DNA from: Vitrella brassicaformis CCMP3155 | Lineage: Eukaryota; Protista; Chromerida | Length of the DNA: 64,000 bases | Direction: 5' to 3' | Assembly: GCA_001179505.1 (NCBI GenBank) | Contig: CDMY01000456.1 | Coordinates: forward strand, 186,001-250,000 | Part shown: positions 1 through 64,000 of the stretch, piece by piece | Layout: the number at the start of each line of letters is the position of its first letter | How positions within the stretch are numbered: the first letter of the stretch is position 1 | Made by a program: the position numbers and the translations under genes | Notes under the pieces: model-generated | Told to the model about the DNA's origin: nothing | The model's database searches: none | What the model saw: the letters and a program-made list of their open reading frames with translations, nothing else

Positions 1-3000
1 ATACCTCATGCGCCTCTTCATCCACAGTGCCTGGCGCGTCGTGGAGTTCGACGACGTCATCCCGCTGGACCATGCTGGTGTGCCACTCCTGCCCAAAGCA
101 GACAACCCACGGCACCTCTGGCCCCTCCTACTCACAAAGGTGGGTAGGTGTGTGTGTGTGTGTGTGTGTGTGTGGCCGTGAGACACCTGTGTGAGTGTGT
201 TTGTTCGTTGTGTGACATCAGGGGCTGCTCAAGGCGTTTCAGCCCGAGTTGGCTGCGGGTGTGCAGCAGCTGCCCATTGTGGAGGCCCTCACAGGCTGGC
301 TCCCACACAGGACAACACGTACCATCTCACCTCTCCCCAGACCCAATATATAACCGCCCGATCTCCCTTTTCGCAGTGTCTTGGTCGTCTCTGGAGCGGT
401 GTGTGCATCGGAACGTGATGGTGTCCCTGAGCCTCAAGTCGGATGCAGCGGCGGCCAACGCCCGTCGACGGCCGACCACATCGCCCTCCCCTGCTGCACA
501 GGAGGACGGCAGTGTCAGCAGCACCGCCAAGCCAAAGAAGAGGGCGAGCAAGAGAAAGGTACAGAACAGAGGGAGCGAGGGATCGGACAGACATCAAATG
601 GGTGGCATGCTTGGTGTCTCTCGGTCTGTGTGTCGGCTTGCAGGCTGCCGAGGAAGCGAAGGAAGCCAAGAGGGTACCTACCATACAATACACACAAAGG
701 CGCCAGCGGACTTTTCCTTCCGCGGTTGCCTGTGAGTGAGTGCTTTCTCTGTCTTGTTCTTCTCAGCCTGACACGGGGGTGCGTGAAGCCCCTGCATTGC
801 CCGAGACCATCGTGTGTGCCTGGCAGTCATACCTCCTATGCGAGATGGCCGATGAGCCCAGACAGGTAGGTAGGTAGGTAGGTACACAGCCGCCCACACT
901 CAGCTAGCTAACCAGACAGACGCTCACACCGGTGGGTGAACTGTGCAGGTGCGTGTCAAGTGCGGATCGATGCGGCCGCTGGGATCGCTGCGGCGGCGTA
1001 GACGGCTGGACTCTGAGTATTCTGTGGAGGATGACCACACGCCAAAGACCTTCCCAAACGACACACAAGGCGCGTTCGACCCACTGCTCGCTGGACAGCA
1101 GCAGTGAGTCACAAACACACACACAACACAACCACACGACCGACCCTCTCTCTCCCCTCTGTCTCTCTGTCTTCGCAAAGGCTCAGTCAGCGTGTGCTGC
1201 TTTCCCCCTCCCCCTCACCCCCACCGCTGCCTCCGCCCCCCGGGCCCAAGACGACAGACGACGGCCAGGAAGCGCCGCCCACTCAGCAAGAGATCGACGA
1301 CAGAATGAATGACTTCTACGGAGAGCTGGCCAAGAAGTGGCAGCCCGCCAGCGATCGTCCGCTGCCCATCCCGCCCGATGGCGTCACATACGATGGCGGC
1401 TGCTGGGTCTTGTGGGAGGACCTGCTCTCCCTCGCTGGCACATCGATGGTGCAGTATTTCCTCCCGCAGGACTACTTCCATGTGGCGCATTTCGACGGTG
1501 CGTGGGAGAGGCGGGACGAGCCGTTCAAGCTGCCGGTGCCGCATGTGTGTGTGCTGACTCTCGCCCCTCCCCCGCCCCCTCCTGAGCCGCCCAGAGGCAA
1601 GGGCAATCGGATGGCACGAACAGGGTAACAACAAACAGACCACAGACACAGGACAGGGGCTTGTCGTGTGTCACTAATTGATGTGTCTCCTGCCTGCACC
1701 CATGCTGTCTGTCAGAACAAGGTCTCGTGTCGAAGCGAGGCGCAGCAGCACCGGTGCGAGCATGCCGCCAGAGACCACCAGGCCGCCCGTGGATGAGATC
1801 CCGCGGCTGCCTACTATATTCCAATTCACGCCCCTCCTCCCCCTGCCGCCACGCACAGCAGCACCACCCGCCCCCCAGCAGCCACCAGAAGGAGCCGACC
1901 AGCAGCAGGACCAAGAGCAGCAGCAGCAGCAGCCGGCCTCTCCCCGCCCCCCGCCCCCTCCCTCCCCCCCTCTGCTCGACGAAGGCGAAGATGCCGAGTC
2001 ATTCTTCTTTGCCGCACACACACAGACAGGGGAGCTGCCCCCCTCATGCGTCATCCAGGGGGTCACCGCTCTGCTGGGTGACGACAAGGACACGGACCAC
2101 CCCACAGTTGCGCTGCATCACGCGCACAAGATGATGCAACGGTCGCGCACCACCACGGCAGCCACGCCCAAGGCCAGCCAGAGCCATGTGGGCAGCAGCA
2201 GTGGTGGCGGAGTGTCTAGTGGCGGGTCTGCTGTGTGGGAACAGGTGGACGGGGCGGGGGGCTGCTGGCTCAGAGGGGCGGGGGGAGACACCGCCGCTAT
2301 GAGACTGCCTTTCGGAAAGTATGTATGTCGATCAGAGAGAGAGGGAGAGAGAGAGAGAAGAGGGAAGCTCATTCTTGTCTTGCAGGCATTTGTTTCTGAT
2401 ATCGATGGAGGCGTGGACGGGCGGTGGGCGGCTACGCGTGGCTGCCCCCAAGGTCGGCATGGGGGAGGCGACGGGAGCACAGATCATGCCCCTGAGCGAG
2501 TATCTCAGCGCCAGCGGCCATCTGCAAGTAGGCCGCCGGACAGCCATCCATCCATGGAATCAGAGAGAGGCATCTGTGTACCATCTTTCTTTCTGTGGGT
2601 GCAGACAGTGTCTGAGAGTGGTAGTATCCCCAGCCCCAGCAACCGATACGCCATCTGGAGCAAGCTCGTTCTTTCCCTCCCCGAGAGCCCTCCTCGTGAC
2701 CTCCTCCTCTCTCTGCAGCTGCCACCCTCCCCTCCCGTCATCCACCCACACCTTTCGCTGTCGATAGCCCCCCTCCCCGCACCGAAACAGACCACAGAAA
2801 GAGAGGCGCCCAATGCCACAGCTGCCAGCCCCCCTGCACCAGCAGCACCAGCATCGCCCGGCCCACCTGTGTACCAGCAGCCAATCGACCCGCCATCTCC
2901 TCTGCCGTCAGAGTTCGTGTCTCTCCCTCCCCTGCCCCTTACACACATCCCGCCGTCGATGATTGTGGCTCCGTCACGACAGCTGCTGATCCTCCTGGAG

Positions 3001-6000
3001 GGCAATCTTCGCGAGCTCTGTCAGCCGGCCCCATTCGCCGCGGCAGTGGTTGGCAAGGGGGGATGCGCGAGACAAAGTGAGGCGGCCGGAGAGGGGAGGG
3101 AGGGCGAGGCGGCGAACAACAACCAGCTGGATCTCAAGGCTGTGAGCCTGCCATTTGACACCACCTGGGAGGGTGAGATGCGCAGCAGCGAGCACAACAG
3201 GGTGCTGCGGGAGAGGCTCACCGTCACGGGTGACAACGCCACAACCGCCACCCTTCGCCTGACCACCCAGTTCCCAGACGAGAGAGACACGTACCTGCTC
3301 CTGTCCATACTCATCCCCCGCCCGGCCCCCACTCTCGCACCTCCCCGCGCCCCTCCTTGCAAGGAAGAGCAAAAGACAGAGGGCGAGACAGCAGCGCCCC
3401 CACCAGGACCACCACCACCACCACCAGCGGCGGCCATTGAGAAACCCGGTGAGGTCGCTCCTGGTGGTGGGGTGAGTGTCCCGCCACTGCTGCCAGTGTG
3501 TGAGGAGGTGTTGCGAGAGGAGGGGAGGAGGGAGGTCTGCATCAGACACATCAGCCTGCTGCCGAAGGTACTTACGTAGCCGTATAGGGGTACAGCCACC
3601 CACAGCGCAGGAGCGACGCGTGTGTGGCTGTTGTGGCTGGTGTGGATGGATGGTTTCAGGTGCCCTACATATTGGAGTGTGTGGTGGATCCCTTCAGAGG
3701 CTCCACCGACCTCACCGGCGGCAGGTGGCGCATGCAACTCATCGCAACAGACACACTCGAGCTCGGAAGGGACACCACACAGGTAAGTCAGCGGCTACTC
3801 CCACACATACACACACACGCTGATGCACATCCCTCCTGCACACACACACGACACGGCGCCGCAGGATGACGTGGAGCGTGCGGTGCGGTCCAGCTGGGCG
3901 TCAGCCAAACCTGAGCGGCCGACACAAGCCAAGGAAACACGACACAAGTACCTGGTGGCCAGACAGGCGGAGACCACCGCCACTGCCGCTGATGCCACAG
4001 GTGGTGAGGAGGGGCAGAAGGAGCGGCTTCCCGACCCACCTGCACCCACATTGGCTGAATTCAGGTCACCACACGTAGCGAGAGAAAAGTGGCACTCAGA
4101 GTGCTCTGTTTGTTTGAGCCATCTCCCTCCCTCTCTGTTGCTTCGGTCTTGCATTCTGTTTATTCAGAGAGATGCTGGTGTGGCGGCTGCAGCTGACGGA
4201 GAGAGAGGCTTTTGATGCACTGACAGGGGTGGGGGCGGAGGCTGATCAGCCACCCCTCACAAAGGAGGCCTTCACAAACCACCCCCTCCTGCGCCAACGA
4301 CTGAGTACTGTAAAAGTTCGATCAACCAACTATCCACACATGACACGACCTTCATGTAGAATTGCCGTCTGTCTGCAGAGCTCACCTCCTCCCAGTGTGC
4401 GGCCGTCTTTGACCTCCTCGACCCCCAGGCCACGTCCGGCATCACCCGACAGCACTTCATCACCTCCCTCACACCCCCACCCTCCCCAGCAATCAAGGCG
4501 CTCATCGACGCACAGGCAGCGGCAGCAGCAGCAGGGGGGGCGGGCAAAGACGCCAAGAAGGCGCCCCCGCCGAAGGACCAGGGCAAAAAGGGCAAAGAGG
4601 GTGCAGACAAGGGAGACGAAAAAGGGACGACGGAAGCGGTGGCGCCGTCGGGGCTGAAGCGGCCGATGAGAGACCAGGACTACGTCAGTGCCGCGTAGGC
4701 GAGACACACACACACACACACACCACTTTGTCAATTTGGGTGTCTCTCTGTGTGTGTGTGTGTGTGTCAGTTTGTGTGCGTTTGTGCGTGACGCCGTCCG
4801 GTCAGAGGAGGACCGTCTCGTCACCGTCGAGGGCACTTCGCGGCTGCTCGACCTCAGAGACGGTACAGACGCACCGCACATCTACATGCACACACACATA
4901 TCGGGCATTTCTGTGTGCTGTCGCATCAAGACATGCTGCTGCGGTCCCACGAGCTCACCCAGTGGCTGCAGCAGGAGAAGGCAAGCCGTGAACAAACGGT
5001 GGCCGAGCGGCAGCAGCTGTTCGACAGCGTCAAAGAGGTCCGTCCACCCACCTCTACTGCTTCGCATCACATGTGCGTGTGTGTGTGTATGTATCTGTCA
5101 GTTGACGGAGCGCTGCCGGCTCAGCCGGTCGAAGGATCCCGGCCCGCCTCTCACCTTCGCACCCCAACGGCAAAACCTTCAGTAGCCTCACACACACACA
5201 CACACACGCACACACCCACACACACACACACGAGACACAGTGGGAGAAACGAGAAACCTCTCTGTGTGTCTTGTTCGTTCAGGAAGCGCGTATTCGACCG
5301 GCGAGGCCGCCTCACAAAGCTCAAGGAAACCATTGAGGTGCTCATGGAGCGACGGACGGATGGATGGGCGCGGCGCACCCAAGTCCACACGCCAGCACAC
5401 TGTGTCTGTCGGTGTGTCTGTCTGTCTGTCTGTGTGCAGGAGGGCCAGCTCGTGCTGGACACGCTTGAGCCCCTGATGAAAGAGGCACAGGAGTCGGAGG
5501 GGCACTACTTCGACAAGGCACTTATGGAGGTGGCCGAGAGGCGCCTGCGCATCCTCCAAATCACGCACCGGTCCGTCCGTCTGTGTGCCCGCCTGTCCAC
5601 ACAAATGAGTACGCCGCGTTAAACTTACTGTGTCCGCAGGTGTGGTGAGCTGGTGGATTCTGCGGCCAAGACGGCGGCTGAGAATGAGGCCTTGAAGGAA
5701 CAGGCGCAGAGAGACGCTGGTGCACAAGGAGGTAAGTGAAGTGCAACCCTCCCCTCCCTCCCTGAACCTCCAACATAATGTATGTCTACCCCACTGAACA
5801 CTCCTGCTGAGTGCAGAGGAGGGCATCCCGCAGCCCCCGCAGCCCAGGCCCCTGCTGGACCAGGAGGAGACACGCGAGCTGAGATCCCTCAACAAGGAGA
5901 TAGACGCATTGCTGGACACCGAGGGCATCACAGTGGCCATAGAGGGGGCTGGTGGTGAGGGGGGTGAGGCCACTGCCGCTGCCGGTGCCGCTGCTGCAGC

Positions 6001-6115
6001 TGGCGCATGCAAGTGGCGGCTGAGCGAGGAGCAGCTCGTTGTGCTGAGGAAGGCGCGAGAGTTGGCCATGAGCAAGAAGCAGAAACGGGCGACGCAGCCT
6101 GTGGTGGCTGCCTGA
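1..6115 (+). CDS. ADGB: Androglobin-like calpain-domain protein, 5'-partial, multi-exon, apparently lacking the globin/IQ module
   Basis: Spliced translation gives YLMRLFIHSAWRVVEFDDVIPLD...LWPLLLTK|GLLKAF...EALTGWLP (ADGB calpain-like motifs), LPFGKHLF, NRVLRERLTV..TATLRLTT and GRWRMQLIATDTLELGRDTTQ|DDVERAVRSSWASAKPERPTQAKETRHKYL (resembles ADGB HWVLRLV...KKDTERADEIRAMKQAWETTEPGRA). Exon phases were consistent wherever checked. Coiled-coil C-terminus; stop at 6115. Confidence 0.75.
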
Positions 6116-6563
6116 ACGAACGACTCGACTGACTGACTGACTTGTGTCTGCGCGTCAGTTGGTGACGGGGTGACAGTTGAGCGATGGATGCGATGCATCT
6201 GTGTAGGTGTGTGTGGCAAAGGCGTGTCAGACACGGGCCAGGTGTGTGTCGTGTATAATCAGTCGATTAGCTCATGACGGGCGTTGAAAGGTCAACACCC
6301 CCCCACACACACACACACACACTCAGCCAGCTCTGCACAATCTAAGTACTCTAGCCAGTCAATTCCAACACCCAACCAGCCGACACCCCACCCACGTGTG
6401 GGCCACCTGCACATTTCCCCTACGCACCCCCATCCCATCTACAACCTTCCACCTGTCTGTCTGTCTGTCTGTCTGTCTGAATCCGCTAACAAGGTCTATC
6501 TAGTCCTCCTTCTACCACCTTCCCGTCTGGCTGCTATGCTATGATGCCATCCCGCTCGTTTCT

Positions 6564-7910
6564 TCAGTCCCCCCCGCCAGCAGCGGCGGCCTCGCTGCCG
6601 CCCTCCCCCGCGGCTCTGCTCTTGTCCAGAGTGCCCCCCTGCACGATCTCGACCTTGTTGTGGCGGATGAGCTGCTCGACGTCGTTGGTCATGAGGAGCG
6701 TGGTCACCCGGCCCTCCTTGAGCTGCGTCGTCCTGACGCTGACGTCCCGGGTATCCTTGTCCGTGCTGATGGTCACCACCTCGCAGTCCTCCAACACGCG
6801 CACCGCCACGTCCACACACACCGGCGGATCCATGTGCTGCAGCGAGCGACACACACACACACAGAATGAATGGATGGATGGATGGATGGACGGATGGATG
6901 GATGGAAGTCGGCCTTTCTCGGACTCACTGACTGACTGACTGACTCCATCGCTCTGTCACCTTCGTCAGGTCGAGGGGCTCGCCGAGTCCGAACTCCTTG
7001 GCGAGGTCGCTGCCCAGGTCCCCGAGGTACGTGTTGAAGTTGTTGAAGTAGGTCTCCTCCTCGTCGCACAGGCGGCTCGTGAGGGTCTCGGGCAACACCG
7101 GACCCACCTCGAACCGCACCTTCTGCAGCTTATCCAGCCGATACGCCCTGCAGCNNNNNNNNNNNNNNNNNNNNNNNNNNNNNNNNNNNNNNNNNNNNNN
7201 NNNNNNNNNNNNNNNNNNNNNNNNNNNNNNNNNNNNNNNNNNNNNNNNNNNNNNNNNNNNNNNNNNNNNNNNNNNNNNNNNNNNNNNNNNNNNNNNNNNN
7301 NNNNNNNNNNNNNNNNNNNNNNNNNNNNNNNNNNNNNNNNNNNNNNNNNNNNNNNNNNNNNNNNNNNNNNNNNNNNNNNNNNNNNNNNNNNNNNNNNNNN
7401 NNNNNNNNNNNNNNNNNNNNNNNNNNNNNNNNNNNNNNNNNNNNNNNNNNNNNNCCCCCCCCCCCCCCCCACACGTTCGAGAGAGTCGACCAACCGACCA
7501 AAGTAAGCATCCTGCCCATGTGCTGTGCTGTGGTGTGCTGACGCACTCACAGGTATGCGAGCACCTCCCTCTTGCGATGGTCTGCCTCGGCGGTCCACGC
7601 CGCAAGCTGAGCGATGTCGTGTGGCTCACGGCGCTTGCTACTGCAACACACACACACACATACACAGGGCTGGGCTATTCTTTCTTCTTCTTCGGGTGTG
7701 CGGCGCTTACGCAAGTATTTCGTCGACGCGTTGCCAGAGGTTGATGAGTCTATCAATCTTGATGTCGACCTCCTGCGCGTCGAAGGGCGGCAGCCACGTG
7801 GACTTGTGCAGATCCGCCAGAAGCTTGGCGTCCGCTGCGTGGGTCTGCGCCCCGCCATCCCCGGCGGCGGCCGCAGCAGAACTACCCACCGATGACGCCT
7901 GTGACGACAT
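6564..7910 (-). CDS. PSF1: GINS complex subunit PSF1 (GINS1)
   Basis: Exons: MSSQ...LLADLHKSTWLPPFD, KREVLAYL|AYRLDKLQKVRFEVGPVLPETLTSRLCDEEETYFNNF...LDLT, DPPVCVDVAVRVLEDC...DVEQLIRHNKVE. These match the Psf1 layout (AYL..RL..I...W..G.VLP; PP....VR.L.D; EQLIR). Confidence 0.85.
7155..7454. other. Assembly gap (300 N) inside a PSF1 intron, next to a poly-C tract
   Basis: N run seen directly. The flanking exons join in frame across it (...gcatacct|ggcgtatcgg... = AYLAYR), so no coding sequence appears to be missing. Confidence 0.9.
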
Positions 7911-8024
7911 CCAGGATGCAGATCTCTGTCGGAAGATGTGATGGATTGGGGTTTCAGGGTACAAACCCTGGGGGCCGCCCAGGTCAAGTTTGCAACTGCA
8001 GGTTTGAGCTGAGTTTGAGCAACG

Positions 8025-10111
8025 ATGGCCCAGCGTGAGTATCTGAGAGCGCCTGAGCGGCGACAGAGGCAGGAGAGCGTCCTGCGGCAGGGAGAGTCCC
8101 GGGCCCGGCTGCGAGTGCCAATTGAGGAAGAGAGGCGACAGGTGGCCCACCAGCTGCAGCTGCAACAGGGTGGCCGGCAGGGGCAGGCCGAGTTGCCTGC
8201 TCGCGTGCCAACACGGGAGACGGCAGACTATGGGGCCAGGTACGTGCCCGACGAGACGGTGGACGCCGCCTCGTTCCTCGACGGACCGGCTGCAGGAGGG
8301 CTCCCCGTCTCCGTCAACCGCCGCACGGAGTATCAGGGCACAAACCAACGCAATGGCGCCGACCTGTTCTCCGAATACACTCAAGTAGGCCAGAAGAGCG
8401 CCTCGATCGTTCGGTCACTATGAGTGTTTTCTCTCGCTCTTTGTGTGTATCGGTCGGTCGTCAGGTGCGCGGCGGTGTGGCCGATGGGCGTCTGACAGGA
8501 CGAGGTGACGAAGTCAGAGGGGGCTATGGAGACGGTCGCATAACGGGCTACCCATACCAGTACACGGCCAGCGACCGTTATGAGGTGAGTGCCTCACTCT
8601 TTAGGCAGTCACCCATACACATCCATTGCTCTCTCTGCTCCCTCTCACCTTTCAGCCCGCAGCCTACGACGCTTATGAATTCGCCTACCCATATTTGCGT
8701 CCGGAGGAGCCCCACCGTCCGAGGGGATACCCCAACCAGATGACCATGGAGGCGCAGCAGTACGGCAGCGGCCGCCTCACGTCGACTGGACAGAACGACG
8801 CCTACGGCGGTGCCCCTCCCAGCAGTCGGCCACACCGGTATGATGGGCGGCTTCCCTTGTACTCGCAGCATCAAACCAAGCACGGGCTCAGCAGGGACGG
8901 AGTGGGCGGCCAGCCGGACTACTCCTCGCGTCGAGCCTACCGCGCTCCAAGCAATATCAGCAAAGTCAGCAAGTCATCGGTCGTGTCCCGAGGCACCCAG
9001 TGCAGCATCGTGACCACACAGACGGCAGTCGGGCCCCGGAACAAGACGCGTGGTGCGTCGCGACACCACCACCACCAGCAGCAGGTGGAGGCGACGGCCA
9101 GTTCGATGGGCCGCTGCGCGCCGCCACCGGACACACACAACACCCACAATGGTCAGAACAACGGATCAGGTGGCGGTTTGTTCGGCGGGATGTTCTCGGG
9201 CTTGGGCTCCCTCCTGGGTGGGGGCCGGGCCTCTGGAGGTGAGGAGGGGTGTGGTGAGATGAGACACACATAGCCCTTCTCTGTCACTCATTGGCACATC
9301 GTCGACACGTCTGTTTGTCCGTCTGTCTGTCTGTCTGTCTGTGTCAGCGGTGCGTGAGGAGACGCGAGAGTCCCCACTGGATCGCCGCTCCAATCGCCGA
9401 CACATCGATGACCGCTACGCCAATGGTGCCCAGGTGAGTCTCACCAACACAGTCAGCCACATACCTCGGTCGTGATCAAGAGGGTCATGCTGTGTCTGTC
9501 TGTCCTTCTGTCAGGGTAGGTCGTACGAGTCCCGCTACCACCGAGAACCCAAGACGGACAGGCAGCAGGAGGTTGAGGCCTACGCGAGGGAGCTGGACTA
9601 TTGGAAGGGCTTCTGGGAGATGGAGCTGCAGGAGCGCTCGGAGATCCAAGAGCGGCTCCGCCGACAGCTCGAGGAGCGGGCGGCGGAGCGGGAGAAGAAA
9701 ATGGAGCGCTTCCACCGACAACAGAAGGAGAAAATGGAGCGTGAGTGGCGTGAAGTGGAGGCCAAGAAGGACGAAATGCGCCGCAAAGAGCAGGAGCTCG
9801 AGGAGAAAGAGAAGGAGATCGACCAACAGCTGCAGCAGCTGCAACACCAGATGCAGCAGCTGCAGCACCAGCAGCAGCAGCGTCTCAACAGCGACAACGA
9901 GACGGCAGACAACCAGCAGCCTTCGAGCACCTCTGACACCGTCCCCCCAACCCCAACTGGAGCAGTGCAGGAGGCATCCAGAGTGGCTGAAGCAGACGCC
10001 ACTGGCGAGCGACAGCGGGCCCGCCAGATGCTGCAGGAGCTCGAGAGCAATCCTAACTTCAAGAACCTCACCGTGCCATCCGCCAGTGGTGGGCGCCCAC
10101 ACGAGGTGTAG
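8025..10111 (+). CDS. Hypothetical protein: Tyr/Gly/Arg-rich N-half and long Glu/Gln/Lys coiled coil
   Basis: Five in-phase exons (about 8025-8384, 8465-8584, 8656-9238, 9348-9433, 9516-10111) with canonical GT-AG sites; strong heptad-like stretch ELQERSEIQERLRRQLEER. Confidence 0.7.
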
Positions 10112-10405
10112 GCTGGCCCCAGTGCACGGCCGCTTGTTGCAACAGACAGTCTGAGAGTAAGAATACGAGCCAATGAAATGAATGGCTGGCTGGCCGTCTG
10201 AGTGACTTGCCCGTTGTGTTTGTTTGGACGGTTATGGATGCATAGAGCGCTCGGACAAGTCTATGCCTTGAAGCATTGCAAACGGCACTCTCAGTGCATG
10301 GCGCTTACCCCTCTCTCAGCACACACGCCCGGCACTGCAATTCAGCAGAATCCATTCGATCACCCCTCCTCATCGCGAGCTTAGAGAGCGGATTGTTTCC
10401 ACACT

Positions 10406-12788
10406 ATGCGGAAGTGTGGCGGCCTGTTTCGCGTTGGTCTGTGCTGCCGGCAGCTGTCCGCAAAGACTCATCATCATCGCCAGCAGCAACATCGACGTTT
10501 CGCATCCGACCGCGTGGAGGTCAGTGAGCCGTTCGTGTGGGACAGCGAGTCATCCTGGAGGGACTTCATGCTCATGAATGATCAACTCACGGAGGAAGGT
10601 AGGCGCAGACGCCAGAGATCTGCCACGGGTGATCTGCCACCTCTTCATGTGCACGTGTGTGTGTATGATGATGTTCCTTTCCTCCCGCAGAGCGGCTCAT
10701 TCGTGACTCTGCGCAGGCCTTCTGCAGTCGGCAACTGTTTCCCCGTATCAAGGAGGCCTTCAGACACGAAACATTCACTAAGAATGTCTTCATCGAGATG
10801 GGGAGGTAGGTGACCACACACGCACTTCGTGAATCGGGGTTCACTTGGCTTACTTGCGTCCGTCTGCTTCCTTCCGGATGCAGGGAGGGCCTGTTGGGGC
10901 CGACGCTGCCTGATTACGGCTGCGCTGGAGCATCCAGTGTTGCGTATGGCCTGATTGCGAGGGAGATAGAGCGGGTCGACAGCGGCTATCGGTCAATGTT
11001 CTCGGTGCAGTCGTCGCTCGTGATGCTGCCGATACACTCATACGGCACTGACGCGCAGAAGGGCAAGTACCTGCCAGGTCGGCTGCCTGCCGAGAGAGAG
11101 GACACCAATCAAAAGCACAGACACATGCATCGATCTATCTGTCTGTCTGTCTGTCTGCGTGTATCCGATGCTGTCTTTCTTTGCAGCACTTGCATCTGGC
11201 GAGCTGATTGGCGCCTTCGGGCTGACAGAACCCGACCATGGTAGCTGACCTGACAGGCACTCAAGGGATGCCTGCCTGCCTGCCCTGCAGGAATGTAACT
11301 TTGATGAGTCTGTCTGTCAAACTTGGTATGCTATGCGTAGGCAGCGATCCATCGGGCATGAAAACCAAGGCCGTCAAACAGGTACCTAGGATGGACAGGC
11401 AGACCGATCGGGCGGGCGGAATTGCACTGGCACTTGTGTGCGCTGATGGATGGATGGATTCACACAGGGCAGTGAGTATGTCTTGTCTGGGGCAAAGACG
11501 TGGATCACCAATTCGCCGGTCGCAAACATTTTCCTGGTCTGGGCACGCGACCAAGACGGTCAGTCTCCCCAACAGTCACCATTGACGTCACGCATTCATC
11601 GTACGGCCCAAAGATGGCCATCTCTTCTCATTCAGGCGTTGTGCGTGGGTTCATCCTGGAGCGGGGCATGGACGGGCTCTCTACGCCATCAATACAGGTA
11701 GGGGACAGACAGAAGGGTGGCCAGCGCAACGCACCTTATCCGGCTGGCCGCGTGTATCGTGTGTCTGTCCAGGGCAAGTATTCCCTTCGCGCTTCACCAA
11801 CGGGCATGATCATCATGGAGGACGTCAAGGTGAGCATCCACTGCACAGCATACATCTGTATGTGTACCTGTGTACCCGCCCCGCTGGCAGGTGCCTGTGG
11901 ACAATGTGCTGCCCCACACAGAAGGCCTGAAAGGGGCGTTGTCCTGCCTCAACAGTGCCAGGTAGCCAACCCACTACGGTTGACGTGGTCCGGTAAATCG
12001 TCCATGGTCGCCACTTACAGGCTGGGCATCGCGTGGGGCACGTTGGGTGCGGCGGAGTTCTGTGTCGAGGTGGCCAGGAGGTACCTACTTGACAGGTGGG
12101 TACGGTACACACGCAGAGAGAGAGAGCAAAGGGGGGAGGGGGGGGGAACGGTCCATGTTATTCCGCTCATCTGCTTTTCTGCTTTGTGCTAACGCAGGGA
12201 GCAGTTCGGCAAGCCGCTGGCGTCTCAGCAGCTGCTGCAGTACAAGCTGGCAGATGCAGTGACCGAGATCACACTGGGCCTCCAAACCGTCCTCAGAGTG
12301 AGCTCACCTCATGGTCCCGCTTATTCATGCGCAGATGGTGTAAATGCTGCTGCTGCAGGCATCCCGTCTGAAGGACGAGGGCCGGCTGCACTCCAACGCC
12401 ATCAGCCTCATCAAAAGGAACTCATGCTGCAAGGTGAGCAGAGCAGTGAGGGCTCTCGTCACTCAGGGTGCTGGCTGGGCTGCCCTCTGTGTTTGCGTGT
12501 CTGTATGCGATGGGTGCTCTTGCAGAGCTTGGAGATCGCTCGGATGTGCAGAGACATGCTGGGAGGTGAGCACACACAGCACTTAGTCCGAGTGAGACCT
12601 GAGAAGAGTACATCTGTGTGTGTGGTGGGGGGGGGGGTCATGGTCATGCAGGCAACGGCATTGTCGACGAGTACCACATCATACGCCATTTGCTCAATCT
12701 GGAGGCCGTCAAGACATACGAGGGGACCCACGACATACACTCTCTCATACTGGGCAAGGCCATCACAGGGCTGCAGGCATTCAAATGA
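10406..12788 (+). CDS. GCDH: Glutaryl-CoA dehydrogenase, mitochondrial
   Basis: [105 protein letters not shown]; Arg-rich N-terminal presequence. Confidence 0.95.
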
Positions 12789-13127
12789 CATTCATTACTT
12801 CCACTTTAGTGGGTGCCTGCCTGGTGGGGGCGGTGTACTGACTGTAGGTGCCTGCAACGCTCTTTTTGCAATTAAGGCTCTCTTTATGGTTTATGGCATG
12901 CTGATGATCGATGATTTAGTCAGTCACTTGTGTGTTGTAGTGTGGATACGTCGGTCGACAGTTGCACATGGAGATTGATGGATTGACGACCGACCGACCG
13001 ACAGTCTCGCCGTTTTGTTGTCTGTGGTAGATATGAACAACCCATAAATTTGTCTGGTCTCTCTCCCTCTCTGTCGCTATCATTTCGATGCAGCTCCTCA
13101 CCCACACTCTCGCCCTCTGTGTCATTC

Positions 13128-13816
13128 TTATTCCTCCCCTTCGCCGTATTCGGCGTATGAGGGCATCTTGGACATGAGTGCGACGTCCATCGTGATGCCC
13201 CAGTGGTCGCTGATCTCCTCACCCAACTCCTGCACCACCAAATCAGCCCCCCTGACCCACACACACACACACACACACATCCATGAGTGAATCCCTGCAC
13301 CTTGTGTGTGTGTCCACCCCCCTCCCCACCTGCACTCGATCCACCCCAGCTCGAGCACTAGGTCCTGGTTTCGGCCCGGCAGCCATGCGTCGTAGTCGAC
13401 GGCAGGGTCGTCGAGAATCTCTGCCGGCGGGTGTGTCGACACCAGCCGCCGGATGACGGCCGGCGGGATGGCGATGCGGTCCACCGACATGATGTAGTCC
13501 ACACGGCCGCGGAACGGCCAGATGAACAGGCTGTTGGGCTTGTTCCGCCGGCCCTTGCTGTCCTCCGAAGCAGACCAACACAGACATGGGCATGGAGGCA
13601 TGCATCATGTGCTGTGCGTGGGCTGGGCTGTTTACCCACCTGCTGTCCGTCCTCCGGTATGCCCTGGAGGGTGGCGTCGCTCTGGATGTGTTTGTGGAAT
13701 GGGTTGTGGCCGCGGTCGAAGAGGTCGCGGCACTCGGCCGTGTGGTCGAGGGTCATGAGCTTGCCATACAGGTTCGGGTGAGCCTCCGAATCGATGTTGA
13801 AGTCACCCATTATCTG

Positions 13817-13867
<51 letters not shown>

Positions 13868-14975
13868 TGACAGGGGCAGAGAGGGGGAGATGGGGAGAGA
13901 GGGAACACGAATGTGTGTGTGCTGACTAGTATGTATACGCCGGTGAGGTCCTTCCTGCCCTGGTTGTAGATGAACTCCTCCCACAGACGCTCTGTGACGA
14001 AGTTCTTCAACACAGACAAGTTCTTGCGACGACGCTCCGAACCTGACGCGCAGCCCAAGCCCATCCACACACTGGTGGTCCGCCATCCCATCTGTGTGCA
14101 TCACATGCACACTCACACAGGTGTGTGTTCCGACTCACCCAACACGTTGAAATGCGCGTTGAAGACATACAAGCGGGGCTCCATCCTCACGGCGGCCGCC
14201 AGCTCGTTGGCCGCCTGCACGGCCTCCTGCATCTTGCCCTCGCTAGGGGCATCCGACAGCCCGCTGGGTGAGGCACCGAGAGTGAACTCGACGCAGGTGA
14301 CGTTTTGGTTGGCCAAGGGGAGGGACTGCCGGAAGGGGCGCTTCCCCGCATGCTCAAACGTCAGTATGTCGGGACGCCACGCCTGCAGCAAACCGCTAAC
14401 GACAGACAGGACGACAGACACACGGCAGAAGAGAGGTCAGGTCGGTTGGCATTCGTTCGGCGTATGAGTGAGTGCTGCGATCGTGTCGTGTGAGGCATGT
14501 GTGGGTACTGTACCCAGTAGCGGCGCAGTAGGTGCGAATAGGGCCGATGATGCCGCCGATGATGCCTCCCACCCACCCCTGGAAGTCCTGCTCCACACGA
14601 TGGGTGTCCTCCAGCTCATCTTGCAACTCGCGCAGACCTGCACCCCACACCTCCTGCACACACACGCACACAGACGACCACAGTCAGTGCAACAGGCCCC
14701 GCACGTGTCCGCCTGACCTGCAGGCACACGATATCATGTTCCGCTGCGATTCTCCCAATCCTGCCGCCCCTCGCCGCCTGCCGTGTGCAGTTCCAGAAGA
14801 CCGAGTTGAAGGTGAGGAATGGCGGCACCAGGTAGCAATTCTGCGTGTAGAGCGACAGGGGGTACTCGGGCCCTTCCTCGCCTCCAGTGGCATGCGACGC
14901 GCCGGACTCTTCGCCAGCGCTGCCGGTTGGCTCAGAACGCCGTGATGAGCCTTCTGGCGATGATGTCGACTTCAT
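13128..14975 (-). CDS. Endonuclease/exonuclease/phosphatase (EEP) family hydrolase, neutral-sphingomyelinase-like
   Basis: EEP motifs in order: LYTQNCY, DIVCLQ|EVW, VFNAHF, MGDFNID, RVDYIM, ISDHWGI. Confidence 0.8.
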
Positions 14976-15067
14976 GCTCTACATAGGCACCAAGAAGGCC
15001 ATAGCTGGGCTCCCTCCTGCTTCAAGCTCGCCGAAGCTTGCAGATCTGGAGAGGCAAAGGGAAAGCA

Positions 15068-16258
15068 ATGGAGCTGAATGCATCTTTGTTCGGTCGAGAG
15101 AAGCGTTCTGACGGCCGGTTTCCCCATCAGCTGCGTCCGCCAGCAGTGGAAGTGGGACTGCTGCACAGAGCCGACGGGTCAGCACGCTTCCGCCTGGGAG
15201 ATACGAGCGTCACCGTGGCTGTCTATGGGCCGTCGGAGGCACAGCAGCAGCGCAAGACCCTCCTGGACCGTGAGCGATGAATGATCTACCTGTTTTGCCA
15301 TCCCATGTTTGTTTCGGTCGTGTGATCTGGTCGGTGTCTGTCTGCGTGTGTGTTGTGTTGTTCAGGTGCGTACGTGGAGGTGCTGGTTCGGCCTCTGAGC
15401 GGCCCGGCTGATGCCGAGGAGCGCAGCCGCGAGGCCATCCTGCAGAAGATCTTCGAGGCGGCCATCGACACCCCGAGGCACCCTCGGACAGTCGTGCAGA
15501 TCACTGTGCAGCCCATGAACAACGACAAACCGGTGAGAGGAGAGAGGGTGGCACCAGGAAAATCACCGCATGACCGAAATGCTGTCTGTGTCCGCTGTGT
15601 ACAGATGATGCATGTGTGTGTGGTGGGCATCTACATGGCCCTCCTGGACGCGTCGGTGCCGCTCCGCTCTCTCCCACTGGCTGTCGCCCTCGCCTACCGA
15701 CCCCTTCCACAAGGCTCGCCCGACACGGACTTCCCCTTCCTCGTTGACCCACTGCACACCGAACTTGCGGTACTCATGCACACACACATTGGCGTGGCAT
15801 AGGTGGGCCATGTCTGTCTGTTGCCTCAAGGCGTGTGAGGGTTGCATTGTGATCGTCCTGGACGCTTCCCACCGCCGGTCGAAAGCAGAAAGGGACGAAG
15901 GCGACGAAGCTCTTCCGTCATCAGCGGCGGCAGCAGCTGCGGCCGTCCGTCGTGCGTCTGATGCTCCCCGTGGCCGTGTGCTGGCGACGTTCCCCGAGTG
16001 CGGCGGGGCGATGCCGCCCGAGGTCTTCCACACGGCACTCAAAGTGGCGGAGAACGCATGCAAGGTCGGCAGGGCAAGGGGGCAGTAAAGCACCGGCGAG
16101 CAAAATGGTCACATGTCGGTCGGTGTGTCCGGTTATTCATGTATATGTAGGTGTTGGATTCGTTTGTTCGTTTGAGCTTTGAGAGGCGTCTGACGCTGCT
16201 GCAGGCGGCATTTCGGGTGCAGAACTCGCATGGAGGAGATGATGATGATGATGACTGA
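15068..16258 (+). CDS. RRP46: Exosome complex RNase PH-like subunit RRP46 (EXOSC5-like)
   Basis: LRPPAVEVGLLHRADGSARFRLGDTSVTVAVYGPSEA, VEVLVRP..G, HPRTVVQITVQ, MALLDASVPL. The last exon (ending GDDDDDD*) is inferred. Confidence 0.8.
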
Positions 16259-16614
16259 ACGAACAGATCTGGCGTGGGCCCAGGGAAGGAGGGGGGGGTT
16301 GTTCAGACTCTTCCTACTGTTGTTGCATACGTTCGTGCGAACAAGACCCTGATTGCATCACTGCCACAGGCTCGCCAAGGCCTTTTGGCCATGATGCCGC
16401 GGGGTCTTGCATGTGCGGATGATGCAACCAACGCAGATGCATGAGTCGTTGTTAACTAGCAGAAAGGGCACTAAATCAAAAATTAACGTCACGTACGTCA
16501 CTCAATGCAATGGGCGTTCCATCCATCCCACGTCCCACGTCACAGCTTGTAAAACATGCCTGTACACCCCTCCCCCCACCATCGCCTCCCGAAGGAGTCA
16601 GGGAGCCTGGATGG

Positions 16615-18055
16615 TTACTCGACAATGCTCGTTGCCTGGAGTCCGTCGAAGTCGACCAGGTGGTCGTCCCAGTCCACAAGGCTCTCGACCGGCATCTCCC
16701 TCAGTTGGTCAAGCTGACAACCAAAAGTGTGTAACACACACGCAGGCAGAGAGTGACCACACGAGAATGAAAATGGATGCACGCCATGCCTTTCCCCCTC
16801 ACCATTTCGCGCACGAGTGGCAGTTCGTCGTTGGATGGGCACAGGACGGTGTTTGGCGGTCCTCCCCTGAGGGCTTCCTCTGTGGGCGCCTTGTTGGGGT
16901 CGGCGATCCTGTAGATGTTCTCGGGCATGAAGCTGCGGATCGTCTCGGAGAAGTGGGGGAGCCTGACCGGATGAACAGACACAACGACACAACACAACAC
17001 AACAAACCGGTACTCATGATGACAGACAGACAGACAGACAGGTGAGGGCTCACTGATAGGCGTAGTCGGAGTTGAGAAGCCTGTAGGCAGTGAATTCGCC
17101 GACCATCTTCGGCTCGCCTGACCCATTGCTGTCACTCTCACCGCTGCCCTCGCCCTGACAACCGTCAACAGAGACCAAGCAACGAGCGCATTCCCGTGTA
17201 TGAGCCTTGAGCCTTTCCAGGTGTTGGCGCATCCGGCCTGGTTTACCGGTCTCCGCAGCTCCCACACGACGCCCACGGCTGCAGCCGATCGGATTTTGCA
17301 GAGGTCGCTGAAGGCACTTACGACCGCCGTGGCTGAAAGCGCTATCACACCATTGTAGACCAGCCGACGATTTGGTGTGCGGGGATGGCGCAACTGCATG
17401 CGAAAGCTGTGGACACAAGATCAGGGAGAGAGATGGATGACTCGCACTGCACTCATGCATACCATCCGATGGATGGTTGTGGCTAGCGGCTCGCTTACGT
17501 TTGCAGTTTCTCTGCGACCTTGTTGCCCTGCACGACTGGTCTGTCCTCCACCCGCCACCTCCCCGCCCACTTAGCCGACGGCATCATCACCGTGCCGTCG
17601 TCATAAGTGAACAGCCGGTCGGGCGCCAAGATCCGCGACTTGAGCGTGTACCCATACAGATCCGCCGGCTGATACAGATGCCACACGCCCGCCACCTGCT
17701 GCTTGGTATCGCGCTGGTAGGCCTCATCAGGCGTGTCAGATATGGGCACCACCGCCCTCGCGACTTCTTTGACGGCTGTAGTGGTGTCCAGTCCGAGCCG
17801 TTGCGCCTCCTTCTCAACCTCGGGCGATGCGGGAGGCTTGTCGAGGTCCTTCGGTGGCTCCTTGAACATACTCAGCCGAGAACGATGCCGTGAGTGTGGC
17901 TGTGAGCGCTGTATGCGGGGCGGATGGCGTAACCGGACTGATGGGGCGAGGAAGGCTGCACGTGGGAGGGGTAGGGGCAGGAGATCTGCTGCTGCTGTAG
18001 CTGCTGCGGCTGCGAGTGTCCAGAGGAAGATCAGTGCCTGATGGATGAGCTCCAT
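16615..18055 (-). CDS. Putative plastid-targeted protein of unknown function (bipartite leader)
   Basis: MELIHQALIFLWTLAAAAATAAA (signal peptide), then ...RAAFLAPSVRLRHPPRIQRSQPHSRHRSRLSM (basic Ser/Arg transit-like). Five in-phase exons ending ...LQATSIVE* at 16615. Confidence 0.7.
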
Positions 18056-18328
18056 CGGTCGAAACAAACAAAGATGATATGTACCGATAGATCTTCGTTG
18101 AATCTTCGCAGCGGGCAGCCAGCTCTGTTCGCGGCTTTCTGGTCAATGCGAGCTGCGAGCTTATCTTTTGCAGCTCGGGGAAGGAGAAAGACGGAATGTA
18201 CAGCGGGGATGCGCCAGAGCCATCCCTGTTCGATTGCTGCGGTCCAACGGCATCGTGTCCAGCAGTTTGTCTCAATCAATCATGAGCTCTGCACTGGGGC
18301 CGTCCTCAAGGACCAGCAGGCAACAGAA

Positions 18329-20103
18329 ATGAGACGCCGCTTCAGATTGACCGCCCCTGCACTGATGCTGTTCCCTGCCATCGGCTGCGGGCTCAGTTTG
18401 ATAGCTTTGGCCATCACTCTGTTTGGTAAGGTCAATCAGAAGCACGTGGATCTTCGTTCATCGTTTCTCCCTCTCTGTTGTCTTCCCCTTCTCTTCAATC
18501 AGGACTTGCCGACAGCCACCCGACCAGGGCACGCGGCTGTGCAAGGCCTCCTCCACCCTCACGGCTGCGCTTTGCATCGTTTTCCTTCCTCCAGCGGCGG
18601 TCAACCATTGTCACTCTTCCCCGGCGCTCGGCGAGTGGCCTCATCGAGAGCCACGGCACGGCCTCAGAGATCATGGAGTCGACAACAAACGACAGTCATT
18701 CGAAGTCGAGCCGAACCGGCCTGCCCCTCCTCCTCAGTCTAACTTGCCGCCTTTGTCTCCTGGTGGCCCGCCTCTGCCTCCCCAAGCCGCATATGGGCCT
18801 CCTTCCCCCAATCTGCCTCCACAGGCTTACTCGAGGCCTCAGGCCGGCCCGCCCCCTCAGCCCGCAGTGTATCCCCGACCGCCACCTGCAGGCCAGCCGC
18901 CACCGAGGCCACAGCCTCCCCCGCCTGTCCCACCGATGGCGCCCCCGCCCCTGCCGGCAGGGCCTCCCCCTATGACGCAGCCGCCCGCCCATGCTCCACG
19001 GCCCATGGGTCAGCCGAACCTGCCGCCGCTTCCACAGATGGGACCGGCTCAGCCGCCGATGGCGATGGGGCCTGGGATACAGGCGCCCCCAGGCGTGCCA
19101 CCGAGTGGCATGCCGCCACAGCAGCCACAACAGCCACAACAGCCACAACAGCCGCAGGCGCAACAGCAGCAGCAGGCCGGAGGGGGCACTGCGAGCGTCA
19201 CTGATCAGGTTGGTGTCCAAGTCAAGTCCTATCTGTCTGCATATGTCGATTCCTCTGCTTGGTGCCTGGTTGCACGGGTATACTATAGGCGGTGTGTGGC
19301 GAGTGGGAGATGGCGTGTCAGCAGGAAGGAGAGAGGGAGAACCCGCTCTTTCGGAACTCTCAAGTCATGTATCTCCTGGCAAGTGCGGGTGGGGGCCAGC
19401 GCGTCTGTTATGTCGATAATTCGTTCGAGAAAAGCGAAACATGCGAAGAGTCAAAACAGATATCTGGCAAGTAACAGAACAGCAGCGTACCGGCCGGCAT
19501 GCATGGCATGCACGTGCATCTTTCATCGTCTGTGTCCCTCCAGAGTTCGCTGCCGAAGGTCAATGGCTGATCAAGGAGCAGAAGCCGCAGCAAGATGGGA
19601 GCGTCGACGTCACTGTCTCGACCTTCTGGGACCAGATCGTGGTGACTCCCCTGACCGACAAGCAGGCACACCATCTCAAAGACGACTGCAAGTGCCACGC
19701 AAAGGACCACAAGCATTGGTCCAAAGGCAAGCGGCAAGAGGTCATCGACTGCGAGACGGACCAGTGCGGCTTCACATACGCCCTCTGCCACAACCGCGTG
19801 TCGGGCCAGGCCGTCGCCGAGAAGCCCAAGAATCCTCCGGACCATGTCTCAGACAAGGGCGACTGTGTGAGTGAGGAAGTCTATCGGGTCATGCCGGGGG
19901 GAAAAGAGATGATGCTCATCGACAAGGGGGTGCCCAAAAGCAAACTGGTCAAGAAGGTAGAGTGCGACAAGGCTAAATACGGGAAGAGCTGTTTGCCGGG
20001 TGCAGCCAGGACGACACACAATGGTGGGTGGGGAAGCTTCGGCTGTGTGTTGGTCGTCATGGGGGTGCATCTGCTGATGTATGTGGGTGGGCTCATCATA
20101 TGA
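18329..20103 (+). CDS. Secreted Pro-rich, Cys-containing beta-barrel (APCDD1-like) protein A with C-terminal hydrophobic/GPI-type anchor
   Basis: Model join(18329-18425,18595-19208,19289-19466,19544-20103) is frame-consistent, using a GC-AG third intron. Hydrophobic N-terminus; Pro/Gln-rich linker; domain AVCGEWEMAC...CEESKQISEFAAEGQW...VDVTVSTFWDQIVVTP...CKC...WSKGKRQEV; tail GAA...FGCVLVVMGVHLLMYVGGLII*. Confidence 0.8.
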
Positions 20104-20307
20104 ATGAGCGACATGGATTCTTACTTACGACAGATGGACAAGAGACATAGACTGTGTGCCGCTTAGATAGACTCTGTGACCATCCCTTATCCGCTCAATC
20201 TCAAGAGACGCAATCAATGTCGGACCTATGCCTCAACACGTCCCTCTCTGCCTGTCCACAATTGCGCTCCATCCATTCAGCACATTCTCCGTGGCACAAA
20301 GACTCAC

Positions 20308-21840
20308 TCAGTCAAGCGAGAAATCGTCGTCCAGCAGTGATTTCGGTTGAGCCGGCTGTCTTGTCCTCGCTGCCCCACTTGTAGCTCTTCGAGCCTGATC
20401 CGGCCGCAGCTCGGCCGGCCGGGCATATTCTTGTCCCTGCTGCTTCTTAGGCTCGCTCCCAGCCTTTTCCTGCTCGCTCCCAGCCTTTTTCTGCTCCATT
20501 TTCTCATCTCCTTGACGAATGGCTCCCTGGAGAGACTCAGCAATGTCGCAGTCCGTCACCCGATGCCACGAGTTGGTCCTTGTGCCATGTAGCAACTGGT
20601 CAAAGAAGTCGAGTCTCGCCGCCATGCGGTAGTGGTCGTAGCCCACACACTCTTTCCATTGCTGGCCCGTTTCCTGGCAGAGTGCCTGGGTGAAGGAGTG
20701 GCACAGCTCACGGCGGCACGCAGACGGCAGCACGCTTGCTGGTTTGCCTTCGGGGAATCGCCTTGGCGGACTTGTGCAGGGGCATAGTTGCTGCAGGAAG
20801 CGAAGCTCCCTTCTGTTTGCCAATGTCACAGTGGCCGTGTCCCAATTCGTCTTGAGAGAGACGTCGACTCGAGTCCTGTTGTTTGGCGACGTCATTTGAC
20901 GCGTGTAGGTCCAGGTTCCCACAGCGACGAACTCTGCAGGAAGGATATATAAAGGGGAGAGAAGAGGCCACGTCCCTGGTCGACCTCAGGAGGCCATACA
21001 TGTCTCAAACGCACCATATACTCTGGAAGCGCTCTCACATCTGGGCGAGCGGAAGGCTGAGACGATGTGGTAAACAGTCGAGGTCGTGTAGAGCACCGTG
21101 CTTGACACGTAGGTCCCCTCGCCAGAATGGTACACGCACTGAATCACCCACGTCCCACCTGCCAATCGACAAGCAAACAAGACAAGACGGCGTTGCTCTC
21201 TCCCTCCCGTCTACTGTCTGCCTGTCTGTGTGTGTGTGTGTGTCTGTCTGTCTGTCTGTGCGTACACATTGCCTCCCTCGGCAAGAGGTCCCTTGGTTGC
21301 GGCAGCGGCCTCTCGTGAGGACGGTGCTCAGGCGTGATAACAATTGTTGTCGGCTGGGGAGGCGGATAAACCGGGATTGGGGCTGGCGGTGGGGGTGGGC
21401 CTGGGTGCACGATGCGGACGGGCGCCGGTCCTGGCGGCAGTGGTGGGTGGGCTGCTGGATGAATGGGAGGCAGGTTGGGGTTCCTTGGTCGGTGGGCTCC
21501 TGGCACGACAGCATGGATGGGAGGCAGGTTGGGGCTCCCCGAACTGGTGGAGGGCGGAGGCACGTTGCTCTGAGTGTGGTGCACTGGCTGCCGGCGCCCC
21601 AGGAGCTCAAACCATTTGCTAAGAGGGGGAAACAAGCGATTGGGCTGATTTGGGTTGGTGTAAGAGGGGATGTGCTTGACGGACAGCTGACGGACGAAGC
21701 GATGAGAGACTCGGCCTGACGACACACGTACTGTGACAAAGACTGAGACAAGAGCTTGATTCGCTTTTGTTTCTCTCACCAAACGATGTGTTCGCAGCCG
21801 CGAAGGCCAGAAATAGGATACGCTGCCACAGCCGACGCAT
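20308..21840 (-). CDS. Secreted Pro-rich, APCDD1-like protein B (paralogue of A, no membrane anchor)
   Basis: Model complement join(20308-20933,21015-21158,21266-21715,21780-21840) is frame-consistent. MRRLWQRILFLAFAAANTSF signal; Pro-rich linker; domain AMCGTWVIQC...CESASRVYEFVAVGTW...VDVSLKTNWDTATVT...CPC; hydrophilic acidic end SLLDDDFSLD*. Confidence 0.8.
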
Positions 21841-22087
21841 AGCCAGCCGAGAAAGGCGAATGCAGACGCAGCTCCGACAGACTCTGCCTGCCGTTGCGCT
21901 TTGAGTTAACGTTGTCCCTCCGATGGGGGCAGCCCCCACGTGAGACGCGTCTGACTCCCAATGGCTCTTCAAGTTCCCCCTCCTGGTCCACGCCAACGAA
22001 GACACCGGCATCGTGTCCGTGCGCACACCAAACAGGTATGTACGCCCCCTTCTGCAGCATGAACGTTCTTCCCGAAATCTCCCTGCC

Positions 22088-23256
22088 ATGCATCGACGGT
22101 GCCTGCAGGAGCCGCTGGCGAAGGACGGTGCCTTCTTCCTCACGGGCGTTGAGGCGGATGACCACCCGGCCATGCCGGAGCCCCCGCCGCCTCCCCTCAG
22201 CACCGCCGCCCTCATCAACCGCTACAAGAACATCTATTGGGCAATACAGCCCTCACGAAGCTTCGTCCCTGCTGCCATGCCGGCCGTCGGTCATGATGGG
22301 GCAGTCGGTGAAGAGGTGACATATGGCGGTCTGATGGAGGATGTGGAGGCTCTCAGCCTGGCCCCTGCGCGCAAGAAGATGGCTGAGTTGCGCGGCATGA
22401 TCTGCGAGACGGACAAGAAGATGAAGAGACAGAAGTCGGAGCTGCATTTGCTGAGGGCGGTGAGTGAGCGAGCGGGCAGCGGACGAGACGACGGCATGCA
22501 GCCAGCCTTTCAGGCATGGTGTCTGTCTGTTCTGTCAGGGTGTGGAGGGCATGAAGCGAGATCTGATAGACATTGCTGCCGGTGAGGGGGAGGGCGGGGC
22601 GGCGAGAGGCCTCGCCGACTCTGACAGAAAGAGAGCACTGCCTCCCACGACAAACAACACGTGAGTAGAGGCGCACAGACAGGCAGGCAGAACCAGCCAT
22701 CATTTCCCGCTTCCCTCCACACACACACACACATGGATGCAATGCAGGTCTTCCTCGGCGCTTGAGCCATTTTCCCAGTCCGCCCACCAGGTCGCCCGTC
22801 CCACTTCACGGGGCGGCTTCTTCCGCTCTGTGCGCACCCTGACAGCCCTGCCGGCACCCGCAGCAATGCTGGAGGACTACAGCCCATCTGCAGTGCCGCT
22901 GTCGCTGGAGAGGGCGGACAAGCACAAAGCACTTCCAAGCCTGTCTCCAACCATAGCTACAGGGAATGGTGAGAAAGAAAGTGCCTGTATGCCTGTCTAC
23001 GGTTGAGAGAGTGCCTTCCTTATTGCGTGTGTCTCGTGCAGTGCACTCAGTGTCGAAGCTGCTGCATCAAGATACTGTCGGTGCCAGCCACACCACGAGG
23101 TACGTGTGAGTGTAAGGGTGACATTGATTGGCTCATATATCTGGCCTGCATGATGTCATGTGGTGTGTGTGCTGTGCGCTCAGACGTGAGCAGCTGAAGG
23201 CTGGGGCCAGACGCAGAAGCCTCACAACCACCACCGCTGACACACCCACAGCATGA
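22088..23256 (+). CDS. Hypothetical protein with short coiled coil
   Basis: Five in-phase exons (about 22088-22459, 22539-22660, 22748-22968, 23043-23100, 23184-23256) with gtgagt/gtacgt donors; ARKKMAELRGMICETDKKMKRQKSELHLLRA heptads. Confidence 0.6.
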
Positions 23257-26200
23257 TGGATGGCAACCGTGCCCACTTGGTGCACTCTTGTGTGGACGTG
23301 GTGTGTGTGGAAGCAGCCTCCTTGCAGGCGAAAGGGGCTGGGGGGCTGGGGTGGTGTTTCTGTCTGCGGTTGGTTGCTCTTCTCACGTCAGTCAACCTTC
23401 ACGACTGACTGACCAATTTATTTGACGGCAGACAGCCACACATGCATGCATGGTGTCATGACAGACAGACAGCGTCAGCGTCTAAATGTGTCTGTCTGTC
23501 TCTTCTCGTCCACACCACACCACACCACACGGGACAGACAGAAGGGAAGGAATGCATTCGTGCAGTGCTGACTACATCAATCCATCATGACACCCCCGAC
23601 CGCATGTATGGTGTCTATCACGACTACATCATCTTTCTCTCTGCGTATGCAGGATTGGATTGCAGCACCGATGTCGTCAAGAAGCTAGGGCCTTTACAGA
23701 TGGGTGGATGGGCGGATGGGGCAGGAGGGACGCTCGGACAGGCAGGCAGGCAGGCAGGCAGACAGGGCGAGAGGTCTGCCTGGCAGGCAGCCCAGGACAG
23801 CGCTCCACGTACCCACTATTACACATGGTGATACACATGGATGGTGGCCGTATGCAGAATGAAGCTGTGAATGTGTGTGTGTCATAGTGTGTGTGGATGC
23901 GGTGCCAGCCAGCCACAGCCAGCCACAGCCAGCTTCAAACAGAGAGGTGAGGTAACGGACAGAGAGGCAAGGCGCCCACATTAGTGACAGTGGTGGGTGA
24001 TAAAAACCAGATACTTCTTGCCGCTCCTTGCAAGGGCAACACTACACACACACACACATCCATCCATCCATCCATTCATCCAGCTGCTCATGCGGACGTA
24101 CACATACGAGAGGAAGAACCATATCATCAATGTACAAGTAGGGTGGCTGCCCAAAAATTCATAACAAGGGGCTCTAGATGGGATGGATGGATGGAGGCAC
24201 CAATGAGCATACACACACACACAGACGTGCACACACAGACAGATAGAGTGGCGGCCAGGGTAGCTTCGCCACAGCCGGCCGCAAACAAATGAGAGGAGAG
24301 GAGCGGCGAGGTACACACGACACGGCCGGAGAGAGGCCGGCAGGGAAATGAAGACCCACTCCACTCACACACGTACGCAGGCTGGCTGGATAGACAGATA
24401 CCGCAGCTGGCAAAACCTGACTCACTCACTCGTGTGTGCGGTGCGCGCCACCGTGACGAGACGGGCCCACGGACAATTTAACAGATGAAAAGTACCACAC
24501 CACCCAAAACAGAGGGAGGAAAAAGGTGGACAGATAGGTAGACACACAGGAAGTGTGCGAAGATAAAGTGGTTGGTGCGCGAGCTGAGCTCACTGGCTGG
24601 CTGGCTGGCTGGCTGGCTGCGCTATGCTATCTGTGCCATGTTTCTCTCTCTATCGCATCGCCCCCCATTCATCGCATAACGATTCTTTTCATTGAAAAAA
24701 GTGAGTGACCGTGGCGCGTCGCAGTGTGCAGTGGGTGCCGGTCGGTTGGCGGATGGATGGATGGATGGAGGGTGGGTGGGTGGGTGGGTGCCTGTGGTGT
24801 GTATGTGGTGCGGTGGCTATGTGCGCTTCATCCAAAAATAGTGAGTGGCGATGAGCATCAAGCAAGAGAACATCCAGACAGACACCAACGACCCGACAGA
24901 CACGGCACGAGCCAGCCAGCCAGCCCAGCTGAGAGTGTATAGAACGCGCAGTCAGTGGCCCTCTCCATCCACATCTATCTATCTTCATCTGTCTGTCTAT
25001 CTTTCTGGCGGCAATGGCACGGTTCCTTCCTAAATACTTAACTAACACCAACACGCGCACAGGCAGGCAATGCAATGCAATGCAATCCAGCACACAGCCA
25101 TTGAGTGAGATGGGGGCGGGGCGGGGCGGACCAACAAACGCCAAGACACCGCACACAAAACGATTAGATACAGACAGAGAGAGAGAGGTAGATAGCGAGA
25201 GAGAGAAGGTGTGACGTGACAGACACCGAGTGAGCGTTGACCCATTTGTTCACGTGCAGTGAGGCGGGCAAAAGCAAACCAGGTGTGTGGCGATTGATTG
25301 AAAGGGGTGTTCGTTCGTTCGTGCGTGCGTGCGTGTTTGTCCACATCCATCCATCCATCCACCCACCTCTCCTGTATCAGGTGACCCGGGAGGCACGTGA
25401 TCGAGGAGAGGAGAGAGCACACAGGCACACAGGCAGGCAGGCAGGCAGGCAGACAGGCAGCGGACAGACAAGTGATAAGTGAGATAGATGTGCAACCGAT
25501 GAATGAATGCAGCATCAAGTCAAAACCGCCATAGCCAGCCACGGGTATGTATGCATCAAACGGGCGGGTGTGAGTGGCGTGTGGGTGCCTTTAAATAGGC
25601 GGAGAGACAGACAAGACACCACAGGGGAGGGGGGCAGGGCAGAGGCGCTGTGTCTGTGCTGCAGTGCGAGAAGGGGCCATGAGGGAGGGAGGGAGGGAGC
25701 AATAGTGCTATATCTGCTATGCATCATGTGCTATAAGTGGTGCAGACGCGGAATGCATGTCATGATATAAGCAAGCTACACATCACATGGCTGACTGCGC
25801 TCCACTCTCTCTACCGCCCGCCCGCCCGCCCGCCCCCAGGCCACCCACTCATCAACACACACAGAGGAAATCAACTTCTGCGTATATATGGACTGGATTG
25901 CATCGCCTTGCCTCCCTCCCTCCCTCCTGTCTGTCTGCAAGGCTATGCACTACGTGTCAGTCAGTCAGTCAGTACGAACCTCTTACTTACCTTACTGACA
26001 TGGACACTCACATGCACTCCACTCCCACACGAGGCACGTAGGCAGGCAGGCAGGCAGTCATAGCGCTCTCCAACACTCCCACTCACATGCTCGTGTCCGT
26101 CTGTCTGTCTGTCTGTCGCCGTATCATCAACGGTTACATGAGCACATGGATGGCATCCACGTATTGTATGTGCATGTGCTTGTATGTGACACTGACTGCC

Positions 26201-26662
26201 ATCCGACACGTCTGCGCCGCCACACGTGCACACAGGCGGGGCGGGGCGGGGCGGGCAGAGAGGGGGCAACGGTACAGCAAGCCTGTTGGCCAGCTGGCTA
26301 CTTACTTCGTTGCCTGGCTCACACACACACACACACACACAGAGGGACGCTCACATCATCACACACAGCGCAGCCCACAGCATGCAAATCAACCCACCCT
26401 ATACACCCACCCACCATTCCTTCACTCACCTGGCTATCCCTCACCTCTCCCCTCCCCTCCCCCTCACCAGGCTAGCCCTCTCCTCTCTGCCTCTCTCTCC
26501 TGTCCCTGCCTTTCTTTGTACAGACAGACAAAACCGCCGCACCGCACCCACCGTCCCGCCCACCCCGCCCCCCCAATGGCATGGCACCAAACCAAACGCA
26601 ACCCAACCCACACAACACAAACACAAACACAACCCCGCCCTGCAGTCGTCAGCGCATGTGTG
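23257..26662. repeat. Microsatellite-dense intergenic region ((GGCA)n, (GGAT)n, (CA)n, (CTGG)n, (GGGGC)n)
   Basis: No exon-like, codon-biased segment found on either strand; ORFs here are low-complexity translations of SSRs. Confidence 0.55.
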
Positions 26663-27956
26663 CTATCTGCCCCCCTCCTCCCTCTCCCTGTCCCTCTCCC
26701 CTGCCTCGGCGGCCATCCCAAATCGCGTCTTGCCGCCATCCGGCTGCTCGTTGGCCGGCTCGTCGAGTCGGATGCCGCGCGCGAGTGCGACTGCCTGCAG
26801 GGGCGGCAGGTTGAGTACCTCCAGGACCAGCACGGCTGGTTTGCCGTCGCAGGTCATCTCGACGGTGCGGCCGTATGTGTGGAGGTCGGTGCCGTTGGTG
26901 TGGCTGCTGAAGTGGCGGTTGTGGAACAGCGTCCACAGGTGGCTGTCACGGTCAGCTGTGACGTCACACAACACAGAGACCAACCACACAGACACAACAC
27001 CGACCACCGAATACACACAATCCGTCCACAATGGGATGGGCAGGTGTTGTGTTGCTTGTGTGTGTCGCTTCTCTCTCTGGTTGAGTTGCGTACCATTGAC
27101 CTTCCAGAGCTGGTCGACTTTGACCTCTCGCTTGACGCCGTGGTTCTCGAGGATGCGCCCAAAGGGCACCCTCTCGGACTCTATGTCGCGCCGCACCTCC
27201 GGCCGCATGGCGGCCAGGTCGACACAGATGACGCCCAGCGACACGGCACAGCCGCCCAGCACCGCTCCCTCCATATCGACATCGCCCCCCAGCGCCCCGT
27301 CGCCCTCCTGCCCGTTGCCCTGCTCCGCCTCGCCCTCCTCACCAGGCACCCGAAGCAGCACCTGCCGGCTGTAGAAACACTTCTTGCTGTCCTTGAGCTT
27401 CGACACCACGTCGATCTCGAAACGCGTGTGGCAGAACCGCTCCAGCACCAGGGTCAGGTTGTCCGTGTGCGAGACCAGCTCGCGGACCCGCGGCGGCACC
27501 TCGCTCGCCGACACGCACCGGAATGTGCCGAACCGGTAGGGCGACGACTGCGACTGAATGACGTGGTTGAGCACTCCCACCACCTCCGGCACGTGGTGGT
27601 CCTGCAGTCACACACGTACAAGGAAGGTACAAGTTGACTACTTGGTTTGGTATCACAGAGATAGAGAAAAGTGCGCAATGTTTGGTGTGCACACGTACCT
27701 GTAGGAAGACGCCGGCGAGGGCAGGGGGGAAGCCGCCCTGCATCTGGGGGGCCGTGAGGGGGGACCTGCTGGCGTCAGGGTGGGGCGAGGCGGACGTCCG
27801 GGCCGTCGGCGACACAGCGAGCCGCGACAGCCGGGCCTTGTGGGCGGTGGGTGAGAGGACGATGCGCGAGGGGATGCGCGAGCACTTGAAGCCAGCCGGG
27901 GAGACCTCGCCGTGCGCTCGCGCCACAGGAGAGAAGGGCTCGCTTATCACACTCAT
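26663..27956 (-). CDS. Chorismate pyruvate-lyase (UbiC/DUF98)-like protein with N-terminal extension
   Basis: Three in-phase exons. Motifs in UbiC order: LVSHTDNLTLVLE, YSRQVLL, LGVICVDL, DIESERVPFGRIL, YGRTVEMTCDGKPAVLVLEVL. About 85-aa Ser/Arg/Pro/Ala-rich leader. Confidence 0.75.
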
Positions 27957-28714
27957 GGCCGCCGACACCAGCTGCCGTCAGAACGGCAGCAGCAGTACCA
28001 GCAAACGTATCTGAAGGCAAGGGGGAGGGAGGGCCGGGGAGGGGAGGGGGAAAGAAAGCAAAGGAAGAGTCCGAAAGAGTTCTTGTCAGTCAGCCGTACA
28101 CACTTGACAAAAAGACTTGAGCCAAACAGTCAGGCTAAGGGTGAGAGGGCAGGCAAGGCAAGGCAAGGCAAATCAGGGCAGGTGTACTGCGCTCCCTCTC
28201 TGCGAGTCCGTCGGCTGCCCTCCGTCCGTGCGATTCCCTCCCGTACCTCGCCCTCCGCCTTCTCAATAATAATAACGCCACCGAGTCTCGACCTCCCCAA
28301 CGGCAATCACCTCTTGCACACCCAACACCAATGAACAACCTGCACCGTACGGACGGACCATCACAGCACAACACGACACGTGCATCTGTCTGTTGCCTCG
28401 CGGATCCACACGCACATGCCGCTCCGGACTCACCTGTTCATTGAATTAGAGCGCTCAAGCGCTGATCTTGAATGCACTTCACTGCAGTGCCAACTGCTTA
28501 AGCAATGGCATCCACTCTCCTCTAAACACGCAGGTGCCCCCTGTCGAGGCTGCGAGCTGCGAGCTTTCACGCCACCACACTCACGTTCGTGATCTGGATA
28601 TTCTGGGTAGCTGACCCTCAAGAGCCGCAGGAGTCGCCAGAGGGAAAGCCTTGGCAGAGCCCTTGGGCTTTCAAAACGGTCCTTTCTTTTTCACGTTTCC
28701 GCCGCACCTCCAGT

Positions 28715-31700
28715 ATGAATGGCGCCAGCAGCAGTCTCTCAGCGAGCCCGCGGGACCGTGCTGCGTCAGCTCGGCCAGCAGAGCAGCTGATTGCCTTCGA
28801 GGTCTCTTCTCACAGCCCTGGGCAGCCCGTTCCCACCGTCGTTTGGCATGCGGCCCTGCCCAGGCCATCGCAGCGCCCCTGGGCGGCTGGAGTGACATCG
28901 AGGGCGGCGGTCGATGCCCAGCTGGCTGTCGAGGCCGAGCGGGCCATCGAGCGGGCAATGAAGGAGGAGCTGGCCAAGGAGGGACGGCAGCGGGTGCTCA
29001 ACGAGATGTTCGCCAGGGAGGCGCCGGCGCCCTCTGAGTACTCGTTCTCATACTCCAGACAGCCGACGAGAGCAAGGCCGGATTCAGAAAGTTAGTACAA
29101 AGGTGCACAGAAAACAACTCTCTGAAGCATTTTGGCTTATGGCTGTTGGTTGTTGGTCGTCTTTGGTGTGTGGTCTGTGTGTGTGTGTGTATGTGGTTCA
29201 GAGGAGTTGACGCCCACCGAGGCCAACGACCTCGCCAGCAGCTGGCTGAACGGCGTCAAGACACGACAGGGCCTGACGCTCACATGGGAGACCACCAAGG
29301 GCAAGGCGACGCGCTTCAACGTGGTGCAGCTGCCGGATGACAGGACCGTCATGAGCTTCCCCGTGCACCTGCTGACTGAGGACAATATCCAGTGTGCCTT
29401 CACGCGCGCGGTGACGTGGCGGGATAACTGGGTGGACAAGGCCAGCAAACAGGCCATCGCTAATCTCAAAGGTAGGCGGCCACGCACCATGAGAAAGGCG
29501 CAAAGTGATTGATGTTTGAATGAATGAATGTGTGTGTGTGTGTGTGTGTGTGTCTGTGTGTCAGCGTGCCTGCCGCCCCCTTCGCATCCACTCGACCCTG
29601 CAGGAGTCCAGGTGACATGACACCTAACAACAGCCACAGCACATACGATCCTCCACCTCTGTTGGCCGATCCCGTTCCTTCAGCGTTTCTCTAAGGTTCT
29701 GTTGCGCCTCACTCGCGAGTTGAATCGTGACGCCTATTGCGAAGAGGAGCTGTCCGACCAGCATCGCTCATCAAGCCTCGCACACTTCGGTATCGAATGG
29801 CGTAGAAACACCGACAGCAGCACAGACACGGCGGGGAACCAGGTCAGTGAGCCCACAGACACACAGCCACAGCCAACCCACGCTCCCATGCATCCACCCA
29901 TCCATCCATCTTTGCGCATTTGGCAGGGCGGTTTCATGGTGTGGCTTCCCCCCCTCCCCCCCTGGCTCGGCCATGGTGTCCTCTGCCCCCGCCGCCCCAC
30001 CCTGTGGAGCATCCGACTGGCCCTGCAAGAGGCCGTCATGAGCCGCAATAGACTGGCAGACACGCTGGGGTGGGGCGGGCGGCTGAGTGACGACGGCCTG
30101 TTCACACAGGTGGAGAAGGGGAAGGATGGGAGGCCCTCACCTGACCCTGGTGACGGGGAAGACACTGCGGCCAGGGGGCAAACCAAGGCAGCAAACGCCA
30201 GAGAAGAAAGTGAGAGAACGACCGTACACACCATGACACACACAAGGGGGATGGCACGCGTGTATGGGTCTTCTCGTGCCTCCTGTCCTGTCTTGTCTCA
30301 TGTCAGGTGCTCGTTTGGCCGCTCTGCTTTCGAAGCCCACTGCGCCGCTGGCGAGGGACGACGTGCCACTTGTCGCCCAGCTGCTCATTGAGCTTGTCAA
30401 CCACAAGATCAGGACGCTGTGCAACCATCCGGACCTCCCCAGCCCCCCATCAGACGCCTTCCTGAAGTCTCGTGTCAGCCTGCTGGGCATCTCCTGGCAC
30501 ACACGGTGGCACCTGGCCTCGTTCGGCTACTTCTCGGTCGACGTGCCGGACCACTCATCTGCGTCAAGCCCGACCAATGCGTCATTCCACGGCGGGCTGT
30601 TCGTGCCGGCGGACGCCACTGTGGCGTCGTTGCGAAGTGCCCTGTCGGACGCGCTGAGCGGGCGTCACTTTGTGGGCAACCTGTTCGACATTCCCGACCC
30701 CCTCGTCAAGCCCGGTCTCCACGACCTGGCGGCATCAGCTGAAGGCCTCAAGGAGGGGGCCGCGGCAGAAGACGATCTCGTGATGCAGGAGGCCCTCCCC
30801 GCCGCCAACGACGGCCTGGCGCAGCTGGGGGGCTTTGACGACCAACGCGACAACGACGACACATCTGGGCCGCCACCCGAGCAGCTGACGACCGAGGCCC
30901 TCTCGTGTCTGGCCAAGCTGGCGTGCAGCGACGTCCTGGCGCGGCTTGACGCGTCGATCCAGTGGGATGGGGACACATCGTCCTTCCTGCTGCGCTTCCC
31001 CATTGCCCACCTGACCCACGGGGGCGGGCAGCAGGGCTCTTCTTCCCTTCGGACTGCTTATTCCGATTACTATGCGAGCCGCCACTTCGCTGTGAAGCCG
31101 CGGGCGGATCTGCGACACGTGAGGGGTGCGCTGTGCCAGGTGGTGAGCTTCGTGTGGGACTCTTTCGCGACCCTCGAGACGGTGGCCTTCCCCCCAGTGC
31201 TGTTCCACGACCAGTCGGCAGCCGCGGATGAGGAGCCCATGGGCAATGTAGAGGAACAATGTGAGCATCACACGCACCATACTCACACACACGCACACAC
31301 ACACACGGGGACACAAGGAGTGCATTGTCTACTCATGACACATCGTCTGTCGTCTTGATGCATGTGTGCAGTCATTGACGAGGGTGGGGACAATGGTTCT
31401 GTCGAGATGCCCGACTCCTCGCCAGCCGCGGTGCCACCAGTCGCGGCGTCATCTAGTGGAGTGATCGATCTGACCGCCGCCGAGCAGGGAAACGAAGCTC
31501 AGCCACCGGCAAAATTAGCAGACAATGACCCATCGAAGCCGCCACGAAAACGTAAGAAAAGCCGAGAGCGGTCAACGGCACAACCGGAACAATCAACAAT
31601 CACATTGTCGTCTTCCATGCCATGCTGCAGGTGAACGTTGCACAACCGTGGCGAACCGGCTGCTGGCGAACTTTCCCTATCTGCACGTGCTGACCCAGAT

Positions 31701-33376
31701 GCACATCCATCTTGTGTGGCGGGGAGCAGAGCGCGGCTTTGCCCTGCTCCCGCAGGAGGCCTGCATCCTGCCATTTGACGTCAAGGAGAACCTCGAGCGA
31801 TCCTTCGTGCCTCACGGGCTTGACGAGGCGGGGCTGCAGCGGACCCTCGCTGACGTGCTTGAGCACATCAAGCAGGTCCTCAGTGAGGGCAGCAGCCTCC
31901 CTCCGGCGCCATCCACTGACGAGAACTCCCTCCTCTCTGTGTACTCGCTCACGTCGGCAGCCACGGCTCTGCTCAAGCGCGTGAAGGAGGAGAACACTGT
32001 GCAGGTGAGGGCAGCCAAGAAGATGGGCGTGCCGGTGGACCTGGGCATCGGGTGGGCGGATGGCGAGGGGGGCCGGCCCGGGTTTGAGGTCCATGTGCGT
32101 GAGGTGACGCCTGGCGCGGCGTCGGACGCCATGCACGACGGGGGCTTCTATCGGCCTGTGCGCATGACGGTGGCTGCACTCAAGGCGGCCCTGCGGAGCG
32201 CTGTGGCTGCCCGCAACGAGCTAGTCAAGCTGTTCAACATGCCCACGGAGATCCACACAGCCAGCATTGAGGGTTTCAACCCTCTAGACCCTTCACCCGC
32301 GGCAGCTGACAAGGAAGACTGGTCCTCAGCGGCGTCGGCAGCCGACGGTGTGCCCCCCGCCCGGCAGAGCCGAGCCCCAAACCGTCAGAATCGAGGCGTG
32401 AAGGCTTCCACCGGCACCAAGCGCAAGGCCAGTCCGTCCAAGAGCAGCGCACCCAAGGCGCATCGCAGGGGCAAGAAAGGCCGATTCGTATCCACTGCTG
32501 CCTCTGGAGGTTCTCAGCGAGCAAGCAACGGCGAGAGTGACGCGAAGGCGGCCCTCTCGCGCTTCCAGGCATGTCCCATCACTGTGAGCGACTCAACCAA
32601 CCTGGCGGCCATGGCGGCTGAGGTGCTTGAGGCGTGCAAACAGCACGGCTGCTACCCAGCTGAGGGGCCAGAGATCTTCTGGGAGGAGTGCAAGGTGGGA
32701 TACGCCATCCGGTTTCCGTCCAATGACGGCACTGGTACCTTCCGGCGGCGGTACTTCAAGCCCCCGCAGCCGGTGAATGTGTGCGCCCTCAAGATGGCCA
32801 TCATGGCGGCCCTCACCTTCCATCGCAAGCTGGTGTCTGAGGAGGGGCGGGCGTGTTGCAGCGGAGAGGGGCAGGGTGGTGGACATGGGGCGGGCGAGTG
32901 TGCGTCTCGGGCGATGCACGTCGACGTGTCCAAGGGCGTGCAGGAAGACGGTAACTGAGCACGTGACCCAAAAGAGACGATGGATGGGGCACACGGTGAG
33001 CCGGCTTTCTGCTTTCGTATGCTGTTCAGGTGATGTGTTCGCCTTGCTGCCCCGCGACGAGATCAACCGGCTGGCGCTCAACTTTCAGCACAGGATCCAG
33101 CAAGAGGACTCCAACATGCGGCGGTCCACCAGCAGCAGCACTTTGGCCAGCGGGGCCACCATCCGCGTGACGTGGAACGGTGCCGACGAGACATTCGACG
33201 TGCACCTGATAGCGCCCCACGCGCCAGAGCAGCTGCTGGAGAAGCTCAAGCTGTCCCGCAAGAACGTCTCTCAGATGAGGGCGCTGGTCGGGCGGGCCGT
33301 CGAGGCGCGCAACGCTCACGCAGACAAGTATCACTGCCAGCCGAGCAAGATTAGCATCGAGGCCGTGCTGAGTTGA
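28715..33376 (+). CDS. Large protein with about 8 tandem divergent AP2-like (ApiAP2-type) domains
   Basis: Nine exons join in phase. Repeating pattern (G)h-x-W ... F/Y-x-h ... F-x-P ... L-x-x-A-h-x-x-A-h-x-x-R, e.g. LGIGWADG..GFEV..FYRPVRMTVAALKAALRSAVAARN and IFWEECKVGYAIRF..RRRYFKP..ALKMAIMAALTFHR. Confidence 0.75.
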
Positions 33377-33830
33377 TGGGGCGGAGGGGTAATTGATAAG
33401 CTCGTCTGGCTGCCATTTGCCGTCCGTCCGCCCGTCCATGTTTGTTTTTCTGTCGTGCATAGGTGGCTGTGTCTTCATGTGTGCGCTGTGTCCAGACTGT
33501 GATGCTTTAGTACATGTGATCCTTCCAGGCTTATGCCATTTCATTCATCTGCATGCCGCGGGTGGGTATATATGCGTGCTGCGTCGGACGTCAGGTGGCT
33601 TTGCTTGCTTGGAGTGGCCGGGTGGCCGAGGGGTCGGGGTGACGGCAGCTGGTACGGTGCGCGCGGGAGGACTGGCTGTGATGCTCACACACGTACACGT
33701 ACGTATGATGATACCTACGTACTTGTGTCGATCCACACAAGGAAGCAAAGTCAACCGAAACCACGCATTTTGCTTGCCGGCGAGCGGCAGACTGATCGTT
33801 TTGTGAGCATTCGACACACTGATCGATATC

Positions 33831-34848
33831 ATGTCAGTCACTGCCAGTGCCGTCCCGTGGGAGGAAGACCCGCTACTCACACAGGTGTGTACTCACGCAC
33901 TCACTCACTGCACACACAGAGGGAGGCAGACAAGCAAACACAAACATCATCCTTCAGGCTCGGCATCAAGTCAAGGAGGAGAACCTCGCGAGGCTGGTGC
34001 GGCGCAAGTCGTCCAGGAAGAAGCAGACCACTGCACAGGCCGCCAAGTGGAAGATGACACACGTCCGCATCAGCAAGGCACTCAAAGTCAAGAGTCAGCA
34101 AAGACAGAGAGAGACACAAACGGCAAACTGACTGACACTCTCTCATTTTGTGTCCCACTCTTGTCAGTGTGGGTGCCGGACGATGGCGGTTGGACGGCTC
34201 TGCGTGGGTTGCATCAGGCGCAGACGATGCAGGAGCGAGACACGATGATCGACAGGCAGGAGAACGAATCAGCCAACGACAAGGCCGACAAGGACAACAA
34301 GGACAACAACACCAAGACAACAGTCAGCGCCAAGACAAACCACTTTCCCTTTACTTACATGACACACATAAGTACATTCATGGGTTGTGTGTGGCTGCAG
34401 CTTGCTGCTCGTCGCCCGACTCGTGCTTGTCGCATTGGCCAAACCACCAACTACGCCGAGCTGGGAGAGGTCAGTGCGGCAGAGAAGCACTGAGTACCTT
34501 CCTGTGTGTGTGAATACGTGTGTGTGTGTCTCAGGTTGACGAGAGTGGGCATGCGTCACTCGAGGCACACATCTCTGAGGAGGAAGAGGAGACCAAACCC
34601 AAACCAAAGAAACGAGCCAAGGTCCACACGCATCAATGCCACTCGTGAATGTCCGTCTGTATTTGATGGTGTTTTATGTGTGTCAGGCCGCCAAGCGAGA
34701 GGCGAGCCCACAAAAGCCCCGCCGGAACCGCCGACACAACAACGACGGTAGTGTGTCCGTGTGGATAAAGACGCACATGCGCGACGTGTGGTGTGTGTCT
34801 GTGTGTGACCCTCTTCTAGGTGATGGTGATCTCGTGTTCCTGCCGTGA
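33831..34848 (+). CDS. Hypothetical basic/low-complexity multi-exon protein
   Basis: Short exons with canonical splice sites (MSVTASAVPWEEDPLLTQ|ARHQVKEENLARLVRRKSSRKK...|...EEEEETKPKPKKRAK|AAKREASPQKPRR); no recognisable domain; the 3' end is uncertain. Confidence 0.4.
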
Positions 34849-35361
34849 TCACTCGAGGGCACCGAGACAAGACAGACAGACAGACAGAGAGTGAGTGTGT
34901 GCATACCACAGACAGATAGATAAATGGACAGACGACGGATGGATGGATGGATGGATGGGCGTGAGTGAGTGAGTGCGTGCGTGAGTGATTGTTGTCGACT
35001 GACGTCAAGCACCTTCACATCAGTCATGTCCGCGCACATACATTCACACATAACCAGACATCCATGATGAAAAATGAGACTCAGAAATATATAATGTACG
35101 CAGCGATATGCCGCCTGCTGTCTCTGTCAATCGACGGCGGTGTCCCCTCCACCACCCAACACAAACACCGGATCCCCACTGCGTTCGCTTTCCCTCCTCC
35201 TCCTCCTCTTACTCTTGGGCTCCTGGAGTGCGTGACGTGCAAACGCCGACCCTGAACAGCAAAGTCATAGATATCAATGGAGGCATAATTCTATGTCCAG
35301 CTAGCTACACTGATAGAGACACACCGTCGATGCTGTCTCTGCGTGTGGTGTGTCAAACCAA

Positions 35362-35412
35362 CGACCTTCGCACCACCAGCAACCAACGCGTTCAGAATCT
35401 GCACACACCACA
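35362..35412 (-). repeat. 51-nt direct repeat (acceptor + ILNALVAGGAKV), second copy at 38394-38444
   Basis: cgaccttcgcaccaccagcaaccaa(c/t)gcgttcagaatctgcacacaccaca; one mismatch by eye. Confidence 0.9.
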
Positions 35413-35691
35413 TCACACCATCCATCACACCCATCCATTCATTCCATCATCCCCTCCTCCTCCTCTTACTCTTAAGCTCCTGGAGCAGGATGGAGGAGGG
35501 AAGAGCAGCTTGCTGCTGAGCAGGAGCAGGCATCTGCTGCTGCTGCATCGGACCTGATATGTACAAGAATCAAAGACGAGGGAGGAGTCGCACAAGGGAC
35601 ACAAAATAAATAATGACGACAGACAGACAGACAGACAGATAGACAGACAGACAGATAGATAGACAGACAGACATTTGAGGTCGGTATGACC

Positions 35692-35751
35692 TGTAGGCAG
35701 CCATCTGCACCATCTCCCCCCAGCAGCAACGCCATGACCTGAGACGGACGG
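35692..35751 (-). repeat. 60-nt direct repeat (PSQVMxLLLGGDxADGCL), second copy at 37024-37083
   Basis: tgtaggcagccatctgca...cagcagcaac..catgacctgagacggacgg; about four mismatches by eye. Confidence 0.9.
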
Positions 35752-36860
35752 ATTCCACATACATGGACGGACGGACGGACGGACGAGTGTGTGTGTCATC
35801 CGTGTGAATCACCTTGGCCTGTTCTGGGTGTGTATTTCTGGCCACTGCCCGAAGCCGGTCCAGCAAGTCGTTGAAGCACCGGTGCGCCATCGCCTTGGTC
35901 AGCATCTCGCCCATATCAGCCCATGTGAAGCGCTTTAAAACAAGAAAAAGACATCTGTCGACGCTTTTCTGTATGTCGGTTTGTGAGCGCACTTACCCTT
36001 CCTTCCTGGGTCGCTCTTCGAGTACCTTGCCCAACTCCGCAACCGCAGGAATCGCCAACTTGTCTGTCCCCAGCTTCACGTCGTCTGCAAGCTCTCTGCA
36101 CCCACGATTGTTGAGGTTTACTCTCTCGAGTCTGCAGCGGCCTGTCAGTTGGCAGGCACAACACAAACAGCACATCCATCCATTCACGCATGATGCAAAT
36201 GTCTCGTTTCGGCCCCTTTTAATCTCCTCAAGCTCCGCCTGTTGGTCGCGTCTCGCCCGCTCCATGGCTCCTCAAACCCCCTCCCTGGGTAGAGTCAAGC
36301 AAAAGGCAACCAGAAGATGACGCGACATCAGCTTGTATGTGCGTATGATCGATTGTGGCTTGAGGATACCTTCTCATTGCATCTCCCCCACCAGCGTCGC
36401 GAGCAGCCGCTGCACCTCCCATGACGTCTCTCGGTGGCCGCCGAAGCGGCCAAGTACATATGCGGAAACAAATAAAGAAATTACCGAATCTTGATGATCA
36501 CCTCTTCCCTGTCTTCCTCACCTACGTACCTCCGCAGACGTGGATCAAGCAGGTCCATCGGATATGGAAGATGTAGACGGTGATTTATCTGCACACAGCA
36601 GCCAAAGAATACACGGACACGATCAGTCTATTTGACAGCGCACATACCCTTTGCAGACAATGCGCTGGGATTCAGAGTCGTCATCGGCCGATCAGATATA
36701 AAATGTGGCCAGCGATCTGCACACCACCCAGCAACAGAGAAAAGAGGAGAGAAGAGAAGTATTCTGATGCATGTGTAGGCTGTTGGTCTGACTAGCAGTG
36801 ACTATGGCGGGTGCCGGTCTCCTTGGCCGGAGCGACGTACTGGACTCCAATGGAATGCAA

Positions 36861-37552
36861 TCACACACACCAGATGACGTTAGTCGCGTTTGTACACAGG
36901 TGTTCGATTACCTTCTTGCTCGCCCAGAAAGAGGTCAGCTGCAAAGCCGGCAATGCCCAGACAGGCATCTCGTGTCCGTCGATGGGTGCGGTGCGCAAGG
37001 GGGCAAAAAATGTCGATATAAAGTGTAGGCAGCCATCTGCATCATCCCCCCCCAGCAGCAACTGCATGACCTGAGACGGACGGGATCCCCAGATGGAGGT
37101 GCTCTTGGCGTCAGACATCTGGTGTGTGTTACGTGTGGTGAGTGCTCACCAGGAGGCCAAATGCGGCCCGGTGGCATGAGGCAATGGCCACTCGGATGGG
37201 CGTATGGTCACGGTGACTCGCCGCATTGATGTCGGCGCCGTTGTCAATCAGAGCCCGCATGATGGCGAGCTGCAGGCCGGGGGTCTCCCACATGGGCAAG
37301 GCGACGGGAGAGATGTCCTCGTCACCATCGCCGTCGGCTGCCATATGGACGGCACGCTGCTGTTGGTGAGATTGTCGATGCACAGCGACAGCAGCGGATA
37401 GGCGCAATAGCCACCCGTAGTGCCCGTCGCCCGCAGCCCCGGCATCACATTGGGGTCTGCTTCATGCTGCTGGATGATGCCCGTCACCTGCCGTTGGTCA
37501 GTGACGGTGCGGCGGAGGATGGCCTCGGACAGCCGTTTGCTGGCGTCACTGG
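36861..37552 (-). pseudogene. Ankyrin-repeat-type family gene fragment with a 1-nt frameshift
   Basis: SDASKRLSEAILRRTVTDQRQVTGIIQQHEADPNV...YPLLSLCIDNLTNSSVPSIW [frameshift near 37343] AADGDG...LQLAIMRALIDNGADINA...TPIRVAIA (ankyrin-like L...GADINA...TP). No own start codon found. Confidence 0.55.
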
Positions 37553-38750
37553 TGCAAGCCAGCGAATTTATTCAAAGCCGCCTTCTTTCCACGGTCTTCA
37601 GCCTGCCGCCTTTTCTTCTGTCGCCAGGCAAAGATCCTTCTGTCGACCTCCTTGGCGAGGTCCAGTGGTCGGCCCCACGGCGACCACTGAACCTCACCAG
37701 CCTTCAGTGACGAGGCCCTGAAGAGCGAAGTAACCTGACAACCAACAAGACAACACATCCATCCATCCATCTGTGTGTCATCTGAGTGTGTGTGTGTGTG
37801 TGTGTGTGCCCTCATCGACCGACCTGGGAGCAGCAGCATCTCTTTGCTATTGTTGGGCCCGTACTTGACTTTCTTGACGAGGGTGCTGAGCTGCTCGGGC
37901 CGCTCGGTACACATGTTGGTGAGGAACCCGTGACGCCCGATGAACTCCATGTGTAGCTGACCCTGGCACACACACACACACACATGAATGACCACAGCCA
38001 CATACAGGAGAGAGATTCATGTGTGTGTGTGATTCATCTGCGTGTGTGTGTCAGCTTTATGTGGGTCCCCGACTCACCAGCGCCTTCTTGAGGGCTACGT
38101 TCATGTACTGGATGGCCTCCTGCTCCAGGTCGGCAACGCGCAGCACCAGGTCTACTTGAACGCCAATTGAATCGAAAACTGCACACACCACACCACACCA
38201 CACACCAATGACATGGCTGGATGGACGCATCCATCCATCCATCCCCACCCCACCCTCCCGTCTGTCTGTATGAGTGTGTGTACTTACCGTCTGCGAGTTG
38301 CCCTGGATGGTTGAGTCGACCGCCACGGTCTTGTTGGGTGTCTTCGTGTGTCCTGACACACGAAGAGGTTCATGCCCTGATGCAGGATGGCCCCGACCTT
38401 CGCACCACCAGCAACCAATGCGTTCAGAATCTGCACACACCACACATGTACACCACACCACACCATCCATCCCACCCATCCATCCATTCATTCATTCATC
38501 CATCCCATCATCCATCTGTCTGTGTGTGTGACCTTGCGCACCTCGCTTACATTGGTGATGGGCGGCGTGATATTGACGGCGTACACCTGGATCTTGACCG
38601 ACTCGTCCACCTTGAGGCTGAACAGCGGGTTGCGCGTGGCGAGAATCTCATTCTCTTCCTCAAAATCGTCGACGTACTTGGCGATGATGTTGACGTGGTG
38701 CTTAAACTTCACTTTCCACCTCTGCCAGGCGGGGGGGACCCGTTGGCGAT
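37546..38750 (-). CDS. Hypothetical multi-exon protein, possibly degenerate
   Basis: Codon-biased exons (KFKHHVNIIAKYVDDFEEENEIL..., VFDSIGVQVDLVLRVADLEQEAIQYMNVALKKAL, GQLHMEFIGRHGFLTNM..., ...KKAALNKFAGLHQ*). No in-frame ATG and one inconsistent phase. Confidence 0.4.
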
Positions 38751-39141
38751 GCGGAAGTGGGCGATCTTCTCTCTCGCGTGTTCCTCCGCCAACGAAGCGA
38801 CAAGGAAGCCGGCAGAGAGGCAAGCCAGAGAACAGCTCGTCAGAGATTTGTCTTCTAAGCCAAAAAGCAGAAAAATTCTGTCGCTGTCTCCCGAGAATTC
38901 TCGCCAACGTCTGCAAACCCTAGACCCTTCAAGATCAAACCCTGCGCTTACGACGCTGGAGATAGAGAAAAGGAAGCGCAGCTGTGCTTCCCTGTGGGTC
39001 CACAGAACCGACAGTGCGGGAGCCGACAGTGCGTGGAAGCGTGATGACCGGGGACCTACTCATAATTGTCTTCCGCCGAAAGACATCCATCGACTCATCT
39101 GACTGACCAAGCAATTGCGCGAACTACTCTCTGCTGATCAT

Positions 39142-41356
39142 ATGAGACTGAGCTTATCACCCGCTGCCGCATTGGCTGCGGCGCTTGCCTGCTGGTGCGG
39201 ATCTTCATCAGGACGAGCCCATGGGACTGCTGACGTCAAGAAGCCCTTGAATGTGCTCGTCAGCTCCGTGCCGCTGTCGCCCATCCATTCCGTGATCGAA
39301 ATCGGGGCTGAGCTGGCGGAAAGAGGACACCATGTAAGCACGCAACAACATCAGCAGCGACCGATTCATCGATTGTCCATGTGTTGCTGGTTGCGTTGTG
39401 TCGGCTGCAGGTGAGTGTGATGAGCCTCGAGTCGGCCCGCCGCAAAGTGGAGAAGAGAGGCCTCAAGTTCATCGACCTCGGAGTTGGACCCAGCGAGGCC
39501 GACTACAGCGAACGCGTCAGAGCGGCATCCGCAAAGAACAACGTACCAACTCACAGACGGACATGCCCCGATTGTCTGTCCTGAGTCTGAGGGTGCCGTG
39601 CGCTCCTTCTTGCAGACTGGTATAGCGAACAACCTCAAGGTGATCGGCCCCTTGTTCAACCAGCTGAATGACGCCATGACCAACGGCACCAAGCGCGTCT
39701 TCCCGATTGTCGAGGAGGGCCAGCCGAAGCCGGAAGGGCTGCCTGACATAGTTGTGGCCAGCATCGGGTCTGGATACCTCTTCAAGGTCAGTCAGTCGCG
39801 AAGAGAGGCAAGACGCCGCAACAATACAATGATGGCTTGTGCTGCCTGCTCATGGTTGGTTATTTCAGGTGTGCGTGCGGTACGGCATCCCTTATGTGGT
39901 GTCCCATCCGACCTTCGCCATCGCCCCGGTGTTCACGAGCATGCCTTACGTGCCCTTCATGCAGTCGAACCTGCCGCTGCACGACGCCAACATGTGGCAG
40001 CGGCTCCTGAAGCTCGTCGTGGCGGCCATCTTCAACTTCATCCTACCCATCACCGGATACCCCATCAAGGCCGTCGACCCTGAGTGAGTCGGCGATCGAG
40101 TAGCAAAGCAAAGACACATGGGCGTGTGTGTGGCTGGTTGGTGTGTGGCGTGTGTGCAGGATGACCCGCAGAACAATGAAGATGATCCACAGTGTGCCGG
40201 GGATGGATTGGCCGTTCCATGCCCCACCACTGTTGCAATACACGGGTGCGATCCTGCGCCCCGAAACGCTCAGCCCAGCCAACCTGGAGCCACCAGTGAA
40301 AGAATGGCTGGACCGATCGGACCTGCCCGTCGTCTACGTCAGCCTGGGAACCGTCTTTGAGGTGAGTGACGGACCAACAGACATGGACCAACACGCTGGC
40401 TGCATCTTCGCCTGGGTATATGTGCAGGTCGACGCAGAGCTGGCCCGCACTATGATCCGAGGGCTGAGTCCCCTGCCAGGTCAGCAGCCGCAGTGGCGCA
40501 TCCTGTGGGCCCTCCCCAAGAACCAGTGGGACCTCCTTCCGCCTGAAGGCCAGCGGCCGGCGGCGGACCTCCTCCACATCGAGACGTGGGTCACGACCCC
40601 CGCTGCCCTGTCCCACGAGAAGGTCAAGGTCTTCCTCAGCCACTGTGGCGGCAACGGCGTGCACGAGAGCATATGGACGGGCACCCCCATCGTGGGCATG
40701 CCTTTCGCTGGTCGGTGGTTTAACATACGAGTCGAGCGATGGTGAGATGGTGAGATGCTTTTTGTTGTTGCCGTCCGTTCAGGTGACCAGCTGGACGTGT
40801 GTCGGCGTGTGGCAGCCTTTGGGGCGGGCGTGTACGTGGACCGCTTCACTGTCGACAGCGCGACCCTCCACAGAAACATAGCTGAGGTGCTGACCCAGCC
40901 GTCCTACACCTTCCGAGTGCAGCGGATGAGCGCTATCATGAAGACCTACGGCGGCGTCAAGAGAGCCGCAGGTCGGCGGGGTGGGTGACAGACACAAGCA
41001 AGAGCCAGGAGAGCGAACGGTGGTCATGTTGACCAGATTTGGTTGAGCTGGTGCATGAGCTGGGTGGCGACTTGAGCATGCTGGAGACCCCCTCTGATCG
41101 GGAGGGCTTCTTCACGGCATTCTCCCTCGACATCCTCCTAATCGCACTCATTGTGGTACGGTACACACGACAACACACGCACGACAGACAATACACACAC
41201 CCATAGAGCCTTCCTTCCCCTGTGTGCTTGACTTGATGGTGGCTGTTATGTCATGTGCTGCAGTCGTTTGTGAAGGGCATCTTGGCCGTCTACGTGTGCC
41301 GCTGGTGCTGCAGGCGGCGCACTAGAGTGGCCAGCAAGGACAAGAAAACAGCCTAG
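39142..41356 (+). CDS. UDP-glycosyltransferase (GT1; animal UGT/ceramide galactosyltransferase-like, type I ER membrane)
   Basis: Signal peptide; ELAERGHHV; VVYVSLGTV; signature WVTTPAALSHEKVKVFLSHCGGNGVHESIWTGTPIVGMPFA|GDQ; C-terminal TM (FSLDILLIALIV|SFVKGILAVYVC) and dilysine-like tail KDKKTA*. Confidence 0.9.
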
Positions 41357-41710
41357 TAAGATGTTTGCTCAAGGGCTGGCTGGCTGACCGATCGATCGAC
41401 CTCCCGACCGACACACACGCAGCACAGCACAGCCTGACTGGGCTCGGGGAGGTGGGTGCCAGGAGGGTGGGGGAGTGCCCCGACCTTGTGTAGGTAGATG
41501 GTGTTGGTATTTTTGATGTTTGCCACATTTCGTTGCTAAATGTAGGACTTGACGATGGTTTCATGTGAGTGAGTGATGTGTCTTCCTAACAACTCTTCAG
41601 ACTCGGATGCACACCCACCCGATGAAGGAGGAATGACCGACAGACAGGTACGATGTCCTTAGTCGACGCCCCATGCTCACACGCACAAACACACACACAA
41701 ACACGAATCG

Positions 41711-43595
41711 TCACACGATATTGCGCTCGAGCACTTTGGTCCGTCCCTCTATCAGTCGGTCAAAGGCAAACAGAGAGAGGTCTATCGACACCCACCTGCC
41801 ACATAAAATCAGCTCAGCTATCGCACGACCGGCAGCCGGGGCGTGCTGCAGCCCATGGCCCGAGAAACCTGCAGGCATACCGTCAGACAGCACACGACAC
41901 GACTACACTCAATGAATGCATCCCCGAGCAGTCTGCCTAACTCATCACACCCCACCCACCATTGCAGAAGAGAAGGCTGTCGACGTTCGGACTGGCACCC
42001 ATCACGGCGTTGTGGTCGTGCAGGTTCATCTCGTAATGGCCGGCCCAGCAGCTGACGCACCGGAGCGCCTCGAAGGCGGGGACGCGAGAGGCCAATGCGG
42101 GCCACACACACTCCTCAAACAGACCGTCGGGCTGAACAACGCACAGCACGATGTAACACACACCACTCGCGGCGCGCACGCACCTACGGGTCATCCTATC
42201 CTACCACGTCGAAGTCGTCTTGAAGTGCATCGACATCCTGCAGACAGACACCATCGCAAAAAAAGCGATCCGCAGTGCACCGGACACACACACACACATC
42301 CACTCATGGCTCTCGCGTACCTCATCTGGCAGCGGGGACATGCCCGTGATGAATCTGTTGTGGCCGCAGCCCTCCTTGCGGAAGTACACACCCCTCCCAG
42401 CGCTACTCGTCTGGTCCAGCACAGTCAGCGGACAGCCCTCGCTCATCCCATCCGGGCACTCAGCCACGTCCACAACGAAAATGCAGCGCTTGCGCGCCCT
42501 CACGGGCAGCGACAGGCCAGCCATCGCAGCAATGCGTGCCGCCTGGCCGCCGGCGCAGTTAACGACCGTCCCGCACGCCACCCTGCCCCCCGTCTGCAGA
42601 CACACGTGGGTAACTCGCCGATGAGATGACAATTGAGACCAGCTGGGCAGCAGGGCCGCCAGAGCCGCCTCCTTGTCGGATGCAGCCACTGGTGGATCCA
42701 TCACCAAGTCGACCACCTCGTCGCTGACGTATCTGACGCCCATTGAGATGGCCTTGTTCTTGATGGCGTGTAGGAGGCTCTCGGCGTCAAAGCTCCCCTC
42801 TCCCGATGTGCCATACGTGCCGCCCGCCAGCCCTTCTGTCGATAGCCACGGGAAGGATTTCTTGAGCCCACCGGCGTCCAGCATCGTGATGTTGCTGCAG
42901 CCGTGCTTCAGCTGGACGGCATGGTTCTCCTCGAGAGTGGGCAGGCCGGCCGGAGAGGACAAAAAGAGGTAGCCCGTTTCCCGAAAGCAGATGTCGATGG
43001 GGTCCTCGTCTGACCGGGCGAGGGCGTGTGGGGCATCTGAAAGGAAGTGGGTGCCGAATTGTGACATCGTGATGTTCTCGGGCAGGCTGAACTGGTGGCG
43101 GATGGAGGCGGCCGAGCGTGTGGTGGACGAACGGATATACGTCTTGTCACGCTCGACCACCTAAGGGAACAAGGCAACAAAGGGGCTGTCGACCCCATGG
43201 TGTGTGTTGAGTACTCGCGGACCAGTACGCGAGGCGCCATTGAGGGCATGTACTTCGCCAGAAAGTAGGCAGTAGCACTCCCCATGATGCCGCCTGCACT
43301 CACTCATTCCCACGAGTGAGTCAGCAGCACACATGTGGATGATTGGTGCTCAGCGCTTACCCCCGCAGATGACGACATCATATGTGTCGCTCTTGGCCGA
43401 GAAGCAGCGACGTCCTGCCGACCTGCTGCTGGCCCTCACCAACGCATCGCACCTGCACGAACAGACGAAGCAAAGTGAGATTGATTGATTCATTCATTCA
43501 TCTCCCTTTCTGGAGCACCACGTGCAATGCAATGCCTACCACACCAGGCATACATACCATCTTGCAGCAGTAGAGGCAGCCTGGCACCCGAGCAT
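41711..43595 (-). CDS. FOXRED1: FAD-dependent oxidoreductase, FOXRED1-like (sarcosine oxidase/DAO family), mitochondrial
   Basis: MLGCQAASTAARW|CDALVRASSRSAGRRCFSA presequence; YDVVICG|GGIMGSATAYFL; STTRSAASIRHQFSLPENI; VVNCAGGQAARIA; LPVRARKRCIFV; WAGHYEMNLHDHNAV; GFSGHGLQHAPAAGRAIAELI...ERNIV*. Confidence 0.85.
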
Positions 43596-43952
43596 CGATG
43601 AAAGATAGAGAACCGATGGAAAACGGATGCAATGGATAAAGGTGCACGCAGATCTATGCTACCCTCACTGCACTCCTTCAACCGCAAACTTGGAAGGATG
43701 CCTCAGTTGGCTTCAAGCTCGCAGTCCTCCGGCTGCTTAGGACATTTCGTGAAACCGGTCGCCATGCGGTGTCTGTTGCTGAGCACAACAGAACTCACGC
43801 CCTTTCCATCCAGTACCCTTCATCTTGCTCCTTGCGAAGCTCTGAAGATGGAGCGCAGTGACACGTTCGTTCGATAGAACGACCAGAGTGCCTTCTCTGG
43901 CCGATAGATCCTCCCTCCCTCTTGGCCTTCTTCACCTCTGCTGACCTGACCC

Positions 43953-45080
43953 ATGGACCCCGAAGACGACATCTACCAGGGCCTGGACCTCGATGGTGGT
44001 TTGGCTCGCAAGCGGCGGCGGCAGTCTGACGAGGAGTCGGGTCAGGCGACGGCCGAGGAGATGGAGGCATTGCGCGAGAAGCTGCAGGCGGCCAAGAGCC
44101 GCATCAACGCGCTGCAGAGCGAGAACCTGATTCTGGTGACCAACATGTCGTGCCTGTACATGACGGCGAGGAACGAAGTGTCGCGCAAGAACGCCAAGCT
44201 AGTGGCCAAGCGGCAGCGCATCCAGGAGCTCAAGGCGATGATAGCGCAGCTCAAGGACCGCATCAAGGAGGTCACCACCGGGGGCGCTGAGGGGGACGAC
44301 TGGGAGGCGGTGGAGATGGAGGACGAGGCACACGACGAGGCGCCCATGCCGGCCATCATGGACAGGGAGACCAGAGAGAGGGAGAGGGACAGGGACAGGG
44401 AGAGGGAGAGGGAGAGCCGGGGCAGCAGACGCGGCCGGCCGCCCCCTCTGCTGCCCTCCCCTCGTGGCAGCAGTGACATGGACATCTCCCCAACGAGCCG
44501 GCAGCAGGGCTCTGCTGCAGCCAAGCGGCCGCCGTCCACATCGCCACGCGAGCTGCCACAGGAGGAGAAGGGACTGCTGGGCGAGGCGCCCCAATACAGC
44601 CGCAGCAACTCCCTCCCGTCCCCTTCACAGCCTGCATCGGCAAAGCCAGCTCCGGCCAGGCCGTCTCGGTTTGACAGGATAGAGGCCGGGCAGCCGAAAG
44701 CCGGCCGGGATCTGACCACCACCCCTCCTTCACGACCAACGGCGGGTGCGCTTCCCTCCGATCTGCCGCTTGCGGCTGGGCTGGGCGTGCTGACCGAGTC
44801 ACCCCCGCTGAAGAAGGTCAAGAAACAGCTGGGTGATAGGAATGGCAGGGCGGATTCGCATGCTGCTGGGCCGCCTCCCCTGTTGCCATCGCCGCCGACG
44901 AAGATGGGGGGCATACCCGGGGTGGGAGGCGGGCTGCTGCCCACGCCCAAGGCCGCGTCGTCCCCTCGCAATAATGGGCGTCGGCCCATGCAGGGGGCCC
45001 GGTCGGCACACTCATCACGGGCGCCAGACTCCATTTTGGGGCCGGCTCCGAGCTCCCAGGGCAAGGAGAAGCGGCGATGA
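43953..45080 (+). CDS. Single-exon protein with FLASH/CASP8AP2-N-like coiled coil, RE/RD repeat and disordered Pro-rich tail
   Basis: LQSENLILVTNMSCLYMTARNEVSRKNAKL resembles the FLASH N-terminal motif N.SAL.KTAR.E..RKD; 375-aa ORF with strong codon bias. Confidence 0.75.
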   Translation: MDPEDDIYQGLDLDGGLARKRRRQSDEESGQATAEEMEALREKLQAAKSRINALQSENLILVTNMSCLYMTARNEVSRKNAKLVAKRQRIQELKAMIAQLKDRIKEVTTGGAEGDDWEAVEMEDEAHDEAPMPAIMDRETRERERDRDRERERESRGSRRGRPPPLLPSPRGSSDMDISPTSRQQGSAAAKRPPSTSPRELPQEEKGLLGEAPQYSRSNSLPSPSQPASAKPAPARPSRFDRIEAGQPKAGRDLTTTPPSRPTAGALPSDLPLAAGLGVLTESPPLKKVKKQLGDRNGRADSHAAGPPPLLPSPPTKMGGIPGVGGGLLPTPKAASSPRNNGRRPMQGARSAHSSRAPDSILGPAPSSQGKEKRR

Positions 45081-45802
45081 GATGGATGCGTGTCGTGGGT
45101 GGGTGGGTCTGTTATTCTGTCTATGCATAGTGATGACTAGTGATGGTGGATGGTGTGGTGTGGCTGGCCAGCTAGATTTGTGGGGAAGACCTTTCTGTGT
45201 CCATGCAGACAGACACACGTCGATGAATGCGCTTCTGGTGTATGTCGAGGCCGAATCACGGCAACGATTCAAAATTGGCAAACATGCACATGGATGGAAC
45301 ACGCCGTCCGCACGGAGGTCGACAAGCACGTGCACTGACTGCCTCCGCCTGCCTGCCGGCCCATCCATCCATCCATCCATTCAGCCATCAAGAAATGGAC
45401 AGAAAGACAGTCGTGAGCCCACCCTTTGGATGGGACAAGCCGTCCGCCCCATCATGCCATGGGACAGCCCACATCTCTGTACACTCGCCACGCGCATCGC
45501 ATCCATCACATATCGTCCGACATGCACACATGCGATCAAATCAATGCAGGTGGACTCACGCCTCTGTCTGTCGACATGAAAGGCACACGAGAGCGATCTG
45601 ACTCGAGGGTAGGCCGGGTGCGTTGGCCATTGGAGAAGGGGGGCCAGCCAGTGTGCAAAGGTGGAAACAACTGTCTGTCATGCTGCCAGCCGCCGGACAG
45701 AGGAGAGAGGCAGGCAGGGTGGCAGAATCCGATAAGTGTAGGGTGTGGTTTGTGTCACAGTAATGAGAGAGCCCCTTTTTCCATCCATCCATTCATTCAT
45801 GT

Positions 45803-46459
45803 CTACTCGTCGTCGGCTGGAAACAAAGGCAGCCAGTCGGGCAGATCAGCGCTGCTGTGTCTCTCAAAATAGTTGCGGAGCCTGTCTTCTGCGCTGCCGT
45901 TGAGCTTCCCGCCAGCCTCCCACTTGGCGTTCGGATTAGTGCGAGGGCCAGGAAAGAGGGTGCCCTCCGTGGCCGTCCCGCCCTCGAACTCGCCACTGAA
46001 GATGACCTCACACAGAGGGGGGGCATCGAAAGCGTCGCCGAACTCCTGCAGCTCCACCTCCGCCTTGCCGTGCATCTTGCCCTCCTTCCACCCGCCCTCG
46101 TACCAGAAGTGGGCCTCAGAGACGTCCTCGGTGTGCGTCCCCTGGCCGTGCGGCACCCCCTCCCTCATGTCGCCGACGTACAGCTTCTTCTCGCAGTCAC
46201 GCGTCACCACAGTGCCCATGCCGTCCGCCTTGCCGTCGCGCCGCGGGCCGAGCCAGTAGCACTCCTGGCCGTCGTACGTCACCTCCAGCGGCAGCTTCTT
46301 GATCTTGGCCTGCAGGGCGGTCTTGACCTGTTGCTCACTAAGGCGGGCACGTTTCTCCGACTCGTATGCCGCCTGTGCCTGGTCTCTCTCTCGCTTGAGT
46401 GTGTTGATGATCTCGTCCTGGGCAGCAAGCAGCTTCTGAGTGAGGTCGCCGGCGTCCAT
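45803..46459 (-). CDS. MORN-repeat protein with N-terminal coiled coil
   Basis: YWLGPRRDGKADGMGTV, YVGDMREGVPHGQGT, YEGGWKEGKMHGKA (MORN consensus Y.G.W..G..HG.G); ATG at 46459. Confidence 0.85.
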   Translation of the reverse strand: MDAGDLTQKLLAAQDEIINTLKRERDQAQAAYESEKRARLSEQQVKTALQAKIKKLPLEVTYDGQECYWLGPRRDGKADGMGTVVTRDCEKKLYVGDMREGVPHGQGTHTEDVSEAHFWYEGGWKEGKMHGKAEVELQEFGDAFDAPPLCEVIFSGEFEGGTATEGTLFPGPRTNPNAKWEAGGKLNGSAEDRLRNYFERHSSADLPDWLPLFPADDE

Positions 46460-46708
46460 TGCAGCGCACTGAGGGGCAGGGAATGCAGCAGGGAATGCAG
46501 CAGGTGCAGGGCAGAGGAGGTGGGTCTCAAGAACGAAACCTGTGCAAACAAACCGATGAATGATTGTCGTCGATGGACGATGCATGTTTTCTTTGGCCGT
46601 ACCTTAGCGCTTTGCGATGAGTGGCTGCAGCAGGCTCGGCTGGTTCTGTTTTGCGAGCCGAGTGGATCGCCCTTGAGGCGTCCCAGATCTGCCACTCACA
46701 GGGGCAGA
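46291..46708 (-). repeat. Dispersed cassette copy 1 (promoter + non-coding exon + intron + MDAGDLTQKLL coiled coil)
   Basis: Aligns by eye with 61845-62236 in inverted orientation; the 72-nt block 46591-46662 is identical to 61899-61970. Confidence 0.9.
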
Positions 46709-46719
46709 CTGAATTGAGG

Positions 46720-47330
46720 ATGCTGGCATCAGGTGTCGGTCGGCGCTCGCGCCACCCGAAGCGACGAACGGTCGTCGACAGTTTCATCAAAGGTCAAGAG
46801 GAGCCGCAAGCACAGCTGCCAAGTGCCCAGGACGGACTCGCTGGAACCCAATCGGTGACTGCCGTTGCTCTCACACATGAGGCGAAGCGATTCGGGTGAG
46901 AATGCATGAATCGAATCTGAATGCCACTCATCCATCCCATATGCCGTCATGCATGATCTGATCTGTGTGTTCTCTCTGGTTGTCATGTCAGCGGTAGTCT
47001 GTGCGTCTTCAGCAGCGATCAGTACGCCAAGAGGTTCCCCGTGGGCACCCTCGTCCGGATCACGCCCCTCGCCGCATCGGCATTCAACGGCCTCCCACAT
47101 GCGGCCGGCGAGTCGCCTGGGAAGGACAAACACGGGCAGTGCGCGTGGCGTGACCGCGAGAAGGACCGGAGCATTGTGGTCAAGGTGAGCGGCGACAGCT
47201 TCGGGCAGCTTATGGGCGGGGTGGGACTGTCGGTGCTCGACCAAGTGGCCAAGCTCATGGGACTCAAGAGAGATCTGCCGAGGCATGACGTCATGGTGAG
47301 AGGGAGGGAGGGGGTGTTTGTGTGCGGACT

Positions 47331-47362
<32 letters not shown>

Positions 47363-50300
47363 CCACAGATGCAGGTGATCCAGCCTGAGGATGCCCGCAT
47401 CGACTATGTGGAGATCGAGCTCACAGAGCAGTTCATCTCACGGAGGGACATATGGCACTTCCAGGTGACTATCCAATCAATGCACACACATACCTGCGGA
47501 CACTCACGGCCTCTCATTTCTCTCTCTCTCTCTCTCTCAGCGTGAGCTGCTCAAGGGTCAGCGAGTGCTCTACTGCGGCCTCCCGCCCCCCGTTCGCCGC
47601 CACACCCACTTCAGATTCTCAATCCGTTCGCTGTTCGTCGAAGACAAGAACGGCACCCGAGCCATCCGACACCAGACGACCGTCGCCCCAGCATCGTCCA
47701 CTGCCCCCTTCGAGCACACGCCCTACCCCTACACCATGGCGGGCCACGATTCGACGGTGGGTGTGGACTACTGGGGTCTGAGCCGTGGCGAGAGGGGGTC
47801 TGTCGGGGGCGGGGAGGGATGGCAGGGGGTCGAGGTGGCCACAAGTGAGCAGGCCACGCGGGCGGTGCTCAAGAAACTCAACAGGTGAGAAGTGAGGGAG
47901 GGTTTGGCGGGTGGTCCGCGGTGTGTGTGTATGGTACGTGTGTCTGCGTGTGTAGTGGTTTGGTGAGCGAGCAGACGAAGCTGACGTTCCGGTCCAAGTG
48001 CACCAACATATTCTTCCTCATACAACTCAGCCAAGAGGTGCAGTGGGTGCGTACGTGGGTGGGGTGTCCACTCCATCCATCCATCCATCCGCACTACACG
48101 CACAACCACAACACGTGCACCTCTAACTCTCTCCGTGTCCTCGCGTCCGTCGTGTCTGTCTGTCAGCTGTGGTGGTTTTCCCGCGACGGCTTCCCCTACT
48201 ATATGCGGGTGCTGCAGTTCTTCAAAGACCTCTTCGACCGCTACCGCAGGGGCCAGCAGACACACTACATCACTCTCGTCCTCTTCGGCCGACTGCTGCT
48301 CGAGGGAGGCGAGATTGAGGACAGATATGAGGTCATATGGGAGGGACCCCTGGCCGCCCTGCTGGCGTCCAGTGACGCCATCCTGCGGCGGCTGAGGCGG
48401 GACTTCTTCACCTTTCCCGAGTCCATCGGCTGGCGGGCGCCCTGCTTCAAGTGAGTGGGTGCAGGGAGGCAGGGAGGCAGGCCAGCAGAACCAACAGTCA
48501 GCCGTGTCGTGTGTGTGTGTGTGTGTGTGTGTGCAGGCCTGACGAGAGCGCTCGATGCTGGTCCATGCGGATGGAAGAGAAGTCTTCGCCCCAGCCGACG
48601 GCGGCCGTCAATGGCACCCCTGATGCAGGTGCACGTGTAGATGGGGGGCGAGAGAGTAATGGCTACCATCACCACCACAAGGGTGAGAGGCTGTCGTATG
48701 TGCCGTCTGGTGCCGCCAAGGGCAACACGCTGGAGGCCATCAACCTGGTGCTGGACCACTTTGAGCTGCACCACCTCGACCGCAAGCTGTGGTACACAGG
48801 TAGGTGGAACCGTGCATCGATCGATGGCAGCCCTGCCTTCTCTCATCTCCATCTGTCTCTTCCTCTGTGTGGTCAGGTCAGTCTGTTGTGCTGGTGACGG
48901 CGGGTAGCGGTGTGCTGTACACGCCCGACCATCGGCTGATGGAGCTCACCAAACAGAGACTCAACGACTCCGTACTCGGTAAGTAAACTGCCGACAAGAA
49001 TGCAACGCACTCACATCCATCCATCCATCCGTCCATCCATTGTTCCGTTGTCACACAGCCCCCGATATCGTGAGTGTGCGCGACGAGCCTCTCCACGCCG
49101 TTCCACTGCTCCTGGTCGACCCACCCGTCACCCACCAGCAGCATCACCAGCACCAGCAGCAGCCGCCCTCCTCTCCATCGCCCCCCTCCATCTCCATGTC
49201 CATGGCGTCCATCAACGCCTCATCGGGTGCAGCGGATGAGCCGAGTGAGGGGGAGGGCGTGCGTCGGCCGCTGAGCTTCTTTGCCGGACAGATCCACTTC
49301 GTCAACTGGATGGTCATGCACTTCTACAAGGAGGCACAGGTGAGACACAGAGGGAGGGAGAGAAGGGCACGTGTGCGTGATTGATGGATCGATGCCCGTC
49401 CTCCTTGTGTTCAGGATTGCGACTGTCCTGGGCTCGCGCCGTTCCGTCCGCTGTCGACCTTCTTGCCTCTGGAGCTGCCCTTCCGCCTCCCCCAGGCGGC
49501 CTTCACGGCCTACGTGCCGCCACTCGACCTTTCGCAGCCACACGAACCCACCGCCACACCCACACCCACACCCCCGTGTGAGCCGCAACCATCCGCCGCG
49601 GCAGTCCGCACAGTGGAGAGAAATGTCCCCTCACGGACCCACTCTGTCCGTGGCGACACATCGCCCCCCCTCACGGCCACTCTCGCGCAGAGTGCGGGGC
49701 ATCCGCACTCATCGTCGACGGGCCAGCTGCCCGCCACTCTCGTGAGCAGCGCCGGCAGCAGCAGGGGGTCCAGGCGGCGCATCGACGTCAAGCTCAGCAA
49801 GGCGGACTTCGCGCGTCTGTTTGCTGGGGCTTTCAACCCTTTTGTGAAGCAGGAGGAGGGCGGGGTGAGCGGGAAGGCTCACAGTGTGGGCGGAGTCAGC
49901 CACACGGGCGGCCACTCGGCTGTGCCGTCGGGTGCGGGTACGCCGAAGAGCAGTGTGACGGCTGCCAGTCGTGATGGTGAGGGAGACCATGAGGGCGGCA
50001 AGGAGGCCTTCGGCCACAGAGGGGACGAGAAGATACGCGACATCCAGACGCGGCGCTGGTCACACGTGTATGCGCCCAGCAGGTCAGTGTCTGGATGGGG
50101 AGGGCGGGTGTGCGGCAGACACACAGCAGCAAACTCGATCTGTCTGTGCCAAAACATGTGTGCAGGGAGGGCTCCATGCTGTGGGAGTCGCTGCTGCAGC
50201 CGGCCGTCCTGCCGTGCACAATGGAGTTCTACTGCGCCACCCGAAACGCGCAGTAGTAAGAGAACGGGACACACACACACACACACACACTCATGGTGGA

Positions 50301-53180
50301 TCCCCATCCACCCGCTTATGTGACAGTCACGGCAAGTTCTGGACGGTGACGCCGGTGCTGTTTCTGCTGGAGGGCAGCTCGCTGGCCAGGAAGGACCGCG
50401 GCTTCAGGATGGAGGATGACCCGCTCGAGTGAGCTGCCCCCCGGCTGCTGCCGGCACCCTCGGCCTGTGTCTGCACGTCTGTCTGTGTATCTTCTTGATT
50501 TGCTCAGGTTGACGGTGAATGAGTTGGTGGGCATCCGCTTGGCCATGGACATGCAAGTCAACACCAGACCGGCAAACCTGATCGTGAGCGGCCGACGGAC
50601 GGCGTCAATGGATAAACAGAGGACCAATGCATTGGCCCACGTGTGTGTCGGTGTGGTGTGGTGTGGTGTGTTGTGGTTGGTGTGGTGAATCAATCACATC
50701 AGGTGGCGGAGCCGTACCACGAGCGTTGCGGTCGGCGTGGCCTGGAGAGGGTGCAGATGTCCTTCAACGAGGATGTGCACGAGCTGTCGGTGGTCGACAA
50801 CACCAACATTTTCGTATATAAGGGGGACCGACACATCAGATCAGACACTCCACACACACACACACACACCGCACTCTTCGTCCGTCCCTATCTGTGTGGT
50901 CACTGACAGGTCCAGTGTTTCAACGAGAAGGCCAGCAACAGCAAGGGCAAGCCGCCAAGCGCGAAAGAGGGCAAGCAGCCCCCCAGCAGCGAAGCCCCTA
51001 CCTCACCCTCGCCCTCACCCCATCCCCACCACACCGACAGCCACAGAGATGACGCCGACCACAGCCTTTCGCCGAGCGCGACGCCCCTCAGCCCCCGTGA
51101 TGGTGATGAGGCCTTCCTGTCTCGGTCGCTGCCCGAGGCCGACAGCCTCATGACCCGGGACGGCTCGGCTGTGCCGGATTTCCGGCTGAAGCACTATGAG
51201 AAGAAGCGCACAATCCGGCGGGCATCGATGGGTGGAGACGAGGCCCCCACCAACGATGTGGGTGTTGAGAGGGGCGGCGGCGGTGAGGGGAGGCTGAGTG
51301 GAGACAGCGACGAGGAGGAGCGGAGGCAGAGGGAGCGGGAGCGGCTGGTGTTCCCCTACAGCTACCTCATCCGCCACCGCGGCCCCTTCGGCTGGACCAA
51401 TCCCGACGACCCCGCCACCTGCATCTCAGACGACACACCCGCGCCACCGCCACCAATGCCTTCCGTCTCTGCCTCAATCAGCCGCAGCGGCAGCCAGGCG
51501 CTCTCAGACAATACCGGGGGAGAGCACGACCACGATACCCACGCGGAGCACCCTTTGCTGCCCTTCCCCTCCATCCAGCCGGCCCTCCAGTTCCCCCAGG
51601 GCCGCGGGTGGCGCAGCTGCTCGATTCGCTTCTCGCAGCAGGGCGCCTACCCCTGGAACAACCTGGACCCCATCGTCTGCCTGGCCAAACTGCAGCCGCC
51701 CACTAACAGCATCATGGAGCACGTCAAGGGCTGGGAGCTGCGCATCAGGACCCAGGCATTCGTGCTGGTGCCCAACCGGCTCAGGAGCCACTACGTCGAC
51801 ACCGACAGCACCCCGCTGAGCGACCCTGACAAGGAGCGCGTCAGCACGCTGCTGCGGAGGGAAGACGAGCTGACGGCCGTCGGGTGCGACCCCTTCATCC
51901 ACAGTGACAGTGACGACGTCGACCAGGATCTGGTGGACAGGGCCAGGCAGTTCTTCGCTTCTCTGCAGGAGCTGTGCTTCAAGAACGCCCCGGCGTTCTA
52001 CGACCCGTCGACAATGGGCCTTCACCTGGACTTCTCCCCCCCACCGTCCGGCGGTCTGCAGGGGGTGCACCTACGGTCGCGTCGCGTCTTCACGTGTTGG
52101 TGCGAGGAGACGGTGTGGCACGCCAACGAGCTGGGGGAGGCCATCCACCCGCTGCCGAGCGAGTGGTTCATGTTTCACTACGACGGCCACTTTGCGCCCC
52201 CCCTGCTCTTTCGCTTCACCATCGAGTGGCTCGTCTGCAGCTCCATCTTCATCGCGAAGTTCATGAAACGGCTCCGCAGCCTCGCCACACAGCTCGACTT
52301 CGCCATCGTGCAGCTGCCCATGGCACAGATCTTCCCCGCCAATGAGAGGAAGCGGCCGCCCTTCAATCCCATGTTCACCGCGCAGTACAGGCTGCTCAAC
52401 GGCCACCATGGTGACGAGACGGCCGCTTTGGCGATCGCTCGGAGGCTGCTGTATGCCTTCCTGGACGCGCCGCTGAACATGCTGGTGGTGGCGGGCCGGC
52501 CGGACAGTGTGGTGCATCCGCGGGAAGACGACAAGCCGGGCGAGAGGGTGGAGTATCTGCCCCCGGGGATGGAGGACGGTTGGGTGCTCATGGAACGACA
52601 CGGGCTCTACTTTGTGCATATCACCAGGTGGACGCGCCATCGTGAACGCTGGGTGGCATGGGTGCCTCTGTGTGCGTGTGTGTGTGTGTGTAGGGACAGT
52701 GTGTTGTGGCACAGCACATACCTGCAGTGGAGTTGGGTGGAGAAGGGCACATCACGGCTGAGAGTGGGCGAGGCCGGGGAGGCACCCTGCCACGGTCAGT
52801 GAGTGCGTCAGTGAGCGACAGGCACACACACCACAGCCGACCACACACTATTTTATTGTGCATATGCCATCCACACCACATCCATCGTCTGTGGCTGCCT
52901 GGCTGGCTGATGTCATATATGATGCAGAGATGTCCAATGAGGCCTGGCGCACCACCGTGTCACGCCGCCACTTCTCCTTCTTCACACACGCACTCAGAAA
53001 GGTGAGTGAGATCAGATCGCCCACAGGACAGGACACGCAAATCCATCCATCCATCCATCCCGTGCGGTGTGTGCATCATATGTTCAGCTCAATATCGGTC
53101 TGGCGGAGCGGTCGGTGGATCGGCGAGATGACGCACAAAGCGAGCCGGCGGAGCCCTTTTTCCGGCTGTCTGGGGAGTGA
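46720..53180 (+). CDS. DEPDC5: GATOR1/SEACIT subunit DEPDC5 (IML1/SEA1)
   Basis: IDYVEIELTEQFISRRDIWHF; KLTFRSKCTNIFFLIQLSQE; THYITLVLFGRL; AAKGNTLEAINLVLDHF..HHLDRKL..TG|QSVVLVTAGSGV..LTKQRL; DEPLHAVPLL; C-terminal EWFMFHYDGHF..FRFTIEWLVCSS. Confidence 0.9.
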
Positions 53181-53967
53181 GGGAGGGGTACGGACGCGAC
53201 AAGCGCATGAGTGACGCATGAGGGGGCGATGCGAGGTGACTGAGGGTGGGTGATGCTGCTCGTGGTGGTGTACAGGAGGGCAGTCCTTTCGGCGCCTTGT
53301 TGATCTATCTGTATGCCTGGTGTCCAGTCGATCGCTTCGACGCCGGTGTGGTCGCTGTGTGAGGGCACTCAGAGCAGAGGGCCTCCGCAACTCGGCCTCA
53401 AGGGTGACGGAGCGAGAGAGTGGACGAAGGAGGGCAATTACGAGGGCTGGTGTCTATTGACGGACGAGAGAGTTGTGCAAAGCGACTGAGTTGGTTGGAT
53501 GCGTGTGTGTCTGAGAGAGTGAGAAGGCATTCAAGTTGTGTGATGTGAGCCGTCATGCACCTCCTCCCTCGGTCTGTCGGACAGGCAGTCAAGTCAGGTC
53601 AGGTCAAATCAGGCACACAACGTCTTGAAATCACCATGAATGCCGCACAGCATCCATCCATCCATCCATCCCCGCCACGCACACACAGATGCACACGATT
53701 GCACGTCGCCATTGGCTCAACAAACTCAGTCTGTCTGAAAACCCGGCGGCTGTGAAAAAGTTGGCGGCCACGGTTGCAACCACACGCCACACGAGCAATG
53801 TTCACCACCTTACCCCCACACGACCGACATGGACAGATCAGATGGTATGTATGTCGCCTGCAATCCGGCGATCGCATCGAGTGACACACACATGCAATGC
53901 AATGCAGAAGCTCCCTCCCTCCCTCGTCCCTCGTACGCACCACTAGCGTCGACGAAGGTCTGTCTGT

Positions 53968-55020
53968 CTACTTAGATGTGTACTCGTCGTAGGACTTGAT
54001 CTCGAAAAATGTCTTGCCGTTGCTCTCGCGGTGCCACTTGCGGTGGAGGGAATCCACCAACAGACTCGCCAACTTGATGTCCGTCAGCAGAGGAACTGCA
54101 CAAAACACCAGACAGACAGACGGACATGCAGACCCCTGTGTGCGACGGCATGTGCCCTTTGTCGTGTGTGTGTGTGTGAGTATTGCCCACGTACCTCCCC
54201 TGTCGATTGCGGTTCGCCTGATTTGGAATCCGTCGGTGAGTGCGCGGCTCTCCATCGACTCGGGCACGTTGATCACCATCTCGATCTTTCCCTCCTGCAC
54301 ACACTCACACACGAGATGACAGACAGACCACTGATCCACTGATCCACCGATGCTTGCACGTGGCTGTGCTGTGCTGTGTAGTGTATTGTACCACGATGTA
54401 GGTCTTGGCGTTGGGCTCCTCCCCTGTGGATGGTTTGTGCAGCAGCACCAGCTCCTCCTCGTTCATCGTCAGCCCGTGGCTGTGCAGAAACTCATACGTC
54501 CCCTGCGTGGCGTATATCTTGAACCCCATCAGATTCAGCAGACGCGCATAAGGCAGAAACTCAACCTGACAGACAGACAGACACAGTCACAACCACGCAA
54601 TCACATGCATCGTTCGACTGCCCTCTTAGATGGTTGTCCAGATGGATGGATGTGTGTGTGTGTGACCTTTGAGTGGAGGGGTCCTGTGGAGAGAAGGATG
54701 TTGGACTTGGGCGGCTTGATGCCTGTGGAGGTGAGCGCCTTCATGAACGCCTCGAACTTGGTCGAACCGTAACACGCCACCTGCACACCACACCACACAC
54801 AGGTCAGTCCGACACACACGCACATGTGTTGTGTGTTTGTGGTGTTCCGGCACACGTCATGTCACCTACCTCTCCCGTGCTCCTCATCTCGACACCAAGG
54901 ACAGGGTCGGCCCCCCGCAGCCGCGTGAAGGAGAACATGGGAGCTTTGACCCCGACGTATTCAAGGTCCACCAGGTGGATGTGGGCAGCGCGCCACGGAG
55001 CCCGCACCATTATCCTGCAC

Positions 55021-55069
<49 letters not shown>

Positions 55070-55318
55070 GCATCCATTAATCCACACAGACAGACAGACA
55101 GATCTCTGGGTGCGGTGGCTTACTTACCTGGTGGCTAGTTCGATGAAGTTGGTGTTGAATGTCTTAGAGATGAAGGGGAAGGTGCGCGAGGCGCGCAGGT
55201 TGCACTCGATGACCTTGACCTCGTTCTGCTTGCACATGAACTGGATGTTGAACGGACCCGTGATCAGCAGCGCACGGGCGATCTTCTGCGAGATCTTCTT
55301 GACACGACTGACGAGACA

Positions 55319-55351
<33 letters not shown>

Positions 55352-58300
55352 GGAGAGAGAGATGGATGGACTGCCATCTTGCCGTTGTGCACATGTGTTG
55401 GCTCACCGGATGGTCTCGACATAGAGCTTCTGCGCTGGCAGGACGAGAGTGGCGTCGCCAGAGTGCACACCTGACAGGGCCCGAGGGCACAGGGCAGCCA
55501 ACGTGCTGTGCTGGATGGCCGGATGCAGCTACCCTGTGGATGGGTGGACACAACCCACCTGCATTCTCGACGTGTTCGCTGATGGCGTAGTTGACGATCT
55601 CGCCGTCGGCCGCCACAGCGTCCATCTCAACCTCCTATATGCATCATATAGGCACACACACGCAGCGCATCGCATCGACACACACAGACAGCTTCCGTCT
55701 TTCTCTCTCTCTCTCTCTCTGTGTGTGTGTGGGTGTGTCGATCGCCTCGTGGCCCGGCTCGCCCACCTTTGCGTTTTCGATGTACTTGGAGATGACCACA
55801 GGGTGCTCACGGGACACGACAGCCGCCTCTTGCAGAAAACTGCACACACACACCACACCACACCAGACCACACCAGACAAACGAAGGTGTTTCTCTTGTG
55901 TCTCTCTCTCGCCAGCCTGCCGCACAGACGTACGTACCTCTTGAGGTCCGAGGGGTCTGTGACGACCCTCATCGCCGCGCCAGACAGCACATAGGACGGC
56001 CGCACCAACACCGGAAACTCAACCTGACGTGACATCCATGCCATGCAACACCAGTTCACAACACACCCACACCACACCAACAGTGGCCAGCTAGCTCCCC
56101 CTCTCTCATCTCACCTTCTTGGCGAACTGCAGCGCCTCGTCGAATGTGGTGAAGGCAGACCATGGCGGCTGGTCGACGCCCAGCGAGTCGCACAGCTTGG
56201 AGAACTTGTGCCGGTCCTCGGCGGTGTCGATGGACTCAACTGACGTGCCCAAGATGCGACACTTGTGACGGCGCAGACCTGTTACAACGACGGCAAGGCA
56301 CGTGTGTGTGTGTGTGTGTGCGTGTGCGAGTGCATGGATGAGGTACCGTACCAAGTGCCAGGTTGTTTGGTGTCTGTCCGCCGACGCAGAGAATGATGCC
56401 AAGAGGGTCTTCGAACTCGTAGATGTCCAGCACCGACTCAAGGGAGAGATCCTGACACACACACACACACGCATGGTTCCGGTAGAGGCGGGTGTGGTGT
56501 GGTGCCTGGGCGTCTGTCTAACTGTGCGAGCGAATGCAATGCGTAGGGTACCTCAAAGTAGAGTCGGTCCGACTCGTCGAAGTCTGTGCTGACCGTCTCG
56601 GGGTTGCAATTGACCACTATCGCCTTGTGACCTGCACACGACCATGTGATGTGCACAAACGTCAGGTCACCTTGTGTGTCGTGCCCCCGTCCACCCATCG
56701 CATCCATCCATCTTGTCCCCCACCCCACACACCGAGTTCTCTGAGTGTCTTGACTGCACTCATAGCGCTCCAGTCAAACTCGACAGAGCTGCCGATGCGG
56801 TAGCAGCCGCACCCCAGCACTATCACCGGCTGCTGCTCGGGGCCGCGGATCGTCGACCCAATCCCGCCAGACGACGTCCGCATCAGGCCCATACCTGTGT
56901 GTGGCAGCCGGGCGGGCACACCACTCATCAATCGTCGTGTGTGTGTGTGTGTGTGTTGGATGGGTGTGTCCATCGAGTGCACCAGCCAGCGCACCAGGGA
57001 TGGCAGGTGTCGAGCCCATGGCGGCTTTCGCGTACACGTGCCCGTCGGTGCTCTCCAGCCGCAGCGACATCCGCGCACGGGACCGGGAAGTCGACTCCGT
57101 CAACGTCGCTGTGTCCGCACACAAACCACACACCATTACACACATGTATGCTTGCATCCTCCCCTCCCCTCCCCCTCCCCCTCCGCCTCTCTCTTACGTG
57201 AGTCGCCCCCCAGGCCGTCGCCGAAGTACTGGCCATGTGCTGTCGGCCCGTATGCGTTGCCGTTCATCATCTCGTGTCCGTGGACCCCGTGTCTGTGGAC
57301 CATGGCCTCCTGCGTCTGCTGGGGCGATATCGACAGGTGGTGCCGCATCATGGGGTAGGGGTGGGGGTGGCCGCGGGGGTCTCGCGGCGAGTCGCTGGGC
57401 GGCGTCATGTTGTAGTAGGGGGAGAACGAGGGCGCCGACTCGGCTGTCGGCTCGACGTCGTGCTCGCAGCCTGCACGTAAGACCATCCAGCCGTGTGTGC
57501 GTGTGTGTGTGTGTGGTGACCCCGGGGTCACCTTGGTAGGTTAGGTATAGGTAGTTGGTCTGTGCGGGGAACTCTGCCGCCAGTGTGTCGATCTGCTTCA
57601 CCCACGGCCGCACGTTGAACTCGGTCCTCAGGGCGCGCACCTCCATCTCAGACGCCTCGGGACGAAGCCACGTACCTGCAATCCACACACACACACCACA
57701 CACAACACAAACAGGTAGGATGCGGTGCGTGTGCTGCCTGCCTGTGTGTCTGTGTCTGCCTGTCTGTCTGTCTGTCTGTGTGTCTGTGTGTGCGTACCGA
57801 CCGATTTGTTTGTCAGCGAATCCGATGGTTTTGGCGTGTCGGATGATGTCTGGAGTGAGGTCGCTGATGCTCATGTTGGTCAGGTGCACACGTGTGTCGT
57901 TGATCTGCTTGAGCTTGGCCAGAAACCACCTGTCGATCTTCGTCATCTGCACAACACAGCCGCATGGCATGCCATGCCACCGCACAGATCAGCACAGATC
58001 AGATGGCCTGCTTCTCTGTCTGAGTGTCCGTCTGTGTGTCTGTGTGTCTGTGTGTGCCGATTAAGGAGTGAGTGACCTGGTGGATGCTCTCGACGTCGTA
58101 GCCTTCATCGAACGCCTGAGCGATCGCCCATATTCTGCACACCCACACGCACACACAGACGAAGCAGAGATGGACCGGTGCACATCCACACCAGCCACCC
58201 GCCCTTGCCCACACCAACCTCTTGGGCGACGGGTTTTGGAGCTCTGCGTTGAGCGCCTCTTTGTCGGGAAATACCTCAGTCTTGGGGTCGAACCCGTGAG

Positions 58301-61300
58301 CACTCTCCTCAACCTACACACACACACACACACACACATGGATCGTCCGTCGTAAGTGCGCTTGTGTGTGTGTGTGTGAATCGCACGCACCATTCTGAGT
58401 GCCTTCTGCATGGACTCCTCAAAGGTCCTGCCGATGGCCATCACCTCGCCCACCGACTTCATCGCCGATCCCATCTTGGTGTCAACTAGGCCGAACTTGC
58501 GCAGGTCCCACCTGCACACACACAGACGAGCACACGAGCGCCGACACAGACACACAGACACACAGAGAAACACAATGCGCTTTTTGCCCCTCCGGTATTG
58601 GCTGCTCTCATTCGGCAGCGGGCCGACCTGGGTATCTTGGTGACGACATAGTCGAGGGACGGTTCGAAGCACGCTGTGGTGCTCCGGGTGACGCTGTTGC
58701 GCACCTGCACCAGGTCCTGACCCAGCGCCAACTTGGCCGCCACATACGCCAGGGGGTAGCCTGCACCAGACCCAAGAAAGATACACCCACCACACACAGA
58801 TGGGCGTGTGTGTGGGCGAACAGCGCACCAGTAGCCTTTGAGGCGAGAGCTGACGAGCGTGAGAGCCGCGCGTTGACCTCGACGATGCAGTAGTCTTGGC
58901 TGTAGGGGTCGACGGCATACTGAATGTTGCACTCGCCAACAATCCCAAAATGGCGAATCACCTGACACACCGACCAGAGGGAGGGAGGGAGGGAGGGATG
59001 GCTCTGCTGTGTGCAAAGATGTGTGTGTGTGCGTGTGTGTGCTGCTGTGACCTTGATGGCCGTTTCCCTGAGTTTGTAGTACTCCTTGTTGGATAGCGTC
59101 TGTGAGGGCGCGACGACGATGCTGTCGCCGGTGTGTATGCCGAGGGGGTCGAAGTTCTCCATGTTGCACACGGTGATGCAGTTGTCCTTGCTGTCCCGGA
59201 CCACCTCGTACTCCACCTCCTTCCAACCCTTCAGCGACTTGTCTATCAACACCTGCACACACGCACACATGGACTTCATATATCGTTCGTTGTATGCGCC
59301 AGGCCGCCTGCATGCCATGCCTGGTCGGAGTGTGCGAACGCCTCGTGGACGAGCTTGAGCAGCGCCTTCTCGTCAGCCGCAAAACCTGACCCGAGGCCGC
59401 CAAGTGCAAAAGCCGCCCGCACCAGCACGGGATACCCCAGCCGCTTCGCCGCCACAACCGACTCCTCTATAGAACTGATCGACCAACGACACGCCACGCA
59501 TCTCTCTCTCTCTCTCTTTCTCTCTCCTTCCCCCTCGCCCTCTCCCTCTGTGTGTGTGCTGACTTGGCCGCGAAGGACTCAGCGCATCTCTCTCCAATCT
59601 TCTTGAGCTCCTGTGCGAAGACGTCTCTGTCCTCGGTTTTGATGATCGCGGCGATGGGTGTGCCCAGGACCTTGCAGCCGTACTTTTTGAAGACGCCCTT
59701 CTTGTCCAGCTGCACCGCACAGTTGAGGGCCGTCTGCCCGCCAAAGGTGCAGAGGATGCCATCGGGCCGCTCCTTCTTGATGACCTCCTCGACGAACTGG
59801 GGAGTCACCGGCAGGAAATACACCTGGCAGGCAGGCAGGCACACAGAGACAGAGAAAGTGACTCTCTCTCTCTCTCCCTGTGTGTGTGTGGGCGGGGGGT
59901 GCGTGTGTGTGCGTGTGTGTGTGAGCCCAGCTGGCCTTCTTTCTCGCTCACCCGGTCGGCGAGTCCCTTGGACGTCTGCACAGTGGCGATATTTGGGTTG
60001 ATCAGCACCGAGTAGATGTTGGCCTGCTTGAGCGCCTTGATGCACTGGCTGCCCGAGTAGTCGAACTCGCCCGCCTGACCGATGGACAGGCCGCCCGACC
60101 CCAGGATGAGCACCTTGAGTGTGCTCTGTGGGAAGTGGACGGGCACGGTGGTGACGGGGATCAGCTTGGGGTCCATGACGGCACGCAGAAAGTCGTGGAA
60201 GAGAAACCAGGTGTCAGTGGGGCCGCCGGCTGCCTCAGGGTGGAACTGAACAGAAAACCTGCACACACAAACAAAGATAATAGGGATGGATGGATGACGG
60301 GTGTGTGTGTGTGTGTGCGTCTGTGATATTGGTGTGTACCATGGGTTGCTCCTGTGGATGATGCCTTCGTTGGACTGGTCGTTGGCGTTGATGAAAAACT
60401 GCATCCACTGGGGGGGCAGCGTCTCTGGCACACACACATATGGATGGACACACGCATCGCATAGCATGCCTTGGCCATGCTATCTGTGGTGCGGCCGCAC
60501 ACCATCCCATCCGCCCATCCCGTCAGTCAACCAAACCCACCAGGGTCGACTGCATATCCGTGGTTTTGCGGCGAGATGTAGCATCGTGTGGTGCGCATGT
60601 CAATGACGGGCTGGTTCATGCCGCGGTTGCCGAACTTCATCTTGAAGGTGGACGCCCCCGCCGCCAAGGCCAGCAGCTGGTTGCCCAGGCAGATGCCGAA
60701 GATGGGCAGGCCCCGCTGCATCACCTTCCGGATGTTCTCCACAGTCACCTTGCAGAACGTGGGGTCGCCCGGCCCGTTGGACAGGAACAGCCCGTCCATT
60801 GGCTCGTCACCAAACGGATAGTCCCATGGCACCACCTGCAGTCGGACGCGCTCGTGCCCCTTTCCACTCTCCCGCTCTCTCCCTCTGTCTGTCTCTGTGT
60901 GTGTCTGACCCTGAGGTTGACTCGGTAAGGCATGAAGTGGACAAGGTGTCGGATGATGTTGTGCTTCATGCCGCAGTCGACCCCCACGATCCGCACAGGC
61001 GCCCGGTTGTCGCGCTCACTCACACCATTGGGGGTGCCGTTCGTATCGGGCGGGACGCCGTCCTGCTGCACACACCACACCACACCAGACACACACACGC
61101 ATGCATTGCATGAGTGTTTGGATCCATCAACCCGGGTGTGGTGTGTGATGGCTCGGCTGCATGTGCACCTTACCTGACTTGCCACGGGCTCGCAGAAGTC
61201 GCGGACCTCCTTGTGCGACACCTGCGCCACGAGGTTGGTCTCATTGGGGTTGACCCAGGCGATGCACTCGGGGTTGTCGACATCGTCGCCGATCAGCAGC

Positions 61301-61788
61301 TTGCCCAGCATGGATCCCTTCTCGCGTATGTGTTTGGTCAGCGCCCTGGTGTCGACCCCCGCGATGCCCGGCACCCGCTGCTCCTGCAGCCACTCGGCCA
61401 GCGTCCGCTTGGCCGTGTAGTGGGACACGCTGAACGAGTAGTCGGCCACTATCAGAGCTGTCACATGAATGCGATCTCCCTCAAAGTGCTTGGGCAGGCC
61501 GAAGTCGTCCTTCTCGTCATCGGGGACGCCGTAGTTGCCCACCAGAGGGTAGGTGAGCACCAGCAGCTGCCCCGCGTAGGATGGATCAGTGAGGGACTCG
61601 GGGTAGCCGACCATGCCCGTGTTGAAGACCACCTCGCCGGCCACCGACTTGTCATAGCCGAACGAGTAGCCCGTGAACTCCTTCTTGTCTTCGAGGACCA
61701 GCCTGGCGGGCTTGAGGGACACCTCCTCGCCCTCGCTGCCCAGCAGGTGCCGGAAGTAGTGATCTGTTAGCGACTTCCGCACTATCAT
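53968..61788 (-). CDS. CPSII: Carbamoyl-phosphate synthetase II (fused glutaminase + synthetase subunits), many introns
   Basis: [142 protein letters not shown]-like end ...[10 protein letters not shown]. Confidence 0.95.
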
Positions 61789-61844
61789 GATATATGAGTC
61801 ACTCCTGGGCTCCCTCTGCACAATCAAGTCAAGATCTGATGCTT

Positions 61845-62236
61845 TCTGCCCCTCTGAGTGCCAGATCTGCGACGCCAAAAAGCTAGCGATCCACCCGGCT
61901 CGGCTCGCAAAACAGAACCAGCCGAGCCTGCTGCAGCCACTCATCGCAAAGCGCTAAGGTACGGCCAAAGGAAAGGTGTATCGTCCATTGACCACAATCA
62001 TCCATCGGTTCGCTCACACAGGTTTCCTTCTCGAGACCGACCTCCTCTGCCCCTCAGTGCACTGCAATGGACGCCGGCGACCTCACTCAGAAGCTGCTCG
62101 CTGCCCAGGAGCAGCTCATCACCGCCAAGGATGAGCTCATCAATACACTCAAGCGCGAGCGCGACGAGGCACAGGCCCAACTCGAGGCGCAGAAGCGCGC
62201 CAAGACCGCCCTGCAGGTCGAGGTGGATAAGCTGCA
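61845..62236 (+). repeat. Dispersed cassette copy 2 (inverted relative to copy 1)
   Basis: Same upstream block, same taag|gtacgg donor and acag| acceptor, same MDAGDLTQKLLAAQ start. Confidence 0.9.
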
Positions 62237-62252
62237 CCGCACCTCTCATTGA
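62067..62252 (+). CDS. 61-aa coiled-coil microprotein or truncated paralogue of the MORN protein N-terminus
   Basis: MDAGDLTQKLLAAQEQLITAKDELINTLKRERDEAQAQLEAQKRAKTALQVEVDKLHRTSH*; many differences from copy 1 look synonymous or conservative. Confidence 0.45.
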   Translation: MDAGDLTQKLLAAQEQLITAKDELINTLKRERDEAQAQLEAQKRAKTALQVEVDKLHRTSH

Positions 62253-62278
62253 TTGATTGATTCCGTCGGCCATCTCAT

Positions 62279-63707
62279 CTACTCGAACACGACGGTGCCC
62301 CATTTGTGGTGGTCGGCGTCCTCCCACTTGCGGACCACCGCATCAAAACACTGAACCAAGGAATCGATCGACACATGCAGGCACGTGCAGGGTGGGGTGC
62401 CCTTGCTGTGTTATTTACCGTCCTGCATTCGGATCTCTTGATGCTCCGCAGTATGTCCGCCATGACCCTCCCACACCGCCGCAGCTCACCCTTCGACACA
62501 CCACTCACGTCAGACAACGGGGCAGGCTGCACGGCAGATGACACACCAAGAGACATGTAATGGGGGCTGTCCGTCACTTGTATATAGCTATACGTTCCTA
62601 CCGACCCAGCTGTCTTTGTCGTGTAGCCATATCTTGCGCGTCATATACACCGCAGCGGCCGCGATGATGTTGGACGGCAGGTGGAGCACACTCACATCGA
62701 ACAAAACCAACTCCTGCACACGCACACACACACACACACATTTCTGCATGGGGGGTGTGCCTGTCGGTGTGTGTGTGCATTGAGTGATCCATCGGCTGAC
62801 GCATAGGTATTTGGCGAATGCGTGGTATCGCGAGCCGAGTGGCATGTCGGGCAGCGACCCGCACAACTGATGCAGAAACACGGTGGGGGGCCTCCACACG
62901 TCCGTCGATACGCCATCGGACCAAAGACTGACACACCACACTCACACACACACAGAGATACACACAAAGAGATGAGATGCATTTAATTGGTGTGGCTGGT
63001 GGAGTGGGTGTGTGGGCTGTTTGCTGACCTCATGAGCACGCCGTTTTGCATGCGGCATATGTCTTCGGCCTGGCAGTTGCTGATACTTACGATGTCGCTC
63101 ACCTCCAGCTGGTCAGGGTAGGTATCCTCAATTTGCGAGGCGACCAACAAACACGCCAAACCGGTCTGCACACACACAAGACACATAACACACACAAAGG
63201 GGCAACACAACCCACCGATGGATGTGTGCATCTCTGTCTGTCGCTTGTGTGAGTGTGGGCCCTATAAGGCAGCGTACGATCGTGTAGTACTCGGGCAGGA
63301 TGTCCATGCCGTCACACCACAGCTTACACAACATGTAGTCGAGCAGCCGCACAGAGAGGTACAACGTCTCATCCGCCAACTGACATCACAATCGCACAGA
63401 CAGGGGAAGCATTACACAGATCTTCTGTGTGAGTGAATTGTGTCCCGTCCATCCATCCATCCATCGGTCCGTTTGAAATCATCCATGGCGTCACTCACTT
63501 GCCCCATCGTGGCCGCATAGATGATTTCGTCCACAACCGAGGCCCGACGGAGGCCGAACCCCCCAGACCGCTGGGCAACATACTCAGCCGGGATGAGCGA
63601 CAACACCTGCAAGCGGGAGAGAAACATAGAACAAGAGAGCTGGCCCGGCCGGCCTCCATCTCAGGCACCTTATGGTCAGAACTCGGCAGATCCACGACCC
63701 TGCTCAT
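62279..63707 (-). CDS. Cyclin (A/B-like fold), short N-terminus, atypical cyclin box
   Basis: RASVVDEII..GQ|LADETLYLSVRLLDYML, GLACLLVASQIEDTYP, PPTVFLHQL..FAKYL, ELVLFD...PSNIIAAAAVYM, final exon CFDAVRKWED...KWGTVVFE*. Confidence 0.8.
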
Positions 63708-64000
63708 GATGCAATTGCCGCCGTGGCGGTGTGCAAGAGAGGGGAAAACAAATGTTTGTTTCCCGGGACGATGTGTAAATCTGAGTTTTCGTTTACGCAC
63801 CCTCCAGCGGGGGCTGTTCCCGATGTGCGACTGCGTGGCTGTTGGTCTGTTCACCCTGCACGTGGGCTGGTTCTTTCTCACCGGCCTGCAGTGGATGGGC
63901 CCGGGCTGGGGCATCTCGACGCATCACCTTACCGATGTTACCGACAAAGCCCACCAACGCATGGTACATAAGGGACGGAAGGAAGCCATGGACGGACAGG

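What the first reader, a model, noticed from the sequence alone, without database searches (positions are those of the whole stretch)
18329..21840. Convergent pair of diverged paralogues with an APCDD1-like Cys/beta-barrel domain: one anchored, one soluble
Hidden by splicing, genes A and B align motif for motif: AVCGEWEMAC/AMCGTWVIQC; CEESKQISEFAAEGQW/CESASRVYEFVAVGTW; VDVTVSTFWDQIVVT...L...CKC / VDVSLKTNWDTATVT...L...CPC; GK..V..C....C..ALC; DCV/ECV; VECD/TDCD. Both have a signal peptide ended by a ttt-g|gt phase-1 intron and a Pro-rich stalk. The pattern GxW..C, C...(F/Y)...G, VTP.....A..L and W..G..Q.V..C resembles my recollection of the APCDD1 barrel (vertebrate Wnt antagonist with a lipid-binding pocket). 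Alveolates have no Wnt pathway, so this would be an ancestral lipid-binding surface module. The anchored form (A) plus secreted form (B) suggest a receptor/decoy or cell-wall lipid-capture pair. The paralogy is seen in the sequence; the APCDD1 identity and function are inference.
Basis: partly seen in the sequence, partly recalled or inferred. Interest (0 to 1): 0.8.

Follow-up and report, generated by a model that had tools for sequence, protein, structure and literature searches.

The report
Paired orphan cysteine-rich surface-protein genes
Two neighbouring, tail-to-tail genes of the alga Vitrella brassicaformis are real, transcribed, old duplicates. They encode secretory-type proteins with a proline-rich stretch and a 10-12-cysteine domain that has no detectable relatives, and the proposed link to the animal Wnt inhibitor APCDD1 could not be shown and remains only a weak lead.

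Summary
The paralogy is real. The last exons of gene A (+, 18329-20103) and gene B (-, 21840-20308) align at 31% identity over 87 aa (E 1e-8). The preceding exons align with z 7.3 against shuffles. All 10 cysteines of B match cysteines of A, and one phase-1 intron sits at the same spot in both (…E|F…).

Spliced contigs from public runs confirm all three B introns and three A junctions, including a GC-AG intron. B is identical to the public Vitrella brassicaformis protein CEM14601.1 (426 aa, unnamed).

One flaw: the only A intron-1 junction seen (18425|18503) puts the signal-peptide ORF out of frame with the rest. The public annotation starts A at an internal ATG (18936). A's secretion and anchoring therefore remain inferred.

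No relatives were found in 1.84 billion representative proteins or in metagenome contigs. Pfam, including APCDDC PF14921, and PDB sequence searches gave no hit. AlphaFold2 models were unusable (pLDDT 34-40), so the fold could not be tested.

The only pointer to APCDD1 is a sub-threshold language-model match (0.76) for B whose top three clusters are all PF14921.

Verdict: an orphan, lineage-restricted pair of probable surface or wall proteins. APCDD1 homology is unproven (about 0.3).

The parts
18187..18328 (+). Gene A 5' UTR, at least from the start of the RNA contig. It holds uATGs at 18196 (29-codon uORF) and 18209 (in frame with ATG 18329).
   Evidence: X5 record 14 starts at 18187; translation; sequence.
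18329..18425 (+). Gene A exon 1 coding part: a signal-peptide or signal-anchor-like ORF (basic MRRRFR, then 26 hydrophobic residues). It ends TTT G|GT in phase 1.
   Evidence: the donor is used in the RNA contig; Kyte-Doolittle maximum 2.9.
18426..18502 (+). Gene A intron 1 as seen in RNA (GT-AG, 77 nt).
   Evidence: Joint 18424->18502, cut +1 (X5 record 14).
18503..18594 (+). A 92-nt stretch retained in the only RNA contig. Its presence breaks the frame between the signal-peptide ORF and the Pro-rich/Cys frame. It ends in a polypyrimidine tract plus CAG and contains a GT at 18539, so it could be intronic in a productive isoform that was not observed.
   Evidence: sequence.
18595..19208 (+). 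Gene A Pro/Gln-rich exon (33% P, 14% Q). The public annotation starts the CDS at ATG 18936 inside it.
19209..19288 (+). Gene A intron 2 (GT-AG, 80 nt, phase 0).
   Evidence: Joint in X5 record 15.
19289..19466 (+). Gene A exon 3: N-terminal part of the Cys domain (4 Cys).
19467..19543 (+). Gene A intron 3: GC-AG, 77 nt, phase 1, at the same position as B's last intron.
   Evidence: Joint 19465->19543 with 1 ambiguous base; sequence.
19544..20103 (+). Gene A exon 4: C-terminal part of the Cys domain (8 Cys), small residues (PGAA), then a 21-24-residue hydrophobic C-terminus (GPI-signal-like). Stop at 20101-20103.
21780..21911 (-). Gene B exon 1: 5' UTR from at least 21911, ATG at 21840, a 20-residue signal peptide. 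It ends TTT G|GT in phase 1.
   Evidence: X1 record 2 and X5 record 15; P0001.
21716..21779 (-). Gene B intron 1 (GT-AG, 64 nt).
   Evidence: Joint in X1 and X5.
21266..21715 (-). Gene B Pro-rich exon 2 (29% P).
21159..21265 (-). Gene B intron 2 (GT-AG, 107 nt, phase 1), holding a (GT)n/(CTGT)n microsatellite at about 21211-21269.
   Evidence: The record coordinates of X1 record 2 and X5 record 15 leave exactly 4 letters for 21269-21266. Agrees with P0001.
21015..21158 (-). Gene B exon 3: N-terminal part of the Cys domain.
20934..21014 (-). Gene B intron 3 (GT-AG, 81 nt, phase 1), homologous in position to A intron 3.
   Evidence: Joint in X1 and X5.
20160..20933 (-). Gene B exon 4: C-terminal part of the Cys domain (7 Cys), a charged low-complexity tail, stop at 20308-20310, and a 3' UTR reaching about 20160, 57 nt from A's stop.

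Best explanation
A and B are an inverted local duplication, now about 30% identical, in Vitrella brassicaformis. Both share one gene plan: a short exon with an N-terminal signal sequence, a Pro-rich exon, and two exons encoding a disulfide-rich domain of about 190-210 aa (10 shared Cys).

B is a secreted soluble protein with a charged C-terminal tail. A carries a C-terminal hydrophobic, GPI-signal-like tail directly after the domain. If it enters the ER, it would be tethered with the Cys domain next to the membrane and the Pro/Gln-rich segment pointing outward.

The most likely role is structural or adhesive, at the cell surface or in the cell wall, in the manner of algal chimeric Pro-rich/globular glycoproteins.

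The domain belongs to no family detectable by sequence. It is lineage-restricted or evolves fast.

Shown: paralogy, transcription, splicing and B's full model. Inferred: secretion, disulfides, the GPI anchor, and the surface or wall role.
For: - Paralogy.
- Shared phase-1 introns, after the signal exon and at E|F inside the domain.
- Spliced contigs covering gene A in one public run and gene B in two.
- B's model is identical to CEM14601.1 / A0A0G4FKW2.
- Even Cys counts (10 and 12), with all of B's conserved in A.
- Signal-like N-termini, A's hydrophobic C-terminus preceded by small residues, and B's hydrophilic C-terminus.
- 29-33% proline in exon 2.
- No relatives: exhaustive HMMER against 1.84 billion representatives found only B itself plus a spurious tandem-repeat protein. 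Word searches, the metagenome scan, Pfam and PDB sequences found none either.
Against: - For A, the only intron-1 junction seen in RNA (18425|18503) leaves the signal-peptide ORF out of frame with the Pro-rich/Cys frame. The public annotation starts A at the internal ATG 18936, without a signal peptide.
- No signal-peptide or GPI predictor was available.
- There are no extensin-type Ser-Pro(3-5) repeats.
- No localisation or protein-level data exist.
- The wall or surface role is inferred from architecture alone.
Confidence: 0.65

Rival explanations
1. The Cys domain is a very distant single-copy homologue of the APCDDC domain (PF14921). That domain is the beta-barrel plus helix-loop module present twice in animal APCDD1. 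On this reading the Vitrella domain binds a lipid or other hydrophobic ligand at the cell surface, with A membrane-bound and B soluble.
For: - The language-model feature search of B puts three PF14921 clusters first (0.75-0.76). All ten best family-bearing hits share that family or clan.
- The domain length (about 190-210 aa) fits the roughly 205-230-aa Apcddc domain. Single-domain 205-aa versions are reported in a few bacteria (bioRxiv 10.1101/843714).
- The low-confidence AF2 secondary structure shows beta-hairpins followed by a helix at the VT(P/L) motif in both A and B.
Against: - The 0.76 score is below the tool's own noise guide. A third of shuffled proteins reach 0.8, and a third get ten same-family hits.
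- A's exon 4 gave no usable hit in the same tool.
- There is no PF14921 hit at E up to 10.
- There is no APCDD1 chain in the PDB sequence searches at E up to 10.
- The A/B profile found no APCDD1 protein at E<=0.001 among 1.84 billion proteins.
- The domain has 10-12 Cys. ABD1 and ABD2 have 3 and 2 intradomain disulfides (PMC10193966).
- Foldseek with the poor model shows nothing.
Confidence: 0.3
2. Gene A no longer makes a secreted protein. Either its mRNA encodes only a short out-of-frame product from ATG 18329 and the gene is decaying or regulated by unproductive splicing, or it is translated from ATG 18936 as a cytosolic tail-anchored protein.
For: - The observed splice breaks the frame, with a stop at 18973-75.
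- The public annotation starts at 18936.
- There are uATGs in the 5' UTR.
- An extreme C-terminal hydrophobic segment is also what a tail anchor looks like.
Against: - The 336-codon downstream frame is intact and correctly spliced, including a GC-AG intron.
- All 10 family cysteines plus a further pair are kept. That pattern makes sense only in the secretory pathway.
- Exon 1 is a homologous signal exon with the same TTT G|GT phase-1 end as B.
- Contigs drop rare or alternative isoforms (tool note).
- Two simple splice alternatives would restore the frame: acceptor 18595, or removal of 18539-18594.
Confidence: 0.25
3. The A/B resemblance is chance similarity between two unrelated Cys-rich ORFs.
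For: Exon 3 alone gives no BLASTP hit, and the Pro-rich exons are not significantly similar.
Against: - E 1e-8 over 87 aa, and reciprocal best hits in the window.
- z 7.3 for exon 3.
- 10 of 10 Cys aligned, with equal spacing of 33 residues between the last two.
- Same intron position and phase.
- The genes are adjacent.
Confidence: 0.02

Closest known systems
APCDD1 / Apcddc domain (Pfam PF14921; structures 8E0P, 8E0R, 8E0W)
   Same: - Cell-surface or secreted context.
- Similar domain length (about 200 aa).
- A membrane-anchored form exists.
- A sub-threshold language-model match names this family.
   Different: - No HMM or sequence match.
- Single domain instead of two apposed barrels.
- 10-12 Cys per domain against 4-6.
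- An N-terminal Pro-rich region is present.
- A GPI-like tail instead of a transmembrane helix with a cytoplasmic end.
- Alveolates lack Wnt, so any shared role could only be generic ligand binding.
- The fold could not be tested.
Algal chimeric hydroxyproline-rich glycoproteins (Pro-rich rod plus globular Cys-containing domain, such as volvocine wall proteins and pherophorins)
   Same: Signal peptide, a long Pro-rich segment and a compact Cys-rich globular domain, in an organism with a thick cell wall.
   Different: - No sequence relation was found.
- No Ser-Pro(3-5) repeats.
- A's Pro-rich part is also Gln-rich.
- A different lineage (chromerid alveolate, not green algae).
- Based on general knowledge, not tested here.
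Apicomplexan GPI-anchored Cys-rich surface antigens (SRS/SAG1-like, 6-Cys s48/45)
   Same: Alveolate relatives; signal peptide, disulfide-rich domain and C-terminal GPI signal; families expanded by local duplication.
   Different: - No Pfam match to the SRS or s48/45 families.
- Different Cys number and spacing.
- Pro-rich N-terminal region.

Membership tests
APCDD1 / Apcddc (PF14921) | Match to the Pfam PF14921 profile at or near the gathering score | tested here: not met
   hmmscan at E up to 10 gave no PF14921 row for P0001, P0001:160-365, or A exons 3 and 4. A's domain could be tested only exon by exon.
APCDD1 / Apcddc (PF14921) | Detectable sequence similarity to solved APCDD1 chains (8E0P/8E0R/8E0W) | tested here: not met
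   The A/B profile and B's domain were searched against PDB sequences at E up to 10. There were no hits apart from one unrelated TbpB hit at E 0.67.
APCDD1 / Apcddc (PF14921) | Fold: two curved antiparallel beta-sheets forming a barrel, joined by a helix-and-loop subdomain (PMC10193966) | tested here: inconclusive
   AF2 mean pLDDT was 34.5 (B domain) and 40.5 (A exon 4). Foldseek against PDB gave TM<=0.2 and no APCDD1 chain, which is meaningless with such models.
APCDD1 / Apcddc (PF14921) | Domain length about 205-230 aa | tested here: met
   A: 59 aa plus about 150 aa. B: residues about 169-350. Compare the roughly 210-aa domains and the 205-aa bacterial proteins.
APCDD1 / Apcddc (PF14921) | Two to three intradomain disulfides at conserved positions | tested here: not met
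   The Vitrella domain has 10 (B) or 12 (A) Cys, against 3 and 2 intradomain bonds in ABD1 and ABD2. Positions could not be aligned because no APCDD1 sequence was available by reference.
APCDD1 / Apcddc (PF14921) | Hydrophobic ligand pocket / lipid binding | not testable with these tools
   This needs a reliable structure or a binding assay.
GPI-anchored surface protein (gene A) | N-terminal ER signal in frame with the mature protein | tested here: inconclusive
   A signal-like ORF exists, but the one observed splice puts it out of frame.
GPI-anchored surface protein (gene A) | C-terminal signal: small omega residues, a short polar spacer, and a hydrophobic stretch of about 15-20 residues running to the C-terminus | tested here: met
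   The C-terminus reads PGAA, then a 10-residue polar spacer, then 21 hydrophobic residues to the stop, with Kyte-Doolittle up to 2.7. This is by inspection only, with no dedicated predictor.
Extensin-type hydroxyproline-rich glycoprotein | Repeated Ser-Pro(3-5) motifs | tested here: not met
   The Pro-rich exons have 29-33% Pro but no repeated SPPP(P) units.

The most novel reading that the evidence does not exclude
The A/B domain is a genuine, extremely diverged Apcddc-type barrel in a photosynthetic alveolate. The literature treats the Apcddc domain as restricted to some animal phyla plus a few bacteria. On this reading it would be an older eukaryotic surface ligand-binding module, present here as a membrane-tethered and a soluble copy.
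Probability: 0.3. Interest if true: 0.55.

Novelty: new member of a known kind. Interest (0 to 1): 0.3.

Why it matters
As it stands, this is an ordinary orphan gene pair. It improves the annotation of one Vitrella locus:
- gene A has a GC-AG intron;
- the public model of A probably lacks 26 codons, and it lacks an N-terminal signal exon;
- A and B are paralogues.

It would matter more if the APCDD1 lead held. The Apcddc domain is described as a taxon-restricted animal novelty, and its ligand pocket is thought to catch the Wnt lipid. A homologue in an organism without Wnt would date the module earlier and point to a generic lipid- or hydrophobic-ligand role.

Tried and rejected
- Pfam on every exon piece and on full B: nothing, apart from a YkuD_2 match at E 0.047 and 13.6 bits against a cut-off of 27, taken as noise.
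- Word search with A exon 4 and with B's domain: only B itself.
- Exhaustive HMMER with the A/B exon-4 profile: B itself plus P0002, a 1261-aa tandem-repeat translation matched 20 times over 26 columns, rejected as spurious.
- Metagenome scan: none.
- ESM Atlas features for A exon 4: no usable hit.
- PDB sequence searches: none relevant.
- Two AF2 runs, both unusable. Foldseek on the B model: noise.
- Aligning A exon 3 as a separate row misplaced its second half, so it was left out of the folding alignment.
- Similarity between the first 60 residues of the Pro-rich exons, to decide on A's acceptor: not significant, z below 1.
- Looking for the APCDD1 sequence as text, in the PNAS supplement and by motif words in the paper library: not held. 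No profile-profile comparison with Apcddc could therefore be run.
- No further paralogue in the window.
- The scan's own notes hold nothing on APCDD1.
Full report
**What is there.** The window is GC-rich (about 60%) eukaryotic DNA. Protein P0001, recovered below, identifies it as Vitrella brassicaformis CCMP3155, contig CDMY01000456.1. Two genes face each other tail to tail between 18329 and 21840.

**Gene models from RNA.** Logan contigs of four public runs were laid on 17900-22300. Two runs behave as DNA, with contigs running through introns (X4, X6). Two carry spliced contigs (X5, X1).

For gene B (minus strand) the joints are:
- 21780|21715 (64-nt GT-AG intron);
- 21015|20933 (81 nt);
- 21266|21158 (107 nt). 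The tool masked a microsatellite here, so this joint follows from record coordinates, which leave exactly four letters for 21269-21266.

Translating those exons gives exactly the 426-aa database protein P0001, which is CEM14601.1 / A0A0G4FKW2, 'unnamed protein product'. B's transcript runs from at least 21911 to about 20160.

For gene A (plus strand) the joints are:
- 18425|18503 (77 nt);
- 19208|19289 (80 nt);
- 19466|19544 (77 nt). One base is ambiguous, and the canonical reading is a GC-AG intron.

**A problem at A's 5' end.** With the observed acceptor at 18503, the ORF that starts at ATG 18329 continues in a frame that stops at 18973-75. That ORF has a basic start followed by 26 hydrophobic residues.

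The Pro-rich/Cys-domain frame is open from 18504. Upstream of the splice, however, it has a stop at 18283-85 and no ATG. Its first Met is at 18936, and that is where the public annotation starts the gene (310 aa, window 18936-20103).

The figure of 310 aa fits an annotated GT-AG intron 19389-19543 in place of the RNA-supported GC-AG intron. That would drop 26 codons. This is arithmetic inference and was not checked against the record.

Two alternatives would restore the frame:
- removal of a further GT..AG stretch, 18539-18594.

Neither appears in the contigs, though contigs drop minor isoforms. A's entry into the ER is thus inferred from homology with B and from its cysteines. It is not shown.

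**Paralogy.**
- Exon 4 against exon 4: 31% identity over 87 aa, E 1e-8.
- The two are reciprocal best tblastn hits in the window, at E about 2e-6.
- MAFFT extends the match to the last shared Cys. The spacing between the (D/E)CV and (E/D)CD motifs is 33 residues in both.
- Exon 3 gives no BLASTP hit. A gapped alignment including B's three preceding residues scores 49 against 20 +/- 4 for shuffles (0 of 5000).
- All ten Cys of B's domain align with Cys of A. A has one extra pair.
- The last intron interrupts the same Glu codon, in phase 1, before the same Phe in both genes.
- The signal exon ends identically in both.
- The intron before the domain differs by 7 nt (phase 0 in A, phase 1 in B).
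- The Pro-rich exons (33% and 29% Pro) are not alignable.

The pair is therefore an old inverted local duplication.

**Architecture.**
- B has a 20-residue signal peptide, about 150 Pro-rich residues, a Cys domain of about 180 residues, and a charged low-complexity tail.
- A has a signal-like exon, about 205 Pro/Gln-rich residues and a Cys domain of about 210 residues. It ends with PGAA, a 10-residue polar spacer and 21 hydrophobic residues running to the stop, which is the form of a GPI signal.
- Because the anchor follows the domain directly, the Pro-rich part is not a stalk beneath the domain. It would be a distal extension.

**Relatives.** None were found.
- The word searches returned only B.
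- An exhaustive HMMER search with the A/B profile over 1.84 billion representatives returned only B and a spurious repeat protein.
- The metagenome scan returned nothing.
- Oddly, the annotated A product was not returned by any search. This is unexplained.

**The APCDD1 claim.** According to the 2023 structure paper (PMC10193966):
- the APCDD1 ectodomain is two apposed beta-barrel domains, each with a helix-loop subdomain;
- ABD1 and ABD2 have 3 and 2 intradomain disulfides, plus one interdomain bond;
- there is a lipid pocket in ABD2.

A 2019 preprint describes the roughly 210-aa Apcddc domain as restricted to some animal phyla, plus 205-aa proteins in a few bacteria.

The tests run here gave:
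- no PF14921 hit at E up to 10;
- no APCDD1 chain in the PDB sequence searches;
- AF2 mean pLDDT of 34.5 and 40.5, so no usable model;
- Foldseek noise only.

The fold could therefore not be tested, and sequence membership is not met.

One result points the other way. The language-model feature search for B lists three PF14921 clusters first (0.75-0.76), and all ten best family-bearing hits are in that family or clan. By the tool's own calibration this is within noise. I treat it as a lead worth a proper HHsearch and put homology at about 0.3.

No APCDD1 sequence could be obtained by reference, and I did not type one from memory. No profile-profile comparison was therefore possible.

**Most likely function.** These are secretory-pathway surface or wall proteins of a thick-walled alga. 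A is membrane-tethered and B is released. This rests on architecture only.

The joined A protein was never built, searched or folded.

**Earlier scan notes.** They gave the organism lead (a chromerid of Vitrella type), which I confirmed. One note mentions another pair of Cys-rich GPI-anchored proteins elsewhere in this genome (s1-233326), which I did not examine.

Noticed in passing
window:21874-21918: A stretch of about 35-45 nt between the 5' end of gene B and the next plus-strand gene. In all four runs its depth is 10-60 times that of its flanks. Many short contigs on both strands continue into unlike sequence. This looks like a high-copy short repeat sitting in a divergent promoter. There is only one copy in this window.
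   Followed up: partly
window:19467-19543: A GC-AG intron in gene A, supported by a spliced contig. The length of the public model (310 aa) fits a GT-AG substitute, 19389-19543, which would delete 26 codons including two of the domain's cysteines.
   Followed up: partly
window:20104-20310: The stop codons of A and B are 204 nt apart. B's transcript reaches 20160, and one RNA contig (X5 record 15) runs through both genes. The 3' UTRs therefore probably overlap in antisense.
   Followed up: no
window:21211-21269: A (GT)n/(CTGT)n microsatellite inside B's second intron. The reads tool masked it as a repeat.
   Followed up: no
window:18076-18187: Gene A and the upstream minus-strand gene (annotated 296 aa, window 17869-16615, no Pfam family) are head to head. 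Their RNA contig ends are only about 110 nt apart, which suggests a compact bidirectional promoter.
   Followed up: no
window:19289-19570 and P0001:169-230: The motif G-x-W occurs twice in each protein: CGEW and EGQW in A, CGTW and VGTW in B. MAFFT once aligned the second copy onto the first. This may be an internal beta-hairpin repeat.
   Followed up: no
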